A stretch of DNA of 64,000 bases, taken from NCBI GenBank assembly GCA_035400625.1, contig DAOMZT010000001.1, positions 28,866-92,865 of the forward strand. The letters run 5' to 3'. The notes beneath the pieces are model-generated. The model was not told the DNA's origin. It searched no databases and saw nothing but the letters and a program-made list of their open reading frames with translations. Of the stretch, positions 1 to 64,000 are shown piece by piece. The position numbers and the translations under genes were made by a program. This DNA comes from an archaeon (lineage in GTDB: Archaea > Iainarchaeota > Iainarchaeia > Iainarchaeales > CSSED10-239). Numbering within the stretch: position 1 is the stretch's first letter; each line of letters starts with the position of its first letter.

Positions 1-420
1 TTTTTTTGTAAAATAATTTTTGTAATTCTAGGGGTAATTTCTTTAAACTTTAAAAGAACATATCATCATATTGTATTTTATATACCAATGCTACTCACTT
101 CTTTAAATATGAAAAAATTTTTTGAAAATCCTTCTCAGAATGTAATTTTGATTTACCTTGTTTGATTTTTTCCATATCCCTTTCTATGGCTTTTCCTAAA
201 AGTTCCATTTCTAATTTTTTTTATCAACTTTATGCTTGTGGGCAAGTTCCAAGATGCCAGCTCTAACAACTTCGCTTTTTGTAGCATAATAACCTTTATC
301 TACAAAATCAGAAAGGTATTTTGCTTGTTTGCCTTTTAGTCTTACCATAAACTCTATTTCTTTTTCCTTAGCCATAAATAATCACAAATATCTTAGAAAC
401 AAAGCAAATTTAAATTGATA

Positions 421-1455
421 TCATTTTGATATCTTTTTGATATCAGATGATTTTTTGCTTTTATTTTCAGGAAGTAGAAGATCTCCAGGAAAGTAATTGA
501 ACAGATGCTCTTTGTGGATAGGGGTTGTTTCAAATTCTTTGATTAGATCTTTAAACTTTTCTCTTACTGTTCTTGTAAAATATATCATCTCTTCTGAGTT
601 TTTAACCTCAAAGTCAATTTCAAAATCCCAATAGCCAATAACTTTTGTAATATCAAAGACACACAGGTTGTTCTGAAGGAAAATAATCAACTGCTCTTCT
701 TCTTGTTCTTTAATGTTATTGAACTTAATTAAAGACTTATAAGCAAATCTCCCTGTCTTTTTAATATTAAGATGAGGCTTAAAGCCACAAATTATGTTTC
801 TATCTTGCATACTTTTTATTCTGTAGATTACTGTGTTAGGAGATGTTTTAACTTTTCCTGCAAGCTCCATTGCCCCAACTCTGGCATTTTTGGAGATTGC
901 AAAAAGAATCTTTAAATCTAAGTTGTCTAGTTTTTCGGTTGCTAGATAATCTGTGTCAATAAATGATTTCTTATTTATCTCTCTGTATTTTTTTGCAAAA
1001 TAGTCCCTACCGAAATATATGTTTTCAAGAGTTGTTAAAACATCTAAGCTTCCTATATTTTCTGGAAACTCTTCTTTTATAGATTTTATAAAAGAATAAT
1101 ATTGAACAACATTACTTGCAAGATAATCAACTATTATATCCCAATGACCTGTGCATTCTGCAAGATAAGAAACATTGTTGTCTTCTTTTATAAAAGAAAT
1201 TAACTGTGCTTGAACCTCTGGAGAAATATTTGTTAATCTTATCATTGTTCTGTAACTGGTATAGCCTAATTTTACAAAATTAATAACTGTGTAATAGCCT
1301 AGAATAATTTGGCGTTTTTCTAGATTGATTAGACGATAGCTTAAGACCTGCTGGGAGGTTTTAAGAAGCTTTGCGATATTAGAGATCGGTTGCCTTGAAT
1401 CTTTCTCCAATTCCAGTAAAAAGCGCATATCAAATTTGTCTATTTCCTGCATATT
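421..1455 (-). CDS. Lrp/AsnC-family transcriptional regulator, tandem (two HTH_AsnC+RAM units)
   Basis: Two repeats of the HTH-AsnC/RAM architecture (DMRFLLELEKDSRQPISNIAKLL... and LDLKILFAISKNARVGAMELAGKV...). Track ORF runs to 1536, but Met28 (start codon 1455-1453) has a TATA-like box about 25 nt upstream, so the shorter start is preferred. Confidence 0.6.
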   Translation of the reverse strand, partial: NMQEIDKFDMRFLLELEKDSRQPISNIAKLLKTSQQVLSYRLINLEKRQIILGYYTVINFVKLGYTSYRTMIRLTNISPEVQAQLISFIKEDNNVSYLAECTGHWDIIVDYLASNVVQYYSFIKSIKEEFPENIGSLDVLTTLENIYFGRDYFAKKYREINKKSFIDTDYLATEKLDNLDLKILFAISKNARVGAMELAGKVKTSPNTVIYRIKSMQDRNIICGFKPHLNIKKTGRFAYKSLIKFNNIKEQEEEQLIIFLQNNLCVFDITKVIGYWDFEIDFEVKNSEEMIYFTRTVREKFKDLIKEFETTPIHKEHLFNYFPGDLLLPENKSKKSSDIKKISK

Positions 1456-1474
1456 TGTATTTATGAGAAAAATG

Positions 1475-1486
1475 CATATAAATATT
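1475..1486 (-). promoter_or_regulatory. TATA-like box (reads AATATTTATATG on minus strand) about 25 nt upstream of Lrp/AsnC start
   Basis: AT-rich TATA consensus at archaeal spacing from ATG 1455, consistent with a leaderless transcript. Confidence 0.35.
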
Positions 1487-1536
1487 GCGATTTCACAAAA
1501 ATTTTGTGAGAAAGATATATAAAGCTTCAAATTCAC

Positions 1537-1549
1537 AAAATATTTAATT
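1537..1549 (+). promoter_or_regulatory. TATA-like box AAAATATTTAATT about 27 nt upstream of ATG at 1570
   Basis: Spacing fits an archaeal leaderless promoter for the 1570 ORF. Confidence 0.35.
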
Positions 1550-1569
1550 CAAGCCAAAAGTTTTCAAAT

Positions 1570-3060
1570 ATGAAAACAATCCTTGTAATTCCCCCCTACT
1601 TTCCGTTAATCGCTACGGAAGATGAGAATATTGACAAAGAACCTAACAACGACCTACCAAAACCCCTTCTGCTTATGCCATATTTTCCGTTTTCTCTTAA
1701 GTCTTTTTCTTTCTTGTTCCTTGATTTTGAGATAATGCATTCTAAAAAACCAAAAACACTTGATTCTTGTCTGGAATTGATAATGAAACAAAAGCCTAAA
1801 AAAATTGTTTTTGATTTCTTGCAAGAACAACAATTTGAAAAATACAATCAAAATCTGCAAAACATTATTGAAAAAATCAAAACACTATATCCTGAAATTA
1901 AAATTGAAGAATTGAAAAACAACAAAGAAGGAAATTTTGAAGAAAAGAATTTAGAAAAGATAAAGGAAATTAGAAAATATGCTGTAAGAAATGAACAAAA
2001 GCTTTTTGTCATACAGGATTTAGCGAATTTAAAAGATGTTTACAAAATATTAAACCAAGAAATTTATGACTTCTGGTTTTTTAACTTTAGATCTCATTCT
2101 TTAAAAGAAATATTAAAATTAAAAAAAGACTATTTTGATCTAAATTATTATCTTACTTGCGATTTTGAAAAACTTAATTGCCAAGATGCAAGATTATTAT
2201 CAGAAAATGGGCTTGAAAAACTATATTTGAAATTAAAGATAAACAACAAATCTTTTGATTGTTTTTCAGAACATTTAGAGAAACTAAAAAACATCTCTTC
2301 TTTTTGTAAAATTGAGCTAACGATTATCCCTGAAATCTCAGAAATAAAAAATATTGAACTGATTGATTTTCTAAACACCTTAGATTTAGAAAAAATAAAA
2401 TATACTATTAAGCAAACAACAAGAAAAATAGAAACAAAAACAGAATTTATTAATTTCGGGGTGTTGGCTTTACTTAATGCTCTTGAAAAAAAAGAAGAAC
2501 TTAAAAAGAGGCTAATAGAAATACCAAAAATAAAAGACAAAACAACATTTGAACAAATTATTTCTTTTATTTTCAAAACAGAAAAGAAATATTTGGAATT
2601 TTATATTGACATCATACATTTCCTTGATGGTTTTTTCACAAAAGAAGAAATTATTGATTATCTAAATAGATTACACCCAGAAACCAAAAAAGAAAATATT
2701 GAAAAAATCGTTTATAATTTTATATCGCTTTTAGAAAAAGAAATGTTTATCGATTATGTTGATTCTAAAAAAGAACAGAAATCACATTATATAAGTGCAC
2801 TGCCAAGAAATAACAATCTTTTTTACATGTACTCCTGTTCACAAAAAGGATATATCTTGGGGAAAAACCAAAAACTGGAAGAAGTGCCAAAAGATGTTTT
2901 CTTTTTCTTTGTGTTCTCTAAAGGAATCTTCATGCTTAGAGAAATTGCAAACAAGCTTCGTCTTCTGTTTAAGGACAAAAAAGAGTTTAGCAAGGACAAC
3001 TACCTTAAGAGCACAGAGAAGATATACAATACTCTTAAACAATATGGGCTTTGCAAATAA
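1570..3060 (+). CDS. hypothetical K/E-rich protein (496 aa), no recognisable domain
   Basis: Long ORF with consistent coding bias and a TATA box at -27. N-terminus carries a repeated PYFP(L/F) peptide motif. Internal Met56 (1735) is an alternative start. Confidence 0.45.
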   Translation: MKTILVIPPYFPLIATEDENIDKEPNNDLPKPLLLMPYFPFSLKSFSFLFLDFEIMHSKKPKTLDSCLELIMKQKPKKIVFDFLQEQQFEKYNQNLQNIIEKIKTLYPEIKIEELKNNKEGNFEEKNLEKIKEIRKYAVRNEQKLFVIQDLANLKDVYKILNQEIYDFWFFNFRSHSLKEILKLKKDYFDLNYYLTCDFEKLNCQDARLLSENGLEKLYLKLKINNKSFDCFSEHLEKLKNISSFCKIELTIIPEISEIKNIELIDFLNTLDLEKIKYTIKQTTRKIETKTEFINFGVLALLNALEKKEELKKRLIEIPKIKDKTTFEQIISFIFKTEKKYLEFYIDIIHFLDGFFTKEEIIDYLNRLHPETKKENIEKIVYNFISLLEKEMFIDYVDSKKEQKSHYISALPRNNNLFYMYSCSQKGYILGKNQKLEEVPKDVFFFFVFSKGIFMLREIANKLRLLFKDKKEFSKDNYLKSTEKIYNTLKQYGLCK

Positions 3061-3124
3061 CCTCACATAATAGCTTTTAATATGTTTCTATTATATGATA
3101 TTTATAATAAAAGTGAAACATAAC

Positions 3125-4261
3125 ATGTCAGAAGAAGAATTTAAAGTAACACCTTGGGAAATTGAAGGAAAGGTTGATTATCAGAAATTAATAAAACAAT
3201 TTGGAACAAGTGAGATAAATAAGCAGATACTTGAAAAATTAAGATTAAAAACCAAATCCAAGAAACTACATCCTTTCTTTAGAAGAGGATTTATTTATTC
3301 ACATAGAGATTTTGATAAGATATTAGAAGAAATAGACAAGCAAAATTTCTTTATCTATACTGGTAGAGGCCCATCAGGAAGAATGCATATTGGACACCTT
3401 ATTCCTTTTATTATCTCTAAATGGTTTCAGGACGAATTTGATTGTAATGTTTATATAGCGATGTCAGATGATGAGAAGTTTTTGTTTAAAGACAAGTTGA
3501 ACTTTGAAGAAATGGAAAAGAACTCCAAAGAAAATTTCAAAGAAATATCTGCTGTTGGTCTTAATCCTGATAAGACTTTTTTCTTTTCAGATATTGAGTA
3601 TATTCAAAAACTATATCCTGTAGCTTTGAAGTTTGCAAAAAAAATAACTTTTTCTACAGCTAAAGCGGTGTTTGGATTTAATAATGATAATAACCTTGGA
3701 CAATTTTTTTATCCAGCAGTTCAGATTGTTCCAACAACTTTTGAAAAAAAACATTGCTTGATACCTGCAGGAATTGATCAGGACCCTTATTGGAGAATAC
3801 AAAGAGATATTGCTGAAAAGCTAGGATATAAGAAAGTTGTAGCTGTGCATAACAAGCTTTTGCCACCATTGCAAGGAATAGACGGGAAGATGTCAAGCTC
3901 AATTGGAGAAACTGCAATATTTTTGGATGATGATTTTAAGACTATTGAAAAGAAAATAAATAAATATGCTTTCTCTGGCGGACAGCCTACAATTGAAGAA
4001 CAAAGAAAAAAAGGCGGAAACACAGATGTGTGTGTTGTTTATTCTTGGTTAGAGATATTATTTGAAGAAGATGACCAAAAGCTTGAACAAAGGAAGAAAG
4101 ACTGTAAAGCAGGAAAGATACTTTGCGGAGAATGCAAGAAATACTTATCTGAAAAAATCTCAGTTACCTTAAAGAAACACCAAGATACAAAAATAAAAAA
4201 CTCTCCACTTATAGAGAAATACAAGTATAGTGGAAAGCTTGCAAAAACTATGTGGCAGTGA
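3125..4261 (+). CDS. trpS: tryptophanyl-tRNA synthetase (archaeal/eukaryotic type)
   Basis: Class-I aaRS HIGH motif (GRMHIGHLIPF) and KMSKS-like KMSSS. Architecture and length match archaeal TrpRS. Start taken at Met11 of the track ORF. Confidence 0.85.
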   Translation: MSEEEFKVTPWEIEGKVDYQKLIKQFGTSEINKQILEKLRLKTKSKKLHPFFRRGFIYSHRDFDKILEEIDKQNFFIYTGRGPSGRMHIGHLIPFIISKWFQDEFDCNVYIAMSDDEKFLFKDKLNFEEMEKNSKENFKEISAVGLNPDKTFFFSDIEYIQKLYPVALKFAKKITFSTAKAVFGFNNDNNLGQFFYPAVQIVPTTFEKKHCLIPAGIDQDPYWRIQRDIAEKLGYKKVVAVHNKLLPPLQGIDGKMSSSIGETAIFLDDDFKTIEKKINKYAFSGGQPTIEEQRKKGGNTDVCVVYSWLEILFEEDDQKLEQRKKDCKAGKILCGECKKYLSEKISVTLKKHQDTKIKNSPLIEKYKYSGKLAKTMWQ

Positions 4262-4270
4262 AATCCATAC

Positions 4271-4867
4271 ATGAAAAAAATAAGAATTGCAATCGACTTA
4301 GATGATACTTTAGTTCCTACTGTGGATCTTGTTGTTAAAGAAATACTTAGTGATAAAAGCTTTCCTGCCTTTAGGGGCTATCAATCTATTAAGGACTTTA
4401 CATATGATGAAGAGCTGGCACTTTATAGGTATATAAGAAAAACAATAAACAAACAAGACATTTCTAAATTTATGCCAATGCCAAGATCTGTTCTTGCCAT
4501 CAAAAAACTTGCAAAAGATTTTGATCTTTATATGGTGACTGCAAGAACCAAGAACGTTAAAAAGCACACAAGAATTTGGTTAAATTATCATTTTCCAAAA
4601 ATGTTTAAAAAGATAATATTTGGGCAATATAGAAAAGAAGGGGAATTTAAGAAGACAAAAGGAGAGATATGTAAAGAACTTGGAATTTCAATGATTATAG
4701 ATGACAGAATAGATTATGCTCTTGATTGTTATAAGCATGGGGTAAAAGCAATTGTCTTTGATTATAAGGACGGCTATCCATGGTCAAAGGGTAAGCTTCC
4801 AAAAGATGTTAAAAAAGCAAAGGATTGGAAAGAAGTTTTAGAAATTATCAAAAAGACAAAGTTTTAA
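4271..4867 (+). CDS. HAD-superfamily hydrolase (5'(3')-deoxyribonucleotidase-like)
   Basis: N-terminal DxDxT motif (IAIDLDDTLV) and overall HAD-like size of 198 aa. Confidence 0.55.
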   Translation: MKKIRIAIDLDDTLVPTVDLVVKEILSDKSFPAFRGYQSIKDFTYDEELALYRYIRKTINKQDISKFMPMPRSVLAIKKLAKDFDLYMVTARTKNVKKHTRIWLNYHFPKMFKKIIFGQYRKEGEFKKTKGEICKELGISMIIDDRIDYALDCYKHGVKAIVFDYKDGYPWSKGKLPKDVKKAKDWKEVLEIIKKTKF

Positions 4868-4895
4868 ACAAGTTTTATATTTAATTATATTATAT

Positions 4896-4968
4896 AGCCT
4901 GGTAGTGTAGCGGCCAAGCATGCAAGACTCTGGATCTTGCGACAGGAGTTCGAATCTCCTCCGGGCTA
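4896..4968 (+). tRNA. tRNA-Gln (anticodon CTG)
   Basis: Manual fold: acceptor AGCCTGG/CCGGGCT, D-loop with GG, anticodon stem CAAGA/TCTTG, loop CTCTGGA, T-arm AGGAG-TTCGAAT-CTCCT, discriminator A. TATA-like tract about 20 nt upstream. Confidence 0.75.
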
Positions 4969-4992
4969 TCATTGTGATTTGAGGGAATTACT

Positions 4993-5232
4993 ATGGGAAT
5001 ATTTGATGCTTTTAAAAAGAAAGAAAAAACAGAAGAAGAAAAGAAAAAAATTGAAGAGCTGAAAAAACAAAAAGAAAAGCCTGTTGCACAAATTGACCTT
5101 GCTAATTCTAAATACCCTGATCAAGTGTGTGCAGTATGTAGCCAGAAAGGCTGTGACAAGAAATGGGGCGGGCAATACTGGCATAAAAAGTGCTTGCGTT
5201 CTGTTAAGGGAATGGCAAGAGACATGATTTAA
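4993..5232 (+). CDS. small lysine-rich protein with C-terminal Cys4 zinc-ribbon-like motif
   Basis: CxxC...C...C at the C-terminus (CAVCSQKGCDKKWGGQYWHKKC). The overlapping minus ORF 4969-5184 is its low-complexity antisense. Confidence 0.4.
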   Translation: MGIFDAFKKKEKTEEEKKKIEELKKQKEKPVAQIDLANSKYPDQVCAVCSQKGCDKKWGGQYWHKKCLRSVKGMARDMI

Positions 5233-6227
5233 TTTCTTATTTTTTTATTGCTTTTGTCAAAGATATTACCAACAATTTCTTCAAGAATATCTTCAATTGT
5301 TAATAGGCCAATAACTTCTCCTGACCTATCAACAACAATTGCCATCAAAACAGACTTATCTTCAAAATCATAGAAAATATCTCCTATTTCTTTAGTTGGA
5401 GAAACAAACTCTATTGGCCTAATTATGTTTTTTATTAATTCATTACTTTTCTTTTCCTTAATTGCCTTTAAGACATCATCAACATCTACAATGCCAATAA
5501 TATTGTCTTCATCTTCAAAATAAACAGGATATCTTGAATGGCCACACCTTGAGATTATATCTATTGCCTTATTTATTTTTATATCTCCATTTATGATTTT
5601 CATTTTCTCTCTAGGAGTCATAACTTTTGTTACTGGCGTGTCTTCAAAGTCAAGAACTTTATGCATAATCTTTGCTGCACCACTACTAAGCACACCTTCT
5701 TTTCTGCTTAAGGTTAAAATTATCTTTAACTCATCTTCAGAAATCTTCTTTTCTTTCTTTGGGCGAATACATTTGCTTACAAGTCTTGATAAAAAAGAAT
5801 ACATCTTTATCAAGGGATAGAAAAGAATAGAAAGAAAATGAATTGGCCTTGAAGCTAGCAAAGAAATACTTTCTGCGTGCTGTACAGCAAAAGTCTTTGG
5901 AAAAATCTCTCCAAATGTTAAAATTATAAGAGTCATAACTCCTGCAGCTATTGCTACACTTTTTGAACCAAAAGCAGTTATAAATAGACTTGTGGCTAAA
6001 GCAGAAGCAGAGATATTAACAATGTTGTTGCCAATAAGAATTGTAACAATAAGCGTGTGAGGATCTTTCTTAAGTTTATAAAGGGTTTGAGAACCTGATG
6101 TGCCTTTCTTTAAAAGAGACTTTACTCTAATAATGTTTATAGACATTAACGCAGTTTCAGATGCAGAAAAAAATGCTGAAAGTGCAACTAAAATGAATAA
6201 AATTATGATTTGAAAAAAAGTGCCCAT
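5229..6227 (-). CDS. CNNM/CorC-family transporter (DUF21 TM domain + CBS pair + CorC_HlyC)
   Basis: N-terminal DUF21-type TM region, tandem CBS domains and a C-terminal CorC/HlyC-like segment. Confidence 0.75.
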   Translation of the reverse strand: MGTFFQIIILFILVALSAFFSASETALMSINIIRVKSLLKKGTSGSQTLYKLKKDPHTLIVTILIGNNIVNISASALATSLFITAFGSKSVAIAAGVMTLIILTFGEIFPKTFAVQHAESISLLASRPIHFLSILFYPLIKMYSFLSRLVSKCIRPKKEKKISEDELKIILTLSRKEGVLSSGAAKIMHKVLDFEDTPVTKVMTPREKMKIINGDIKINKAIDIISRCGHSRYPVYFEDEDNIIGIVDVDDVLKAIKEKKSNELIKNIIRPIEFVSPTKEIGDIFYDFEDKSVLMAIVVDRSGEVIGLLTIEDILEEIVGNIFDKSNKKIRN

Positions 6228-6400
6228 TTGTCTTACAACCTTCTAATATAATTAAAAATAAAAGAGTTTTTAAACATTATTATTAGAAAAGATTTGGAAA
6301 TTACTCTTATGTCGTCCAAGAAATAGTGTGTTTTTATAAACTGGCTTTTACAAACTTGCATAAAAAAAGATTTTAAAAAAACAGAAAGAAAATGTTGAAT

Positions 6401-6913
6401 CTATAATCCAACATATTGTCTTATTCTTTGCTTGATTTTTGTGATATTATCAAGATAGATATTTAGCTTTTTTTCTATTACTGACATTTGCTCTTCAGTA
6501 TCTTTTACTTGACCAGCAACAAAAAAGCTTTCTGAGCCTAGGCCATTATACTTTAGTAATTCTTTTCTTAAAGAAAGGTATTCTGTTAAAGTATAATAAT
6601 ATGCAGTGTAATTCTCATACATTCTTGTAAACAAAACCCTTGTTGTATCATCTTTAAAATATCTTCTACCGTCTATTTCAAAATGATTCTTTGTTTTTGC
6701 ACCAAGGCTGTTTTTATTAACAACTGCATCTACAGCATCAATGTGCCCTTCTAGCCAATTGATATCTCTTGCTCTATAATCACATCTTTTTATAACTGCA
6801 GAACCGGATAACTTGTTTGTTTCCTTGATTAATGTTTCATCAATCACAACATCATCTGCACTTTTCTTACCAAAAAGCTTTTTAAAGAATGATCTTACCA
6901 TGTTTTTCACCAA
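6401..6913 (-). CDS. hypothetical protein (170 aa)
   Basis: Clean ORF, no recognisable motif. Confidence 0.4.
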   Translation of the reverse strand: MVKNMVRSFFKKLFGKKSADDVVIDETLIKETNKLSGSAVIKRCDYRARDINWLEGHIDAVDAVVNKNSLGAKTKNHFEIDGRRYFKDDTTRVLFTRMYENYTAYYYTLTEYLSLRKELLKYNGLGSESFFVAGQVKDTEEQMSVIEKKLNIYLDNITKIKQRIRQYVGL

Positions 6914-7036
6914 ATTCCCTATTTTTATTTTTCTTAAATTTATTAAAAAGTATATATATTGTGCCTATAGTATTTAAATTAATATCTTTTTGCAATATCA
7001 AAAATTAGTCAAAAAAACAAGCAGAGAACTATTTTG

Positions 7037-7567
7037 CTAAAAACCAAACTTCTTTGCTAATTTTTCTTTCTGAATTAGTTTCCTTAAATCTGTTGCCAAA
7101 TCTATAGGAGAGACAGAAACCACATTAAAATCACAAAGCCTATTCCAGCCTACATCTCCTTTATACCTTGGTAGAATATGGAAGTGAAGATGCTGTATGC
7201 TTTCACCAGCAATCCGTCCAATACTGCAACCAATATTATAGCCTTCTGGCTTCATAAATTTATCAAGCATAAAAACAGAAAGATTAATAAGATTAAATAA
7301 CTCTTTGGACTCAAGAGTTGTTAAATCAAAAATCTGATTAACATGCCTTTTTGGGATGACTAATAAGTGCCCTGCTGCATAAGGATATTTGTTTGTTTTA
7401 ATAAAAGACCTTTTTGTTTCAAAGACAGAATATTTAGAATCTTTATTTTTAGAACAGAATGGGCATTTTTCCCTGTCTTTTGTGCTTTCTTTTTCTGCTG
7501 TTGATTTAGAGACATATTCCTTTCTCCAAGGAGCATAAAGTGATTTACATTTATCTTTTACTATCAT
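7037..7567 (-). CDS. HIT-family (histidine triad) hydrolase with N-terminal Cys-containing extension
   Basis: HIT motif HLHFHILPR and upstream HLLVIPKRH. Confidence 0.75.
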   Translation of the reverse strand: MIVKDKCKSLYAPWRKEYVSKSTAEKESTKDREKCPFCSKNKDSKYSVFETKRSFIKTNKYPYAAGHLLVIPKRHVNQIFDLTTLESKELFNLINLSVFMLDKFMKPEGYNIGCSIGRIAGESIQHLHFHILPRYKGDVGWNRLCDFNVVSVSPIDLATDLRKLIQKEKLAKKFGF

Positions 7568-7581
7568 ATTATCAAAACCAA

Positions 7582-7776
7582 TTAACTTAATATTTCTTTT
7601 TCTGTATACAGAATCTCTATTATTTTTTCAGTAATGCAATTGTTATTATAAAGATGATCCAAGAACTCCTGAACAATCTTGTGATGTATCTCTCTTGGTG
7701 TTCTTAAGAATAGATGGCCTAAGCGTGGCACATTATTTACAAATGGTAATGCGATAGTTACTATTCTTGTTTTCAT
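7582..7776 (-). pseudogene. 64-aa ORF resembling the N-terminal HIGH-motif segment of a class-I aaRS (MetRS-like): gene fragment or remnant
   Basis: TIALPFVNNVPRLGHLF parallels MetRS TTALPYVNG-PHLGH, but the remainder does not continue as a synthetase. Confidence 0.25.
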
Positions 7777-7816
7777 AATATATATTAAAAATAAAATATT
7801 TAAAAAAAGCTTGCAT

Positions 7817-8482
7817 TTAGATAAACTTTAATTTATATAAAAGAATGTATGCAAGAGACACCATTATCACATAAACTACAGCTTTTATCAAATTCCAAGC
7901 AACCAGATAGATAAGATATGTAAATCTCATAGATTGAGTAATTAAAGACATCTGAATATATTGAGAAGGGAACACAAAGAAAGCAATAATTGTTAATATT
8001 GACTCTAATAAGAAAATTATTGTAATGATTTTAAAAACTCTACACCAAGCAACATTAAATGGAACATTGTGCTTTGAAGTGGATAGACCCATAAAAATAA
8101 TAGAAGCAACATTTACACAAAAGATCAACACTGAAAAAACCAAAAAGAAAAGATTTTCTTGAATTATTGTTAGCATTGTTGAGTTTACACTAAAAGCTAT
8201 TGCTTGTAAAATAAAATCAAGAAATACTGTTACTATAAGAACAATAAAAGGAATCCATAAATAATTAAAATATCCGTTTTTGTCATACATGTCCTTAAAG
8301 AAATTTTTGCTTTCTTTTATTTCATAATATGTTGGATTTGCAGGTATTGTTTCTAAAACAAAGCCATTTCTGTTTGCTTTTTCTGTAACTTCTCTTCTTT
8401 GGTGAGGAGTTATCTTTTTTGTTCTTTTAACATTTGTTTTAGTATATCGGTTATTTGGGTATTTATTTCTTCTTTTATTCAT
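7817..8482 (-). CDS. integral membrane protein (basic N-terminus, about 4 TM helices)
   Basis: Hydrophobic segments consistent with four TM helices. No family assigned. Confidence 0.5.
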   Translation of the reverse strand: MNKRRNKYPNNRYTKTNVKRTKKITPHQRREVTEKANRNGFVLETIPANPTYYEIKESKNFFKDMYDKNGYFNYLWIPFIVLIVTVFLDFILQAIAFSVNSTMLTIIQENLFFLVFSVLIFCVNVASIIFMGLSTSKHNVPFNVAWCRVFKIITIIFLLESILTIIAFFVFPSQYIQMSLITQSMRFTYLIYLVAWNLIKAVVYVIMVSLAYILLYKLKFI

Positions 8483-8530
8483 TATACATCACATCTATTT
8501 ATGATTAATTATATTAATAAGCTTTTGGTT

Positions 8531-10462
8531 TTAGTGGTTTTTTAGAAAGGCTACCAATTTCTTATCTATAAGCTCACTTGCCTCTTTTCCGTCAAGCAAG
8601 CCTTTTGTTTTTGCCATAAATCTGCCCATCAATAGACCTTTGGCTCTCTCTTTTTGTGCTATTATCTTTTCTTTGTTTTCTTCAATAATCTCTGAAAGAA
8701 TCTTTTCAATATCGATTTTTTCTAGATCTTTAAAGATGCCTAGGTTTGCTATAACCTTATCAATGGGGTTATCTGAGTTGTTATATTCTAGATAAACCTC
8801 CATTAATTTTGATTTTGGGATCTTATTAAAATCTTTGTAAGAGAAAAACTCCAATAGCCCATCACTGGTTATATTTTCTAAATTTATTTTGCCGTCTCTT
8901 GAAAGATTAATCAAGTCCTCAAGAAGAAAGACAGCAACTTGTGTTGGATTAAGAGTTGGATTGTTTTTTAGGATCTTTTCAAAAGTAACTGCGAAGTTAT
9001 CAAGAATCATTTTTTCTGCTAGCTGTTTACTGATTTTGAAGTTTTCTGTATAAAGCTTTCGTCTTTGTTCAACAGACAATGGCATTTCTTTTCTTGCAAC
9101 ATCAAGAATTTCTTTTGTAAAGATAATTGGTAATAGATCAGTCTCAGGATACATTCTTGAACCACCGGATGAAATTGGCCTTTGGTATTCTGTGTTGCCT
9201 TCGGTGTTGACAAGTCTTGTTTCTTCAGGCACACCTTTAGAGAAAAAATTTATTCTTTCTTCAAGAACTTCTTTAACTTGATCTATTTCTTGTTTATCAC
9301 ACATGACAAGAATGAAAGAATCTTTAGGTGTTAGTTTTAGTGCAGAATTTATGTTTTTTATGTCTTCAGAAGTTATGCCGTAATTTGGAAGCTCATCGGC
9401 ATGGAAGAGACCCTTAAGAGTGGTCTTGGCTTTTAGAATGCTTGCAAGCTCTGTTCCTACTCTTCTGTTTGGCTGAACCTCTTTACCTAAAAGACCAGAA
9501 AAGCTAGGTAAGGCAAAACCAAAAATGTTTTTCTTCTGCTCAAGAGAAGATTTGATTGCCTTTGATTCTGTTTTTTTGAAAAGAGCAGTTAAATCAATTT
9601 CTGAGAGCTTTATTTCTTCTATCTTTCTTTTTTGTAGCTCTTCTTTTAGCTCTAGAAGATTTAATTGCCTAACTATTTCTCTATCTATGATCTCTGGGAT
9701 CATCTCAAGGTCCTGACAACCCTTGATCTCTGTTCTAGAACCGTTAGCAATCGAGATGTTGATGTCTTGACGAATTGAACCAAGCCCTCTTTTTACTTTG
9801 CCTGTTGTTCTGAATAGCTGTCCAAGAAATAATGCGACTTTTTTAGTGTCTTCGGGCGTGTGCATATCGTGCCAAACAACCATCTCTATCAAAGGGATAC
9901 CTAGGCGATCTAGAGAATAAATAACTTCTGTGTCTTTTCTTTCTATTGCTCTTGCGGCATCTTCCTCTAAAAGAATCTTATCGATTCGAACTTTTCCAAA
10001 ATCAAAATCTAGATAGCCATCTGTTGAAATCATTGCTGTTCTTTGAAAGCCAGAGACATTAGAACCGTCAATTACTTGCTTTCTCATGATTATTGACTTG
10101 TCTACAAGTTTTGAGTTTGTAAGATTTGAAATAATTACTGCAATCTTTAATGCTTCAGGGTTTGTTCTTATTGGTGGCTGACAATCAGCCTCAACCAAAC
10201 AATTACAAGCATTATAAAAATGATAAACATAGGTCTTTGCTTTCTTTTGCTCTTCAAGAGCAGTTACATCAAACTCCCCTGTCTCTGAATAAACAGCACG
10301 AAGTTTTCTTTTTATTATTCTGTCTGGTTTTGTATCTTCCTTTATCAATAGAGATTTACAATTACAGAAAAGCTTGCCAGTATCAAGTTGTTGATGAATC
10401 TCAAGACCACAAGCTAAACCTAATTTCTCATAATCGCAATTTTTAAGTTCTTCTAATTTCAT
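8531..10462 (-). CDS. gatE: Glu-tRNA(Gln) amidotransferase subunit E
   Basis: Archaea-specific GatE length and sequence character. Immediately upstream of gatD with a 2-nt spacer. Confidence 0.9.
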   Translation of the reverse strand: MKLEELKNCDYEKLGLACGLEIHQQLDTGKLFCNCKSLLIKEDTKPDRIIKRKLRAVYSETGEFDVTALEEQKKAKTYVYHFYNACNCLVEADCQPPIRTNPEALKIAVIISNLTNSKLVDKSIIMRKQVIDGSNVSGFQRTAMISTDGYLDFDFGKVRIDKILLEEDAARAIERKDTEVIYSLDRLGIPLIEMVVWHDMHTPEDTKKVALFLGQLFRTTGKVKRGLGSIRQDINISIANGSRTEIKGCQDLEMIPEIIDREIVRQLNLLELKEELQKRKIEEIKLSEIDLTALFKKTESKAIKSSLEQKKNIFGFALPSFSGLLGKEVQPNRRVGTELASILKAKTTLKGLFHADELPNYGITSEDIKNINSALKLTPKDSFILVMCDKQEIDQVKEVLEERINFFSKGVPEETRLVNTEGNTEYQRPISSGGSRMYPETDLLPIIFTKEILDVARKEMPLSVEQRRKLYTENFKISKQLAEKMILDNFAVTFEKILKNNPTLNPTQVAVFLLEDLINLSRDGKINLENITSDGLLEFFSYKDFNKIPKSKLMEVYLEYNNSDNPIDKVIANLGIFKDLEKIDIEKILSEIIEENKEKIIAQKERAKGLLMGRFMAKTKGLLDGKEASELIDKKLVAFLKNH

Positions 10463-10464
10463 AA

Positions 10465-11799
10465 TTACTCAAATCCATCAAAATCAGCAGGAACTTCTTT
10501 TTTTGTAATTTCTCCTGAGATGTCTTTTGACATATATTTTATTATGTCTTCTTTTGTCTTAAATCTTGCTAATGCTACACCTAGCTTAATGCAAGCAACC
10601 TCTGGTAACATATCATGATGATCAAGATAATTAACCCCAGCCTTTGTTAAGTTTCTAAGATTAGAATAAACATTTCCATTTACTCTGCCAAATAAGCACT
10701 GGGTTGTCATAATAATAATTATGCCTTTCTTTGAGGCCTTCTCTAAATATGGTAGACAATCTTTTGTTTTATCTGTTAATTTGTTTGTGGAGTCGTCTGT
10801 TGGGACAAGACCTAGGCCAGTGCCTTCTAAAATTAGGCCTTTGTAACCTTTAGAGATATACCAATCAATAACTTCTGGATTAAAGTTTGGATATATCTTT
10901 AATAATGCAACAGTGTCGCTAAAAGAAATGTCAAGATGTGGCTTTTCTTTTTGAATTTCCCAAAAGAGCTTCTTGTCTTTTAGGTATTCTATTTTGCCAT
11001 TCTGATAAACCTTAGCAAGAGCAGTATCATTAACTGCCCTAAAAGCATCCCTTCTTGAAGTGTGCATCTTTCTGCATTTTGTAGCCCTTATGATATGGCA
11101 AAAATCATCACTTATTGAGCCATGCATAGAAGTGTAGACGCCAGGTATTTTTTCTTTAATAAAATGAGCAGCACAAACTAGATTCATAGCGCCATCAAAA
11201 CTTGCCCTGTCAGGAGACCTCTGAGCACCAACCATCAAAACTGGCTTGTTAAAATTTGAAAGCATAAAGGAAAGAGCAGTTCCTGTTATTGTTAAGGTGT
11301 CTGTTCCATGAGAAATTATCACGCCATCAATCTCATCATCAATTAATTGCTCATAGACTGCTTTTGCTATCGCTTGCCAATCTTTGTAGCACAGATCCTC
11401 ACTTGCTTTTTGAATAACCGGCACTATCTTTTTAATATTAACAATCTCTAAAAGCTCAGGAACTGTTGATAATATCTCCTCAGGGGTTCTTGACATGTTT
11501 ACACCGCCTGACTTATAATCAACATGTGTTCCGATTGTTCCACCGGTTGCAACTAGACAAATAGAAGGAAGAGCAGGGTTTTGCTTAATCTCAAGCTTAT
11601 AAGTTTTGCCAATTTCTTTTTTTTCTGAAAGCAACTCATACTTTGTGTCTTTATCAAGAATTACAGAAATGTTATAGCCATTATCTTTTAGTTTTATTGT
11701 TAGTTCATTTCCTGAGATATTAACAATGTGACCAAGATAAGTAATGTTCTTTTTTATAATCTTAATAAGCTTGCCTCTGTCCTTCTCTGAGATGTCCAT
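10465..11799 (-). CDS. gatD: Glu-tRNA(Gln) amidotransferase subunit D
   Basis: Asparaginase-like TGGTIG motif (LVATGGTIGTH) and GatD architecture. Operon with gatE. Confidence 0.9.
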   Translation of the reverse strand: MDISEKDRGKLIKIIKKNITYLGHIVNISGNELTIKLKDNGYNISVILDKDTKYELLSEKKEIGKTYKLEIKQNPALPSICLVATGGTIGTHVDYKSGGVNMSRTPEEILSTVPELLEIVNIKKIVPVIQKASEDLCYKDWQAIAKAVYEQLIDDEIDGVIISHGTDTLTITGTALSFMLSNFNKPVLMVGAQRSPDRASFDGAMNLVCAAHFIKEKIPGVYTSMHGSISDDFCHIIRATKCRKMHTSRRDAFRAVNDTALAKVYQNGKIEYLKDKKLFWEIQKEKPHLDISFSDTVALLKIYPNFNPEVIDWYISKGYKGLILEGTGLGLVPTDDSTNKLTDKTKDCLPYLEKASKKGIIIIMTTQCLFGRVNGNVYSNLRNLTKAGVNYLDHHDMLPEVACIKLGVALARFKTKEDIIKYMSKDISGEITKKEVPADFDGFE

Positions 11800-11860
11800 A
11801 ATTAAAAACTCCTGCTTTGCCTAAAATATATATAAGAAAAAGAATATATAAAGCTAATGC

Positions 11861-12277
11861 CTAGTGGCCATATCTCTTAAACAAAAACTTATGGCAGAAA
11901 TATCTTGTAAGAAACATTAAAAACCCAGATAATATATTTGCAAGTATATAGTTCATATGACAATTTTCAACAAACACAAACAATAACCAGAGATTAGCTA
12001 ATATTGTAATAATGGAAATACTAAAATAAATAAAGGTAAAAACAGAATTAACTTTTTTTTGCTTGTGTGTTCTTTCTTTAACTATGTATTTCTTGTTTAA
12101 AAGATAATTTACATAAAGACCAGAAAGTATGCCTATAACTGCTGATAACAAATAATGTAATTTTAATACCTCAGTAAATAAAACTAAAATGCCTAGATGT
12201 ACAAAAGTCCCTACAAATCCTAGAGTTGCATACTTAAGAAATATCTTTTTATTATATATTAAAGAATTACTTATCAA
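11861..12277 (-). CDS. GtrA-like small membrane protein
   Basis: Four-TM topology and 138-aa size with a GtrA-like pattern. Confidence 0.5.
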   Translation of the reverse strand: MISNSLIYNKKIFLKYATLGFVGTFVHLGILVLFTEVLKLHYLLSAVIGILSGLYVNYLLNKKYIVKERTHKQKKVNSVFTFIYFSISIITILANLWLLFVFVENCHMNYILANILSGFLMFLTRYFCHKFLFKRYGH

Positions 12278-12438
12278 CTCATAATAAACCGCATGTAAAA
12301 AGCCTGGTTTTTTTTAGTAAGAAGTGTTTCTCTAAAAGATATCTTTTTTCGTCTAAACATTTTATCGCATTTTATTGTAATTTGTTTATATTATTTAGCA
12401 AAATAAAGAATATAAATGCTTTCTATTATCTTATTTAT

Positions 12439-13827
12439 ATGGACAAAACAAATTTTGAAGACACATTAGATAAAATTACAAGATATTTAAAAACCAAAAA
12501 CCTTGATTATTTTGATATTAGACTAGAGAATACAAAAAGTAATAGGATCTCGTTAGAAAATAAGATTGTTAAGGAAATAAATATTAATGATATTACTGGT
12601 ATTGGAATTAGGATTATTAATAAAGGACATCTTGGCTTTTGTTCAAGCAACAACATTAACAACTACAAGCAAATAATTGATGACTGTATCAAGGCAAGCA
12701 GAAAGACCTCAAAAAAAATCAAATTTGAAAATTGGGAAAGCAATAACAAGACTGTTAAAGACAAATATAAGGACTTTGAAGAAATGGATTTAGAAAAGAA
12801 AGTAAAAGAGCTTAAAAAAATTAATGAAGAGACATTAAAAACAAAAACCAACTATAAAATACTGCAATCAAATATAAATTATATTGAAAAAACAAGACAA
12901 AAATATTTTGTGAGCCCAGATTCTTTTATTTTTCAAAAAGATCCTCACTTGATTTTTTATAGTTCTATTACCGGAAAGATTGGAAAGACTATTGAGAATT
13001 ATATGGAGAGGGCAGGAGAATGTGGAGGACTTGAAAAACTTGATTTTAGAAAACTTAAAAAGCTTACAAATAAAAATATTAAAAATGTTTCTGAGATGTT
13101 AAAGGCTAAACCATGCCCTGCAACAAAAACAGATATAATATTAACACCAAACTTGGTAGATCTTTTGGCACATGAGGCAATTGGGCACGCTTCTGAAGCA
13201 GACGCTGTTGTTAACCATTCTTCTGTTCTACAACTAGGACAAGTGCTAACTGAGAATAAAGAAATAACAATTGTTGATGATCCTACACTTAAAGAATTTG
13301 GATATTTTGCTTATGATGATGAGGGCACAAAAGCTAGAGCAAAAACAATTGTTAAGAAAGGAGTGGTTAATGATTATCTTCTTGATATTGAATCAGCAAC
13401 CACTCTAAAAATGAAACCAAACGGTAATGCCAGAGCTGATGGATTTTCACATAAGCCAATTGTTAGAATGAGTAATACTTATTTTAAAGAAGGAAAAGAC
13501 AAGCTTGATATGGTGCTAAAAGACTTTTCAGGTTATCTTCTTGATGGCTTTGCTGGAGGACAGGTTGATCCTAGTGTTGGAACATTTATGTTTGGTATCA
13601 AGAAGGCCTATAAGTATAATAAGGGAAAAGTTATTGGAACATTTAAGCAAGCCTCAATTTCTGGAAACATCTTAGATTATTTGAAAAATGTAACGGCAGT
13701 GACAAACAAGATTGGAGAGTTTGGTTTTGGGTTTTGTGGTAAAGAGGGACAAACTGCTTTTGTCTCAGGTTCTGGTCCGCATCTAAAGATTGATAATGCA
13801 GTATTAGGAGGAACCAAACATGAATAA
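12439..13827 (+). CDS. tldD: TldD-family metalloprotease
   Basis: HExxxGH motif (HEAIGHASEAD). Followed by a PmbA paralogue with an 8-nt overlap. Start taken at the internal Met at 12439. Confidence 0.8.
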   Translation: MDKTNFEDTLDKITRYLKTKNLDYFDIRLENTKSNRISLENKIVKEININDITGIGIRIINKGHLGFCSSNNINNYKQIIDDCIKASRKTSKKIKFENWESNNKTVKDKYKDFEEMDLEKKVKELKKINEETLKTKTNYKILQSNINYIEKTRQKYFVSPDSFIFQKDPHLIFYSSITGKIGKTIENYMERAGECGGLEKLDFRKLKKLTNKNIKNVSEMLKAKPCPATKTDIILTPNLVDLLAHEAIGHASEADAVVNHSSVLQLGQVLTENKEITIVDDPTLKEFGYFAYDDEGTKARAKTIVKKGVVNDYLLDIESATTLKMKPNGNARADGFSHKPIVRMSNTYFKEGKDKLDMVLKDFSGYLLDGFAGGQVDPSVGTFMFGIKKAYKYNKGKVIGTFKQASISGNILDYLKNVTAVTNKIGEFGFGFCGKEGQTAFVSGSGPHLKIDNAVLGGTKHE

Positions 13828-15118
13828 AAACAAAATATTTGATGTTTGTGAAAGAATTGCAAAAAAAGAAAAAGTAGAATTTAGTTATAGTAATGTTTAT
13901 TCTTCATCTGCAAAGATAGAAAGCTTTGATGTCTCAAAAATCAATAATCAAGAAGCATCTGGGCTTCTAGTAAGAGCAATTGTTGATGGTTATTCAGGAT
14001 ATACAACAATAACAGAAATAACTGAAAAAAACATAAAAGAAGCAATTGAGAAAGCAAAAAAAATAGCTAAGTTAAAGAAAGGAATAAAGATTAAAGATTT
14101 TGGCGGAGACAAGAACAAGAAAACATACAAAGTAGACAAAGAAATCTTAGAGCTGGATATTGTTGATAAAATTCCAGAAATAAAGAAGAACCTGACAAAA
14201 GATAAGCACATTAAATCCTATGAGGGCGGTTTTAGAGTATCAAAGAACTATACATTTTATATTAACCCACATACATCTAAAGAAAGTAACCAAGGAGGAG
14301 CAAATATAGGCTTGCAGATAAACACAAAAGATAAAAGCCCATCAAACGGGGGAGATTCACAAACATTTACAAAAGCAAAAGATGTGGATTTTGTTTCTGT
14401 AATTGACAAAGCAAAAGACAAAGCCAAGTTTTTGTTAAACCCTGTACAAGGAAAGAAAGGAAACTATAATCTTATTTTCAGCCAAGAGGCAACCGCACAA
14501 ATAATTCTTAGCTTTATTGTGCAACCAACAATTGGGGAACTAATATATAAGAAACAAAGTTATCTTTTTGATTCTCTGGGCAAAGTTATTTTTTCTAAAA
14601 ATCTAACAATTACTGAAAAGCCACAGCTTGATTATTTTGTGGGCTCGGAAGAGATTGATGATGAGGGGTTTAAGACAACAGAAAAGAAAATAATTGATAG
14701 AGGTAAATATGCAACAACTATCTATGATCAAGAATACTCTGTGATTTCAGGAAAGAAAGAAACAGGAAATGGTTTTAGGACAGGTGTTTATTCTCCAGTC
14801 ACTTGTGGTTTTACAAACCTTGTTGTAGCTCCAGGCAAGCAAAAAGAAAAAGACATCATCTCAAACACAAAAAACGGGATCTATGTTCAAGATGTCATGG
14901 GCATACACACAAGCAACATGGCTAATGGAGAATTCTCTCTTACCATCAATTCTGGAAAAGAGATAGTTGATGGCAAATATAAAGATACCATAACAAACCT
15001 CAACTTTACAGGTAATTGTAAAGATGCATTTAGGGATATGGAATTAACAAAAGAACAGAAGTTTTTCGGCTCAGCTCTTATACCCGCTATGGTTTTAAAG
15101 AAGAGAAGATTGATTTAG
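13820..15118 (+). CDS. pmbA: PmbA/TldE-family protein
   Basis: TldD/PmbA fold partner, translationally coupled to tldD. Confidence 0.75.
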   Translation: MNKNKIFDVCERIAKKEKVEFSYSNVYSSSAKIESFDVSKINNQEASGLLVRAIVDGYSGYTTITEITEKNIKEAIEKAKKIAKLKKGIKIKDFGGDKNKKTYKVDKEILELDIVDKIPEIKKNLTKDKHIKSYEGGFRVSKNYTFYINPHTSKESNQGGANIGLQINTKDKSPSNGGDSQTFTKAKDVDFVSVIDKAKDKAKFLLNPVQGKKGNYNLIFSQEATAQIILSFIVQPTIGELIYKKQSYLFDSLGKVIFSKNLTITEKPQLDYFVGSEEIDDEGFKTTEKKIIDRGKYATTIYDQEYSVISGKKETGNGFRTGVYSPVTCGFTNLVVAPGKQKEKDIISNTKNGIYVQDVMGIHTSNMANGEFSLTINSGKEIVDGKYKDTITNLNFTGNCKDAFRDMELTKEQKFFGSALIPAMVLKKRRLI

Positions 15119-15137
15119 ATTATTAATCAATAACATT

Positions 15138-15779
15138 TCATTTTGTTTTTTCTAAAACAAAAAATAAATGATATTTATTAAATCTTGGTCTAAATTGTTT
15201 TTTAATCAAGAAATGTTTTTTAATTATTTTTATTATTTTGCTTTTAGAAAAACCAATTTTATTTACTTCCCAATAATGGCAATCCGAATCAGAAACTACA
15301 CCTTTATTTTTAATAGGTATTGGCAAATCTATATAAAAATAAATTTGGTGTATTTTTGGAAGCCACATGTGAAACTCCACACCTATTTTTCTTATAGGAA
15401 TTGATATAATTACAAATTTTTTAGACACCATTTTCAATTCAATTAATGATTTTTCGAAATCAGAAAATGGAATATGTTCTAAAACTTCAAATGCAACAAC
15501 AGTATCAAATGAATTATCAGGAAAAGGCAATTTTCTTATATCTCCAATTATATCTGGTTTTAAATTTTCATTAATGTCTAGGGAAGTTACCTTTATACCT
15601 AATTCTTTTAATTGATTATAAACCAATTTATTTCCAACACCTATTTCTAGAACTGATTTTGGATTTGTATTATATATTTCATTTAATTGATTTAAATAAG
15701 ATACGAAATCGGTATAATTATTACAACTTTTCCAATAATATTCATATTTTATACTTTTTTCATATTTTTTAGTACCCAT
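15138..15779 (-). CDS. class I SAM-dependent methyltransferase
   Basis: Motif I VLEIGVGNKLVYNQL plus acidic post-I residue (SLDINE). Confidence 0.7.
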   Translation of the reverse strand: MGTKKYEKSIKYEYYWKSCNNYTDFVSYLNQLNEIYNTNPKSVLEIGVGNKLVYNQLKELGIKVTSLDINENLKPDIIGDIRKLPFPDNSFDTVVAFEVLEHIPFSDFEKSLIELKMVSKKFVIISIPIRKIGVEFHMWLPKIHQIYFYIDLPIPIKNKGVVSDSDCHYWEVNKIGFSKSKIIKIIKKHFLIKKQFRPRFNKYHLFFVLEKTK

Positions 15780-15788
15780 TATTAATCA

Positions 15789-16913
15789 CTACAAAAATTT
15801 TTCTGCAATTTTTCTCCAAGACAATTCTTTTTCGACATAAATTCTACTGTTTTTTCCCATTTTTTTTCGTAATTTTGCATTTTTAACCAAAAATTGTATT
15901 TTTTTAGATATTTCTTTTACTCTTGCATTAATGGCAAACCCGTTATTATATTTTATAATCTCGGAATCCGCAACATTACAAATTATTGGTAGAGAACAAG
16001 ACATTGCTTCAAATAAACTTATAGTTGATTCACAAGGATAAATTGCAATATCCGCTGCCGAAAAATATTTGTACATTTCATTATTTTTGACTGCTCCAAT
16101 AAATATTACTTTTTGTTTTCGTGATAATTTTTCTAGTTTTTGCCTATAAACTGGATCGCCATCACCTAAAATAATTAATACAACGTTATCTATTCTTGAT
16201 TTACTTATTGCTTTAAGAATTAAATGCACACCTTTATTTTCAGTGATTTTTCCTGTATATATTAAAACAACTTCTTTTGGAGAAATACTATATTTTTGTC
16301 TTATTTTTCTCCTTAATAATTTATTAAATTTAAATAGATTTGAATCAACACCTAAAGCACCAACAATTACAGGTTTTTTAAATTTATAATATAAATTTAC
16401 GTGCTTTAATCCATCTTGTGATTTTATAATTAATTTATCTGCCATTCTTTCTATCAATTTAAAATTAAAAAAATAGTAATAAATTGATTTTATTGCACTT
16501 ATTTTTTTAAATGGAGTATATGGGTGATCATCATAAATTAATTTAAAACTAAATTTTTTCTTTAATTTTGCAACTCTATATGCATTAAAGGTATCCATGC
16601 CATGACAAATCAAAAGATCAGGACTTATTTTACTTATTTCTTTTTCTAAACCAATTAACCAATTTTTTGTACCAAATTCTAATTTGGATTTTAACCTTAT
16701 AATTTTAAAACCATCAATATTTGTTATGCCAACCCCAATTTTTCTATCACCTAATATTTTTTCAGCCGTATTTTCATAATTTGGAAAAGGATAATATCTA
16801 TCAGAAGTAATAACAGTCACTTCATGTCCCATTTTTGCATGTTCTTTTGCTAGATAATATTCTTGATATCCCAATTGAGGTTGTATATAATCACACACAT
16901 GAACTATTTTCAT
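15789..16913 (-). CDS. glycosyltransferase family 4 (GT-B)
   Basis: N-terminal MKIVHVCDY...EVTVIT and a C-terminal GT1 sugar-donor domain. Confidence 0.8.
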   Translation of the reverse strand: MKIVHVCDYIQPQLGYQEYYLAKEHAKMGHEVTVITSDRYYPFPNYENTAEKILGDRKIGVGITNIDGFKIIRLKSKLEFGTKNWLIGLEKEISKISPDLLICHGMDTFNAYRVAKLKKKFSFKLIYDDHPYTPFKKISAIKSIYYYFFNFKLIERMADKLIIKSQDGLKHVNLYYKFKKPVIVGALGVDSNLFKFNKLLRRKIRQKYSISPKEVVLIYTGKITENKGVHLILKAISKSRIDNVVLIILGDGDPVYRQKLEKLSRKQKVIFIGAVKNNEMYKYFSAADIAIYPCESTISLFEAMSCSLPIICNVADSEIIKYNNGFAINARVKEISKKIQFLVKNAKLRKKMGKNSRIYVEKELSWRKIAEKFL

Positions 16914-17105
16914 AATTTATCTTATTTTTCAAAATTTATTTTTATTGTATCAAATAATTATTTATTACACAAATTAATATAATTATATGGCAAATATAAT
17001 TAGATTTTAATTTCGTGAGCATTTTATTTTTTTATTTAAAATCTTTCCACAATAACACACCCTTTAGATTAAAATATTCAAGTATATATCAAAATTGCTC
17101 GATTT

Positions 17106-17954
17106 TTATTTCTTACCTATATCCTGTTTATATGAAAAACCTATACCACCACCCGCTCTCCAATGCTTTTTAGGTATTTCTGAAAAATATAAAAATTGCC
17201 TTCCAAAATTTAGAGAAAATGTAAATAAATCTGTTGACCAGTGAGAGCTATTGCCTAAAATAATGGCATTTTTTGTTAATTTATCTTTTATAGCAATATA
17301 TTCTTTATATTCATAGCCTTCTAAATGATCACTATCGTTAATAAAAAGATCTATTTTTTTATTAAATTTTTTTAAAGATTTTATTGAGTCACCATATAAT
17401 ATTTTGCTATATTTAGAATATTCACCTGCAATTAAATATCCTGCTTTTGGATTTATGTCCGTTCCATAGTGATAACCAACAAAACCTTCTTCTTTATTTT
17501 TCATAAGTGCCGCTATTAAAATACAAGAACCTAATCCTTTATCAACACCAGTTTCTACAATAATTTTTGGTTTTATTGCTCTTACAATTGCATACCACCC
17601 GATTTTTCTAGCAAAATATACTTTTTCATCACATCTATATCTCTCACTATTTTTTTGAGTTGTTATTTTAATATGCAGTTTTAATTTATCATCGTTTTCT
17701 ATCTCTGAAAAATATTTTAAAATTAAATCATATGGTTTTTGTGTAACATACGAAATTGTCTGCGCCAAATATTTTTTATTAATTTCTGTTAGATCATAAG
17801 AACTAAAGTTTGTTGTTTCTTTTGATTTAAATAACCAAATAAATGAGAAATATATTTTTTTACTAATTTCTGAAACAATTAAATAAAATCTATAACCAAA
17901 AGCACATATACTTCTTACAATTGGAATTTTTGATATTGTTTTCTTTAAATTCAT
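17106..17954 (-). CDS. putative O-methyltransferase (TylF/CmcI-like class I MTase fold)
   Basis: IVETGVDKGLGSCIL (motif I) and DLFINDSDH (motif IV-like). Confidence 0.5.
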   Translation of the reverse strand: MNLKKTISKIPIVRSICAFGYRFYLIVSEISKKIYFSFIWLFKSKETTNFSSYDLTEINKKYLAQTISYVTQKPYDLILKYFSEIENDDKLKLHIKITTQKNSERYRCDEKVYFARKIGWYAIVRAIKPKIIVETGVDKGLGSCILIAALMKNKEEGFVGYHYGTDINPKAGYLIAGEYSKYSKILYGDSIKSLKKFNKKIDLFINDSDHLEGYEYKEYIAIKDKLTKNAIILGNSSHWSTDLFTFSLNFGRQFLYFSEIPKKHWRAGGGIGFSYKQDIGKK

Positions 17955-17990
17955 AAATCTCCCTTCAGTGTATATATTTTATAAAATAGA

Positions 17991-19106
17991 TTACTTTTTT
18001 AATTCATTGTTTACTATACCCTTAAATTTTTTTGCAGAAATTTCTGATAAATAATTATCAAGAAAATGTTTCCTTATCTTTGTAGCATGTTTTAAATTAA
18101 TAATTTCTTTTTTATGCTCATTCAAAAACTTATAAATATCCACATATTTTTTGTCTTCTGCTACAAAACCTAAAAAATCAGTAGATGCTATGTTTTTTAT
18201 TGCCCCTACATTGTAAGTTAAAACCGGTATTCCATACATAAACGACTCTAAAATAACTAAAGGGAAACAATCATTATGGGTAGGATATATGAAGCAATTT
18301 GCTTTTTCAAAATACTTACTTTTAGCTAATCCGTGTTTGGCACCTCGCAAAATACATTCTTTTTCTAAATTTAATTCTTTTTGAACTTTTTTAAATTTAT
18401 CTTCAAAATCTTTTGAACTAAACCCTCCTACAAAATCACAAGTAAAATCAACATTATTATCTTTTAACATTTTACAAATATACAATACATCTATTGGTCC
18501 TTTAAATTCAAGCATATTGGATAAAAACAACAAATTTAATTTATCTTTACATCTATTCTTTAATATTGTATTAAATTTAAACTTAATCTTATCAGGAATT
18601 CCATTTGGTAAAAAATACATTTGGTCTACAAGAATTACTTTAGAATATTCTGAAATCAATGCAGGAGACAAAATGATAGTTTTTATATTTTTAAAAACAA
18701 ATTTAAAATAGTGATATTTATATTTTTTATTTATATAATTTGATAACCCTTTAGCATGAAATTGAACTAATATTTTGACTCTAAATAATTTTACTAGCAA
18801 TATATAAAAGCTATCTCTTAATAATGCCAACCCTGATGGGGCAACTTCCATATATATTAAATCAGGTTTATGAAAAATTAAATGAAATAATAATTTAAAA
18901 TAATTTTTAAAAAAAACAAATATAGTAAAAAAATTAAATCGCCCCATTTGGGATATTGAGTTATAACTATTCAATTTAATCACACTTGTTTTATATTTTT
19001 TGTCATTCTTTATTAAATTATAGTAAAACTCATTAATTTTTACAGCACCTGTTTTAGGTGGGACCCTCCTAATTAAAAATAATATTTTTTTAACCATATT
19101 TATCAA
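17991..19106 (-). CDS. glycosyltransferase family 4
   Basis: C-terminal GT1 signature (FIYPTHNDCFPLVILESFMYGIPVL). Confidence 0.75.
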   Translation of the reverse strand: MINMVKKILFLIRRVPPKTGAVKINEFYYNLIKNDKKYKTSVIKLNSYNSISQMGRFNFFTIFVFFKNYFKLLFHLIFHKPDLIYMEVAPSGLALLRDSFYILLVKLFRVKILVQFHAKGLSNYINKKYKYHYFKFVFKNIKTIILSPALISEYSKVILVDQMYFLPNGIPDKIKFKFNTILKNRCKDKLNLLFLSNMLEFKGPIDVLYICKMLKDNNVDFTCDFVGGFSSKDFEDKFKKVQKELNLEKECILRGAKHGLAKSKYFEKANCFIYPTHNDCFPLVILESFMYGIPVLTYNVGAIKNIASTDFLGFVAEDKKYVDIYKFLNEHKKEIINLKHATKIRKHFLDNYLSEISAKKFKGIVNNELKK

Positions 19107-19804
19107 TTCAATATACTTTTTATATAATCTAATTTGTTTGTAATTATATCTATTCCTTTTGTTCTCAAAGTATCATATTCCCATGTAATGTGTAAAGTTA
19201 TGCAATTATACTTCTTTAAAGGCATATTTTCTAAAGTACCATAATAATCAGATGTAACACACCTTAATTTGCGATTAAAAAAATAATTTTCAGAAAAAAC
19301 AGTTTTAAATCCTTGATTAATTAATGCTATTTTTGTGTTCTTATTTAATATATTACAAGGTGGCACATAAATATCAATCTCTTTATTAAAATATCTATTT
19401 AGTATATTTTTTCCTTTTTCTATTTTTTCAGAAATTTCGCTAACAGATTGATTTTCAAATTCATCAAACTGGTCCATTATTGTGTGGGTATTGTAAGGAT
19501 CATTATTAGATTCTAATATTTTTGAATAATAATCATAATTATGAGAATATCCATGCATTATTGGAATTAAATATTTATATTCTAGAATTCTATTATCAAA
19601 AAAATCAACAAGCACCTTTGGAACAATTGCTAAATAAAAATACAATTGTCTTTTTTCAAATTCATCAAAAATCTTAAAAAAAGGTGTTAAATCATCTAAT
19701 ACAGGTCTTATCCCAGATGGATAATCATCTATTCTTATTGTTCTTTCCTTGTGGTTAAAAAATGTTAAAAATTTATTTAAAATAATTCTTTTTGACATAA
19801 TCAC
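19103..19804 (-). CDS. putative polysaccharide deacetylase-like protein (DUF2334-like)
   Basis: N-terminal RIDDYP segment typical of DUF2334. Overlaps the upstream GT gene by 4 nt. Confidence 0.35.
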   Translation of the reverse strand: MIMSKRIILNKFLTFFNHKERTIRIDDYPSGIRPVLDDLTPFFKIFDEFEKRQLYFYLAIVPKVLVDFFDNRILEYKYLIPIMHGYSHNYDYYSKILESNNDPYNTHTIMDQFDEFENQSVSEISEKIEKGKNILNRYFNKEIDIYVPPCNILNKNTKIALINQGFKTVFSENYFFNRKLRCVTSDYYGTLENMPLKKYNCITLHITWEYDTLRTKGIDIITNKLDYIKSILN

Positions 19805-19827
19805 ACAAATTTTATAATTAATAGAGA

Positions 19828-20523
19828 TTATTTTTTTGTATCAATACATTTCAAATATCTTAAACCAATTATACTTCTATACACCTTTTTTTTTGAATGT
19901 TTAAAATCTGTTATTAATCTATAAAGCCATTCAATTTTTAAATTAACCCAAATTCGTGGGGCTTCGGATTTATCTTTTGTTAAAAAATCAATTGCTGCGC
20001 CAATATTAATATATTTGCATTTATATAAAGAAAATAACTGATTAGATAATATCTCTTGTTTTGGGGCACCAATAGCAACCCAAATATAATCAGGGTTAAA
20101 CTTTTTTATTAATCGCAACATTTTTGTTTTTATGTCTTCTGAAAATTCAAATTCAGAAATATAAGGTGGATTATAAACCTCTATATTATTAAGTGGTATG
20201 CCAGTAATTTTATTTAATTTCTGCCTATTACAATTTGCAATAAAAAAATGCTTCTTTGATTTAGCGAAATTAGAAAGAATAAAACACTTTGTAATTGAAG
20301 GGCCTCTTTGCTGTTTTAAATTTAATTTTGAAGAAATATATTTTCCATCAGGAAAATTAATATTATTTTCATTAGATATAAAATCAGCATATAATTTATT
20401 ATTTTTATAATGCCAAAGGCTTTCATTATTTAAAAAATTAAAAATTTTATTAGAGTTAGTTTTAATTAAATTAATTGGGTTTTTTTTCGAAAATAGCAAC
20501 TTCTTCATCTCTAAAAACCTCAT
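19828..20523 (-). CDS. WecB/TagA/CpsF-family glycosyltransferase (GT26)
   Basis: Conserved IGAPKQE motif and about 230-aa size. Confidence 0.7.
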   Translation of the reverse strand: MRFLEMKKLLFSKKNPINLIKTNSNKIFNFLNNESLWHYKNNKLYADFISNENNINFPDGKYISSKLNLKQQRGPSITKCFILSNFAKSKKHFFIANCNRQKLNKITGIPLNNIEVYNPPYISEFEFSEDIKTKMLRLIKKFNPDYIWVAIGAPKQEILSNQLFSLYKCKYINIGAAIDFLTKDKSEAPRIWVNLKIEWLYRLITDFKHSKKKVYRSIIGLRYLKCIDTKK

Positions 20524-20610
20524 ATATAATATGTTTGTCTAGCTATAAAAAGATATCTTATTAAATTATAAAAACAAATAGTTATAAAAATATCTAAATA
20601 GTAATTATTT

Positions 20611-21666
20611 ATGAAAACTGCACTAATAACTGGAATTACAGGACAAGATGGTTCTTATTTAACTGAGTTTCTTTTAGAAAAAGGTTATGTAGTACATGGA
20701 ATTATTAGAAGAGCAAGTGTTTTAAATACTTGGAGAATCGACCACTTATATAATAATCCTGAAATATTAGATAAGAAACTATTTTTACATTATGGAGACA
20801 TTACAGATACTACTTCAGTACTAAATATTATTAAAGAAACAAAACCTGATGAAATATATAATCTTGCAGCACAGAGCCATGTTAAAGTTTCATTTGAAAT
20901 TCCAGAAATTACTGCACAAATAGATGCCGTAGGCGTATTAAGATTACTAGAAGCAATTAGAAAACTAAATTTAGATAAAAAAATAAAATTATATCAAGCA
21001 TCAACTTCAGAATTGTTTGGCAAAGTTATAGAAACACCTCAAAATGAAAATACACCTTTCTATCCTAGAAGTCCATATGGAATAGCAAAACTTTATGCTT
21101 TTTGGATTATTAAAAATTATAGAGAAGCATATAATTTGTTTACTTGCAATGGAATATTATTTAATCATGAAAGCGAAAGAAGAGGATTTAATTTTGTAAC
21201 ACGAAAAATCACAATTGGACTTTCTAAAATAAAATTAGGTAAGCAAGATTTTTTAGAATTAGGTAATTTAGATGCGAAAAGAGATTGGGGATATGCAAAA
21301 GATTATGTTGAAGCTATGTGGTTAATGCTACAAAAAGATACACCTGATGATTATGTAATTGCTACTGGAGAAACACACACAATTAGAGAATTTATTGAAT
21401 GTGCTTGTAAAGAATTAGATATTCCATTAATTTGGCAAGGAGATGGATTAAATGAAATTGGTATAAATAAAGACAATGGTAAAACAATTATAAAAATAAA
21501 TCCTAAATACTTTAGACCAACAGAAGTCGATCTCCTTTTAGGAGACCCATCTAAAGCAAAAAGAGATTTGAGTTGGGAAGCCAAAACTAAGTTTAAAGAT
21601 TTAGTAAAAATAATGGTTAATCACGATTATAATTTAATAAAAAATAATAAAATAATATTATATTAA
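20611..21666 (+). CDS. gmd: GDP-mannose 4,6-dehydratase
   Basis: [24 protein letters not shown]-terminus and SDR-extended fold, typical of Gmd. Confidence 0.9.
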
Positions 21667-21668
21667 AG

Positions 21669-22622
21669 GTGGTAAAAATGAATACAAATTCAAAGATATT
21701 AATTTTAGGAAGTGGGGGGCTATTAGGTAGTGCAATACACAGACAATTATTAAAAAAAGGATATACAAATATTTTAACCCCTAGAAGTAAAGAACTGAAT
21801 CTTTTAGAAAAAGACCAAATTGAGAACTATTTAAAATCTGAAAAACCAGAATTTATATTTATGATTGCCGGATTAGTTGGAGGGATACAAGGCAATAATA
21901 AAAGACCTGCTGATTTCTTGTATCAAAACAGTGTTATGATATTAAATGTCATAGAAGCAATTAAAAATAATTGCCCAAAAGCAAAATTATTATACCCTGG
22001 ATCCACATGTATATATCCTAAAGAAAATCCACAACCAATTAATGAAGATAGATTTATGGCTGGAAAATTAGAGGAAACAAATAAAGGATATGCTGTAGCT
22101 AAAGGCGTAGGGGTTACTGCTTGTCAATTATACAGAAAACAATATGGAATTGATGCAATATGTGTAATGCCTACTAATTTATATGGATTTAACGACAATT
22201 ACGATATAGAAAATGGACATATGCTTCCTGGATTAATTAAAAAAATACTTTTAGCAAAAAAAAACGGAGATACACAAATTATACTTTGGGGTACAGGAAC
22301 ACCCAGAAGAGAAGCACTATATAGCGAAGATTGTGCTGATGCAATAATTTATTTAATGAATAATTATTCTTCAGATCAAATGATAAATATTGGGACAGGT
22401 TTTGATTATTCTATAAAAGAAATTGCAGAAATAATAAAAAAAGAGATTGGTTGGGATGGCGAAATTAAATGGGATCTTTCAAAACCAGATGGTACTTTTG
22501 AAAAAAGAACAGACATACAAAGACTTAAAAAAATATATCCTGAATTTAATCCAATAACATTAAAAGAAGGGGTTAATAAAATAATAAATGATAAAGAACA
22601 AATAGAAAGAATACTAAAATAA
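21669..22622 (+). CDS. fcl: GDP-L-fucose synthase (GDP-4-keto-6-deoxymannose epimerase/reductase)
   Basis: ILILGSGGLLGSAI Rossmann motif. Directly follows gmd. Confidence 0.85.
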   Translation: MVKMNTNSKILILGSGGLLGSAIHRQLLKKGYTNILTPRSKELNLLEKDQIENYLKSEKPEFIFMIAGLVGGIQGNNKRPADFLYQNSVMILNVIEAIKNNCPKAKLLYPGSTCIYPKENPQPINEDRFMAGKLEETNKGYAVAKGVGVTACQLYRKQYGIDAICVMPTNLYGFNDNYDIENGHMLPGLIKKILLAKKNGDTQIILWGTGTPRREALYSEDCADAIIYLMNNYSSDQMINIGTGFDYSIKEIAEIIKKEIGWDGEIKWDLSKPDGTFEKRTDIQRLKKIYPEFNPITLKEGVNKIINDKEQIERILK

Positions 22623-22662
22623 CACTAAGTGTTACTATTAAATTTTATAAATGAGGTTATAT

Positions 22663-23643
22663 ATGAATATACTTGTTTGTGGTGGAGCTGGTTATATTGG
22701 AAGCCACACTGTTAAAGAACTTAAAAAAAGAGGTCATAATCCAATAGTTTTTGATAATTTAGAAGCAGGACACAAAGAGGCAATTTCAAATTCAAAATTA
22801 ATAATTGGAGATTTATCTGATTATCAACTACTGAAAGAAACACTAATTAATGAAAAAATAGATGCAGTTATACATTTTGCAGGATACATTGATGCTGCAG
22901 AATCTGTGTATCATCCTGAAAAATATTATGAAAATAATGTAGTTAACACTATAACTCTTCTTAATTGCATGAATCAATGTAACATAAAAAAAATAATATT
23001 CTCATCTAGTGCCGCAGTCTATGGAATACCAAAAACTAATCCGGTTACAGAAGATGCAAAACTAGAACCTATCAACAGTTACGGAGAAACCAAACTAGTT
23101 GTAGAAAGAATATTACATTTTTTTGAAGTCGCTCATAATTTTAAATATATAGCACTAAGATACTTTAATGTATCAGGAGCAGATATAGAGGGTGAAATTG
23201 GGCCAGAACGTAATCCCCCAATACAATTAATTACAAAAGTTATTAAATCAATTGTTTCAGAAAAAGAATTCTATATTTTTGGAAACGATTTTGATACAAA
23301 AGATGGGACAGGAGTAAGAGATTATATACATGTAACTGATTTAGCACAAGCACATATTCTTGCATTAGACTATCTTGAAAGAAATAACAAATCAAATATT
23401 TTTATTGTTGGAAGTGGAAATGGCTTTTCAGTTACAGAAATAATTGATATGGCTCAAAAAACAATTGGCAAAAATGCTATTATAAAAAACTCAGAAAGAA
23501 GAGCAGGAGATCCTCCTATTGTTCTTGCAGATATATCAAAAATTAAAAAAGAACTGGGATGGGAACCAAAATATTCAGATATTAAAACCATTATTTCTAA
23601 AGCATATAATTGGCACAAAATGCACCCAAATGGATATAAATGA
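22663..23643 (+). CDS. galE: UDP-glucose 4-epimerase
   Basis: ILVCGGAGYIGSH motif and the YxxxK catalytic region. Start at Met5 of the track ORF. Confidence 0.85.
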   Translation: MNILVCGGAGYIGSHTVKELKKRGHNPIVFDNLEAGHKEAISNSKLIIGDLSDYQLLKETLINEKIDAVIHFAGYIDAAESVYHPEKYYENNVVNTITLLNCMNQCNIKKIIFSSSAAVYGIPKTNPVTEDAKLEPINSYGETKLVVERILHFFEVAHNFKYIALRYFNVSGADIEGEIGPERNPPIQLITKVIKSIVSEKEFYIFGNDFDTKDGTGVRDYIHVTDLAQAHILALDYLERNNKSNIFIVGSGNGFSVTEIIDMAQKTIGKNAIIKNSERRAGDPPIVLADISKIKKELGWEPKYSDIKTIISKAYNWHKMHPNGYK

Positions 23644-23708
23644 ATATTATAGACTAGATTAAAAAAACTTGCAAAACGGTTCTTTTAATATAATTAATTA
23701 AATCATTA

Positions 23709-25151
23709 CTAAATTTTTATTGTTTCTTTTATTTGTTTTAGAGTTATTGTTTTTGTTATAAATAATGTTGATATGTAGATTATCACACCAATTGCAATAG
23801 AAATTAACACATCAAACTTGTTGTGTAATACCCCTATTGGATAAAAATAATTATAAAATATTAACCCTAATAACATAATTCCAGATGCAATCGCTGGTTT
23901 TATTAATGGGGAGAAATAATCTATTTTGATTATATCAGATCTTATTTTTTTGTAACTTAAAATAAATATAACAACTTCTGCGATTATTGTTGTGATTGCT
24001 GCACCAACAATCCCTAACCAAGGTACAAATATAAAATTTAATAAAAGATTTGTTCCGGTAGATACACCTAAAATCTTTAAAGAATATTTTTCTAAATTAT
24101 TTGTAATTAATAAATAATAATTAACTAAGCCAACAGAGTTTAATAAAAAGAAAAGCATAACTAATTGAAATGCAATTGTACCGCCAAGATATTGACTTCC
24201 AAAGACTAGAGTTATTATTTGAGGTGCAAGATAAATACAACCAATTGTTGCTGGGGCAGAAAACAAATAAATTAACAATAAATATTTATCAACTATGGAT
24301 TTTAATTTCAGTTTATTATTTGAAACATTTGAAAGAACTGGGAAAAATGTAGTGCTTAAAATACCGATAAAACTTAAAAGAAAACCCAAAAATGTATTGC
24401 TTATAGAATATAAACCAGTTGCATAATTGCCCCTTATATAAGTAATAAATATTCTATCTATATTAAAATAAATTGTCCAAAAAATGCATGTAAAAATAAA
24501 AGGAGATGCCAATATTAATTTTTGTTTAATGTATTTTTTATTTAATTTTAGATTTTTAATTTTTATAAATTTTTTAATTGCAAAAAAAGAAAAAACAAAC
24601 ACTACAACACTAGCTACTGCATTAGCTACAATTATTCCAAACAATTTATAGTTCAAGACAATTACAAGGATCACTCCTAAAGTGTATGTAACTTTTTGAA
24701 TAGCATCAGAGATTGCTTGATATTTGTTTTCTTGAAAACTAATTAAAAATGAAAGATTAAAATTACCTAATAAAAAAAAGCCCATGCCAATTGCATAAAT
24801 TATAATTAAATCTATAGTTGATGATTTTTGAAATAAAGCAAAAATAAAAACAACTAAAATAAATAACAACGAAATTATAATTCTAAATAAAAAAAGATTG
24901 TTATAATATTCTTTGGCTTTTTTTGTGTTTTTTGATATATCCCTTATAATCAAAGTATTTATCCCTAGATCGCCAATTATTGAAAAAATACTAACGAAAG
25001 AAATTATGAAGTTTAATTGACCATAGCCTTCTACTCCTAAATATCTTGGAATCAAAGTGATAGTTATGATTGAAAGAAGATAAATTATAATCTTAGAGAA
25101 AGCCATCCATTTTAGATTTTTAACAATTTTTTTCTTTTCGTGGGATTCCAT
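23709..25151 (-). CDS. polysaccharide flippase (Wzx-like, MOP superfamily)
   Basis: 480 aa with about 12-14 TM helices, typical of an O-unit/oligosaccharide flippase. Lies within the glycan cluster. Confidence 0.7.
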   Translation of the reverse strand: MESHEKKKIVKNLKWMAFSKIIIYLLSIITITLIPRYLGVEGYGQLNFIISFVSIFSIIGDLGINTLIIRDISKNTKKAKEYYNNLFLFRIIISLLFILVVFIFALFQKSSTIDLIIIYAIGMGFFLLGNFNLSFLISFQENKYQAISDAIQKVTYTLGVILVIVLNYKLFGIIVANAVASVVVFVFSFFAIKKFIKIKNLKLNKKYIKQKLILASPFIFTCIFWTIYFNIDRIFITYIRGNYATGLYSISNTFLGFLLSFIGILSTTFFPVLSNVSNNKLKLKSIVDKYLLLIYLFSAPATIGCIYLAPQIITLVFGSQYLGGTIAFQLVMLFFLLNSVGLVNYYLLITNNLEKYSLKILGVSTGTNLLLNFIFVPWLGIVGAAITTIIAEVVIFILSYKKIRSDIIKIDYFSPLIKPAIASGIMLLGLIFYNYFYPIGVLHNKFDVLISIAIGVIIYISTLFITKTITLKQIKETIKI

Positions 25152-25223
25152 GTTGATTTTCTTATTTGTTTGATATAAATATATTTTACAAATATTTATT
25201 AAGTATTTGGATTTAAGATATAT

Positions 25224-25670
25224 GTGAGCTTAATTGATTTTGTTGTAAAAAAGATAATAAAAAAAATGCCTTTGATCAATAGAATTAGTGAAGTGTTGAT
25301 ATGTTACTTAATTATTTCTATTATTGCAACAGTCTATGATTTGGCTTTGCTTTTTATATTTACTGAGTTTATTGGCATTAACTATCTTATCTCTGCAACA
25401 ATATCATACTGTATAGGTATTATTGTAGGATATATTGGACAAAAAACCATAACTTTTAAAGACAAAGACAAAAGAATTGCAAAACAGTTTGGATTGTTTG
25501 CTTTTATTTCATTAATCGGATTGTTGATCAATCTAGGAGTGTTAAAGCTTTGCGTGGATGTCATAGGCTTGCATTATATGATTGGAAAAGTTATTGCTAT
25601 AGGTGTTGGTTTTGTTTGGAACTATACAGCAAACAAGAAAATCACATTTAAAAAAAGAGAATCTAATTAA
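25224..25670 (+). CDS. GtrA-family membrane protein
   Basis: 148 aa, four TM helices, GtrA-like pattern with a C-terminal NYTANKKITF. Confidence 0.55.
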   Translation: MSLIDFVVKKIIKKMPLINRISEVLICYLIISIIATVYDLALLFIFTEFIGINYLISATISYCIGIIVGYIGQKTITFKDKDKRIAKQFGLFAFISLIGLLINLGVLKLCVDVIGLHYMIGKVIAIGVGFVWNYTANKKITFKKRESN

Positions 25671-25680
25671 GATACCACTT

Positions 25681-25743
25681 AAATCTATGTTAAGTCTACT
25701 TAACATAGATTCGAATCTGTGTTAATTACAATTAACATAGATT
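25681..25743. repeat. two tandem palindromic hairpin units (13-14 bp arms) sharing core AATCT[A/G]TGTTAA / TTAACATAGATT
   Basis: AAATCTATGTTAAG-tctac-TTAACATAGATT followed by AATCTGTGTTAATT-ac-AATTAACATAGATT, then a T-run. Sits between the gtrA 3' end and the nth promoter. Confidence 0.6.
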
Positions 25744-25773
25744 TTTTACTAAATAAAGAAAAATACATTTAAA

Positions 25774-26454
25774 TTGCAAAATAACATGAATACAGCAGAA
25801 ATCAACAAAATCTATTATGTGCTTGAGAAAGCACTTAAAAAATATCCTTTGCCTTTTGCTGAGAGTGTTTATTTAGAATATAAAAAGCCTTTTTTTGTTT
25901 TGATTGCAACTATTCTTTCAGCAAGAACATTAGACAAGACAACAGATGTTGTTTGCAAAAGGCTGTTTCTTAAAGTCAAAAGCTTTAAAGACCTAGAAAA
26001 GATATCTCAAAAAGAACTTGAAAAACTGCTATACCCAGTTGGGTTTTATAAGACTAAAGCCAAGCACTTAAAAGAATTACCTAAAGTGGTTAATGAGAAA
26101 TTTGCAGGTAAAGTGCCTGATGAGATTGAGCAATTGTTAACGCTTCCTGGAGTTGGTAGAAAAACAGCTAACCTTGTTGTTTCTGTTGCCTTTGGTAAGC
26201 CAGGAATCTGTGTGGATACACATGTACATAGAATTACTAATATCTTAGGGATAGTAAAAACAAAAAATCCACCAGAAACAGAAAAGGCCTTAAGAGAAGT
26301 TTTGCCTAAAAGGCTATGGAATAAAACAAATTATCTTTTTGTAACACTTGGGCAAAATATCTGCTTTTCTAGAAAGCCAAAATGTAGGGAATGCCCTATT
26401 GCTAAGATGTGTAGTGTTGGAAGAAGATTGAATAATTCTAAAAAGACCTTCTAA
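25774..26454 (+). CDS. nth: endonuclease III (HhH-GPD DNA glycosylase with C-terminal 4Fe-4S cluster loop)
   Basis: HhH-GPD motif LPGVGRKTANLV, catalytic K/D region, and C-x6-C-x2-C-x5-C at the C-terminus. Confidence 0.85.
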   Translation: MQNNMNTAEINKIYYVLEKALKKYPLPFAESVYLEYKKPFFVLIATILSARTLDKTTDVVCKRLFLKVKSFKDLEKISQKELEKLLYPVGFYKTKAKHLKELPKVVNEKFAGKVPDEIEQLLTLPGVGRKTANLVVSVAFGKPGICVDTHVHRITNILGIVKTKNPPETEKALREVLPKRLWNKTNYLFVTLGQNICFSRKPKCRECPIAKMCSVGRRLNNSKKTF

Positions 26455-26513
26455 GTTGGCACAATCTGTCTTGTAGTATTTACCATCAGAAGCAGGCATT
26501 TTCAGTTGTTGAC

Positions 26514-26536
26514 AATTTGTCAACAACTCAATTTCA
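26514..26536. terminator. perfect 10-bp inverted repeat GTTGTTGACAA-ttt-GTCAACAAC in convergent intergenic region
   Basis: Hairpin between the 3' ends of nth (+) and the 723-aa gene (-). Further imperfect palindromes at 26545-26575 and 26579-26600. Confidence 0.5.
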
Positions 26537-26584
26537 ATTGGTGACTGCCAATTCGCAATTTTCAAAAAAATAGAAAAAGAAAAG

Positions 26585-28756
26585 TTAGTTTAAGCTAACT
26601 TTTGTCTTATCTTCGGTTTCAAAGTTGTAGGTTACTAGCTGGTTGTCTGAGATGGTATATAGCTCATCGCCGATATACAAAGATCTTAAGATGCCACTAT
26701 ACCAGCTTTGACTGTTTTTGTGATTGATAATCTCTTTTTCAACAATATCTTTTTCTGTTAACTCAAGAACATAGAAATTCATTCCTGGCTCTCTAGTATT
26801 GTAATATTCATTTACTGGAATTACTACTAGATTGTTCTTTTCAATATATAAGAAGGCCTTGTGATCGTTTTGTATTGGTGTGTAAGAGTTATCAGTATCA
26901 ACAACATAAGTTGAGACTTCTTTTGGGTCTTTATAATCTGAGACATCAAACAAGCTTACTTTTACACCTGCTTGAGAGACACCACCCCACTTGTTGGTTT
27001 TTGTGTCTTGACCAACACCAAGTATTAAGGTATCGCTTATTGGATGCAAGTAATTGCTATAACCAGGTATCTTTAAGAAACCTAAAACCTCTGGGTGCTT
27101 TCTATCACTTAAATCTATAACAAAGAAAGGATCCATTTGTCTAAAGGTAACTAAATAGACTTTATCATCCATAAACCTTACACTATAGATTGATTCATCC
27201 TCTGCTAAGCCATCAAGCTCAGAATACTTTTCAAGAGATGAATCTAGAATTACTATTGCATTTTCGTTTTTGTAATCTTCATTTCTATATGTAATTGCAA
27301 CCCTTAGATAACCATCCTTATCTTCATCTAAAGAAAACTGGTTTAGAAGATCTCCTTGGACAAAGCCAGTTGTTATGTCTCCAAGCTTACCATCTGCCTT
27401 TAACTCTATCTTGTTGATGAAAGTCTTTTCTCTTTCTTTTTGCTTTTTTTGATAATAATTTTCTGTTGCATCTTGTATATCATCGTATAATTCTTCTTTT
27501 TTATCTTCATCTAAAGAATTATAATAGTCATTTAAGATCTCTAAAAGCTTTTCAGGGTCATCAATATTCTTTTCTATTTGGGATTTTACTGAACTTGGAT
27601 AAATTTCTTTGTAGATTTCTTTAAAGACATCTATATTGTTATTATAATAGCCATACAATCTCCAGCCCCAATATTGGTTTTCCTTATGAGCAATATACAG
27701 GTTGTTTTCGCTCATATAGATTGTGCTGGAATAATCAAGTAATAGGTCTAGAGAATCAATCACTGAATCCTTAGAATCGCTATATTTTAAAGTTGTAACT
27801 GTATACATGTTTTTATTTTCTGGCGTTCCATCCTTTGGCATTACTACAGTTCTTTCTGTGCTTGAAACTTTTCCTGCTTTTGTTTCTATTATTGGGTTGA
27901 TTATTATATCATCTAATAATATTGGATTAGCATAATAGAAACTATAGTTGTTTGTGATTAGATAGACATAGCCGTTTTTTAATCTTGATTGATAATACAT
28001 ACCATCAATTTCAATTTTACTTAACTCTTCTAGGGCGTTTTCTTTTATCTTGTAAGTTGTAACTACTGTTGTTGGTATTGATAATCTTTGAGGGTAAAGC
28101 AAAGAATTATCAAACTTTGACTCTAAGTGATATTTTGTAGTTACTAGGTATAGTAAATCTTGATCAAGCAATATAGTTTGGATTGTTTCTTCAGGGGTAT
28201 AATATAAATAATGTCTATTATCTTTTGGTTCTTTTGAAATCATCAAATCATAGATATCATTAAGTGGTGGATTAACATTGTTTATAACTATTAACTTGTG
28301 ATCTTTGCCAATAAAGATCTTATCTCCGTTTGTTTTAACAATATCTCCTTCATCAATGCCTTCTACTTGGACATTAGTTCCGGAATAGTCTTGAGAAACT
28401 CCAGTTGCAGAATCATAGCTACTCTCCATTACTACTGGAGCAGGAGCACCATCAGTCATGGCACCCCCTACTGAAAGAGACTTCAGCCCTTCATTTCTAC
28501 TAGAGCTTGTTGAGCCTTGCTGTAAAAGAAGCAACATGTCTTCTTTAGTTAAAACTAAAAAATCAGAGCCTTTAAAATAAACTGGTTGAGTCCGGGTTTT
28601 TGTATTGATTGTTGTTGGAGTGTTGGTGTTTGGGTCTTGAGTAGTGGTTGTTACTACAGGGGCTTTATTAGAATTAGTATTTGTAAGAAAAACAAAAAAT
28701 AACCCTACCAGTAATATTCCTATTATAATATATAAAATTGAGTTTTTATTTTTCAT
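26585..28756 (-). CDS. secreted/membrane-anchored beta-propeller-like protein (COG4880-like), Thr-rich linker
   Basis: N-terminal signal/TM (ILYIIIGILLVGLFFVFL), Thr/Pro-rich linker and a long repetitive beta-rich C-terminal region. Confidence 0.45.
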   Translation of the reverse strand: MKNKNSILYIIIGILLVGLFFVFLTNTNSNKAPVVTTTTQDPNTNTPTTINTKTRTQPVYFKGSDFLVLTKEDMLLLLQQGSTSSSRNEGLKSLSVGGAMTDGAPAPVVMESSYDSATGVSQDYSGTNVQVEGIDEGDIVKTNGDKIFIGKDHKLIVINNVNPPLNDIYDLMISKEPKDNRHYLYYTPEETIQTILLDQDLLYLVTTKYHLESKFDNSLLYPQRLSIPTTVVTTYKIKENALEELSKIEIDGMYYQSRLKNGYVYLITNNYSFYYANPILLDDIIINPIIETKAGKVSSTERTVVMPKDGTPENKNMYTVTTLKYSDSKDSVIDSLDLLLDYSSTIYMSENNLYIAHKENQYWGWRLYGYYNNNIDVFKEIYKEIYPSSVKSQIEKNIDDPEKLLEILNDYYNSLDEDKKEELYDDIQDATENYYQKKQKEREKTFINKIELKADGKLGDITTGFVQGDLLNQFSLDEDKDGYLRVAITYRNEDYKNENAIVILDSSLEKYSELDGLAEDESIYSVRFMDDKVYLVTFRQMDPFFVIDLSDRKHPEVLGFLKIPGYSNYLHPISDTLILGVGQDTKTNKWGGVSQAGVKVSLFDVSDYKDPKEVSTYVVDTDNSYTPIQNDHKAFLYIEKNNLVVIPVNEYYNTREPGMNFYVLELTEKDIVEKEIINHKNSQSWYSGILRSLYIGDELYTISDNQLVTYNFETEDKTKVSLN

Positions 28757-28897
28757 ATGTTTTCCACCTTTTTAAATTTTATAGATATGTAAGAAACAAA
28801 TATATTATAAATAGAAATTATTAATTAGGTTTTTACCTAAAAAAGAAATTGCTCTTTAGATTTTTATATGAGCAATCTTAATTATTAAAATAGGCAG

Positions 28898-28980
28898 AAA
28901 AGAGAAAAGAATAGAAATCTTTTTCTCTTTTTTATTTGAATATTACTATCGGCAGAAAAAAGGAAGGAAAAGTTCCTTTT
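28898..28980. terminator. two tandem hairpins, each preceded by GGCAGAAAA (12-bp stem AAAAGAGAAAAG/CTTTTCTCTTTT; 8-bp stem AAAAGGAA/TTCCTTTT)
   Basis: Located just downstream of the wHTH gene stop (minus strand) and upstream of the beta-propeller gene. Confidence 0.45.
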
Positions 28981-29037
28981 GCAGTTCTATTACCAAATTG
29001 GGGGTTTTAAAATCTATTACCATTTCTATTCTAAAAC

Positions 29038-29493
29038 TTACTTAACTACAAAATAAACCTTTCTTCCAGAGTTGACTTTCTGTAAGTGGTTTGCTTTTAC
29101 TAGGTTATTTAATCTCTGACTTGCAGCATTTGTTCCTTTATAGCCAAACATTTCTTTGATTTCTTCGGCATCAGCTTTTCCATGCTCCTTTATGTAGCTG
29201 ATAATCCGTTCGTCTGTTTCTGGCAAAAGAACAATTTCTAGGTTATTATTTGAGGTGTTTTTATTTTGTATGGAAGATTGTAACTTTTCGTACTTTTCAT
29301 TGATTTCACTTAAGATTCTGTTGGTTTCCTTTCTTTCTTCAAGTAACTTGAAGACCAGAACAGAAAGGACTAAAGGATCTTGAGTTTTTTCCTGAATTGC
29401 CATTAAGTCAGACAACCCTAACTCCTTGAATTGATTTCCTAACAATTGCTCAAGGAACATTCTTTTAGTCTTGTCTGTGTCATTATCTGTCAT
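29038..29493 (-). CDS. winged-helix DNA-binding protein (putative transcriptional regulator)
   Basis: C-terminal wHTH-like segment (RIISYIKEHGKADAEEIKEMFGYKGTNAASQRLNNLVKANHLQKV). Confidence 0.4.
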   Translation of the reverse strand: MTDNDTDKTKRMFLEQLLGNQFKELGLSDLMAIQEKTQDPLVLSVLVFKLLEERKETNRILSEINEKYEKLQSSIQNKNTSNNNLEIVLLPETDERIISYIKEHGKADAEEIKEMFGYKGTNAASQRLNNLVKANHLQKVNSGRKVYFVVK

Positions 29494-29845
29494 AGTATAT
29501 CATGATATAGTCATGACTTTAATATAAAAAGATCGCTTTCGCTTTTTTTAGAAAAAGAAGTTTTTTGGTTAGAAATCCTAACCATTGGTTGTTTTTTAGC
29601 AAAAAAAATAGGCTTTTATCAAAAATTAGGGTCTATAAGCGAATTTTGTTTCTTGCTAAGTATATTGTACAAACAACGCAAGCCGTAAGTACTCCTGAAA
29701 ACTCAAGAACATCTAAAAGCATCATAACCTATCACCATTTTCCTTTAAATTTTATATATCTGTATTAGTTTTGCAACTATCTTATTAATAAATGATTGTG
29801 TTTGATTTTTTAACTTTTAAGCACAAAAAAATAGGAAAGGAAACT

Positions 29846-30931
29846 TTAGAACACTCTGGACTCTCTTCTTGGAAATCTAAAGCCATAACTTTTGGTTTTC
29901 TCAAGTATCTTGTTAGTAATTAGATCTATTTCTTGAAGAGTCAAGCGACTTCTTATGTCTGCCTCTATTAAAACTGAAGGGTAGGTGTATTTTGGGTTAA
30001 AAGAAGATATCTCAGACACCATTTGAACAAGCTTTTCTGTGTAGTCCTTTAGAGAAAGACCAAACTCCTTGTAATAAACAAACTCCAGCCTTAGAGGATA
30101 ATCATTATCTGAAAGTTTCAAATAACAACAATAGAGATTGTCCCTTATCTCTTCAGGGAAATCAGAAAGTATTGGGTGGGACTTAGGATCCTTGGAATAT
30201 TTAAAGACACCTGTTCTTTGATTTTTAGAAAGCAGAGAAAAAACTAAAAAAGCATCAAATAACTCAAAGTCAAAATTTTGATCATTAAAGATTTCTTCTT
30301 TTAAAACTGAAAAGAAACGATTTGCCCTAGAGTCTTCAATTGCACCTGCTAAGAAAATCTTTTTCTCTCTTGCTTCTTTGTAAACAAACAAGAATCTAGA
30401 AAGCAAATACTCGTATTTCTTTTTTTGAGGACAATCCCTTGTTGGCTTGTTGATGTATTGAGGAATTATGGAGCCGTCAAACAAAAGAAGGTCGGGGACG
30501 TTGTTGCATTGTCCAAGAATTAGTGAAGAAATTTGCAGTTCTTTTTCTAAGCGAGAAATAGATGTGTTCCACATTATTTCTTCTAGTTCTAATGAAGAAC
30601 TTGAAAGATAGGGTTTTGGCAGATTATACATGTTTGGAAAATACCTATAGTCTTTTAATTCCCCGTCTTGATAATCAAAAAACACCCCGCTTTCTTTTAT
30701 GATTGTAATATTTGCAAAATTTAGTTGCTTAGACACAAACCCTGAATCAACACCTGCAACTTTTAAAGAAAAGTTTCTTTCATATGAAATGTTCTCTATC
30801 AGTTTTTCTTCAGGATTATAAGGATTAGCTACTTCAGAGATATTAAGAGATCTAAGACGAGAAATAAAGACTTGATTCTTATTATAGGTATTAAGCATCT
30901 GCTCAACAATGTTATTAATATCTTGTTCCAT
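29846..30931 (-). CDS. NurA-like (RNase H-fold) putative nuclease, 361 aa
   Basis: Ordered acidic motifs VAGVD62SGF, E115-118 and LLLFD152GSII. These resemble the NurA catalytic D-E-D arrangement and its DGS signature. Start codon is 2 nt after the RelE-like gene stop. Confidence 0.4.
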   Translation of the reverse strand: MEQDINNIVEQMLNTYNKNQVFISRLRSLNISEVANPYNPEEKLIENISYERNFSLKVAGVDSGFVSKQLNFANITIIKESGVFFDYQDGELKDYRYFPNMYNLPKPYLSSSSLELEEIMWNTSISRLEKELQISSLILGQCNNVPDLLLFDGSIIPQYINKPTRDCPQKKKYEYLLSRFLFVYKEAREKKIFLAGAIEDSRANRFFSVLKEEIFNDQNFDFELFDAFLVFSLLSKNQRTGVFKYSKDPKSHPILSDFPEEIRDNLYCCYLKLSDNDYPLRLEFVYYKEFGLSLKDYTEKLVQMVSEISSFNPKYTYPSVLIEADIRSRLTLQEIDLITNKILEKTKSYGFRFPRRESRVF

Positions 30932-30933
30932 GT

Positions 30934-31422
30934 TTACTCCAAATTTAATTCTTTCAATAACTCTTTTTCAGTAATTAATTTCTCTTTTTTTAATTTTTTT
31001 CTTATTTTCTTAACATATTCTATATCTTCTATAGTTTCATATTCATCTAGTTTTTCTTTAATAAACTTCATAAATTTCTTATCATTAGTTTCTTTCCCTG
31101 CAGTTATATAATATATTTTCAATTGAGGGGATTTTAATACATTTGTAAATTCTGAATTTGTTTCTGGGTTAAAATAAGTATATATGTATTTTCTATGCCC
31201 TACAGAAAGAATGTATATTTTATCAGATTTAAATTCATAAATAACCCTATAATTTCCTATATGTAAACTTCTACAACCGCTTAGTTCGTGTGACAGTGGT
31301 TTTCCTAGTTCTGGGTTTTCAGATAATTGCTCTAGTTTTTTAAATATTTGATCTTCGATTTTTTTGTCTAATGATTTTAATATTTTCTTTTGTTTTTCTG
31401 TAATATAAATCTCAAAGGTCAT
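30934..31422 (-). CDS. RelE/ParE-family toxin domain fused to about 70-aa C-terminal extension
   Basis: GKPLSHELSGCRSLHIGNYRVIYEFKSDKIYILSVGHRKYIY matches the RelE/ParE core with conserved R, R/K and Y positions. ATGA overlap with the upstream antitoxin gene. Confidence 0.65.
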   Translation of the reverse strand: MTFEIYITEKQKKILKSLDKKIEDQIFKKLEQLSENPELGKPLSHELSGCRSLHIGNYRVIYEFKSDKIYILSVGHRKYIYTYFNPETNSEFTNVLKSPQLKIYYITAGKETNDKKFMKFIKEKLDEYETIEDIEYVKKIRKKLKKEKLITEKELLKELNLE

Positions 31423-31640
31423 ATCCTTCCCATCTCTTTTTTTAAATCAGAAAATTTAATCCCTTTCCCTTCTTTATATTCTTTTCTTGCTTGCGTAACT
31501 TCTTTTAAGTCATCAAGCATTTCCATATGATTTATTTTTTCGGCAAATGCTTTTCTTGCAACTTCACTCCACCTTATTTCAGAATAATTCTTCATTTTAT
31601 CATACATTTCTTGCGAAATACTTAGAGTCATATTTGGCAT
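31419..31640 (-). CDS. ribbon-helix-helix (CopG-like) antitoxin, 73 aa
   Basis: N-terminal beta-strand MTLSISQEMYDKM followed by two helices. Translationally coupled (4-nt overlap) to the RelE-like gene. TATA-like TTTAAATA about 40 nt upstream of ATG. Confidence 0.5.
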   Translation of the reverse strand: MPNMTLSISQEMYDKMKNYSEIRWSEVARKAFAEKINHMEMLDDLKEVTQARKEYKEGKGIKFSDLKKEMGRI

Positions 31641-31787
31641 AGTTTATCACCAAATAAGTTAATAATCAAACAGTTTTTAAATATGTGTAACCGCATAAAC
31701 TACACATTTCTAATTATTATAAATATATTATAGAATTAGTAGTTTAAAAAGCTTTTGAGGGTAGATGTCCAGTGCGAAAAAAGAAAA

Positions 31788-32678
31788 TTACATCGCCTCT
31801 AGTCTTTTGATTCTTTCTTGTATTGGTGGATGAGTGGAGAACAGATTTGACAACCCACCTGATGAAAGAGGATTAGCAATATAAAGATGAGCAGTGCCTT
31901 TACTTGCATTCTTTACTGGCTGATTAAATCCAGAAATCTTTCTTAAAGCACTTGCAAGCCCTTGAGGATATCGTGTTAATTTTCCTGCTGAAGAGTCTGC
32001 AAGATATTCTCTGTTTCTAGATAATGCCATTTGAATAATAAAAGCAATAAGCGGAGCAAGAATAACTAAAACAATTGCAAGAATTAACAAAGGTATATTC
32101 TTATTATCTCGATCTCCACTACCACCATAAATCATCCCTCTTAAAGCAATATCTGAAGTTATTGAAACAATACCAAAAAGAACAGAAACAAAGGTCATAA
32201 CCTGTATATCTCTATTCTGTATATGAGACATCTCATGAGCAATTACTCCCTCTAGTTCTTGCCTATTCATCATCTCTAAAAGACCAGTAGTTACAGCAAT
32301 AGATGAATGCTTTGGATTTCTTCCAGTAGCAAACGCATTTGGAGACTTATCTTCAATTACATAAACTTTAGGTTTTGGTATTCCCGCAGAAAGAGACAAG
32401 CCCTCAACAAGATTAATAAGATAAACATGTTTCTTCTCATCAGCCTCTTTTGCGCCACTTGTTGCTAAAACAATTTTGTCACCTAGAAAATAACCAATAA
32501 TTGCATAAACTATTGCAATAACACCAGCAATAAACAATATTCCAAAACCTGTAAAATTAAAGATGTACTTTATTGCAATGGCAAGTAAAAATATAAATGC
32601 AAAAAAACCAATAAATAAAAATACGGTTTTTAGTTTATTACTATTAATCTCACTAAAAATATCTCTTCTTTCTGCCAT
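31788..32678 (-). CDS. htpX: HtpX-like M48 zinc metalloprotease
   Basis: HEMSHIQNRD HExxH motif with TM helices flanking the catalytic domain. Confidence 0.85.
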   Translation of the reverse strand: MAERRDIFSEINSNKLKTVFLFIGFFAFIFLLAIAIKYIFNFTGFGILFIAGVIAIVYAIIGYFLGDKIVLATSGAKEADEKKHVYLINLVEGLSLSAGIPKPKVYVIEDKSPNAFATGRNPKHSSIAVTTGLLEMMNRQELEGVIAHEMSHIQNRDIQVMTFVSVLFGIVSITSDIALRGMIYGGSGDRDNKNIPLLILAIVLVILAPLIAFIIQMALSRNREYLADSSAGKLTRYPQGLASALRKISGFNQPVKNASKGTAHLYIANPLSSGGLSNLFSTHPPIQERIKRLEAM

Positions 32679-32778
32679 AATTTATCAGTTATTAATCAGT
32701 TGTTTACTATATAATAGATAATAATAACATTTAAAAAGAAATACATCTTAAAAATAATAAGCACAAAATGGAGAGATT

Positions 32779-34164
32779 ATGACAAAAAACAAATATGAAT
32801 ATTATAATCCTGATTTTCAAAAAATTATAGAAAATATTAAAAAAAACAATTTAACAATAAAAGATCTCTCTGAATATTTTCTTAAAAATAACACATCTGA
32901 TAAATCACAAGTAATCAAAGAACTTTTAAGACTAAACAATATTGAAGATATAATATACGGTTCCGAAATAATAGATGAAAAAAAACAACTTCTTTCTAAA
33001 TTTCTAGAAAAAGAATTATCAGATTACATAGTAAATTACTTTATGGGCTATAGACAGCTAACCAAAATATTTGAACAAAGAAATATTGAAGAGATAATAA
33101 TTAATGATTTTGATAAAGTGTTTATTATTGATAGAGAACAAAAAAAGACACTAACAGGGATAAAATTTAAAGAAAAAGAATATGAAAAACTTATTGAAGT
33201 CTTTAAAAACACAGTAAAAAGAGACTTTAAAAAAAGAGAATTTATAGATGGAACTTTACCAGATAGATCAAGATTAAATATTGTCTCAAAAGCAGTTTGT
33301 GATTTTAATGCAATAACTATAAGAAAATTCACAAAAAAACCATTAACTATAATTGATTTAATCAATAATGATGTTATAGACTCTTATACCGCAGCATATC
33401 TTTGGACAGTTATTGAAGGATTTAAAGTAAAACCTGCAAATCTTTTCGTATGTGGCGGTACTGGCTCAGGAAAAACAACTTTTCTAAATGTTTTAATGGA
33501 TTTTATAGATAATAATGAAAGAGTAATATTAATTGAAGACACTGCAGAGTTAGATATTAGCAATTTTAATGATTCTGTTTCTCTTATCTCTGATATCTCT
33601 AATGAAGAGAGCTTATATGAAATAACCATAAATACATTAAGAATGAGACCTGATAGAGTAATTATTGGAGAAGTAAGAGCAAGAGAAGTTCAAGGGTTAT
33701 TTGTTGCAATGGATACTGGCCACGAAGGTTGTATGGCGACATTACATGCAAACAATAGCGAAGATGCAGTCATTAAATTGCTAAACAAACCAATGGACAT
33801 ACCAGAAACGGTTCTCCCACTTCTTGATATAATAATAATTTTAAAAAAGAAATTTTTTTCTGGAAAAACTATAAGAAAACTTTCTCAGATTACTGAAATT
33901 TCAAAAGTAGGAAATATCAATCTTAATAACATTTACAAAGATGAGGAATGCAATGGTTGTTCAGTAGATGTTATGACCTCTCACTTTGCAGAAAAACTTT
34001 GTAATCTTGTAGGCATTTCTAAAAAAGAATTTAAGAGAATAATAGAATATAGGGCTGCATTGTTTGATCAAATCTGTGTGACTAAACCAGACATTTCTAG
34101 AGAAGACCTAAAAATAATATTACACAGCCAAGAATTGGAGTATTTAGAAATATTGAAAAAATAA
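32779..34164 (+). CDS. type II/IV secretion-system ATPase (FlaI/PilB/VirB11-like)
   Basis: Walker A LFVCGGTGSGKTTFLNVL, Asp box VILIEDTAEL, His box RPDRVIIGEVRAREV, and N-terminal domain with DRSRLNIV...ITIRKF. Confidence 0.8.
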   Translation: MTKNKYEYYNPDFQKIIENIKKNNLTIKDLSEYFLKNNTSDKSQVIKELLRLNNIEDIIYGSEIIDEKKQLLSKFLEKELSDYIVNYFMGYRQLTKIFEQRNIEEIIINDFDKVFIIDREQKKTLTGIKFKEKEYEKLIEVFKNTVKRDFKKREFIDGTLPDRSRLNIVSKAVCDFNAITIRKFTKKPLTIIDLINNDVIDSYTAAYLWTVIEGFKVKPANLFVCGGTGSGKTTFLNVLMDFIDNNERVILIEDTAELDISNFNDSVSLISDISNEESLYEITINTLRMRPDRVIIGEVRAREVQGLFVAMDTGHEGCMATLHANNSEDAVIKLLNKPMDIPETVLPLLDIIIILKKKFFSGKTIRKLSQITEISKVGNINLNNIYKDEECNGCSVDVMTSHFAEKLCNLVGISKKEFKRIIEYRAALFDQICVTKPDISREDLKIILHSQELEYLEILKK

Positions 34165-34205
34165 ATATGTTTATTAAATATTAACAAACTATATGGTATA
34201 TAAAG

Positions 34206-34742
34206 GTGATAAAAATGGCATTTAATTTTAAAAACTTATTTAGTACAAAAAACAAAACAATAAGAGAAGAAGAAAATAAAAACTTCAATGCAATTCCAGT
34301 TCTTGAAAAAACAAACAAGATAGATCTTGCAGCAGTTATCTCTAGAAGAAATTTGATGAATGTTGACAAACTAATTGATGTGGCAAAGACAAACGAAGAG
34401 ATAGAAAAATATAAGCAAATGGTTCTTAACTATAAGAAAAAAGGAGCAACAGAAAGACAACTTGAAAACCTAAAACAAAAGATTGAAGAGCTTGTTATTG
34501 AAAGACAAAAGATGGAGGTCTTAATGGAATTATTAAATCAAGATAATCTTGTCAAGACAGCATTTGGAAAGAAAAGACAAGCAGAAATACATAATACTCT
34601 TCTAAACAGATATAAAAGCGGAGAAATGAACCTTATTGATTTTAAAGAAAACCTTGCAGAGTTATCCTTAATTTTAAAATCAAGAACTGATGAAAGAAAC
34701 GAAACACAAAAGCTTGAAGATTTCAATGCTAGATTATATTAG
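34206..34742 (+). CDS. hypothetical coiled-coil protein (178 aa)
   Basis: Charged heptad-rich sequence with no TM. Follows the FlaI-like ATPase. Confidence 0.4.
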   Translation: MIKMAFNFKNLFSTKNKTIREEENKNFNAIPVLEKTNKIDLAAVISRRNLMNVDKLIDVAKTNEEIEKYKQMVLNYKKKGATERQLENLKQKIEELVIERQKMEVLMELLNQDNLVKTAFGKKRQAEIHNTLLNRYKSGEMNLIDFKENLAELSLILKSRTDERNETQKLEDFNARLY

Positions 34743-34744
34743 TT

Positions 34745-35740
34745 TTAGAAAAAATCAGAAATTGAAATTTGGGAAAGATCAGTAATTGGTCTTGACCATA
34801 TACCTAGTTCTTTGTTTATTGTTTTTGAAAACTCGTTTGCAAAGCCGTGCATTGTAAACACTTTTTTTGGGTTTACGGCCTTAACAAAATCTAAAAGATC
34901 CTGATAATCACAATGATCTGAAATTGGAATGCATTTTCCTGAACGATAATGCTTCCAGCCTGTTGCTAAGTAACTTGAAACTTTTCTATTTTGTTGGTGT
35001 TCTAGGCACCTTATTAAATCTCTGTTGATCAGATTCATTGGAACAATCAAGATATTGTGTTCTGAAATATTATGATCTAATAGTTCATATTTACCTAAAG
35101 AAATATTAAAATCCTCATAGATTTTAGAAAATTCAAATGCTTTCTTTGTGACTAGTGGCGTTTCTTTAAGATAATCATTTACAAATCTTATTAGCTCTTG
35201 AGATTTTCCAAGAGAATAAGCACCAATCAATACTAACCTGTTGTTTTTAATATCCTTTGTTATCATCTCTGCAAAGTCCTCATAGACCTGCTCTCTTCTT
35301 GGAAAAGAAAATTCCTTTTTGCCAAATGTTGTTTCTAATATCAGAATGTCTGCTTCTTTTGGTGTTGCTGCTTTTAAGAGAAGAGAGTCCTGCATTTTAA
35401 AATCACCAGTATAAAGAACAGACTTGTCTTTACTCTCTAGATAAAACATCTTACTTCCAAGAATGTGGCCAGCATCAAGAGCAGAAAGGTTAATGTTGTC
35501 TGTTAAATTTAAGGTGTTGCCATTAACAAAAGAATAAGACATTTCTCTTTTTGTGTACAGGTCAATAAATGAGGCTGTTTCTTTTGTTGTAAATATCTTT
35601 TGGTTTGTAATTGAGATGTGATCAGAGTGGCCATGAGTGATTAAACTATAGTCATTAATATTTGTTTCTTTTGTTTGGTCAATATTTGCCTTTTGGTCTT
35701 TATCAATAACTGAAAAACAATTAGAATAGTTTAGAATCAT
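34745..35740 (-). CDS. metallo-beta-lactamase-fold hydrolase
   Basis: HxHxDH motif (ITHGHSDH) and downstream DAGHILGS and TMHG histidines. Confidence 0.6.
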   Translation of the reverse strand: MILNYSNCFSVIDKDQKANIDQTKETNINDYSLITHGHSDHISITNQKIFTTKETASFIDLYTKREMSYSFVNGNTLNLTDNINLSALDAGHILGSKMFYLESKDKSVLYTGDFKMQDSLLLKAATPKEADILILETTFGKKEFSFPRREQVYEDFAEMITKDIKNNRLVLIGAYSLGKSQELIRFVNDYLKETPLVTKKAFEFSKIYEDFNISLGKYELLDHNISEHNILIVPMNLINRDLIRCLEHQQNRKVSSYLATGWKHYRSGKCIPISDHCDYQDLLDFVKAVNPKKVFTMHGFANEFSKTINKELGIWSRPITDLSQISISDFF

Positions 35741-35815
35741 AATACAATAAATAATATCTCAGGATTATTTTATATTGCTTTTGGTTTTTGTTAAAAGCAA
35801 CAAGTATATAAAGAC

Positions 35816-35830
35816 TTTTTTATATAAATT
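35816..35830 (+). promoter_or_regulatory. TATA box TTTTTATATAAATT upstream of tRNA-Trp
   Basis: Centred about 22-25 nt upstream of the tRNA 5' end. Confidence 0.45.
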
Positions 35831-35844
35831 ATATACTACAAAAA

Positions 35845-36013
35845 GGGGATATGGGGTAGTCCGGTTAGCCTAGCGGGCTCCAGATTTTTAAACTTTTTGC
35901 AAGATGTTTCTTTTTAGAAACAGATGATTGAAAGTTACAGGTATGCTAAGAAAACATATTCTTAGAAAAAAAGGAGATACCTGTTGACCTGGGTTCAAAT
36001 CCCAGTATCCCCA
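35845..36013 (+). tRNA. tRNA-Trp (anticodon CCA) with 95-nt intron (35884-35978) at canonical 37/38 position
   Basis: Manual fold: acceptor GGGGATA/TATCCCC+A, D-arm GGGT-AGTCCGGTTA-GCCT, anticodon stem GCGGG/CCTGT (two G-U pairs), loop CU-CCA-G|A, variable TGAC, T-arm CTGGG-TTCAAAT-CCCAG. Exon 1 is 35845-35883, exon 2 is 35979-36013. The intron contains internal hairpins. Confidence 0.6.
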
Positions 36014-36028
36014 AGTATTTTACTTATT

Positions 36029-36484
36029 TTATTTAAAGAAATTTAAAGCAAATCTAGCAAAGCCAAACTTGATTTTCTTAAAGACACCAACAGAACGATA
36101 TCTTATGGTTTTGTCTTTTACTGCTTGTTTAAAATCTTTTACAGGTGTGTTGCTTTTAATTAAATTTTCTATTGTTTGTGGGTCAGTGTCTACAATTAAT
36201 GTTGGATTTACTGTTCCATCAGTAGAATAGGAATCTATTGCTCCTTCTTTCATTACAAGAGTTATGCTTTTTATCTCTGTTCCATAATCTACATTTATTT
36301 GTATCTTTTCATTACCTGCAAACTTTCTTAAAGCTCCTGGCATCTTATCAAGATTGGCATTGTATTGTTCTTTTGCAAACTCTGGGTTGTTAAATAGTTC
36401 ATCAACCATATAACTTTGTGCATAAACTGTTCCCAATAACAAAACTAATGAAAATATTACTGCAATCTTTTTAAAATCAAACAT
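36029..36484 (-). CDS. secreted hypothetical protein (signal peptide)
   Basis: N-terminal MFDFKKIAVIFSLVLLLGTVYAQS signal-like segment. Confidence 0.45.
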   Translation of the reverse strand: MFDFKKIAVIFSLVLLLGTVYAQSYMVDELFNNPEFAKEQYNANLDKMPGALRKFAGNEKIQINVDYGTEIKSITLVMKEGAIDSYSTDGTVNPTLIVDTDPQTIENLIKSNTPVKDFKQAVKDKTIRYRSVGVFKKIKFGFARFALNFFK

Positions 36485-36808
36485 GTTCTTCCTCCTTTTC
36501 TTTTTTCAATTTTAATAATTATTGTTCTTTTTTTTAATAATCATTAAGTATAAAAATATTATAACCGATAAGTTTTAAAAGTATATTAAGAAGCTTTGGA
36601 ACTTGCTCTTGCAAGACGTCCAAAAAATAGTGCGAATTGTTTCTAAAAAATTTCTAAAAAAGGATTTTTACAGAACCTTTTATAAAATCACAATATTTAT
36701 AAACTTTGCACTGGACACCTACCCCCCCGAAAACACCCCCTGTTTGTTTGAACTACATATATTCATCTGCCAATGATATTTTAGAAATTGTGGAGTTGAA
36801 TAATAGCC

Positions 36809-38269
36809 ATGGAGCATAAATTGTGTTTACTTAATAGTAGTTATGAAAAAGACAGGGCAAGAGTGGTTCTCTACTTTGGTAGAGACCCTCTTAATAATAA
36901 CTATGAATTAATACACAAAGCAACATATTATCCATATTTTATTGTAGAGTTAGAAAAAGAGCTAGTATCACAATTGCTTTCTGATTTTAAAAAAGATATT
37001 TCTCTTAAATCCCTAGACAAAAAGACCAAAATTATTGCAAGAGACTTTGAACTACTTTCTAAGTGTTCTAAAATACTTCAACAGGCAACAGGAAAAAATA
37101 TTATTCTAATAGAACCTGAAAGACAGTTTTTAATAAGAAATAATTGGAGTTACTATGATTCCTTTTGCGTTTTTAAAAGGAACATCAGAAAAATAAATAA
37201 TGAAAACCACATACATTTTGCAATAAAAAACTATACAAAAAATTTAAATTATTCTGAGAAAATAAGATTAATAGAGCCACTAACAAAGAAATTAATATTA
37301 AGTAATATCTTAAGGCTAAAACCAGAGACAAATATTAAAAATGATCAAATACTAAATATACTTTTTGAAAATGAGTTTTTCAATAAAGAATTAATATTAA
37401 CAAACACGAATAATTTCTATTACCAGACCAAAGAAAAATTTATTAAAGACCATATTAATCTAGATTTCTCTAATATTTTACCACACCTTTTAACTAAAAA
37501 TTTCAATAATGTTGGTTTTGAAACCATAAATTGTGCTTGCTGCAAACCCCTTTCAACTTTACAAGAGAATGTTATGCCATCATCTCTTGTAGAAGTTGAA
37601 TTTAAAAAATCTGGTTTTTATTTTATTTCTTGTGATGATTATTGGGCAAGAGAATATCATAATAATCACGAACTAAAAGAGAACAGAGAAAACTACAAAA
37701 AGCAAAATGGCTTATTTAAGATGGTTGTTGGCCCTTTCTCTAAAGGGCAAAAAGAGAAAATATTGCTTGCTGATGCTTTAAGGCTTTTAAAAGACAAGGA
37801 TCTAACAATATTAGAAAATCAAACAAACCTTGTCTGGAGCTGTAAAAAACAAGAATCTTTTGTTTCAAAGATAATTAACACTCTTTTTGAAAGACAAAAT
37901 GTAATTGAACAATCAATTAACATTAGCACTCTTGGTAGCTATTCTGTTGGCAATTTTGAAAATTCTAAAGCTCTTGAAACAAACCCTCTTTTCTTACAAT
38001 ATTTAACAGAATATTCGCTTATTAATTCTTTAATTGAAGAAATCCCAAAATTTATGCAAAATAAAAATACTAAGTTTTATTCTTCTACAATAGACAATAT
38101 CCTAAGAAACATAAAATATAATACTCTTGAAAGAGTTACAGAAAATGATGAGACATTAATCATTTCCAAAACAGGTAATTTTCAAATAAAAAATAAAACC
38201 TTGCTTTCAAAAATAAATAGTTCCTTTCAGGAAATGGGGCTACCAATCCCTAGGTTAATCGTTAATTAA
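36809..38269 (+). CDS. family-B DNA polymerase N-terminal-domain-like protein (truncated, possibly inactivated PolB derivative)
   Basis: Residues 1-120 parallel the archaeal PolB N-terminal domain. SSYEKDRARVVLYF matches DYITEDGKPVIRLF, YELIHKATYYPYFIVEL matches FKIEHDRTFRPYIYALL, and IEPERQFLIRNN matches DIPFAKRYLIDKG. No YGDTDS/KxxxNSxYG polymerase motifs. Exo I position reads FAIKN or FENEF instead of FDIET. Confidence 0.4.
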   Translation: MEHKLCLLNSSYEKDRARVVLYFGRDPLNNNYELIHKATYYPYFIVELEKELVSQLLSDFKKDISLKSLDKKTKIIARDFELLSKCSKILQQATGKNIILIEPERQFLIRNNWSYYDSFCVFKRNIRKINNENHIHFAIKNYTKNLNYSEKIRLIEPLTKKLILSNILRLKPETNIKNDQILNILFENEFFNKELILTNTNNFYYQTKEKFIKDHINLDFSNILPHLLTKNFNNVGFETINCACCKPLSTLQENVMPSSLVEVEFKKSGFYFISCDDYWAREYHNNHELKENRENYKKQNGLFKMVVGPFSKGQKEKILLADALRLLKDKDLTILENQTNLVWSCKKQESFVSKIINTLFERQNVIEQSINISTLGSYSVGNFENSKALETNPLFLQYLTEYSLINSLIEEIPKFMQNKNTKFYSSTIDNILRNIKYNTLERVTENDETLIISKTGNFQIKNKTLLSKINSSFQEMGLPIPRLIVN

Positions 38270-38271
38270 AT

Positions 38272-39000
38272 TTAAAAGTCATAAACTTTTTCAGCAGTTA
38301 ATTTATTATATAAAACCAATCTGTGTTTTAGAGTGTTGGATTTATCTTGAACAGTTTCTAATCTTATTTCTCTTAGTCCACCATTTTTCATTATGATATC
38401 ATTTGCTTTCTCTATATTTCTTCTAATTAATTTAAAATTTGGTTTTTTGCTATTTAAGTTTGTTCTTGCATCATATGCAGGCACATAAGCTTTTTTATCA
38501 AGCCAAACACGCCTAAATCCTTTTGCTTCTTTTATAACATTATAAGCCTCTGATTGAGTTTTACCAAAATCAGTATATGGTCGCAAAACTACAACCCCAT
38601 CGACAGGGTCAAAATAAACAACACCTTTATGCTTTAATAGTTCATTATTTGCTAAATTAATATCTTGCTGTTTAACTTTTGAAGGGCCTTTAGAAACCAA
38701 TGGGCTAAAAATACTAAGTACTTCATCTGTGTAAAAACTTTCTAAGTTCTGTGGTTTTTTATTTGTTAATGTTTTTGATTCTGCAATCTTTCTATAATAT
38801 TCTATTTTCGCAGTTTGTTTTGGCTTTACAACTATTTCCCTATATCCACCTACCCCTATAGCACCTGCCAATGCTGCAACAATTAATGTTTTTCTTAGTT
38901 TAGAAAAATTTGGCTTAATAGAGATTTTCCTTCTTGGTGTTGATGTTGATTTTGGTTTCAGTACTTTAATTTTCGTAAATTTTTTAGCCATAATTATCAA
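38272..39000 (-). CDS. membrane-anchored hypothetical protein (N-terminal basic tail + single TM)
   Basis: TM segment LIVAALAGAIGVGGY. No family assigned. Confidence 0.45.
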   Translation of the reverse strand: MIIMAKKFTKIKVLKPKSTSTPRRKISIKPNFSKLRKTLIVAALAGAIGVGGYREIVVKPKQTAKIEYYRKIAESKTLTNKKPQNLESFYTDEVLSIFSPLVSKGPSKVKQQDINLANNELLKHKGVVYFDPVDGVVVLRPYTDFGKTQSEAYNVIKEAKGFRRVWLDKKAYVPAYDARTNLNSKKPNFKLIRRNIEKANDIIMKNGGLREIRLETVQDKSNTLKHRLVLYNKLTAEKVYDF

Positions 39001-39083
39001 TATTGCTTTTTTATCAAATACTGATACAAAGAGTTTATAAACTTGATTTAAAATAAAAGAAAAAGAAAAGTAAGTTATAAAAA

Positions 39084-39362
39084 TTACTTACATAATTTTA
39101 TTTCTATTGCTGATACTTTCATAGGGGTGTTATTCTCTGTAGTTATCTCTTCTGTTGAAATAACAATCTCAGATACCTTGACAGTATTAACAAATTTGTT
39201 TTTTACAATCTCAGCAACATCAACGGCTTTAGAGATGGTCTTACCTCTTGCCTTTATTGTGACATTATCTGTGCCTTGATTAAATTGTGTTATCACTGCT
39301 AATACATAGGACATTGTTCCTTTTTTTCCGATGTATATTGTGTTTCCTTCTATTTCGCTCAT
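39084..39362 (-). CDS. albA: DNA/RNA-binding protein Alba
   Basis: 92 aa, NTIYIGKKGTMSYVLAVITQF...ARGKTISKAVDVAEIVKN matches the Alba core. Confidence 0.8.
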   Translation of the reverse strand: MSEIEGNTIYIGKKGTMSYVLAVITQFNQGTDNVTIKARGKTISKAVDVAEIVKNKFVNTVKVSEIVISTEEITTENNTPMKVSAIEIKLCK

Positions 39363-39532
39363 TGTATATCATCCCCCTTTAAATAGATGTATTTTTGAAT
39401 TATATATTTACATAAACAAAATGTTTAAAAACAGACATTTTTACTGCAAATTTTTAATAAACTAGATATTTATGAATATTAAGCGATTTCAAAAAAAAAT
39501 ACAAATCTATCTTTATAACCCTATCCAAGACA

Positions 39533-40732
39533 TCAAATTATTTTTTTTATTTTTTTCAAAGTCTCAGCTAATTTCTCTATTTCTTTTTTTGTGTTATAGA
39601 AATAAAAAGATGCTCTAACAAGCCCATCCTTATTTAACCGGGAAACTATAGGTTCAGCACAATGCATGCCAGCACGAGTTGCAATATTGCCATATTCATC
39701 AAGAAGAGATGAGAGCTCTCTTGACTTTATGCCCTTCAAATCAAAAAGCACGATTGAGCCTTGCTTTTTAGAATCGCAAGGATTGTAAAGTTTCAGACCA
39801 GATACATCATTTAATTTATCAAGTGCATAGTCTGTTAGAATCTTATCTTGTCTTTCAATATTATCCATGCCGATTTTTTCTAAATAATCAATTGCTGCAA
39901 GAGTTCCAAAGGCCCCAGCAATATTAGGTGTGCCTGCTTCAAATTTGTTTGGCAAGTTGTTCCATGTTGATTTTTTCAAAGTAACGTGAGCAATCATGTC
40001 CCCACCAAACTTTGCTGGCGAAAATTTGTTTAAGTATTTTTCTTTGCCAATCAACACCCCAACCCCTGTTGGTCCAAGCATCTTATGCATCGTGCAAACA
40101 AAAAAATCAATATTTAGTTTTTTAAAGTCTATTTTTCTGTGTGGTGCAGATTGAGAACCATCAACACACACAAGGATATTTCTCTCTTTTGCAATATCCA
40201 CAATCTCCTTGATTGGAGCAATAACTGCTGTTGTGTTTGAGATGTGCGCAATTGTTATTAGCTTTGTTCTATTTGTTATTTTCTTTTTAAAATCAGAGAT
40301 ATCAAAAGTAAGGTCTTGTTTTATCTCTACAAACTTTAATTTCAAACCAAGCTTTTGAGAAAGAAACTGCCAAGGCACAAGATTTGCATGATGCTCATAG
40401 ACTGTTGTTAGAATCTCGTCTCCTTTCTTGAAATAATTGCTATTATACAGCATATACATTATCATATTTAACGAATCTGTGCTATTGTGAGTTAATATTA
40501 CTTCTTTTGGAGAACAATTAAAAAACTTAGAAAGTTTTAGGTGGCAATCCTCATAGACAACGCTTGCTTCTTGAGATAACTTATAAACACCTCTGTGAAT
40601 ATTAACTGGACAATTTCTATAATAATAATCGGTAGCTTTAATCACTGAAAGAGGTTTAAGGCTTGTTGCTGCATTATCTAAATATATCGTTTTTAATATT
40701 GGAAAATCCTTTCTATATTTTTCTAAATTCAT
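39533..40732 (-). CDS. cysteine desulfurase (class V aminotransferase, SufS/NifS-like)
   Basis: PLP-lysine region CTMHKMLGPTGVGVL and C-terminal catalytic Cys loop (RAGMHCAEP). Start at internal Met (40732) rather than track start 40795. Confidence 0.8.
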   Translation of the reverse strand: MNLEKYRKDFPILKTIYLDNAATSLKPLSVIKATDYYYRNCPVNIHRGVYKLSQEASVVYEDCHLKLSKFFNCSPKEVILTHNSTDSLNMIMYMLYNSNYFKKGDEILTTVYEHHANLVPWQFLSQKLGLKLKFVEIKQDLTFDISDFKKKITNRTKLITIAHISNTTAVIAPIKEIVDIAKERNILVCVDGSQSAPHRKIDFKKLNIDFFVCTMHKMLGPTGVGVLIGKEKYLNKFSPAKFGGDMIAHVTLKKSTWNNLPNKFEAGTPNIAGAFGTLAAIDYLEKIGMDNIERQDKILTDYALDKLNDVSGLKLYNPCDSKKQGSIVLFDLKGIKSRELSSLLDEYGNIATRAGMHCAEPIVSRLNKDGLVRASFYFYNTKKEIEKLAETLKKIKKII

Positions 40733-40863
40733 GTGTTTTTCACATTCTCCTATTGAAATTAATATAGGCAATCTTTTTAAATAAATATGGGACAATATAT
40801 ATTATATAGAGTAAGCTAAAAACAGACTCTTTTTTTAATAATTACAAACAAAAATGATTATAT

Positions 40864-41148
40864 ATGAAGATACCAAAGCAAATAAAGGCATACTGTAAAA
40901 AATGTAAAAAACACCAACCTCACAAGCTTTCACAATACAAATCAAGAAGTGCAAGAACCTTAGCAGTAGGCACTAGAAAAAATGTTAGAAAGCACAAGAA
41001 AGGCTATGGTGGAATGGCAAAGCACATTGCAACCGTAAAAAAACAGAATAAAAAACCAGTGTTTAATGCAGAATGTACAGTGTGTAAAGCAAAACACTAC
41101 TATGTTATACCAAAGAAAATGAAAAAAACAGAATTTAAGACTGACTAA
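40864..41148 (+). CDS. rpl44e: 50S ribosomal protein L44e
   Basis: CKKCKKHQPHKLSQYK...C..C zinc-ribbon r-protein signature, 94 aa. Confidence 0.85.
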   Translation: MKIPKQIKAYCKKCKKHQPHKLSQYKSRSARTLAVGTRKNVRKHKKGYGGMAKHIATVKKQNKKPVFNAECTVCKAKHYYVIPKKMKKTEFKTD

Positions 41149-41315
41149 GGTCTTTATTTCTCTATTTCTTTAGTATTTTTAAATTCATCTATTATATATA
41201 TTTATGGTTGTGATTTTTGATACTATCCATAAATTAGTAATAGCTAGTTTTGCTATTGCTTATTTTGTAGATATTAGAAAAATAATAAAACCAATTATTA
41301 AAAATATGATAAAAT

Positions 41316-43820
41316 ATGGCAATTGATTTTGAATCTGAAGAAATTATTGTTGGAAGAAACCAAAGCCAAATAAAGAAATATGGAAAGAAGGCTACTGGCT
41401 ATATAGGCAAGGTTGTAGTGTCCAGCGGAGATGAGCCTGTTCTTGGCAAAAAAGTATTAATGGATGTCTCTCGTTCACATGTTGCGATAGTTTGTGGAAA
41501 AAGAGGTGGTGGCAAATGCCTGACAGGAGATACACTCATAACCTTAGAAGACGGAAGAGAGATACCTATTCAAGACTTAGGAAAGGAGAATAAAAAAATA
41601 ATTTCCTTACAAAAAAACCTGAAATTAAAATGTTGTAAAAAAGAACAATTCTACAAACGCACGGTAAACAAAGTATTAGAAATAACATTAAGAAGCGGGA
41701 AAAAAATAAAACTAACCCCAAATCATCCATTATTAACAGTATGTGGTTGGAAAGAAACTAAAGATTTAAAAAAAGGAAGCAGAATTGCTACACCTAGAGA
41801 GGTGCCTAGATTTGGCAACAAAAAGCTTCGTGATTGTGAAGTTAAATTATTAGCATATTTAATCGCAGAGGGCCATTTAGGGAATGGATTTGTGTTGTTT
41901 TGCAATAATGATGAAAAAATCATTTCAGAATTCAAAAATGTAATTTATTCTTTTGATAAAGGACTAAAGATATCGCCTCATGGTCGCAATAACTTAAGAA
42001 TATCTAAAATTGAAAATGGCAAAGAAAAAAACAGTTTAAGGAAATATTTTGATTCTCTTGGATTATATAATGTAAAATCAGATACTAAATTCATTCCAGA
42101 AACTATATTTCAATTACCTAAAGAACAACTTTCTATATTTTTAAATAGATTATTTAGTTGTGATGGCACCATCCATTTTGATAAAAATAAAAAAGAATAT
42201 AATATTTCTTATTCATCTTCATCTCCTAAACTAATACAACAAGTCCAAAGTTTGCTTTTAAGATTTGGATTGCTTTCAATAATTAGAACAAAAAAAACTA
42301 AAAAATTACCAAACTATGAACTAAAAATCTTGTCTTCTCAAAATTTAGAATTTATTAAAAAAATCGGGTTTTTTGGGAAAAAAGAAGAAATACAAAAAAA
42401 AGTAAAAACAAAAAATAGCAATCCTAATGTAGATACAATACCTAAAGAAATTTGGGAAATTTACAGACCAAAAAACTGGGCGACAGTTGGTAAAGGATTT
42501 GGTTATAAATCATTAAGATCATCAATCAACTATTCTCCATCTAGAGAAAAACTACTTAAAATTGCAAATTGCGAAAATAATAAAGAATTGAAAAACCTTG
42601 CAACTAGCGATATCTTCTGGGACGAGATTATTGATATAAAAGAAATTAACAAAAAACAAACAGTTTATGATATAACAGTTCCAGAAACTCATAATTTTGT
42701 TGCAAACAACATTATTGTCCATAATAGCTATACTATGTCTGTTCTGATAGAAGAATTTGCAAAACAGCCATTTGAAATTAAAGAAAGATTGTCTGTTATT
42801 GTCATAGACACTGTTGGAATATTCTGGACCATGAAATATCCAAACAAAGAAGATGCAAAGCTTCTTGAAAAATGGAATCTCAAACCAGAAGGAATAGATA
42901 TCAGAAATCTTGTGCCTTTTGGTAAGAAAGACTTCTATGAACAAAAAAATCTTCCACATGATGGTTGTTTCTCAATAAGGACTTCACAAATGGATATTGA
43001 AGATTGGCTTGGAGTATTTAGACTTAATTGGAGAGATGCAGAGTCTTCTTTGCTTTCAAGAACTATAGAGAAAATAAAAAACAAGGTTGGAAATCTTTAT
43101 GATATTGACGACATCATGAACGAAGCAAAAAAAGACACAGAAACATCATCAGAAATAATCAACTCTTTAAATAATAGATTTCTTGTTGCTAAATCCTGGG
43201 GGCTATTCTCTAGATCAGGGACAACAATGAAGGAGTTTGCAAAGCCAGGAACAATAACTATTATTGATACCAGTACTTACAAAGAAGCAATTGGCATGGA
43301 ATCAATTAGAGAACTTATTGTTGGAATACTTGGTAAAAGACTATATGAAGAAAGAATGCTTTATAGAAAAGAAGAAGAAATGGGGTTGTTATCTGGCGGA
43401 AGAAAAGAAAGCGAGATGCCAATTATCTGGATGATGATTGATGAGGCACACATGTTTATGCCTAGCGACAGGCATTCAATGGCACTTGATGTTTTGTTAC
43501 AATGGATCAGGGTTGGAAGACAGCCAGGGTTATCTTTGCTTCTTGCAACACAAAGGCCAAACAAATTACATAACGAGGCAATCTCGCAATGTGATTTTTT
43601 CTTGAGTATGAGAATGACTTCTCAAGAGGACATTATGGCTGTCTCATCAATTAGGCCAAGCTATCTTAATATTCCTATGGACAAATATTATGGACAGATG
43701 CCAAAAGACCAAGGTTATGCAATACTTCTAGATGATAACTCAGAAAAAGTAATGTTAATAAAAATTAGACCAAGAATAACATGGGATGGTGGAAAGACAG
43801 CAAATGTTTTTGTTGATTAA
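41316..43820 (+). CDS. FtsK/HerA-superfamily (DUF87/HerA-like) ATPase interrupted by an intein in the Walker A motif
   Basis: Exteins give Walker A GKRGGGK|S, Walker B IIWMMIDEAH, and the LLLATQRP motif characteristic of HerA/FtsK/VirB4. The mature extein is about 431 aa. Confidence 0.75.
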   Translation: MAIDFESEEIIVGRNQSQIKKYGKKATGYIGKVVVSSGDEPVLGKKVLMDVSRSHVAIVCGKRGGGKCLTGDTLITLEDGREIPIQDLGKENKKIISLQKNLKLKCCKKEQFYKRTVNKVLEITLRSGKKIKLTPNHPLLTVCGWKETKDLKKGSRIATPREVPRFGNKKLRDCEVKLLAYLIAEGHLGNGFVLFCNNDEKIISEFKNVIYSFDKGLKISPHGRNNLRISKIENGKEKNSLRKYFDSLGLYNVKSDTKFIPETIFQLPKEQLSIFLNRLFSCDGTIHFDKNKKEYNISYSSSSPKLIQQVQSLLLRFGLLSIIRTKKTKKLPNYELKILSSQNLEFIKKIGFFGKKEEIQKKVKTKNSNPNVDTIPKEIWEIYRPKNWATVGKGFGYKSLRSSINYSPSREKLLKIANCENNKELKNLATSDIFWDEIIDIKEINKKQTVYDITVPETHNFVANNIIVHNSYTMSVLIEEFAKQPFEIKERLSVIVIDTVGIFWTMKYPNKEDAKLLEKWNLKPEGIDIRNLVPFGKKDFYEQKNLPHDGCFSIRTSQMDIEDWLGVFRLNWRDAESSLLSRTIEKIKNKVGNLYDIDDIMNEAKKDTETSSEIINSLNNRFLVAKSWGLFSRSGTTMKEFAKPGTITIIDTSTYKEAIGMESIRELIVGILGKRLYEERMLYRKEEEMGLLSGGRKESEMPIIWMMIDEAHMFMPSDRHSMALDVLLQWIRVGRQPGLSLLLATQRPNKLHNEAISQCDFFLSMRMTSQEDIMAVSSIRPSYLNIPMDKYYGQMPKDQGYAILLDDNSEKVMLIKIRPRITWDGGKTANVFVD
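41517..42725 (+). mobile_element. intein (403 aa) with LAGLIDADG homing-endonuclease domain
   Basis: Starts with Cys (CLTGDTLI, block A). Has block B TPNHPLL, two LAGLIDADG motifs (LLAYLIAEGHLG and LNRLFSCDGTI), and C-terminal block G ...NIIVHN followed by the +1 Ser of the P-loop. Length is divisible by 3. Confidence 0.85.
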
Positions 43821-43865
43821 AAAGCCTTTTTTCCACAATCTCTTAGCTTTTTTTAAAAAAACAAA

Positions 43866-44546
43866 TTATTCATCAACCAATTTTGCTCCAAAATCTTTAG
43901 CAATAGTGTCTGCTATTTTTATTTTCTTGCTTGGAGCTTCTAATTGAAGTATGTTGTCTTTCTCAAAATAAATAACTAGGCTTTCAGAAGCAAGTCTGAA
44001 CTTCATGGTCTGTGCCTTTAATACTTCGTCAAATATCAGATTAATGTTTGTGGCAGGAACAATAATGTCAATTCCGACTTTCCTTCCTTTTATGTGCTCT
44101 GCTATATTATTAAGATCAATGGTGCCTACAACATTAAACTTTAGAACAAATTCAGAAATTTCAAAAGACTCAACAAGCCTCTCTATAAATTCTTTTGATT
44201 TTTTAGAGTTTTCAAATATCATTAGTCTATAGCATCTGAAGTTTTCTAGGAAAACATCTCCTGCAGCTATTTTTTTCTCATAATCGTTTATTTCTGCATT
44301 AATGTTCTCTATAAGGATTAGCATTTTTTTATATAAGGAAATCAGTTCTCTTTTTTTTATTTCTTCTTCAATTATAGAATTTAAAAGCGGTTCTTTCTCG
44401 CTAATGTCTTGTAACTCTTTAACATCTTGAGCAAGTGATGATATTACCTCTTGCACTGGCTTATAGAGCTCTAGAATCTTATTTGTCCTATACAAGTTTT
44501 TATTTAAAGAATCAAATAATCTAGTTAATTTTGGATCTTCTGGCAT
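43866..44546 (-). CDS. hypothetical protein (226 aa, N-terminal coiled coil)
   Basis: Clean ORF convergent with the HerA-like gene. No family assigned. Confidence 0.4.
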   Translation of the reverse strand: MPEDPKLTRLFDSLNKNLYRTNKILELYKPVQEVISSLAQDVKELQDISEKEPLLNSIIEEEIKKRELISLYKKMLILIENINAEINDYEKKIAAGDVFLENFRCYRLMIFENSKKSKEFIERLVESFEISEFVLKFNVVGTIDLNNIAEHIKGRKVGIDIIVPATNINLIFDEVLKAQTMKFRLASESLVIYFEKDNILQLEAPSKKIKIADTIAKDFGAKLVDE

Positions 44547-44618
44547 AACCTTCTCTCCTTTTGTAATATATAAGATTAGAAAAGGAACTATATTTAAAGT
44601 TATGTTATAGCTGTGTTT

Positions 44619-45530
44619 CTATTCATTTTCCTTTATATCTAGATAACAATGATATGCAGCAATCGCACCTTGACTTGCTGAAGTTATTACTTGCTTTAAG
44701 TCACTTGCGTTTGTGGCGTCACCCGCTGCAAAGATACCTGCAATATTTGTTTTTTGCTCTTTATTAACAATTATAAATTTATTCTCATCTAGAGAAACAT
44801 TTAGCTTTGACAAAAGCTCAGTGTTTGGAACAGAGCCAATCTCTATAAACAAGCCATCAATCTTTAGTTCTTTTCCTGTGTTTAGCTTTATGCCTTCTAG
44901 TTTTTCTTGCCCTAAAAGCTCAGCCACCTCTGCCTTATAAAGGATTTCTATGTTTTGCTTGGCTTTTGCAAGGTCAGCCCATGCCTTTTCTGCACGCAGT
45001 TCTTCTTTTCTGTAAATCAAATAAACTTTGGTAGCTATATCAGCCAAAAGAAGAGCAGAAGTAACAGCTGCATCAGAACCGCCAACAACTCCTACTACTT
45101 TTCCTTTGTAAAAGCCACCATCACAAGTTGCACAATAACTTATTCCTTTTCCTGTCAACTCTTCTTCTCTATCTACTCCTAGCTTTTTTCTGGATCTGCC
45201 AATTGCAAGAATTATTTTTTTTGCTTTTACTGTTCTTTGATCAGAATTAACAATAAATACTTTTTCTTTTTTGTCAATTGCCATGACTTTTTCAAAAATA
45301 ACCTCCACATCAAGAGATTGGACTTGTTCAAGAACTCTTTCTGACCATTCCATTCCTGAGATTTCTGTAAAGCCAGGATAGTTACAAACCTTGTGAGCAT
45401 AGGTTATTGTTCCACCAAAAGAATCAGAAAAGACTAATGTCTTTAAGCCATATCTTGAGGCATAGATAGCAGCAGTAAGTCCTGCAGCGCCTCCACCAAC
45501 AATAACCACATCATAACAATTATCGCTCAT
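44619..45530 (-). CDS. trxB: thioredoxin-disulfide reductase
   Basis: FAD motif VVIVGGGAAGLTAA, redox-active CATCDG, and NAD(P) motif GVVGGSDAA. Confidence 0.9.
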   Translation of the reverse strand: MSDNCYDVVIVGGGAAGLTAAIYASRYGLKTLVFSDSFGGTITYAHKVCNYPGFTEISGMEWSERVLEQVQSLDVEVIFEKVMAIDKKEKVFIVNSDQRTVKAKKIILAIGRSRKKLGVDREEELTGKGISYCATCDGGFYKGKVVGVVGGSDAAVTSALLLADIATKVYLIYRKEELRAEKAWADLAKAKQNIEILYKAEVAELLGQEKLEGIKLNTGKELKIDGLFIEIGSVPNTELLSKLNVSLDENKFIIVNKEQKTNIAGIFAAGDATNASDLKQVITSASQGAIAAYHCYLDIKENE

Positions 45531-45564
45531 AATAAATTAATAAAAGAAAAAGAATATAAAAGAA

Positions 45565-46314
45565 TTATTTAACAAATCTTTTGCGAAACGAATAATACAT
45601 GGTTGCATTTTTCTGTTTGGCAACTTTAGAAACTTCTGATAAGAAATCAACAATATTATCTGCACTCATTTTCTTTAATTCTGTTGGTTTAAAGCCTTTA
45701 TGAAACACAGAATTAAAATCTTCAACATATGTTTGATAGATAGATTCATAAGCGTGTTTGGCTTCAGCTTTTGAATAAATTGAAATTTTATTTATAATGT
45801 CAATTTCCTGAGAAAATAAATCTTTAAATTTAGTATCCATTATCTCTTTAACTGTGCCTTTCCTTGAAGCTTTTAAGACAGTATTTAATTTTTTTGTCCA
45901 ACTCTCCATTTGTCTTTTCTTAATTGCCGTTAATCTTCTTCTTTCTGCAACTGCTAAATCGTGTGTTCTTTGTGTTTCTAAATCAGATATCTTTCTTTTA
46001 TATTTCAATTTTAAATCAGTTATCTTTTGCTCATAAATCTTTTTATCTAAATCAATTTTCATTTGTTCTTTTTTGTTTGCACCAACTGTTTTTTCCAATG
46101 ATTTAATTTTCTTTTCATATACTTTTAACAATGAATCTCTATTTTGTTCGGTAAAAGCTACTTTCTCATTAAATGCTCTTGTGCCTGGCTTTGTTAGTTT
46201 CCCGGTCTTTGGGTTTCTTTTATAGCCAAGTTCTGATGGCGTGGCTCTTTTGCCGGTTATTGCCTTTCTTGCTTTTAAATATATCCTTGGTTTAGTTGCT
46301 CTTGGTTTTATCAT
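45565..46314 (-). CDS. hypothetical protein with K/R/P-rich N-terminal tail and coiled-coil region
   Basis: Basic repetitive N-terminus (KPRATKPRIYLKARKAITGKRATP...). Confidence 0.4.
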   Translation of the reverse strand: MIKPRATKPRIYLKARKAITGKRATPSELGYKRNPKTGKLTKPGTRAFNEKVAFTEQNRDSLLKVYEKKIKSLEKTVGANKKEQMKIDLDKKIYEQKITDLKLKYKRKISDLETQRTHDLAVAERRRLTAIKKRQMESWTKKLNTVLKASRKGTVKEIMDTKFKDLFSQEIDIINKISIYSKAEAKHAYESIYQTYVEDFNSVFHKGFKPTELKKMSADNIVDFLSEVSKVAKQKNATMYYSFRKRFVK

Positions 46315-46355
46315 ATTTTATCAACTCACATCATTTAACAAATGGAAAGATTTTA

Positions 46356-46544
46356 TCATTTAAAAAACCTTTTAACTTTAGCTTTTTCTGCATTTTTAAT
46401 TTGTTCCATAGAAAAATGCTCTATAAGTTCAGGTGTCTTATATCCCCCACACATTAAAAGCTCTGGGAGAGTGAAATGCTGTTTTGCAAGCTCTAAGCTT
46501 ATTCCTGCTCCTTTTAGATTTCTTAGTTTTAAAAAATCAACCAC
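46356..46544 (-). CDS. small helix-hairpin-helix-like protein (GTG start in track; possibly C-terminal part of upstream ORF after a frameshift)
   Basis: LRNLKGAGISLELAKQ HhH-like motif. A homopolymer A6 run on the coding strand at the junction with the 46550-47059 ORF. Confidence 0.35.
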   Translation of the reverse strand: MVDFLKLRNLKGAGISLELAKQHFTLPELLMCGGYKTPELIEHFSMEQIKNAEKAKVKRFFK

Positions 46545-46549
46545 TTCAA

Positions 46550-47059
46550 CTATCTTTTGCTTTTTTGAGTATATATTCTTTTATTGACACTAGCTGAAGA
46601 TTCTCCTGATGAATATTTTCTTGAATCTAAAAGGCTGTTAAATAATCCAACTTCCTTATAATAATCATTTTTTAATAATTCATTTCTAGTTATCCTGTAT
46701 TGCTTTGGCTTTCCTTGATATTCTTGTGTGAAAACCATTGTGCCAATTTTCGGGTCTAATCTTATTTCGCTTATTGGGACATTATAAAAAACTCCTCTTG
46801 GCTTATGTACTGGCTCTCTATTATAAACAGGGCTTCTTGATTTCTTATAATAATCATCTAAAACTCCTGTTTGTGATCTTCTTACTCTTGCATTCTCTCT
46901 TCCAACTTTTCTTAATTTTTCTAATTGCTTTGGAGTCAATTCTTTTGCTGAAACTCTACGGGTCGTATGTTTAGTACCTGTTGGCGATTTTCTCAATTTT
47001 AAAACTGACCTTTTTGGTTTTGGTGGTGCTGGTGCCTTTCGCATTTTTAATAACCCCAT
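46550..47059 (-). CDS. highly basic hypothetical protein (169 aa)
   Basis: K/R/P-rich N-terminal tail. No family assigned. Confidence 0.4.
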   Translation of the reverse strand: MGLLKMRKAPAPPKPKRSVLKLRKSPTGTKHTTRRVSAKELTPKQLEKLRKVGRENARVRRSQTGVLDDYYKKSRSPVYNREPVHKPRGVFYNVPISEIRLDPKIGTMVFTQEYQGKPKQYRITRNELLKNDYYKEVGLFNSLLDSRKYSSGESSASVNKRIYTQKSKR

Positions 47060-47191
47060 CTCTATTTCCTCCCAATAAATATTAACTATTAATAATTAAA
47101 TGATTAGTAGAAACATATTTAAATGTTTAGAATAAGAAAAAGAAATCCAAAAAAATCCATTGATTTTCTTGGAAAAAGAAGATGCTTAAAC

Positions 47192-48097
47192 TTAAGCATC
47201 AATGTTTAGCTTTAGCTTAGACTTAAGCTCTCTATATCTGTTTCTGATTGTTACTTCTGTTACTCCTGCAACATTAGCAACCTCTTTTTGTGTTCTTCTC
47301 TCTCCAACCATCAATGCAGCAATATAAACTGCAGCAGCTGCAACTCCTGTTGGACCTCTACCAGAGATTAAGCCAGAATTAATTGCCTTTTTTACAATCT
47401 CTTTACCTTTTTCTTCAACAGCTCCTGATAGTCCAAGAACTGAAGTAAATCTTGAGATGTAATATGTTGGATCTGTTAATGGAACTGCAATGTCTAATTC
47501 CTTAACAATAAACCTATAAGTTCTTCCAATTTCTTTCTTTGTTAGACCTGATGCTTCTGCCATCTCGTTAAGTGTTCTTGGAACATTATATGTTCTACAA
47601 ACAGAATAAAGAACAGCAGCAACAACAGCTTCAATTAATCTTCCTCTTATTAGCCCTTTCTCAACTGTCTTTCTGTAAAGTAAAGCAGCAGTCTCAATTA
47701 AAGATTCAGGAATATTGAGATAGGAACCCATTCTTCTTAGTTCTGTTAAAGCAATTGAAAGGTTTCTTTGCATTGAGTTTGAGATTGATGATCTCTTATG
47801 CCATTTGATTAATCTGTACATTTGTGCTCTGGACTTTGAGGATAGCTTATTTCCTCTTAGATCTCTGCCAGATCTCTCTATCATTGTTTCAAGACCTTTA
47901 TTAATCTTGACATACTTCATTGGTGAGCCAGATCTTGCTTGTTCTGAGCTTGGGGATTGATCAAAGTTTCTCCATTCTTTTCCCATATCTACCATGTCTT
48001 CACTTATTATTGTGTGACAATTTTTACAAACTAGTTCGCCTGTTCTTGGGTCTTTATAGACCTTTTCTTTTCCACACTCTGGACACTTCATTGCCAT
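47192..48097 (-). CDS. tfb: transcription initiation factor IIB (TFB)
   Basis: N-terminal Zn-ribbon CPECG...CKNC, two cyclin-fold repeats and a C-terminal HTH. Confidence 0.9.
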   Translation of the reverse strand: MAMKCPECGKEKVYKDPRTGELVCKNCHTIISEDMVDMGKEWRNFDQSPSSEQARSGSPMKYVKINKGLETMIERSGRDLRGNKLSSKSRAQMYRLIKWHKRSSISNSMQRNLSIALTELRRMGSYLNIPESLIETAALLYRKTVEKGLIRGRLIEAVVAAVLYSVCRTYNVPRTLNEMAEASGLTKKEIGRTYRFIVKELDIAVPLTDPTYYISRFTSVLGLSGAVEEKGKEIVKKAINSGLISGRGPTGVAAAAVYIAALMVGERRTQKEVANVAGVTEVTIRNRYRELKSKLKLNIDA

Positions 48098-48256
48098 TTA
48101 TATCACTCCTTTGTGTTCTTAACTTTTACATTGTTCTAATTTCAAAAATAGAGCTTGCAATCATAATAATCATTAAAAAAACAAACTAAAGCAAACCTAT
48201 ATAAATATTATTCTTTTTTCAAGTATATATAGCTTTCGGTTTTTGCGATTTTAGAA

Positions 48257-49699
48257 CTAGATTGTGGTTTCTTCCTTTTTTATCTCTATGTTGCTACTTG
48301 TCAGAGTTGGTCGCAAAAGAAGCCTTAATGGATCCTTATCAGGGTATCTTATGACAACATCATTATTAGATATAACCTCTATTTTCACTGTTGCTGGTTC
48401 TTTATCTATGAAATCATCAATATGCCCTGCACCAATACAGTAGTTTAATTTTGGGTTTTCCTTAAGTATTGTTAATAGCTCATTTCCAATAAACGAATTG
48501 TTAAAGACATCGCTTGCTTGAGGAATAATTACTAACACGTCCTCTTTTACTTCTTCAGATAATTTTTTAAGTATTCCATAAATGTAATAAACGTGCAATG
48601 GGTTATTTCTATTAATCATGAAGACCTTGCTTGATCCTATATTTTTATATGTGCTTTCAAAAACTATTGAAAGATCAGTCTCTCCAAAATAACCACAATA
48701 CACATCATCAATAATATTCAATTTAGAGATTATCCTCCATTTTTCAAAGTCAGTTATTTCATCTGTAATTCCTATGGCTGCGATATTCGCTATTAATTCA
48801 GAAATGTCCTTTACATTATCGGTATATGCCTGATCAATAATTTTTTGAGAAACACCAGTAAATTTAAATAAATTGATAAAAGCCAATTTTGGTATTGTGT
48901 ATAATGGTATCTTAATCTTAAAAAAATCAATTGTGTTTATTGGGAAGCCAAAAGGAGAGACCTTCATATCAAAGGCACTCAACAGTTCTTCTTTTTGCTG
49001 AGGATAAGATAATGTCTTAAACACCCCTGTGCTATCAAAGACAATCACTTTCTTTGAAGACAGCAGGTAATTTTCAGCAATAACTTTCATTGCAAATATT
49101 CTATCTTCTTCTTCTGAACCTGTTACTACAATTGACCTTAGATTCTCTAAGCTGGCATTAATTGTAATTCCATTCTTTCTACCAACCAACAACTTATCTA
49201 CTGAACTAATTGCTGATGAAAATTCTATGTTGTTTGGAGAGTTGGTCAATACCTTAACAATAAACGGATCATAAAAGAAATAATTTTTCTGTTCTGGTGG
49301 CAACATCTTTAGTGACAATAGTTTTATGTTATAAGATTTTATTATAGAAATAATGGAACTTGTGATTTTGTTTAATTTTAATATTTTCTTTTCTATGTGT
49401 TCATTAAGTTGAGAAGAATCTACTATTTCTGTATCTGTGTTTAATATGAAAAATTTGTGAGTGTTCTTGTCGCCAATGTCAAAATGCTTCTCAAAAACAA
49501 TACACTGGTTTGGTAGTGTTTCTGCAAATAATTCTATATCCCCATCAACACCAAACACCTTGTATAATTGAACAAGCACCGAAGACGGATCTTTTGATCT
49601 TAATAAAGAAACAAAATAGTCATCATTAAATAAAATTGCCAAATCTTTTTGACCATATACACCTTCAAAAAGTGTACTCCAAGTTGTTATTTGTGCCAT
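48257..49699 (-). CDS. inactivated paralogue of the HerA-like ATPase (degenerate Walker A/B)
   Basis: SIVVTGSEEEDR...VIVFDSTGVFKTLSYPQQKEELL...VSPFGFP parallels the HerA-like protein HVAIVCGKRGGGKS...VIVIDTVGIFWTMKYPNKEDAKLL...LVPFG. Walker A and B positions are replaced (GSEEEDR; PQAS for DEAH). Confidence 0.5.
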   Translation of the reverse strand: MAQITTWSTLFEGVYGQKDLAILFNDDYFVSLLRSKDPSSVLVQLYKVFGVDGDIELFAETLPNQCIVFEKHFDIGDKNTHKFFILNTDTEIVDSSQLNEHIEKKILKLNKITSSIISIIKSYNIKLLSLKMLPPEQKNYFFYDPFIVKVLTNSPNNIEFSSAISSVDKLLVGRKNGITINASLENLRSIVVTGSEEEDRIFAMKVIAENYLLSSKKVIVFDSTGVFKTLSYPQQKEELLSAFDMKVSPFGFPINTIDFFKIKIPLYTIPKLAFINLFKFTGVSQKIIDQAYTDNVKDISELIANIAAIGITDEITDFEKWRIISKLNIIDDVYCGYFGETDLSIVFESTYKNIGSSKVFMINRNNPLHVYYIYGILKKLSEEVKEDVLVIIPQASDVFNNSFIGNELLTILKENPKLNYCIGAGHIDDFIDKEPATVKIEVISNNDVVIRYPDKDPLRLLLRPTLTSSNIEIKKEETTI

Positions 49700-49794
49700 G
49701 TTATTAATATAATATTTATTACCTTATTCATATTTTAAATCAAAACATTTAAATAAATTATTTATTATATATTTTTAATAGCTATAGTATATAA

Positions 49795-50328
49795 ATGGTT
49801 TTTATAATGGTAGATGCAACACTAATCAAAGATACAATTACTGAATTATTGGAAGCAAATGTAGATAAGGAAACAATCTATCAGACTTTAAAAGACATTG
49901 GCGTAGACAGTGCAGATATTGATAAATACTATAGAGATGCAACAACTAAAGAAAAAGCAAAGCAAACAGAAACCAAAACACCAGAACCTGAAACAGAAAC
50001 AGAAACACCAGATGTTTCTGAAAATTCAAAAACCGAAGAAGCAATACATCATAAGCCAAAAGTAACAACTGAAGATTTAGAAAAAGCAACTAAAGAAGTT
50101 ATTGATTCAGAAGTTATGAAAAATCAAGAAGATATAGAAGATAACATAATTATAGAAAAAGATAATGCTCAAATTTTAGAAATTAACAACACAATTTTAG
50201 AAATTAAAAAACAAGTGTCTGGTCTTGAAACCCAGATAAGTGATATTAAAGCGCAGATTAGTGGCCTTACTAAAATTATGAAAGATATTCTTGAAGAAAA
50301 TAGAAATATTTTAAACAAGTTAAAGTAA
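49795..50328 (+). CDS. hypothetical acidic coiled-coil protein
   Basis: T/E-rich linker and a C-terminal heptad region. Alternative start at 49807. Confidence 0.4.
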   Translation: MVFIMVDATLIKDTITELLEANVDKETIYQTLKDIGVDSADIDKYYRDATTKEKAKQTETKTPEPETETETPDVSENSKTEEAIHHKPKVTTEDLEKATKEVIDSEVMKNQEDIEDNIIIEKDNAQILEINNTILEIKKQVSGLETQISDIKAQISGLTKIMKDILEENRNILNKLK

Positions 50329-50330
50329 CG

Positions 50331-50645
50331 CTATTGATTACCAAGCATTTTTAATAAATCTTCGTAACCGCCACCGTCTTCTTTTGGAGCACCACCTTTC
50401 TTAAATATAGCAGATAAAATAATTATTAAACTACACACACCTAAAATGATTAACCATAAATGAGGGATTTCTGCTGTAGTTATAAACAACATTATTGCTA
50501 AAAGAAAGACTAAAAGTAAATTTATCAAACTAGGAAAAAATATAGAATATAGTATTACAACAACTGGTGCAATAAAATAATAATTATATTGAAAAGAAAA
50601 GATAATAAGCAAGCCAATAACAAAAAAACTTAAAAAGTCAAACAT
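50331..50645 (-). CDS. small membrane protein (3 TM)
   Basis: Hydrophobic, 104 aa. Tandem with the next small membrane gene with a 1-nt spacer. Confidence 0.45.
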   Translation of the reverse strand: MFDFLSFFVIGLLIIFSFQYNYYFIAPVVVILYSIFFPSLINLLLVFLLAIMLFITTAEIPHLWLIILGVCSLIIILSAIFKKGGAPKEDGGGYEDLLKMLGNQ

Positions 50646-50646
50646 G

Positions 50647-50913
50647 TTATTTTTTTACTCCTGTCCAGCTTTTTATTGTGTTTTTCAAATCGCTTCCAAA
50701 TATCCAGTATATCCCTACTCCGATAGCAACTAACCATATCAAATCTGGGTATTTGTAGAATAAAAGAAAAACTAAAAAACCAGTAATTAATATTGCAATT
50801 AATTCATTACCAATTTGTTTTTTTGCCCAAACATAAATTGATATTGAAAAAACTATGAATAATATTATCCAAATAGAATCTTCTAAAGATGTTGCTAAAA
50901 AAATATTATTCAT
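50647..50913 (-). CDS. small membrane protein (2-3 TM)
   Basis: Hydrophobic, 88 aa. Confidence 0.45.
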   Translation of the reverse strand: MNNIFLATSLEDSIWIILFIVFSISIYVWAKKQIGNELIAILITGFLVFLLFYKYPDLIWLVAIGVGIYWIFGSDLKNTIKSWTGVKK

Positions 50914-50927
50914 ATAGCATCCTCATT

Positions 50928-51536
50928 TTACTTTGCTTTTCTATCTTTTGCTCTTATTGACGGTCTATTCTTTTCTGTGCCTTTGCCTTTTTTGTCAAGA
51001 CCCCTGTTTTTCTTGCCAGCGCTTGTTACTCCTTTATGTACTCTGCCTTTATTCTGTGGCCAACATATCCAATTGATATCTTTGTCTTGCATAATCCTTG
51101 GATGATTAGGATCAACCAAAATTACTTCATAATATTTCTGTTGACCATCTTCGCCAATCAAATATGAATTTAAGACTTCTAAACCAGGATATTTTGATGC
51201 AGCTCTAAGCTCAGCAATCCTTTGAATAGATATTCTTCTTGTAATCTTATTAACACCCATTCTTTTTGGTCTTCTGCCATTAACTGGTCTTCTAATTAAA
51301 CCAGCTCCTTTTCTAACTTTTGCTAGAACCACAATAAACCCTTGCTTTGCCTTATAGCCAAGCTCTCTAGCCCTTGGAATATTTGTAGGCTTATCAAGTC
51401 TTGTGACTGCTTCTTTTGAGCGTCTATACTTGATTAATCTGTCTGTATATAATTTTTTATAATTATAATTTTCGTCTTTTTCTCTTTTAAATTCATTTTG
51501 TATTGTTTTTTTTATGTATTTTGATGCTGTGCTCAT
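50928..51536 (-). CDS. rpl15e: 50S ribosomal protein L15e
   Basis: YIKKTIQNEFK...YTDRLIKYRR...ELGYKAKQGFIV matches the L15e family. Confidence 0.9.
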   Translation of the reverse strand: MSTASKYIKKTIQNEFKREKDENYNYKKLYTDRLIKYRRSKEAVTRLDKPTNIPRARELGYKAKQGFIVVLAKVRKGAGLIRRPVNGRRPKRMGVNKITRRISIQRIAELRAASKYPGLEVLNSYLIGEDGQQKYYEVILVDPNHPRIMQDKDINWICWPQNKGRVHKGVTSAGKKNRGLDKKGKGTEKNRPSIRAKDRKAK

Positions 51537-51683
51537 ATCTACTCCGTTTTTTAATTTTTTGCATTCATTAATATATTATTTATACAATATAAATAATTAA
51601 TAAAACAAAATATTTATATAGTGGTTGTTAAAATAAGCAAGAATCAAGCTTATTTTCAAAAAATACAGAATTAAAAGAGAAAT

Positions 51684-52382
51684 ATGCGTTTCTTTTCATC
51701 AACAGAGGCACGGAAAAAAGCAATTATTGCTTTAGTCATATTTGTTTTTCTTATAGTTGCAGCAATTGTTTTTGTTTGGCCATATCTTTCTATTTTTACA
51801 AAGCCATCTGTGATTAAAGAAGTTGTATTAAGTTACGGTATTTGGGCACCACTTGCTTTTATTGGATTACAGATATTACAAATGGTTTTTTTATTTATTC
51901 CATCTACACCAATAATTATTGTCGGGGGTTATGTTTTTGGAGCCTTGGGTATACTTTATTCTATTATTGGCATAGTTCTTGGATCAGTTATTATTTTCTA
52001 TATTGGAAGACTATTTGGAAGACCATTTTTAGAAAGTATTCTTGATAAAAAAATAATAAATAAAATTGATGGAGAATCAGACAATATCGCAAAAACCTTG
52101 TTTATTTTATTTTTAATACCCCCATTACCACACGATGCTTTTTGCTATCTGACAGGATTTACAAAAATCAAATTAAAGAAGTATATACTGGTTACGATAA
52201 TAGGGAGATTACCACAAATTGTGTTTTTAACTTTAATTGGCTATCAACTTACTAAATTAAATTTGTTTTGGTCCTTAATAATTATAGGGATTATAATTGT
52301 TGGTTCAATTATCATCTTTCAAAATAAAAATAAAATCGAAACACAACTACATGGTTATGTAGGTAAATTGGAGAAAAAATAA
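51684..52382 (+). CDS. DedA/TVP38/TMEM64-family membrane protein
   Basis: Signature F-IPSTP...G...G in re-entrant region (LFIPSTPIIIVGGYVFGALGIL). Confidence 0.65.
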   Translation: MRFFSSTEARKKAIIALVIFVFLIVAAIVFVWPYLSIFTKPSVIKEVVLSYGIWAPLAFIGLQILQMVFLFIPSTPIIIVGGYVFGALGILYSIIGIVLGSVIIFYIGRLFGRPFLESILDKKIINKIDGESDNIAKTLFILFLIPPLPHDAFCYLTGFTKIKLKKYILVTIIGRLPQIVFLTLIGYQLTKLNLFWSLIIIGIIIVGSIIIFQNKNKIETQLHGYVGKLEKK

Positions 52383-52455
52383 GGTCCCATGGTCTAGTGG
52401 TTATGACGTTACCTTGACATGGTAGAGATCCCCGGTCCGATCCCGGGTGGGACCA
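52383..52455 (+). tRNA. tRNA-Val (anticodon GAC)
   Basis: Manual fold: acceptor GGTCCCA/TGGGACC, D-loop AGTGGTTA, anticodon stem TTACC/GGTAG, loop TTGACAT, T-arm CCCGG-TCCGATC-CCGGG, discriminator A. Starts immediately after the DedA stop codon. Confidence 0.75.
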
Positions 52456-52480
52456 TAGAATTAAAAAACGGTTCTTTTAT

Positions 52481-53083
52481 ATGATTTCAAAACTAATTTC
52501 TCTTGTTGTTCTTTTTTTTGTAATTATAGATCCATTAACTAGTTTTGTTGTTTTTTTTGTAAGCACTAAAGGTTTTAATAACAAAGCAAAGATAAAGATT
52601 GCAACACTGTCTGTTCTTTTAGCAGCCTTTATCTCTTATCTTGTTCTTTTTTTAGGACAAAGTCTTTTGAAATTATTTAGCACAGACATAAACAGCTTTA
52701 AGATTGCAGGAGGAATAATCTTGGTTATTCTTGGGATAAACATGTCTCTTGGAAAATCATTTAATGATCTTGAAAAAATGGAAGGGGATTCTGTGCATGC
52801 CGTTGCTTCAATTATTGCAACTCCATTAATCAGCGGGCCTGCCACAATCACTGCAATCATAATTTCTGCATCTGACTATGGTAGGTTTTTAACAGGAATT
52901 GCCATAGGGATAATTCTTGCGATAATTGCAATATTGTTTTATTTTTCAATCAAATTTCATGATGTTACTTCTAAAGCAAAAACCACAATGCAAGTAGTAA
53001 CAACAATAATGGGGCTTATCACTCTTGCTTGGGGTGTTAACTTTATACTTACTGGTGTAAAAGCATTATTTCACTTGATCTAA
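52481..53083 (+). CDS. MarC-family (UPF0056) integral membrane protein
   Basis: N-terminal IIDPLTSFVVF motif and a six-TM, 200-aa size. Confidence 0.65.
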   Translation: MISKLISLVVLFFVIIDPLTSFVVFFVSTKGFNNKAKIKIATLSVLLAAFISYLVLFLGQSLLKLFSTDINSFKIAGGIILVILGINMSLGKSFNDLEKMEGDSVHAVASIIATPLISGPATITAIIISASDYGRFLTGIAIGIILAIIAILFYFSIKFHDVTSKAKTTMQVVTTIMGLITLAWGVNFILTGVKALFHLI

Positions 53084-53745
53084 AGCAGTTTCTTTTGGTA
53101 TAGCTCATTAACTATGTTGTCAACAGTCTTCCATTTCATTCTAGTATATTCTGGAAAGCTCTTGTGCTTTTTAAAATAGTCTTTTAGAAAATCGATTGTT
53201 TTTGGATCAGAAGAATAACCAGAAATATCCAAGCCAACTAGTTTTTTTAGCATCTCGTCTCTTGTAACTTTGGCAAGGATTGATGCACAAGAAACAGATG
53301 GATGGTTAAGATCGGCCTTGTGCTCAGAAATTATTTTATAATTATATTCGTGCTTTATGGCTTTTAAGTTATCCTTTATTCTTTTTGTAAACTTTGTTGT
53401 TGTGGTATCTGGGGAATCAAACACAAGATAAAGAGGAGTTGATTTTAATTTGCTTATAGCAAAGGCAGCTTTTTGCGCCTCTATCTCGTTAAGAGAAAAT
53501 CTGTCCATTAATATGTTTAATTCCTCTGCAGGAACAACCACTATCTTATACTCTTCTGCTTCTTTTTTAATCAGTTCAAATAGTTCTTCTCGTTGCTTTG
53601 AAGACAAGAGCTTAGAGTCTTTTACTCCTGCATCTTTAAACATCTTTTCCTTGTTTTTGTCTATCACACAAACTGCCAGGACAAGCGGTCCTAAGACACA
53701 GCCTCTTCCTGCCTCATCAAACCCTGCAACTAGTTGTTTAGTCAT
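53080..53745 (-). CDS. rnhB: ribonuclease HII
   Basis: VAGFDEAGRGCVLGPLVLAV catalytic DE motif and RNase HII length. Confidence 0.9.
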   Translation of the reverse strand: MTKQLVAGFDEAGRGCVLGPLVLAVCVIDKNKEKMFKDAGVKDSKLLSSKQREELFELIKKEAEEYKIVVVPAEELNILMDRFSLNEIEAQKAAFAISKLKSTPLYLVFDSPDTTTTKFTKRIKDNLKAIKHEYNYKIISEHKADLNHPSVSCASILAKVTRDEMLKKLVGLDISGYSSDPKTIDFLKDYFKKHKSFPEYTRMKWKTVDNIVNELYQKKLL

Positions 53746-53823
53746 TATTAATCAAGCTTTTTAAATACTTTGTTTATTAAATATAATATAGTACTTATTT
53801 TAAAGCTTATTAATGGTGAAAAA

Positions 53824-54087
53824 ATGAAAGGAACAATAATGAATTACAGAATGGGCGTAAACACACAAAAGAATAATCATTTACTTATAAAGATAGATGA
53901 TGAGAAATACAGAACCAAAGAATCTGTTGCTCCATTGTTTGGAAAGAAAGTTGTTTTTACAACAATTGGAAAGAAAGTAATAAATGGCAAGGTTGCTTCT
54001 GCTCATGGTAACAAAGGGATTATCAGAGTAATCTTTGAGAAAGGTTTGCCAGGGGACGCAATTGGCCAGAAAGTAGAGATTAAATAA
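53824..54087 (+). CDS. rpl35ae: 50S ribosomal protein L35Ae
   Basis: LIKIDDEKYRTKESVAPLFGKKV...AHGNKGIIRVIFEKGLPGDAIGQKVEI matches the L35Ae consensus. Start at internal Met19 of the track ORF. Confidence 0.8.
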   Translation: MKGTIMNYRMGVNTQKNNHLLIKIDDEKYRTKESVAPLFGKKVVFTTIGKKVINGKVASAHGNKGIIRVIFEKGLPGDAIGQKVEIK

Positions 54088-54119
54088 ATCTCTATTTCAA
54101 AAATACAAATTCAAAAAAC

Positions 54120-54884
54120 ATGCAAGCAAAAGAAGTTTTTTTCAAAAACACTATTTTAAAAATTAAAAAAGAACTTCAAAGCCCAGATGCTAGAATTATT
54201 GCAATTTCTCAAGTGCTTTCTGGCTTGCCTAAAAACATAAATGAGATATTTGAAGAGCTTAGGATTATTGGAGATGTTCTTTATCCTAATCTTGAAAAAG
54301 AACTAACTGTTGAGGAATATGTAAGGCTTTGCTCTCTTGAAGATGTCTCAGAAAGCACATTAAAAAAAATTTCTCTTGATAAAACAAAGATACAAAAGGT
54401 TCTAGAAATACAAGAGATGGGCTTGTCTGTAGAACTAGAAAAAGAAGAAAAAACAATATTTATCAATCTTGCAAAGAACCTTCAAGCATTAATTGATATT
54501 AAAAAAAATCTTGAGGACCTGGAAGAAAACCTTGTAAAAACCAACTTTCCAAATTTTTCAGAAATTACAACACCAAAGATTGCTTGTAAGATGATTGAAG
54601 TTGCAGGCTCTTTTGAAAGACTTTCAAGATTTCCAGCTTCAACCATACAATTGCTTGGGGCAGAAAATTCCTTTTTTAGAGCATTAAGAACAGGCAATAA
54701 AAAGACGCCAAAATATGGTTTTATTTATTCTCATCCTTTGTTAATAAACTTAAACAAAAAAGAAAAAGGGAAAGTTGCAAGAACAATTTCTGCAAAGATA
54801 GCAATAGCAATCAAAGCAGATATTGCAGGTAAAGACCTAAGAAAAGAACTATCTGAAAAAATAAAAAATAAATTAAAGAAATAA
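54120..54884 (+). CDS. nop5: Nop5/Nop56-family C/D box snoRNP protein (short form, 254 aa)
   Basis: NOP domain KIACKMIEVAGSFERLSRFPASTIQLLGAE...YGFIYSHPLL. Immediately upstream of fibrillarin. Confidence 0.85.
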   Translation: MQAKEVFFKNTILKIKKELQSPDARIIAISQVLSGLPKNINEIFEELRIIGDVLYPNLEKELTVEEYVRLCSLEDVSESTLKKISLDKTKIQKVLEIQEMGLSVELEKEEKTIFINLAKNLQALIDIKKNLEDLEENLVKTNFPNFSEITTPKIACKMIEVAGSFERLSRFPASTIQLLGAENSFFRALRTGNKKTPKYGFIYSHPLLINLNKKEKGKVARTISAKIAIAIKADIAGKDLRKELSEKIKNKLKK

Positions 54885-54886
54885 AT

Positions 54887-55492
54887 ATGGCACTAAAAAA
54901 TCTTATAAAGGAAAAAGGAGATTTCTTTACCTTTGACTTAAACACTAAAGAGAAAAGATATTGGGATCCAACACGCTCAAAGGTGTGTGCAGCCTTAAAG
55001 AAAGGACTAACTATCTTGCCATTAAAAGAAGACTTTAAGGTGCTTTATCTTGGTGCTGCTGAAGGCTATACTTGTTCTTATATTTCAGACATAGTAGATA
55101 AAGGAAGCATCTTTGGAGTTGATTTTTCAGCATACAGCATGCAAAAGTTTGTGCTTCTTTGTAAGCATAGAAAAAACCTTTATCCAATACTTGGAGATGC
55201 TAACAAGCCAGAAGAATACAAATCACTTTTAGATTGCAAAGTTGACTTGATTATTCAAGATGTTGCTCAAAAAAACCAGATAGAAATCTTAAATAAGAAT
55301 GCAAAGGAGTTTTTAAAGCCAGAAGGCTATGTGATTTTGAGTCTTAAAACAACTGCTATTTCTCAAAAAGACACAAGAGCAATCATTGATGAAGAACTAA
55401 AGAAATTTGAAAAAGAGTTTAATATCATTGACAAAAGAAGACTAGACCCTTTTGAAAAGAAACATATGATAATTGTTGGAAAAAAGAAATAA
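54887..55492 (+). CDS. flpA: fibrillarin-like rRNA/tRNA 2'-O-methyltransferase
   Basis: VLYLGAAEGYTCSYISD SAM motif and the KPEG family signature. Confidence 0.9.
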   Translation: MALKNLIKEKGDFFTFDLNTKEKRYWDPTRSKVCAALKKGLTILPLKEDFKVLYLGAAEGYTCSYISDIVDKGSIFGVDFSAYSMQKFVLLCKHRKNLYPILGDANKPEEYKSLLDCKVDLIIQDVAQKNQIEILNKNAKEFLKPEGYVILSLKTTAISQKDTRAIIDEELKKFEKEFNIIDKRRLDPFEKKHMIIVGKKK

Positions 55493-55493
55493 A

Positions 55494-55688
55494 CTATTTT
55501 ACATCTTTAGATTTTAGATATGCCTCTATTGACCTGTCATATGTTTTTTCTGTCTTTGTGTCAAAATAACATGCTGGAAGCTCTCCATTTTTTCTGTGAT
55601 GTGCAATACACTCACAGCAAATGCCTTTTCTCTTACAGTCATATGTGCAGTTGCAAGATTTCTTGTTAATTTCTTTTTTGCATTCCAT
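55494..55688 (-). CDS. small cysteine-rich protein (64 aa, 9 Cys)
   Basis: [20 protein letters not shown]...ACYF cluster. Probably metal-binding. Confidence 0.4.
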
Positions 55689-55703
55689 AATTTTTCACCA
55701 CAT

Positions 55704-56636
55704 TTAATATGTAAAAAGAAGAATTATAAAAATAATATAAAATAACAACAAAACAAAGCCTTCTTTTTTTGTTAATTTTTTATCAATTATAACATAGATA
55801 AAAGAAATCAAAGCCAAGCCTAACATTGGTATTGCAATCTTGAAGATATGGGTTGGAACAATAATAAAACCAAAGAACCTAGAAAAGCTAGAAACTATCA
55901 AAATATCAATTATGCTTGCACCAATGATGTTGGCTACAGCAATGTCAAGATGTCCTTTCTTTACTGAGATTATGCCAACAACAAGCTCTGTTAAGCTAGT
56001 GCCTAAAGCAATAACCGTTATTGCAATAATCTCTGGAAATATCCCTACAATTTTAGAAATATTAAGCATAGAATCTACAACATATTTTGAACCAACATAT
56101 ATCAATATTGAATAGATTAAAATTAAAAAAACACAAAGATAAGAGTTTGTTTTTATCGGAGTATCTAATTTGGCTGGCTTTGATAACTTGTACTGATAAA
56201 TCGAATACACTATATAAATGATTGCACACAAAAAAGCCTCAAGTAGCGTAAAATTACCATCAATTATAAATAAAACAAAAAGGCAAACAACAATAGCAAG
56301 CATCCACAAGTCTGTCTTTAATGAGCTTTTGTAAATATACTTTGTGCCATATAAAAAACCAACAGTACCAATAACTAAAAAAATGTTTGTGGTAACTGAA
56401 CCAATAATTGTAGGAATAACAATCTCAGAACTTCCTTTTAATGTCCCATAAATTGAAGAAGCAAGCTCTGGCAGGGTTGTGCCAATACTAACAATGATTA
56501 GGCCAATTAAAAATGTAGAAAGTCCCAAGTTCTTACCTAGCTCTTTTGATTTCTCAACAAACAAGTCTGCTGAAAATATCAATAACCCAAGACTCAGTAA
56601 AAATACAAATAACCAAAACAATAAAGCAAGTAACAT
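55704..56636 (-). CDS. Ca2+/cation antiporter (CaCA) family membrane protein
   Basis: Two alpha-repeats (GTTLPELASS and GTSLTELVVG). Confidence 0.8.
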   Translation of the reverse strand: MLLALLFWLFVFLLSLGLLIFSADLFVEKSKELGKNLGLSTFLIGLIIVSIGTTLPELASSIYGTLKGSSEIVIPTIIGSVTTNIFLVIGTVGFLYGTKYIYKSSLKTDLWMLAIVVCLFVLFIIDGNFTLLEAFLCAIIYIVYSIYQYKLSKPAKLDTPIKTNSYLCVFLILIYSILIYVGSKYVVDSMLNISKIVGIFPEIIAITVIALGTSLTELVVGIISVKKGHLDIAVANIIGASIIDILIVSSFSRFFGFIIVPTHIFKIAIPMLGLALISFIYVIIDKKLTKKEGFVLLLFYIIFIILLFTY

Positions 56637-56643
56637 AAACCCC

Positions 56644-57237
56644 TCATTTCTTTACATATGCTTTTATAATTACTATATTTTCTTTTGGCCAATCTTCATG
56701 ACCAGCATTAATTCCTGTTTCTACAGCTTCTATTGCTTTAACTACTTCCATACCCAAAACAACTTTGCCAAAGACCGCATAGCCAGGATTACTTGATGAA
56801 TAATTTAGAAAATTGTTATCAACAGTATTAATGAAAAACTGAGAAGTTGCAGAGTTAGGAGATTTGGTTCTTGCCATAGCAATCGTGCCTTCTGTGTTAT
56901 ATAGGCCATTGTTAGATTCTAGGACTATTGGACTGTTTGTTTCTTTTTGAATGCCAGCTGTTGTAAAGCCACCACCTTGTATCATAAACCCCTTCATTAC
57001 TCTATGGAAGACTAAGCCATCATAAAAACCAGAATTAACATATTCTAAAAAATTAGTAGTTGTTATTGGCGCATGATTAGTATCAAGTTCGATTTCTATA
57101 TTTCCTTTTGTTGTTTCTAAAACTACTATTGAGTTCATATTTTTGTCCTTTTTAGATATTGAAAATATATTTATTAGCAAAACAATTAAAATGATTACTA
57201 AAATTAAAAAGATAATAACTAATTTTTTATTTTTCAT
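56644..57237 (-). CDS. cyclophilin-type peptidyl-prolyl cis-trans isomerase, membrane-anchored/secreted
   Basis: FHRVMKGFMIQGGGF cyclophilin core. N-terminal TM/signal segment. Confidence 0.85.
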   Translation of the reverse strand: MKNKKLVIIFLILVIILIVLLINIFSISKKDKNMNSIVVLETTKGNIEIELDTNHAPITTTNFLEYVNSGFYDGLVFHRVMKGFMIQGGGFTTAGIQKETNSPIVLESNNGLYNTEGTIAMARTKSPNSATSQFFINTVDNNFLNYSSSNPGYAVFGKVVLGMEVVKAIEAVETGINAGHEDWPKENIVIIKAYVKK

Positions 57238-57743
57238 GAACTTACCTCTTTCTTTTCTAATTTATTAACTATTGGAACAAAATAGTTTTCTATTACAAAA
57301 CTTATATTGTCAATAATCTCATTTAAGGTTTTAGATATTATTTTTTCCCATTCTTTTATTTCTTTCTCTACCTCTTTAATTTTGTCTTTATTTGGAGATT
57401 GCGAAATAACATAAAGCCTTAATTGAAAAACAAAATCTAATACATTCTCTTTAATAGACATTAGCTGATATCTTAGCTTTATTGTTTTTTTCGCACTATC
57501 ATATACAAATCTTGGACGACTGTTTTTCTTGTATTCTCCTGAAACAATAGGAGAGATTAAACGATAAAATTTATGTTTTATTTCAGTCATTGTGTTTGCA
57601 AGATCTACTGGTTTCTTTATTGGCTTTGCTTTAATATTTATGTTCTTATGAATATTCTTAATATCCAATTCAAGCCTTGGCTTGATCTTTTTTATGGGAC
57701 TTGGCTTTTTTAGTCTTATTCTTTTGCGATATATTACTGACAT
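57234..57743 (-). CDS. hypothetical basic protein (169 aa)
   Basis: K/R/P/I-rich N-terminal tail. 4-nt overlap with the PPIase gene. Confidence 0.4.
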   Translation of the reverse strand: MSVIYRKRIRLKKPSPIKKIKPRLELDIKNIHKNINIKAKPIKKPVDLANTMTEIKHKFYRLISPIVSGEYKKNSRPRFVYDSAKKTIKLRYQLMSIKENVLDFVFQLRLYVISQSPNKDKIKEVEKEIKEWEKIISKTLNEIIDNISFVIENYFVPIVNKLEKKEVSS

Positions 57744-57747
57744 AATT

Positions 57748-57820
57748 TTTCAAATTTAGCCTCTGATGGGAATTGGACCCACGACCTTTTGCTTACGAGG
57801 CAAACGCTCTACCACTGAGC
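57748..57820 (-). tRNA. tRNA-Thr (anticodon CGT)
   Basis: Reverse-complement fold: acceptor GCCTCTG/CAGAGGC, D-arm GCTC-AGTGGTA-GAGC, anticodon stem TTTGC/GCAAA, loop CTCGTAA, T-arm GTGGG-TCCAATT-CCCAT. Confidence 0.7.
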
Positions 57821-57838
57821 TACAGAGGCAAAAGCAAT

Positions 57839-59362
57839 TTATTTTATTTTTGAAAATTTTGTTTTACCACAATAAAGCTTCTCAAGAAGCTTGCCTATAG
57901 ATTTTATTGGGACTCTCTTTTGCTCTTGGCTATCTCTGTCTCTTATTGTTACTGTTTGTTTTTCTAAGGTTTCGTGATCTATTGTTAAACAATAATTACA
58001 ACCAATCTCATCAAGGCGTGCATATCTCTTACCAATTGAACCAGTTTCATCATAAAAGACATCATATTTTTTGGACTCTTCTTTTAATGTCAAAAAGATT
58101 TCTGTTGCTTTCTCTGAAAGGCCATCTTTTTTCATTAATGGCAAGATTGCTACAAAGTAAGGAGCAACTTTTGGATTAAGATGCAGGAAGTTTCTTTCCT
58201 CTCGGTTAATTTCTTTTATCTTGAAATTATTTTCTAACAAAAGATAAAAAAGACGCCCAAGGCCAATTGAACAAATCTCCAAGACATGAGGTTGTATTCT
58301 TTTGCCTTCTTCAGATACAGAAAGGTCTTTCTTTGAGCCTTTACTATGTGCTAAAAGATCATAATCTGTCCTGTAGTTAATACAAAATAATTCCACCCAC
58401 TCGTTTTCTGATTTGATCTCACAATCAAAAGTTTGTTTGGAATAAAAGGAACGATCATTTTCAGGAACTTCCCTAAACCTGATGTTTGAGTGGGAAAAGC
58501 CAAGATCTTCTAAAAATTTCTGAGTAATGTAAAGAGCATAAGTTATTAGATTGCCTGTTGTTATTTTCTTTTCTGTAATTTTTGCAATATTATAGTCTTT
58601 TTCTTCCTTGTCTTTTAATAATTTAAATCTAATCTTGTATTTGCTTATTGTTTCAAGAGATATTGGAGTTTCATTAATCTTGTCTGGATCAAAAAACATT
58701 TCTGTTTCTAATTGCTCAAACTCTCTGGATCTTAATAAGCCGTTTCTTGGAGAAATCTCGTTTCTGTAAACTACTCCGTGCTGAGAGATAGTTATTGGTA
58801 GAGATTGCCTAGAAGTTTTATATAATCTTAAAAAATCTAAAAATATAGATTGACAGCTTTCGCCTCTAAGATAACCAATATTTCCAGCTGTTGTTCCAAC
58901 ATTAATGCATGACATTAGGTTGAATCTCTTTATGTCTGTTAGCTTGCCTTTACATTTTGTACAAACAACCTTGTTATTATCAATTAATTTTTGATATTCC
59001 GCAATAGAAAGATTTTCAGCAACCTCTGTTTTTGTAATTTCAGAGATTAATCTGTCTAAGCGATATACTTGCTTACAACTCTCACAAGTAGCTATCGGGT
59101 CATCAAAGTTACCAAGATGTCCTGAAGCCACAAACACATCTTTTGGAAGAATAATTGACCCAAAGATTTCTAAGAAATTGTTCTTTCTTACAAACTCCTC
59201 TCTCCAAAAATTAATAAGATTAATTCGAATTCTGTTGCCGATTGGCCCATACTCATAAAAACCAGCAAAGTTATTAGCATAAATCTCAGCAGAAGGAAAG
59301 TAAAGAGATCTTGTAGCACAAAATTCATTAAATTTTTCTAAGCGAGTAGCCATGTTTTTCAC
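57839..59362 (-). CDS. glyS: glycyl-tRNA synthetase (archaeal/eukaryotic-type alpha2)
   Basis: N-terminal RSLYFPSAEIYANNFAGFYEYGPIG and class-II motifs with a C-terminal anticodon-binding domain. Confidence 0.85.
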   Translation of the reverse strand: MKNMATRLEKFNEFCATRSLYFPSAEIYANNFAGFYEYGPIGNRIRINLINFWREEFVRKNNFLEIFGSIILPKDVFVASGHLGNFDDPIATCESCKQVYRLDRLISEITKTEVAENLSIAEYQKLIDNNKVVCTKCKGKLTDIKRFNLMSCINVGTTAGNIGYLRGESCQSIFLDFLRLYKTSRQSLPITISQHGVVYRNEISPRNGLLRSREFEQLETEMFFDPDKINETPISLETISKYKIRFKLLKDKEEKDYNIAKITEKKITTGNLITYALYITQKFLEDLGFSHSNIRFREVPENDRSFYSKQTFDCEIKSENEWVELFCINYRTDYDLLAHSKGSKKDLSVSEEGKRIQPHVLEICSIGLGRLFYLLLENNFKIKEINREERNFLHLNPKVAPYFVAILPLMKKDGLSEKATEIFLTLKEESKKYDVFYDETGSIGKRYARLDEIGCNYCLTIDHETLEKQTVTIRDRDSQEQKRVPIKSIGKLLEKLYCGKTKFSKIK

Positions 59363-59454
59363 TATTTCATATTATAAACATTTTGTTTTCTATTATATTA
59401 TATAGTAATAGAATAAAAACATATTTAAAAATGGCTTTTTTCTATTCCTTGTTG

Positions 59455-59537
59455 TGCAGGGGTTCCCGAGCGGTCAAAGGGGCACGGCTTAGGACCGTGT
59501 GCTTAGTGCTTCGCAGGTTCAAATCCTGCCCTCTGCA
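59455..59537 (+). tRNA. tRNA-Leu (anticodon TAG), class II with long variable arm
   Basis: Acceptor GCAGGGG/CCCTCTGC region, anticodon stem CACGG/CCGTG, loop CTTAGGA, 13-nt variable arm, T-arm GCAGG-TTCAAAT-CCTGC. TATA-like CATATTTAAAAAT about 30 nt upstream. Positions 8-9 are unusual (GT), so the exact 5' boundary is uncertain. Confidence 0.65.
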
Positions 59538-59557
59538 CTTTTTTTAAAAAACTAGTT

Positions 59558-60163
59558 TTAATTGTGGCTTTCTTTTACTCTTTTCATTTTCTCAAAAAAA
59601 ACATCTATCCCTTTTGAATTTTCAAGTCTTAACTTTGAGAATTTGCTTTTAATAGCCTGATATTCCTTAAGGGAATTTTCAATAGTTGCCAATATTTTTC
59701 CTCTTTGCTTTGCAGATAATTTTTTGAGATTTTGGCCTTCATATTCTAAAACTCTTTTATATAAAGAATGAAGTTTATTGCCAACCGCTCTTTCAACAAA
59801 ATTTTGTGCTGTTATTGTGCTTTTTCTGAATTTTTCAAGAGCTTCTTCAAATTGCAAAACTGATTTGTTTGGTTTCTTGCCAGCCTTTATCTTAGAAATA
59901 TAATCTAATTCTGCATTGGCAATTGCTTCATATTTTTGTAACCTGCCATAATTTCTACTTACCTCTGAGAATTTGCCTTCAAGTAAAGATGTACCTAATT
60001 TCATTTTCTGTAATTGTATTTTCCAATCTCGTAAATTATTTGCACCTTTAGTTAATCTAGCTTTCACACTTTCAGGAATTGCCGGCTTCTTTACTCTTGT
60101 TGGTTTTTTCTTTGTTTGTGTTTTCTCTATTGTCTTTCGCCTAATTCCTGCAAATTTTGGCAT
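59558..60163 (-). CDS. hypothetical basic coiled-coil protein (201 aa)
   Basis: K/R/P-rich N-terminal tail similar in style to 45565-46314. Confidence 0.4.
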   Translation of the reverse strand: MPKFAGIRRKTIEKTQTKKKPTRVKKPAIPESVKARLTKGANNLRDWKIQLQKMKLGTSLLEGKFSEVSRNYGRLQKYEAIANAELDYISKIKAGKKPNKSVLQFEEALEKFRKSTITAQNFVERAVGNKLHSLYKRVLEYEGQNLKKLSAKQRGKILATIENSLKEYQAIKSKFSKLRLENSKGIDVFFEKMKRVKESHN

Positions 60164-60238
60164 AATATTTTACCTCTTAATTTATATTAACAATAATAAA
60201 ATAACTATATATAAAACTATCATTTCAAAACTTTTTGA

Positions 60239-60865
60239 TTATTTGAAAATTGTGCCTGTCTCTATATACCAGAGATAAAGATCAAGCTCACCAAGAGCAA
60301 GGTTGGTTTTTTTTGCAAGAGCCTCTAATTTTTTCTCAATTTTAAGGTAGTTTTCTTTATTCAGGGTTTTTGGCCTTTCTATCAGATTATTTTCTGCCAA
60401 AATATCAATGATGTGAAAATCAATAATCGCATAATCAAAAAAACCTATGTTTCTTAAGAAATGACTAGACTCCTTAAAGCCCAGGCCTTTAATGTTCTTT
60501 ACAAGCCACTCTCTTCTTTCATACCTATCTTTTATTAAGAATATTTTGTCTTTAATGTTGTCTTTATGTTCTTGTGCCAAAAAAATAAAATGAGCCCTTG
60601 TGTTTGGGAACCTGTGGCCGTGTTTTTTAAGAAGGGCAGAAAGTTCCTTTTCTGTGGCTGTCAAGAACAAATCACCACAGCTCTCTTGAATCTCAACAGC
60701 CCTTTTAGCATTAAAGTTAGCAGTCATCAAACAAAAACAAAGCTCCTTAAAGACCTCATGATTGCTTTTCTTTTGAAAAGATAAAAACTGCTTTTTCTTT
60801 TTCCCTATGTCTTTTCCTAAAGATGAGGACTTTAGAGTATTTATTTTAGAGAGAAGGGAATGCAT
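60239..60865 (-). CDS. ogg: archaeal-type 8-oxoguanine DNA glycosylase/AP lyase (Ogg2-like, HhH-GPD)
   Basis: HhH with catalytic Lys (IKGLGFKESSHFLRNIG) and Asp (IIDFHIIDIL). Confidence 0.7.
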   Translation of the reverse strand: MHSLLSKINTLKSSSLGKDIGKKKKQFLSFQKKSNHEVFKELCFCLMTANFNAKRAVEIQESCGDLFLTATEKELSALLKKHGHRFPNTRAHFIFLAQEHKDNIKDKIFLIKDRYERREWLVKNIKGLGFKESSHFLRNIGFFDYAIIDFHIIDILAENNLIERPKTLNKENYLKIEKKLEALAKKTNLALGELDLYLWYIETGTIFK

Positions 60866-60901
60866 GCTTGTCCAAGAATTAGTGTTTTTAGAGAAAGGAA
60901 A

Positions 60902-61282
60902 TCATTGTGATTTCCAAACTCCGTGTAGATTACAATGACACCTAGCACTTACCTTATAGCCACTTGCCTTAAACTCAGCTACTGGTTCATCGCCGATATT
61001 TAGTTTTTTAACATATACTGCTCCATCAATATTAACTTCGATCCATTTGATGTGGTGCTCTTCAGTCATTGGGTGAGTTATCTCTCCAACTCTAACAATA
61101 ATTGCGTCTCTTGTTTTTTCAATTACTGGAACGTGTTTTTCTTTTAGTTGATCTTCACTAGTATTTTCGTGATGAAGGTCCATGTTTTGCCCACAGCACA
61201 CAAGTGTTCCGCCACCTGCATCAATTACCTCTACAACATTTCCACAGATTGTACATCTGTATATTTCTCCTTTCTTTACCAT
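60902..61282 (-). CDS. dfx: desulfoferrodoxin (2Fe superoxide reductase)
   Basis: N-terminal desulforedoxin CxxC...CC (YRCTICGNVVEV...LVCCGQNM) plus C-terminal SOR domain with H...C...H. Confidence 0.85.
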   Translation of the reverse strand: MVKKGEIYRCTICGNVVEVIDAGGGTLVCCGQNMDLHHENTSEDQLKEKHVPVIEKTRDAIIVRVGEITHPMTEEHHIKWIEVNIDGAVYVKKLNIGDEPVAEFKASGYKVSARCHCNLHGVWKSQ

Positions 61283-61296
61283 ATTTTATACCCCCT

Positions 61297-61881
61297 TTAA
61301 TAATTTTCATCTTGAACTTTAAAATAATTTGTTTCATGCCCACAAGATGGACAGATCTTTGGTGGCTCTTTGCCTTTGTGCACATATCCACATTTCATAC
61401 AAAGCCACACTACCTCTTTGTCTTTTTTGAACAGTTTATTTTCATTTAAATTTTTAAGTAATTTCTTGTATCTTTCCTCATGATGTTTTTCTGCAATTGC
61501 AATCGCTCTGAGTTTTTTTGCAATTTCTATCAGGCCTTCTTTTTTTGCAATATCTGCAAACTCTGGATACATCTTAGTATATTCGTGGTTTTCTCCAGCA
61601 ATTGCTGCTTTTAAATGATCTTTTGTATTCCCATAAACTGTTGGAACATCTGTTTCAATAATAATCTCTGTATTTATATTGTACTTCTTCTTTAATTCCT
61701 TAATTAAAACAAATAATTGCTTAGCATGTTCTCTTTCCTGTTCTGCGGTCTCTAGAAAAACATCAGATATCTGATTAAATCCTTCTTTTAAAGCAACCTT
61801 TGCATAAAAAGTATATCTGTTTCTAGCCTGGCATTCTCCAACATATGCTTTTGCTAAATTCTCAATTGTCTTTATTTCCAT
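61297..61881 (-). CDS. rbr: rubrerythrin
   Basis: Ferritin-like diiron ExxH motifs (EQEREHAKQ; EKHHEERY) and a C-terminal rubredoxin-like CxxC...CxxC. Confidence 0.9.
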
Positions 61882-61974
61882 AAAATAAACCCCCTAAAAT
61901 ATCGCTTACCTGTAAATATATATAAAAGCATAAATATTAAATATATTGTTATAATATATTTATTGTAAAAACAT

Positions 61975-62811
61975 GTGAAAAATATGACAGATAAAATAAT
62001 AGAAGCACTAAGCCAAATAAAATTCAAAGCAACAAACATTTATGAATCCTTTACTTGTCCACTACACCGCACAACCAAAACACAAAGAGTACCAACACTA
62101 AAAACATTAAAGGCAAACATTGATGAACTAACCAGATTATTAAATGGCCTTTTAGGTTATTCTGCTATACAGTTTAATAAAGAAATAGAGCCAGAAAAAA
62201 TAAGACTGTTCCAAAACAAGTTTATGGAAATTTCAGGTAAATTACAACAATCTATTTTCTTAGAAGAACACACAACAATTGTAGAAAACAATCTAGTAAA
62301 TATCAAAAATGAAATTGCAACACCTGAAAAATATTTTGGAATCGAACAATCTGTGAAAAACAATATAAATAATTTAATTATCTTTATTGATTATGCAAAG
62401 AAACAAATAGATCACAAATATGTTAGCCTAGCAAATCAAAAAAAATCAGTAGAAGAATTATTAAAAACACTTGAAAGAAAAGAACAAACAATTCTTGAAC
62501 TTAATAAAAAGATCGATGAACTTAACTGGATTGATGCAAAGGAAAAAGCAAAAGATTCTAGGCTTGCCAATCTAGAAGAAGAATTACTTAAATCCCATAA
62601 AGCAAACGAACAGGATCTTACTATTTTAAAATTACATATTATACAAATTGAAAAAGCACTAGATAATATTTTAAGAGAATCAAAATCATTAACTCAAGAT
62701 ATAAATCATCTAGAAGCAAAAAACATGCAAAAAGAACAAGCATCATTAGAGCTGATTAAAGAATTAAAAAAAGAATTGATTGCTGCAAAATATAATTTAA
62801 GAAATAAGTGA
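61975..62811 (+). CDS. hypothetical coiled-coil protein (278 aa)
   Basis: Long heptad-rich ORF. No family assigned. Confidence 0.4.
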   Translation: MKNMTDKIIEALSQIKFKATNIYESFTCPLHRTTKTQRVPTLKTLKANIDELTRLLNGLLGYSAIQFNKEIEPEKIRLFQNKFMEISGKLQQSIFLEEHTTIVENNLVNIKNEIATPEKYFGIEQSVKNNINNLIIFIDYAKKQIDHKYVSLANQKKSVEELLKTLERKEQTILELNKKIDELNWIDAKEKAKDSRLANLEEELLKSHKANEQDLTILKLHIIQIEKALDNILRESKSLTQDINHLEAKNMQKEQASLELIKELKKELIAAKYNLRNK

Positions 62812-62817
62812 TAAATA

Positions 62818-64000
62818 ATGTCAGAATTTGACCCTTTTGGAGGGTATTCACCTCAAGGAAATGAAAAACCAAAATCTAATTTTAAATTGGATAAAAAAAC
62901 AACGGAATTGATTAAGAAAGTAATTATTTTAATTGTAGTCCTAGGTGTTGTTGGCGGAATTGTTTATTATTTCTTTTTTAATAACATTACAATTTATTTT
63001 TCAGTAATAGATACCGAAGGAAAAAGTTTAAATTCTGCAGAAATAAAAATCTCAACAGGGAAACAAAATAAATCAGTCATATATTCTCCAGGAGATGACA
63101 TAAAATTAAATAAAAATAAAAAATACAAATATTCTATAAATCAAAAAGGGTATAAATTAATTAATGACCAATTGAACCCAAAAGACATAGAAAACACCAA
63201 TATAACTATTAAATTAGAAAAAAACATAAGGCTAGATGTCCTTTCTTTTATTTGCCCAGATGAGGTGTTTGTTGGGCAAACCGTTAAATGTGAATTACAA
63301 TTAAATAATATTAGTGAAAATGAAGACTATAATCTAGAAAATTTAATTTTTGAATACAACCAGCAAAATAAATGGATTGATTTAAATGATGATTCTCTAA
63401 GATTTGTAGATGGGTTTAATCAAGACATTCCAATTTCAAAAACAATTGGGCGAAAAACAAAAGACACAGTTTTTGTTTTGTTTAGGTTGCCTGAAAATTT
63501 TAGTGTCGGAACTACAAAAAAAATAATGGCAAGAGTCAAGTATACAGACAATAAAAAGAGTTGTGATATAAAAATATCTCAACCACCAAATATTACCTTT
63601 TCCTCAGAACTGAGTGGTTCTTTAGCCCTTGAAAGCGGAAATGAAATCACTAAAACTTATACGATTGATAATACTAAAAATAAAACAGACATATCCGGAT
63701 TAGAACTAGAAATAGATGCAAATTATGAGCCCTCAACTGGTGAACCACCTTCTAATTTCAATGTTAATGACATTTTTATAACAGATTATACATCGCTAAG
63801 TGTCAATGCATCCTCGCGTTCAGTGGGGCAAATTTCAATTAAGTTACCTGCTAATTTAAGAGCAGGAAAAATTAACGGAACATTAACATTAAACAGCCCA
63901 ATTTTTTCTGACCCAAAAAAAGTTTCATTTATCATTAATGTAAAAGAACCAGAAAATAAATTTACAATTAGCTTAACAAAAAATTCAGAAACATTAACAT
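62818..64000 (+). CDS. membrane-anchored large extracellular protein, 5' partial (runs off window end)
   Basis: ATG at 62818, TM helix VIILIVVLGVVGGIVYYFFF, then beta-rich Asn/Thr/Ser-rich ectodomain. Open to position 64000. Confidence 0.5.
   Translation, partial: MSEFDPFGGYSPQGNEKPKSNFKLDKKTTELIKKVIILIVVLGVVGGIVYYFFFNNITIYFSVIDTEGKSLNSAEIKISTGKQNKSVIYSPGDDIKLNKNKKYKYSINQKGYKLINDQLNPKDIENTNITIKLEKNIRLDVLSFICPDEVFVGQTVKCELQLNNISENEDYNLENLIFEYNQQNKWIDLNDDSLRFVDGFNQDIPISKTIGRKTKDTVFVLFRLPENFSVGTTKKIMARVKYTDNKKSCDIKISQPPNITFSSELSGSLALESGNEITKTYTIDNTKNKTDISGLELEIDANYEPSTGEPPSNFNVNDIFITDYTSLSVNASSRSVGQISIKLPANLRAGKINGTLTLNSPIFSDPKKVSFIINVKEPENKFTISLTKNSETLT

What the first reader, a model, noticed from the sequence alone, without database searches (positions are those of the whole stretch)
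36809..38269. Stand-alone PolB N-terminal-domain-like protein lacking polymerase motifs (inactivated or split family-B polymerase derivative?)
The first roughly 120 residues track the archaeal family-B polymerase N-terminal domain motif by motif (DYITEDGKPVIRLF, FRPYIYALL, DIPFAKRYLIDKG equivalents). The ORF is only 486 aa. It has no YGDTDS or KxxxNSxYG motifs. The Exo I position is FAIKN, or alternatively FENEF about 45 aa downstream. This could be an inactivated PolB-derived structural protein, the N-terminal half of a split PolB, or a remnant of a mobile-element polymerase. Each possibility is unusual.
Basis: partly seen in the sequence, partly recalled or inferred. Interest (0 to 1): 0.65.

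Follow-up and report, generated by a model that had tools for sequence, protein, structure and literature searches.

The report
Shrunken, dead family-B polymerase paralogue
This gene encodes a conserved archaeal protein, found so far almost only in Iainarchaeota (DPANN), that is a cut-down, catalytically dead copy of a family-B DNA polymerase with no proofreading or thumb domain, carrying four invariant cysteines and usually encoded beside DNA-break-repair genes, so it probably works as a non-enzymatic DNA-handling subunit.

Summary
The ORF (36809..38269, +, 486 aa) is real, intact and under strong purifying selection (dN/dS 0.058). It belongs to a family of about 165 clusters at 50% identity, all about 430-560 aa, found almost only in Iainarchaeota. 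No Pfam, NCBIfam or PDB sequence search names it. A confident AlphaFold model (pLDDT 86) matches only family-B DNA polymerases, and so does its C-terminal half folded alone. Mapping shows a whole but shrunken PolB, not a stand-alone N-terminal domain. The N-terminal domain, palm and fingers are kept. The 3'-5' exonuclease domain and the thumb are gone. Motifs B and C are gone, and the motif A aspartate is only 80% conserved. This arrangement and position match the CysX/P-domain of eukaryotic Pol epsilon, but homology is unproven. In 38 of 41 loci of the divergent majority clade the gene follows NurA-HAD-HerA, and in 35 of these Rad50 converges on it. In the window this cluster is loosened. The best reading is a non-catalytic DNA-binding or scaffold subunit, probably working with the HerA-NurA-Rad50 end-resection machinery. 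It is a new variant of a known kind.

The parts
36809..38269 (+). Complete gene for the miniaturised, inactivated PolB-like protein (486 aa plus stop)
   Evidence: ORF list. 35 close and 165 distant homologue clusters of the same length. dN/dS 0.058. AF2 model pLDDT 86 matches only PolBs.
36809..37207 (+). Residues 1-133: PolB N-terminal-domain equivalent (beta-beta-beta-beta-alpha-beta-beta-alpha-alpha)
   Evidence: AF2 secondary-structure order fits my recollection of the KOD N-terminal-domain topology. hhalign register family 9-67 = KOD 4-66, P 0.076. The full-length Foldseek alignments span 700-860 columns of PolBs.
37106..37165 (+). LIEPERQFLIRNNWSYYDSF: most conserved N-terminal-domain motif (R105, Q106, F107, L108, W113, F119 near-invariant).
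   Evidence: Translation; column counts in the 85-sequence alignment. The pairing with the KOD motif is by position only and was not returned by hhalign.
37208..37384 (+). Residues 134-192: short linker replacing the about 200-aa exonuclease domain, then helices equal to the second part of the PolB N-terminal domain (LSNILRL...ILFENEFF = KOD LSRLIG...VEWFLLRKAY)
   Evidence: hhalign A2 vs KOD: family 161-268 = KOD 330-444, E 0.0022. hmmsearch A2 vs 5mdn_A.
37385..37453 (+). Residues 193-215: poorly conserved, low-confidence linker before the palm
   Evidence: pLDDT below 50 at 201-208. Lowest information content, 0.88 bits. One homologue (P0016) carries a 53-aa duplication here.
37454..37531 (+). 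Residues 216-241: palm strand-turn with degenerate motif A (INLDFSNILPHLLTKNFNNVGFETIN; D219 = catalytic Asp position, D in 68/85, N in 11/85)
   Evidence: Translation. hmmsearch vs 5mdn_A. phmmer KOD vs family member L047, E 0.0015 in the 1071-ORF set. hhalign. Counts.
37532..37543 (+). C242-A-C244-C245: three invariant cysteines, 23-26 residues after the motif A Asp
   Evidence: 85/85 conserved. C245 falls in the same column as KOD C442, Pol2 C763 and family C345 in the fragment alignment. Offsets from motif A resemble Pol2 C665/C668/C677.
37544..37840 (+). Residues 246-344: conserved insertion domain (hairpin, two helices, hairpin, helix, strand) with invariant R293, G308, P309 and near-invariant N254, S259, H284, D322, W343. 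It has the same topological site and size as the Pol epsilon P-domain.
   Evidence: AF2 secondary structure. Conservation 2.17 bits, among the highest. KOD has only 13 residues between the equivalent cysteines. Pol epsilon ranks first by E-value in both Foldseek searches. P-domain description from PMC3986358.
37841..37843 (+). C345: fourth invariant cysteine, closing the insertion (WSCKKQESFVSKII = KOD [13 protein letters not shown] = Pol2 VCQRENPFYVDTV)
   Evidence: 85/85 conserved. Translation. Fragment alignment puts C345, KOD C442 and Pol2 C763 in one column.
37859..38059 (+). Residues 351-417: two long antiparallel helices = fingers subdomain. Motif B (KxxxNSxYG) replaced by LIEEIPKFMQ. 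Least conserved structured part.
   Evidence: AF2 helices 351-378 and 393-417. hmmsearch alignment to 5mdn_A 493-580 and hhalign to Pol2 motif B region. Information content 1.34 bits.
38060..38266 (+). Residues 418-486: C-terminal palm remnant. KNTKFY = PolB 'ARWY'. Motif C YGDTDS replaced by ISKTGN (452-457) with no conserved acidic residue. The protein ends about 30 residues later, so the KxY strand and whole thumb are absent.
   Evidence: hmmsearch vs 5mdn_A: 'rviqsskskafvk' against 'EVIYGDTDSLFVK'. Column counts. Translation. Regex.
41316..43820 (+). HerA-type ATPase gene (split by a LAGLIDADG intein). This is the family's commonest conserved neighbour; here it lies 3 kb downstream on the same strand.
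   Evidence: Pfam DUF87 + Intein_splicing + LAGLIDADG_3. HerA lies within 6 genes in 44/60 loci, and upstream on the same strand in 38/41 loci of the divergent clade.
29846..30931 (-). NurA nuclease gene, the second member of the conserved neighbourhood; here it lies 5.9 kb upstream on the opposite strand
   Evidence: Pfam NurA. NurA lies within 6 genes in 30/60 loci, ordered NurA>HAD>HerA>target in the divergent clade.

Best explanation
The gene encodes a catalytically dead, miniaturised paralogue of family-B DNA polymerase, found so far almost only in Iainarchaeota (DPANN).

Shown:
- It keeps the PolB N-terminal domain, the palm core and the two-helix fingers.
- The whole 3'-5' exonuclease domain is reduced to a short linker.
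- The chain stops about 30 residues after the motif C position, so there is no thumb.
- Motifs B and C are unrecognisable, and the motif A aspartate is dispensable (Asn in 13% of members).
- The best-conserved parts are the motif A strand, an N-terminal-domain helix (EPERQFL..W) and a roughly 100-residue insertion after motif A. The insertion is closed by four invariant cysteines, three at its start (CxCC) and one at its end.

Inferred:
- The four cysteines bind one metal centre (Zn or a [4Fe-4S] cluster) that staples the insertion to the palm, as CysX staples the P-domain in Pol epsilon.
- The protein cannot polymerise or proofread. It uses the remaining basic surfaces (pI about 9) to hold DNA or partner proteins.
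- In most Iainarchaeota the gene lies directly downstream of nurA-HAD-herA and faces rad50. The most likely role is therefore a non-enzymatic DNA-end-binding or scaffold subunit of the HerA-NurA/Rad50 double-strand-break resection and recombination machinery.

My confidence that it is an inactivated mini-PolB is about 0.9. My confidence that it acts in the HerA-NurA-Rad50 pathway is about 0.4.
For: Fold. The AF2 full-length model (pLDDT 86, pTM 0.86) has 108 PDB hits at E<=1e-3, and all 50 listed are PolBs. Residues 205-486 folded separately (pLDDT 84.5) again hit only PolBs. All named BFVD hits are DNA polymerases.

Sequence anchors. The A2 profile hits P. calidifontis PolB 5mdn_A at E 0.0086, aligning motif A and the motif B-to-C region. 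hhalign aligns family 161-268 with KOD 330-444 (E 0.0022). KOD phmmer finds only a family member, at motif A, among 1071 locus ORFs.

Inactivation. Column counts and regex.

Real, selected gene. dN/dS 0.058; 165 clusters of conserved length; 59 loci in GTDB species genomes.

Cysteines. C242, C244, C245 and C345 are 85/85 conserved.

Context. NurA>HAD>HerA>target and convergent Rad50, confirmed by Pfam. HerA is upstream on the same strand in 38/41 loci of the divergent clade, 19 of them with a gap of 150 nt or less. Rad50 is convergent in 35.
Against: - No direct evidence of DNA binding, metal binding or interaction with HerA, NurA or Rad50.
- All loci come from essentially one phylum, so some synteny may be inherited gene order. 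RpoK and EF-1beta are conserved there too.
- In the window's own clade the cluster is loosened: HerA is 3 kb away, NurA is on the other strand, and Rad50 is not within 10 kb. In a third clade, which includes the complete Ca. Forterrea genome, none of the three lies within 10 kb.
- I had no model coordinates, so the spatial clustering of the four cysteines and the absence of an exonuclease-fold remnant rest on sequence mapping and secondary structure.
- PolB2/Dpo2 was also called 'inactivated' from sequence, yet weak polymerase and exonuclease activity has been reported for the S. solfataricus enzyme (PMC4104785).
Confidence: 0.55

Rival explanations
1. Replisome scaffold: an archaeal functional analogue of the inactive C-terminal PolB module of eukaryotic Pol epsilon, tethering the replicative polymerase to the MCM/GINS helicase rather than acting in repair.
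For: The best-understood inactive PolB module does exactly this (PMC7544198). Pol epsilon structures top both Foldseek lists. Two of 85 members give weak hits to DUF1744, the Pol epsilon C-terminal module (E 0.018; in P0037 at residues 420-471). Five members give weak PSF2_N hits and two give weak Gins51_C hits.
Against: No MCM, GINS, PCNA, primase or polymerase gene is a conserved neighbour in the loci whose ORFs I clustered. All the Pfam hits are far below curated cut-offs. The Pol epsilon structures matched are the catalytic N-terminal cores, not shown to be the C-terminal module. No PIP box is present.
Confidence: 0.2
2. The HerA-NurA-Rad50 synteny is inherited gene order without functional meaning. 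The protein is a metal-dependent nucleic-acid-binding factor with some unrelated role, for example a regulator or an RNA-binding protein acting through the PolB N-terminal domain.
For: The family is confined essentially to one phylum. Unrelated housekeeping genes (RpoK, EF-1beta, CCA-adding enzyme) are conserved in the same neighbourhood. The linkage is lost in two clades, including the window's.
Against: The adjacency survives down to 22-30% protein identity, with 18-150 nt operon-like gaps in 19 loci. Three functionally related partners (NurA, HerA, Rad50) are all retained around it.
Confidence: 0.2
3. It is still an enzyme: a polymerase, nucleotidyltransferase or nuclease using a non-canonical active site. 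Conserved E187, D219, D322, H284 and R293 would be candidate residues.
For: PolB2/Dpo2 was predicted inactive, yet weak activities of both domains have been reported for the S. solfataricus enzyme (PMC4104785). Primer-independent PolBs work without the first motif C Asp (PMC7544198). Several polar residues are invariant.
Against: The motif C position has no conserved acidic residue at all. Motif B is gone. The motif A Asp is Asn in 11/85 members. The fingers are the least conserved structured part. The thumb and exonuclease domain are absent.
Confidence: 0.05
4. Fragment: the N-terminal half of a split PolB, a frameshifted pseudogene, or a decaying remnant of a mobile-element polymerase.
For: Short length; no catalytic motifs; an intein-containing gene nearby shows that selfish elements are active in this genome.
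Against: dN/dS 0.058. Conserved length in 165 clusters with no longer relative. A convergent gene 2 nt after the stop and no downstream + strand ORF. The protein already contains the motif A-to-C region. No polymerase gene in the window. Viral PolBs match worse than cellular ones.
Confidence: 0.02

Closest known systems
Archaeal replicative/repair family-B DNA polymerases (PolB1/PolB3; e.g. KOD, Tgo, Sso PolB1 1s5j, P. calidifontis 5mdn)
   Same: Same overall fold for the N-terminal domain, palm and fingers (Foldseek prob 1.00, TMq 0.44-0.48). Collinear remnants of the N-terminal-domain motifs, the LSRLIG...VEWFLL helix, motif A, the C-x5-F-[IV]..[LI][LI] helix start and the 'RWY' motif.
   Different: About 290 residues shorter. 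The exonuclease domain and thumb are absent. Motifs B and C and Exo I-III are absent. A 100-residue Cys-stapled insertion sits where KOD has a 13-residue loop. No Pfam DNA_pol_B or DNA_pol_B_exo1 hit.
[quoted passage not shown]
   Same: A cellular archaeal PolB paralogue with disrupted catalytic motifs, conserved under selection and proposed to act in repair or regulation as part of a complex encoded by neighbouring genes.
   Different: PolB2 is detectable by ordinary sequence searches and, per PMC4104785, has disrupted rather than absent polymerase and exonuclease domains. It is linked to inactivated RadA paralogues and arCOG07300. This family is invisible to Pfam/HMMER PolB models and lacks the exonuclease and thumb domains. 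It has a Cys4 insertion and is linked to NurA-HAD-HerA and Rad50. Direct sequence comparison with PolB2 was not done.
Catalytic core of eukaryotic DNA polymerase epsilon (Pol2/POLE N-terminal half) with P-domain and CysX [4Fe-4S] motif
   Same: It is the top structural match by E-value for both the full-length model and the C-terminal fragment. An insertion of about 100 residues sits at the same point after motif A. Cysteines are arranged three at the N-terminal base and one at the C-terminal base. Offsets from the motif A Asp are +23/+25/+26/+126 here against +25/+28/+37/+123 in Pol2. The secondary-structure order is similar: strand(s), two helices, strands.
   Different: Pol epsilon is an active polymerase-exonuclease of over 1100 residues with a thumb. 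Insertion sequence similarity is not significant (hhalign E 0.18). TM-scores are no better than for archaeal PolBs. PF22634, which marks the Pol epsilon hits, was not among the query's hits or the 25 listed for the 85 members. Cysteine spacing differs (CxCC against Cx2Cx8C). The literature states that CysX and the P-domain are exclusive to Pol epsilon orthologues (PMC6582351, PMC7544198).
Inactive C-terminal PolB module of Pol epsilon (DUF1744) and other exapted dead PolBs (poxvirus F12, polinton helicase-PolB fusions)
   Same: The same concept: a PolB fold retained as a non-catalytic structural or interaction module after loss of active-site residues. Weak DUF1744 hits in 2/85 members.
   Different: Those modules are fused to or embedded in larger proteins, are eukaryotic or viral, and are not known to carry a Cys4-stapled palm insertion. 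This one is a free-standing archaeal protein in a repair-gene neighbourhood.

Membership tests
Family-B DNA polymerase (structural superfamily) | PolB fold: N-terminal domain plus palm plus fingers in PolB topology | tested here: met
   Foldseek PDB: 108 hits at E<=1e-3, all 50 listed are PolBs, best 4.7e-7, prob 1.00. The C-terminal fragment alone also hits only PolBs. All named BFVD hits are DNA polymerases.
Family-B DNA polymerase (Pfam DNA_pol_B PF00136 / DNA_pol_B_exo1 PF03104) | Match to the curated sequence profiles | tested here: not met
   No hit for the query at E<=10. Neither family is among the 25 listed for the 85 members at E<=1 nor hit by ten further members. NCBIfam gives none.
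Family-B DNA polymerase (active enzyme) | Motif A DxxSLYPS with catalytic Asp | tested here: inconclusive
   A recognisable remnant LDFSxxWPxL is present. The Asp is kept in 68/85 members, Asn in 11; Tyr and Ser are not conserved.
Family-B DNA polymerase (active enzyme) | Motif B KxxxNSxYG and motif C YGDTDS (second catalytic Asp) | tested here: not met
   The positions align to LIEEIPKFMQ and ISKTGN. No conserved Lys/Asn/Tyr-Gly or acidic residue.
Family-B DNA polymerase (active enzyme) | 3'-5' exonuclease domain with Exo I-III | tested here: not met
   Only about 40 residues lie between the N-terminal domain and the helix equal to KOD 330-365. No DxE motif. Absence of the fold was not checked on coordinates.
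Family-B DNA polymerase (active enzyme) | Thumb domain and KxY motif after motif C | tested here: not met
   The protein ends 30 residues after the motif C position. A convergent gene follows the stop and there is no downstream ORF.
Archaeal PolB2 (inactivated PolB family) | Operon with inactivated RadA paralogue and arCOG07300 (PMC4104785) | tested here: not met
   Conserved neighbours are NurA, HAD, HerA, RpoK, Rad50 and EF-1beta. No RadA-like Pfam hit among the window ORFs I scanned.
Archaeal PolB2 (inactivated PolB family) | Sequence clustering with PolB2 in PolB phylogeny | not tested
   No PolB2 sequences were fetched. The family is not reached by HMMER from or to canonical PolBs.
Pol epsilon-type palm (CysX + P-domain) | Four conserved cysteines, three before and one after an insertion that follows motif A | tested here: met
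   C242, C244, C245 and C345 invariant in 85/85 members. Offsets from the motif A Asp are comparable with Pol2.
Pol epsilon-type palm (CysX + P-domain) | Insertion folds as the P-domain (three-stranded sheet capped by two helices) and is homologous to it | tested here: inconclusive
   Similar order of secondary-structure elements, and Pol epsilon is first by E-value. But TM-scores are no better than for archaeal PolBs, hhalign gives E 0.18, and PF22634 was not among the hits listed.
Pol epsilon-type palm (CysX + P-domain) | Binds a [4Fe-4S] cluster | not testable with these tools
   Needs anaerobic purification, UV-visible/EPR spectroscopy or iron quantification.
Split PolB (e.g. two-gene PolB of some methanogens, split-intein PolB of Nanoarchaeum; recalled from general knowledge) | A partner gene encoding the missing C-terminal catalytic half | tested here: not met
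   The protein itself covers the region up to motif C. No PolB-like ORF in the window or in the loci whose ORFs I clustered. The rest of the genome could not be scanned.
HerA-NurA / Mre11-Rad50 end-resection system (as an accessory subunit) | Conserved co-location with herA, nurA and rad50 | tested here: met
   HerA within 6 genes in 44/60 loci, NurA in 30, Rad50 in 35. The order NurA>HAD>HerA>target is fixed in the divergent clade. The link is loosened in the window's clade.
HerA-NurA / Mre11-Rad50 end-resection system (as an accessory subunit) | Physical or functional interaction with the machinery | not testable with these tools
   Needs pull-downs, complex prediction with coordinates, or genetics.

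The most novel reading that the evidence does not exclude
The Cys4-stapled insertion is a true homologue of the Pol epsilon P-domain/CysX iron-sulfur module, which is currently held to be exclusive to eukaryotic Pol epsilon orthologues. This DPANN family would then be the first prokaryotic carrier of that module. It would be a free-standing, inactivated PolB with an Fe-S 'staple', working as a DNA-end sensor or scaffold with HerA-NurA-Rad50, possibly in place of an Mre11 partner (none is encoded near Rad50 in these loci). That would give an archaeal precedent both for the Pol epsilon-specific palm elaboration and for the exaptation of dead PolB modules as scaffolds.
Probability: 0.15. Interest if true: 0.85.

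Novelty: new variant of a known kind. Interest (0 to 1): 0.62.

Why it matters
Inactivated PolB modules are known: archaeal PolB2, the C-terminal half of Pol epsilon, and poxvirus F12. How and why polymerases are recycled into scaffolds remains an open theme in the evolution of replication and repair machines.

This family is an extreme case. About 40% of the enzyme has been deleted and every catalytic motif has been lost. The gene is nevertheless under selection as strong as that on ribosomal and chromatin protein genes across the sampled Iainarchaeota. It went unnoticed in the sequence-based PolB census (PMC7544198), probably because only structure prediction reveals it.

Two features make it testable and potentially informative.
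- An invariant 3+1 cysteine staple sits around an insertion at the exact site of the Pol epsilon P-domain/CysX Fe-S module. That module is thought to be unique to eukaryotes.
- The gene has a conserved position inside a NurA-HAD-HerA / Rad50 cluster that lacks a nearby Mre11.

If either link holds, the protein would add a new component to archaeal double-strand-break processing. [quoted passage not shown]

Tried and rejected
- Single-sequence and profile searches against Pfam, NCBIfam, PDB sequences, PADLOC and PHROGs gave nothing usable. The only sequence bridge is a marginal profile hit to 5mdn_A (E 0.0086).
- hhalign of the family against Thermococcales PolB and fungal Pol epsilon alignments built here stayed weak, because those alignments have little diversity (E 0.0026 and 0.33 in greedy mode). 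With single sequences the values were E 0.0022 and 0.064.
- A direct test of P-domain homology by hhalign on the excised insertion failed (E 0.18).
- The search for related loci with the divergent alignment A2 failed for lack of conserved stretches, so A1 was used instead.
- I looked for Mre11-like ORFs (GNHD plus DxH...GD motifs) in the clustered loci and found none. I checked whether the variable ORFs sometimes lying between HerA and the target were Mre11. By inspection of their sequences they are not, and they look unrelated to one another.
- I looked for a canonical PolB in the window and loci with KOD phmmer and found none. No PIP box is present.
- Five literature searches found no description of the family, and a CysX/P-domain search turned up no archaeal carrier of that module. 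The library is incomplete, so this is not proof of novelty.
- Rejected interpretations: Exo I at FAIKN or FENEF, a split PolB, a pseudogene, and a mobile-element remnant.
Full report
**1. Observation**

The region is AT-rich (GC about 0.28-0.30) and the genes around it are archaeal housekeeping genes. These include Alba, L44e, L15e, TFB, fibrillarin/Nop5, GatE/GatD-like genes, tRNA synthetases and RNase HII. The sequence has no YGDTDS/DTD, no KxxxNSxYG and no DxE Exo I motif. The stop codon is followed two bases later by the end of a convergent gene (38272..39000). No + strand ORF longer than 36 aa lies downstream. A frameshifted continuation into a polymerase or thumb domain is therefore excluded.

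**2. A real, selected gene family**

The protein has 35 close homologues, all 473-535 aa apart from one partial sequence of 397 aa. Sources name them 'archaeon' or 'Candidatus ainarchaeum' and none has a Pfam domain. A profile of these sequences, scored against 1.84 billion cluster representatives, finds 165 clusters. None exceeds about 560 aa and none is a canonical PolB.

A scan of GTDB species genomes returned 59 loci. Nearly all are labelled Iainarchaeum, ainarchaeum or unclassified archaeon. They include the complete genome of Ca. Forterrea multitransposorum, phylum Iainarchaeota, DPANN.

Against a 91%-identical orthologue (locus L060) the gene has dN/dS 0.058. This is indistinguishable from the adjacent Alba (0.049), cysteine desulfurase (0.056) and L44e (0.083) genes. 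It is not a decaying remnant.

**3. Fold**

No sequence library names the protein:
- Pfam, NCBIfam and PDB sequences for the single sequence
- PDB sequences with the 35-sequence profile
- PADLOC and PHROGs

AlphaFold2 with the 35-sequence alignment gives a confident model (mean pLDDT 86.2, pTM 0.86). Foldseek against the PDB returns 108 matches at E<=1e-3. All 50 listed are family-B DNA polymerases: Pol epsilon catalytic cores, Sso PolB1, Tgo/KOD/9N, and P. calidifontis PolB. The best E-value is 4.7e-7, probability 1.00, and TM-score normalised to the query is 0.40-0.48.

**4. Domain and motif map**

An 85-sequence alignment of divergent members (A2) gives a marginal but informative profile hit to P. 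calidifontis PolB (5mdn_A, E 0.0086):
- The family 'ldFSnvwpelltkpfyNlGfet' aligns with motif A 'LDFSSMYPNIMMKYNLSPDT'.
- Family positions 402-489 align with the motif B-to-C stretch.
- At motif C, 'EVIYGDTDSLFVK' faces 'rviqsskskafvk'.

Two further results agree with this.
- hhalign against KOD polymerase aligns family 161-268 with KOD 330-444 (E 0.0022). My typed KOD sequence was verified as 100% identical to database entries.
- KOD phmmer against all ORFs of the clustered loci finds only a family member, at motif A.

The resulting map is:

| Residues | Assignment |
|---|---|
| 1-133 | PolB N-terminal domain. Secondary-structure order fits my recollection of KOD.
| about 134-160 | All that remains where the roughly 200-residue exonuclease domain should be. 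|
| 161-192 | The helix pair that follows the exonuclease domain in PolBs.
| 216-241 | Motif A strand. |
| 242-350 | Cysteine-bracketed insertion. |
| 351-417 | The two finger helices, without motif B. |
| 418-486 | Rest of the palm. ISKTGN stands in place of YGDTDS, and the chain ends about 30 residues later. There is no KxY strand and no thumb. |

Across 85 members the motif A Asp is D in 68 and N in 11. The motif C position is variable and has no conserved acid. The fingers are the least conserved structured part. The polymerase and exonuclease activities are therefore lost. This conclusion rests on sequence mapping, not on an assay.

**5. The conserved centre: four cysteines and an insertion**

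The invariant residues of the family are P42, C242, C244, C245, R293, G308, P309 and C345. Near-invariant residues include R105, W113, E187, N234, N254, H284, D322 and W343. The motif A strand and the insertion carry the highest information content.

C345 opens a segment (CKKQESFVSKIINTLFERQ) that aligns without gaps to two polymerase segments, with the three cysteines in one column:
- KOD C442 ([20 protein letters not shown])
- yeast Pol2 C763 (CQRENPFYVDTVKSFRDRR)

Thermococcales PolBs have 13 residues between the two equivalent cysteines. This family has about 100, and Pol epsilon has about 95 (the P-domain).

In Pol2 the CysX cysteines C665, C668, C677 and C763 lie +25, +28, +37 and +123 from the motif A Asp D640. 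The Pol2 sequence I used was verified. [quoted passage not shown] Together they hold a [4Fe-4S] 'staple' (PMC6582351). In this family the offsets are +23, +25, +26 and +126.

The P-domain is described as a three-stranded sheet capped by two helices (PMC3986358). The model of the insertion has a hairpin, two helices, a hairpin, a helix and a strand. Pol epsilon cores rank first by E-value in both Foldseek searches and show the highest identities (12-14% for human POLE).

Against homology:
- TM-scores are not better than for archaeal PolBs.
- hhalign on the excised region gives E 0.18.
- The Pfam family that marks the Pol epsilon hits (PF22634) was not among the hits listed for the query or the members.

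The literature states that CysX and the P-domain occur only in Pol epsilon orthologues (PMC7544198; PMC6582351). I therefore treat the resemblance as a lead, with a probability of true homology of about 0.15-0.25. A single Cys4 metal site, Zn or Fe-S, is an inference.

**6. Genomic context**

I called ORFs in the window and the clustered loci and clustered them by BLASTP. Three arrangements appear.

| Clade | Loci | Arrangement |
|---|---|---|
| Divergent majority (22-33% identity to the window protein) | L019-L059 (41 loci) | NurA > HAD hydrolase > HerA > target > (RpoK), with Rad50 (SMC_N/SbcC Walker B, CPKC zinc hook) and EF-1beta converging from the other side. Pfam confirms the identities. 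|
| The window's clade | window, L001-L006, L018 | HerA (here carrying a LAGLIDADG intein, 41316..43820) lies 2.7-5.3 kb downstream on the same strand. NurA (29846..30931) lies 5.6-7 kb upstream on the other strand. Rad50 is not within 10 kb. |
| Third clade, including Ca. Forterrea | most of L007-L017, L052 | No HerA or Rad50 within 10 kb; NurA in one locus only (L007, 7.8 kb upstream). |

In the majority clade HerA is upstream on the same strand in 38 of 41 loci, and 19 of these have gaps of 150 nt or less. Rad50 is convergent in 35.

No Mre11-like phosphoesterase motif pair was found in any locus ORF. The occasional ORFs between HerA and the target look unrelated to one another. No replication gene is a conserved neighbour.

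**7. Mechanism and rivals**

Most likely, the protein is a non-catalytic PolB relic. It would use what is left of the DNA-binding surfaces (window protein pI 9.0, family median 8.4) and a metal-stapled insertion to bind DNA ends or partner proteins. It would act within, or alongside, the HerA-NurA/Rad50 resection machinery. One plausible origin is a repair PolB once encoded in that cluster.

- Shown: PolB descent, loss of the domains and motifs, purifying selection, invariant cysteines, synteny.
- Inferred: metal binding, DNA binding, partnership with HerA, NurA or Rad50.

The rivals are:
- a replisome scaffold like the Pol epsilon C-terminal module, supported only by weak DUF1744, PSF2_N and Gins51_C hits;
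- synteny by inheritance, with an unrelated role;
- a cryptic enzyme;
- a fragment or pseudogene, which is rejected.

**8. Comparison with known families, and novelty**

The protein passes the structural test for the PolB superfamily. It fails every test for an active PolB: profiles, Exo I-III, motifs B and C, and the thumb.

It resembles PolB2 and the Pol epsilon C-terminal module in concept. It differs from them in four ways:
- architecture (no exonuclease domain, no thumb)
- the Cys4 insertion
- gene neighbourhood (PolB2 goes with inactivated RadA and arCOG07300)
- invisibility to sequence searches

The comprehensive PolB census does not mention such a family, nor does it mention Iainarchaeota or Diapherotrites. 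Five further full-text searches found no description of the family, and a CysX/P-domain search found no archaeal carrier of that module. I classify it as a new variant of a known kind, namely inactivated PolB paralogues.

**9. Limits**

- The rest of the genome could not be scanned for PolB, PolD or Mre11.
- The PolB and Pol epsilon alignments available for profile comparison were shallow.
- The functional assignment rests on gene order within essentially one phylum, and that order is loosened in the window's own clade.

Noticed in passing
window 41316-43820 (+): The HerA-type ATPase gene is interrupted by an intein with a LAGLIDADG homing-endonuclease domain (834 aa; Pfam Intein_splicing, LAGLIDADG_3, DUF87). 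Orthologues in related loci occur both with it (L003 857 aa, L060) and without it (L001 431 aa). HerA genes of 1126 and 1198 aa in L034 and L047 suggest further insertions.
   Followed up: partly
window 29846-30931 (-) and 30934-31422 (-): The NurA nuclease gene lies directly downstream of, and three bases from, an ORF with a ParE-toxin domain (162 aa). This is an unusual pairing of a repair nuclease with a toxin-like gene.
   Followed up: no
loci L019-L059 (e.g. L043 11952-14003, -): The Rad50 genes of these Iainarchaeota are preceded by EF-1beta. They have no Mre11-like phosphoesterase gene anywhere within 10 kb, by a motif search only. Whether Mre11 exists elsewhere in these genomes is unknown.
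   Followed up: partly
family alignment A2 (85 members): Five members give weak Pfam hits to PSF2_N (best E 0.0049) and two to Gins51_C (0.029). As I recall, both are the small beta-rich B-domain of GINS subunits. The region of the protein responsible was not located; ten sampled members showed none.
   Followed up: partly
protein P0016 (homologue, 535 aa), alignment A1 columns about 226-278: One homologue carries an internal tandem duplication of about 53 residues (…KPEINIKNDEILNILFENNFY…repeated) in the helix-linker region before the palm. This is the region with the lowest model confidence and conservation.
   Followed up: no
loci L031 and L056: Two family members sit on contigs binned as 'Candidatus Falkowbacteria bacterium' (a CPR bacterium) and 'Thaumarchaeota archaeon'. 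L056 carries the typical NurA-HerA...Rad50 context, so this is probably mis-binning rather than horizontal transfer.
   Followed up: no
window 38272-39000 (-): The 242-aa ORF convergent with the target has no Pfam hit and is not conserved at this position. In L060 Alba follows the target directly, and L001 and L003 have different ORFs here. It may be a lineage-specific insertion.
   Followed up: partly
window 48257-49699 (-) and 1570-3060 (+): Two large ORFs (480 and 496 aa) have no Pfam family at E<=1e-3 or 1e-4. They are further uncharacterised proteins in this window.
   Followed up: no
window 34745-35740 (-): A 331-aa metallo-beta-lactamase/beta-CASP-like protein (weak RMMBL and DRMBL hits, the Artemis/SNM1/CPSF type) lies 1 kb upstream of the target. 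It is conserved at that position in the window's clade (cluster f25 in L001 and L003). This is another nucleic-acid-end-processing candidate near the gene.
   Followed up: no
window 25774-26454 (+), 60239-60865 (-), 53080-53745 (-): Two base-excision glycosylases (HhH-GPD and Ogg-type) and RNase HII are encoded in the window. No replicative polymerase, primase, MCM, GINS or PCNA gene was seen among the 50 ORFs scanned.
   Followed up: no

Follow-up and report, generated by a model that had tools for sequence, protein, structure and literature searches.

The window analysed here is a 64,000-nt stretch of archaeal genomic DNA. It carries on its forward strand a gene for a compact HerA-like ATPase, and the Walker A motif of this ATPase is interrupted by an intein. 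The features of the locus are given below.

41316..43820, +: host gene, compact HerA-like (DUF87) ATPase precursor; open reading frame of 834 aa with the intein, 431 aa when spliced
41316..41516, +: N-extein of 67 aa, closed by GKRGGGK (41496-41516), the first half of Walker A; defined by end-to-end alignment with intein-free homologues
41517..42725, +: intein of 403 aa (host residues 68-470), starting with Cys1 and ending with His-Asn; defined by Pfam/NCBIfam models, a 1209-nt indel and an AF2 model
41517..41816, +: splicing (HINT) domain, N-terminal half, containing Cys1 of block A (41517-41519) and TPNH of block B (41715-41726); based on invariant residues and DnaB mini-intein matches
41817..42551, +: LAGLIDADG homing-endonuclease domain, limits approximate; Pfam LAGLIDADG_3, E 2e-17, above the gathering score
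41847-41873, +: LAGLIDADG motif 1, LLAYLIAEG, with Glu118; conserved in the intein family
42138-42167, +: LAGLIDADG motif 2, FLNRLFSCDG, with Asp216; conserved in the intein family
42552..42725, +: splicing domain, C-terminal half, containing SDIFWDEII of block F (42606-42632) and HNFVANNIIVHN of block G (42690-42725); based on invariant residues and the DnaB mini-intein alignment
42726..43820, +: C-extein, 364 aa plus stop, with SYTM (42726-42737), Walker B (43422-43451) and ATQRP (43545-43559)

Boundaries, splicing residues and fold of the intein

Mapping of the open reading frame and its flanks confirms the limits proposed in the preliminary description to the nucleotide. The precursor is laid out as GKRGGGK/C…403 aa…HN/SYTM (slashes mark the splice points), and the C-terminus of the intein reads IIVHN/S. 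The insert is matched by the Pfam model Intein_splicing with E 7e-31 (107 bits at a cut-off of 35.8), by the N-terminal and C-terminal intein models of NCBIfam, and by the model of intein-containing DnaB with E 3.6e-80. The motif and Pfam evidence for an intein lies far above chance level. The features of a class 1 intein are found here: the N-terminal nucleophile is Cys1, block B TxxH is represented by TPNH (Thr67 and His70), the terminal His402-Asn403 is followed by Ser at position +1, the insertion is in frame, its removal restores the host, and intein-free alleles exist. The splicing residues named earlier (Cys1, TxxH, HN and the +1 Ser) are all present, and those belonging to the intein are invariant in an alignment of 32 inteins (Cys1, Thr67, His70, His402 and Asn403, together with His392, Asn393 and Phe394).

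The HINT fold is indicated by the AF2 model (pLDDT 93.3) as well as by Foldseek and Pfam. The top Foldseek match of the model is the TliVMA intein (7qss; E 8.5e-28, TM 0.75), and PhoVMA, PI-PfuI, PI-TkoII and PI-SceI are also among the best ones; for DnaB mini-inteins the TM score normalised to the target is 0.78-0.87. The solved structures matched by sequence are those of DnaB, VMA, RadA and RecA inteins, and the PDB matches to DnaB mini-inteins span intein residues 2-96 and 363-403.

Both of the LAGLIDADG motifs reported initially were located, and each contains an acidic residue (Glu118 and Asp216), as in two-motif monomers. The secondary structure of the model follows the double alpha-beta-beta-alpha-beta-beta-alpha pattern at residues 106-282. 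Foldseek aligns the endonuclease domain with I-DmoI and I-Tsp061I across some 196-205 columns, and PI-PfuI was matched too. The intein is 403 aa long versus 416-440 aa in most members of its family, with an endonuclease domain shorter by ~20-30 residues, which could be a sign of incipient decay. No rRNA or intron context was found for the endonuclease; Rfam detects only four tRNAs over the window. A family HMM run against all six-frame segments revealed no other related intein in the window; the next-best match (7965-8159, E 0.056) runs antisense to a gene for a membrane protein and was set aside.

The host ATPase and its intein-free alleles

Excision of the intein restores the P-loop GKRGGGKS, as had been predicted, and the Walker B motif (IIWMMIDEAH) and the TQRP motif (in ATQRP) are located downstream. 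Ser+1 (42726-42728) plays both roles, that of the splicing nucleophile and that of the P-loop serine. The assignment of the host to the HerA/FtsK superfamily was borne out by the profile, by the Walker A and B motifs and by the fold. The spliced protein exceeds the gathering score of Pfam DUF87, the HerA central domain (E 9e-13, 49.2 bits, cut-off 23.2), and the best Foldseek matches of its AF2 model (pLDDT 79.8) are all HerA proteins, headed by Sulfolobus HerA 4d2i (E 2e-17, TM 0.59). Ser68, Asp306, Glu307 and Thr342-Arg344 (numbering of the spliced protein) are invariant among intein-free homologues.

The host extein shares its fold (TM about 0.6) as well as Walker A, Walker B (DEAH) and TQRP with HerA proteins, namely 4d2i, the Thermococcus HerA-NurA complex 9x1l and the anti-phage HerA of the SIR2-HerA and DUF4297-HerA systems. 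It differs in being ~100 residues shorter at the N-terminus, where HerA carries the HAS barrel; the short N-terminal region noted at the outset is thus real, with the P-loop beginning at residue 61 versus about position 165 in the NCBIfam HerA model. The host scores only 31-50 bits with the models of HerA proper, the helicase of DSB repair (NF040819, NF040937), and of anti-phage HerA (NF042943/4), whose cut-offs are 800-970 bits, and therefore it is no orthologue of either. No genes for the partners NurA, Mre11, Rad50, SIR2 or DUF4297 were found among the neighbours of 82 loci. Profile scores and neighbourhood together rule out a HerA-NurA or an anti-phage HerA system. The neighbours of the host loci are coiled-coil and wHTH proteins, for which the Pfam scan gave weak hints only. 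The preliminary description had supposed that the ATPase may be an undescribed family member. The compact HerA-like form stands, but the family is large and already in databases, being uncharacterised rather than undescribed: the homologue search returned 3521 matches, 300 cluster representatives were matched at E<=1e-30, and the sources name these proteins ‘ATP-binding protein’ or ‘HerA-like ATPase’.

Hundreds of intein-free homologues have a length of 430-432 aa, in agreement with the 431 aa of the spliced protein, and one of them (P0001) is 94% identical to it. At a syntenic intein-free locus (L001) the alignment with the window has a gap of exactly 1209 nt, with an extein nucleotide identity of 88.5%. 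The junction there reads GGAGGGGGAAAA/AGCTACGCT, whereas the window has GGTGGTGGCAAA/1209 nt/AGCTATACT. The empty site of this allele is centred on GGGGGAAAA/AGCTACGCT, an example of the empty-allele sequence at the insertion site is …GGAAAAAGAGGAGGGGGAAAAAGCTACGCTATG…, and the predicted ligated junction peptide is GGGK-SYTMSVLIEEFAK.

Among 80 species-representative loci of Iainarchaeota the site is occupied in 15, all of them in frame, and empty in 65. The occupants in related genomes are either full-length inteins or mini-inteins, and junctions of the form RG[GS]GK/C…HN/SY occur in about 75 of the best 120 intein matches. Mini-inteins at the same site are 160-355 aa long (P0092, 160 aa; P0190, 214 aa; P0174, 279 aa; L084, 355 aa). 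Close relatives with an extein identity of 78-95% are mixed, loci L005-L009 being empty and L010-L012 occupied. Such a mixture of full-length, mini and empty alleles is the classic pattern of the homing cycle, and the patchiness among close relatives fits ongoing gain and loss. A second intein site of the host family lies in the Walker B motif.

Between intein-bearing alleles dN/dS is 0.05-0.10 for the exteins, which corresponds to strong purifying selection, and 0.11-0.13 for the splicing domain, while the endonuclease domain gives 0.11-0.21 against the three closest alleles; all these figures are rough because dS (0.6-1.2) is near saturation in this AT-rich genome. The composition of the intein (GC 27.7%, GC3 19.1%) falls inside the range measured for 46 long window ORFs (GC 30.0 ± 3.7%, GC3 21.8 ± 5.6%), so a recent foreign origin is not indicated by composition.

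Splicing, homing and rival explanations

Precise insertion, conservation of the catalytic residues, fold, polymorphism and purifying selection on both exteins and intein are direct observations. We are highly confident that the product of 41517-42725 is a canonical class-1 intein in which a LAGLIDADG homing endonuclease is embedded, inserted between Lys and Ser of Walker A in a compact HerA-fold ATPase of an Iainarchaeota-related (DPANN) archaeon; it is predicted to splice, yielding the 431-aa ATPase, and presumably homes. Translation would produce the 834-aa precursor, and since its P-loop is split, normal ATP binding or hydrolysis is not expected of it. Splicing would proceed by an N-S acyl shift at Cys1, transesterification through attack by Ser+1, cyclisation of Asn403 and an O-N shift sealing GKRGGGKS, with the ATPase and the free 403-aa intein as products. 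That the window allele indeed splices is suggested by the strong purifying selection on the exteins of intein-bearing alleles. Once free, the intein would presumably use its endonuclease to cut intein-free alleles at the site coding for the P-loop, activity and target both being predicted, and repair of the cut allele would copy the intein in. Homing of this kind would explain why full, mini and empty alleles are scattered patchily over the relatives.

It is possible, though on the whole rather unlikely, that splicing is active while the endonuclease has already lost its activity, the intein being no longer mobile but a passenger that is inherited vertically and is turning into a mini-intein. 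The same-site mini-inteins demonstrate that endonuclease decay occurs in this lineage, the window intein is below the length of most full-length relatives, and dN/dS of its endonuclease domain is somewhat above that of the exteins. Against this, both LAGLIDADG motifs and their acidic residues are intact and conserved, the dN/dS of the domain still indicates purifying selection, and presence and absence alternate among close relatives. Co-option of the intein as a post-translational switch, in which conditional protein splicing keeps the ATPase off until a redox, metal or temperature signal arrives, is improbable. The P-loop position of the intein, which would deprive the precursor of normal ATPase activity, and its several Cys residues agree with such a role; two other inteins at or close to the P-loop of an ATPase, Msm DnaBi1 and Pho RadA, are documented examples of conditional splicing (PMC6195587, PMC4513877), and selective retention of P-loop inteins was argued by Novikova et al. 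(PMC4760082). However, the intein is missing from 65 of the 80 related species, which do well all the same, so that it is dispensable, the extra Cys residues lack conservation in the family alignment, a Cys1-Cys+1 disulfide trap is impossible because the +1 residue is Ser, and selfish persistence suffices for all the data.

Finally, the segment could in principle be a native domain that is never excised, a disruption in a pseudogene or an assembly chimera, which we regard as extremely unlikely. Nothing in the data was found to support this. The preliminary description had itself named homologues with a native 403-aa segment as the observation that would speak against an intein; the segment proved to be an optional insertion, precisely absent from the intein-free homologues, and every splicing residue is present in it. 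The reading frame is intact in the window and in all the occupied species loci, and purifying selection acts on the exteins of occupied alleles. The exact window protein recurs on 22 contigs that were assembled independently, from different samples and with different assemblers, and hence it is not an assembly artefact. Intein-free homologues, indel, frame, dN/dS and the 22 contigs rule out all three variants.

Relation to other P-loop inteins and significance

Inteins are known in the P-loops of DnaB (site b), MCM (site a) and RFC, and in one known P-loop intein the +1 residue is also the Mg-coordinating Ser (PMC4760082, PMC6195587). The closest relatives of the window intein outside its host family are the bacterial DnaB site-b inteins (NCBIfam PRK07773), to which it is 28-37% identical along its full length, endonuclease included. 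They occupy the identical position in Walker A, between Lys and Ser or Thr (PSMGK/C…HN/T versus RGGGK/C…HN/S), and share with the window intein the +1 residue that doubles as the P-loop hydroxyl residue (PMC6195587). The hosts are different, RecA-like and bacterial for DnaB, HerA/FtsK-type and from DPANN archaea for the window. Msm DnaBi1 also occupies DnaB site b but is a class-3 mini-intein, in contrast to the window intein, which has Cys1 and looks like class 1. The TliVMA and PhoVMA inteins (7qss, 7qst), PI-PfuI (1dq3), PI-TkoII (2cw7) and PI-SceI have the same HINT plus double-LAGLIDADG architecture; the VMA, PI-PfuI, PI-TkoII and PI-SceI inteins show only 11-23% identity to the window intein and reside in different hosts and insertion sites.

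The DUF87 inteins are a clade of their own in a rough NJ tree, and this clade clusters with DnaB site-b inteins, a dCTP deaminase intein (junction LGK/ST) and an intein of an unidentified host (TGK/T); this group with insertion after Gly-Lys is separate from the DnaB site-a inteins. We tentatively suggest that these inteins might be one mobile lineage which repeatedly jumped between unrelated proteins, its endonuclease recognising DNA that codes for Gly-Lys-Ser/Thr, a proposal we hold to be speculative. A junction of the same type (GCGK/T) was seen in the intein of a TPR-AAA+ protein, which is absent from the tree.

For the exact window protein JGI gives the label ‘intein/homing endonuclease’, and GenBank uses the name ‘LAGLIDADG family homing endonuclease’; the latter name, given to the whole 834-aa protein, hides the ATPase. 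In the papers searched on inteins with HerA and with DPANN, any COG0433 entries in the supplement to Novikova et al. 2016 excepted, no description of the window allele was found. The P-loop inteins described in the literature searched belong to DnaB, MCM, RFC, RadA and others, and none to the compact HerA-like family. The window intein is a genuine but ordinary case of a well-known type of selfish element, in a host protein without an earlier intein description in that literature. It adds a host and an insertion site (compact HerA-like ATPase, Walker A Lys/Ser) to the catalogue of P-loop inteins and leaves the current understanding of inteins unchanged.

A candidate tool for protein engineering could be the DnaB-like splicing domain, whose source organism is probably mesophilic. 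Public data contain an unusually complete series of alleles, comprising full-length, shortened, mini and empty forms plus the Walker B site, and the series offers a usable natural system in which to study the homing cycle of inteins in symbiotic archaea with small genomes. If the inteins after Gly-Lys are indeed one lineage, the HerA-like ATPase of DPANN archaea would be a landing pad of a P-loop-hopping intein, and the second site in Walker B would make it an intein hot spot. The compact ATPase, which is conserved and has a wHTH partner, may for its part represent an unstudied DNA-handling machine of DPANN archaea.

The intein and its relatives

The preliminary description placed a LAGLIDADG intein in the P-loop of a HerA-like ATPase. 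Re-reading of the ORF reproduced its boundaries, terminal residues, rebuilt P-loop and downstream motifs to the base:

41316–43820, forward strand: host precursor ORF, 834 aa
41517–42725, forward strand: intein, 403 aa, corresponding exactly to ORF residues 68–470
43422–43451, forward strand: Walker B IIWMMIDEAH, downstream of the intein in the host ORF
43545–43559, forward strand: ATQRP motif, downstream of the intein in the host ORF

In the translation, the insert begins with Cys, ends with His-Asn and is followed by a host Ser; its excision from the flanks GKRGGGK/…/SYTM (slashes mark junctions) restores the Walker A motif GKRGGGKS. Its assignment as a LAGLIDADG intein also holds. Pfam Intein_splicing matches it with E 7e-31 and 107 bits (cut-off 35.8 bits), LAGLIDADG_3 with E 2e-17, and both the N-terminal and C-terminal intein models of NCBIfam are matched. 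The strongest match of all is to the NCBIfam model PRK07773, for intein-containing DnaB (E 3.6e-80, residues 1–403). The splicing residues C1, T67, H70, H392, N393, H402 and N403 are, among others, invariant in an alignment of 32 inteins, and LAGLIDADG motifs 1 (LLAYLIAEG, E118) and 2 (FLNRLFSCDG, D216) are both conserved in the intein alignments. The closest solved structures by sequence are DnaB mini-inteins (4o1r, 6frg, 1mi8) and the VMA, CDC21, RadA and RecA inteins. The AlphaFold2 model (mean pLDDT 93.3, pTM 0.92) finds endonuclease-bearing inteins as top Foldseek matches in the PDB, namely TliVMA (7qss, E 8.5e-28, TM 0.75), PhoVMA, PI-PfuI, PI-TkoII and PI-SceI; its splicing domain resembles DnaB mini-inteins and its endonuclease domain I-DmoI. 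The element is a real, canonical intein with a homing endonuclease, and probably an active one.

Outside this host, the nearest relatives are inteins of the bacterial DnaB P-loop (site b; PSMGK/C…HN/T, 28–37% identity), followed by those of DnaB site a (LRESG/C…HN/SIEQD). One related intein each is found in a TPR-AAA+ protein (GCGK/…/T) and in a dCTP deaminase (LGK/…/ST). Counting these two, four endonuclease-bearing relatives from the intein search (P0207, P0215, P0205 and P0188) follow a Gly-Lys and precede a Ser/Thr, in hosts that are unrelated: as a set, a TPR-AAA+ ATPase (GCGK/T), a dCTP deaminase (LGK/ST), a DnaB-like protein (SGK/T) and an unidentified host (TGK/T). A rough NJ tree, unbootstrapped, shows the inteins of the DUF87 host as monophyletic; in it, those GK/S/T-site inteins that could be entered (the TPR-AAA+ case could not) cluster apart from DnaB site a. 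This hints, as a lead only, that inteins may have moved between P-loop-like GK/S/T sites of unrelated proteins. P-loop inteins are well documented as a class (DnaB-b, MCM-a, RFC-a; PMC4760082). The literature searched yielded no published account of a P-loop intein in HerA-like or DUF87 proteins; the host protein is new to the intein papers that could be searched, while the kind of intein is itself known.

In this ATPase family, inteins also occur at a second site, inside Walker B (P0256, 886 aa; P0275, 1300 aa). It falls between the codons for Glu and Ala of DEAH, which corresponds to about 43443/43444 in the window. Since the junctions read VLDE/C…HN/CHEF, the +1 Cys stands where DEAH has its Ala. 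Inteins at both sites, P-loop and Walker B, are present in P0275; the window ATPase has none at the Walker B site.

Empty and occupied alleles

The 403-aa segment could be a native domain of the ATPase or, as originally claimed, an insertion. Homologues decide for the insertion. Searching with the spliced 431-aa sequence yielded 3521 homologues; nearly all of the top-scoring ones have 430–432 aa, without the segment. P0001 comes closest, with 94% identity along the entire protein. It is encoded at an intein-free locus (L001) of a 429-kb contig that matches the window's gene order (Alba, cysteine desulfurase, L44e, ATPase, 226-aa gene, thioredoxin reductase). The two alleles differ by an exact 1209-nt indel: the empty one reads GGAGGGGGAAAA/AGCTACGCT and the occupied one GGTGGTGGCAAA/1209 nt/AGCTATACT, with 88.5% extein nucleotide identity. 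An assembly artefact is ruled out, because the exact 834-aa protein recurs on 22 contigs that stem from independent samples and assemblers. In base composition the intein lies within the values spanned by genes of the window and is therefore not detectably recent.

The population survey combined an intein-only sequence search with a set of genome loci, the 80 best from species representatives. Host and site are the same in about 75 of the 120 best intein matches (RG[GS]GK/C…HN/SY, 44–82% intein identity); same-site carriers belong to Diapherotrites/Iainarchaeota, Woesearchaeota, Nanoarchaeota, Pacearchaeota and Parvarchaeota. Shortened inteins at this site in other DPANN genomes (P0092, 160 aa; P0190, 214 aa; P0174, 279 aa; locus L084, about 3936–5000, 355 aa) have lost the endonuclease wholly or partly. 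Apart from two in Thaumarchaeota and Chloroflexi bins, the 80 loci come from archaeal MAGs. Many of these bear the name Iainarchaeum or ainarchaeum, and the set includes Ca. Forterrea multitransposorum (Iainarchaeota), whose genome is complete. An in-frame intein of 355–433 aa occupies the P-loop site in 15 loci, and 65 are empty. Occupancy varies among close relatives (L005–L009 empty, L010–L012 occupied), the signature expected of a homing-intein cycle of invasion, decay and loss.

The host ATPase and its neighbourhood

The spliced protein matches Pfam DUF87 (E 9e-13), and the best structural matches of its model (pLDDT 79.8) are HerA proteins: Sulfolobus HerA (4d2i, E 2e-17, TM 0.59), Thermococcus HerA-NurA and anti-phage HerAs. 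HerA proper is nevertheless rejected as its identity: it scores only ~50 bits against the NCBIfam HerA equivalogs (cut-offs 800–970 bits), and the alignment of its residue 51 with position 155 of the model shows that it lacks ~100 N-terminal residues. Thus the short N-terminus noted in the preliminary description stands. The suggestion of an undescribed family does not, since the family is large (300 cluster representatives at E<=1e-30) and catalogued, though uncharacterised.

Across 82 loci, no NurA, Mre11, Rad50, SIR2 or DUF4297 gene was found near the ATPase. In 39 of the 82 (L005–L084 neighbourhoods), a same-strand gene upstream encodes a ~160-aa wHTH protein with a coiled-coil N-terminus; this gene is absent from the window locus. 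More distant host relatives are fused to DUF835, SAP, wHTH (MarR/TrmB/PaaX) or subtilase domains (P0297, P0309, P0335, P0321, P0299). The wHTH neighbour and the fusions point to a DNA-associated role, and by analogy of fold, with the wHTH and SAP associations, DNA-related pumping is plausible. Neighbouring genes in the window are:

39533–40795, reverse strand: cysteine desulfurase ORF, 420 aa from the TTG start as listed
43866–44546, reverse strand: coiled-coil protein, without clear family assignment, convergent with the ATPase gene, position conserved in 29 of 82 related loci
45565–46314, reverse strand: second coiled-coil protein, without clear family assignment

The two coiled-coil genes flank the thioredoxin reductase gene; their products have only weak Pfam matches (Lzipper-MIP1, E 0.04; Filament, E 4e-4). 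For the cysteine desulfurase, gene callers give 399 or 420 aa in other assemblies of the same sequence and in L001 the relative comes to 400 aa; translation probably begins at an internal ATG (MNLEKYRKDF…). Directly upstream of the ATPase, 14 of the 82 loci carry a gene for a ~225-aa membrane protein; a similar gene in L001 (5323–5997) encodes a multi-pass protein of 224 aa and lies between L44e and the ATPase, its end only 3 nt from the start of the latter. The window has lost this gene by deletion (41149–41315), with ~19 recognisable codons left at 41216–41272 (FDTIHKLVIASFAIAYFVD).

In GenBank the exact 834-aa protein (HNW05656.1 / HPV65883.1) is named "LAGLIDADG family homing endonuclease", as is HRS42484.1, equivalent to window 41316–43820; JGI calls it "intein/homing endonuclease". 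Automated annotation has already caught the intein and obscured the host: with all 834 aa named as an endonuclease, the ATPase is invisible in name-based searches.

Predicted splicing and homing, and selection

By established intein chemistry, the precursor would be expected to have no working nucleotide-binding loop, because 403 residues part Lys67 from Ser68. Splicing would begin with an acyl shift at Cys1; Ser+1 would then attack, Asn403 would cyclise, and a final O-N shift would rebuild GKRGGGKS. As this places Ser+1 in the P-loop, it would serve both as splicing nucleophile and as P-loop hydroxyl, a double role described for the M. smegmatis DnaB P-loop intein (PMC6195587). The free intein would cleave empty alleles and then home into them.

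dN/dS of the window allele against the three closest occupied alleles (approximate, because dS is high, 0.6–1.2)
Exteins: 0.05–0.10
Splicing domain: 0.11–0.13
Endonuclease domain: 0.11–0.21

The endonuclease domain is constrained to a degree that fits an active enzyme. The exteins, split in the P-loop, are under strong constraint, which implies that splicing rebuilds a functional protein.
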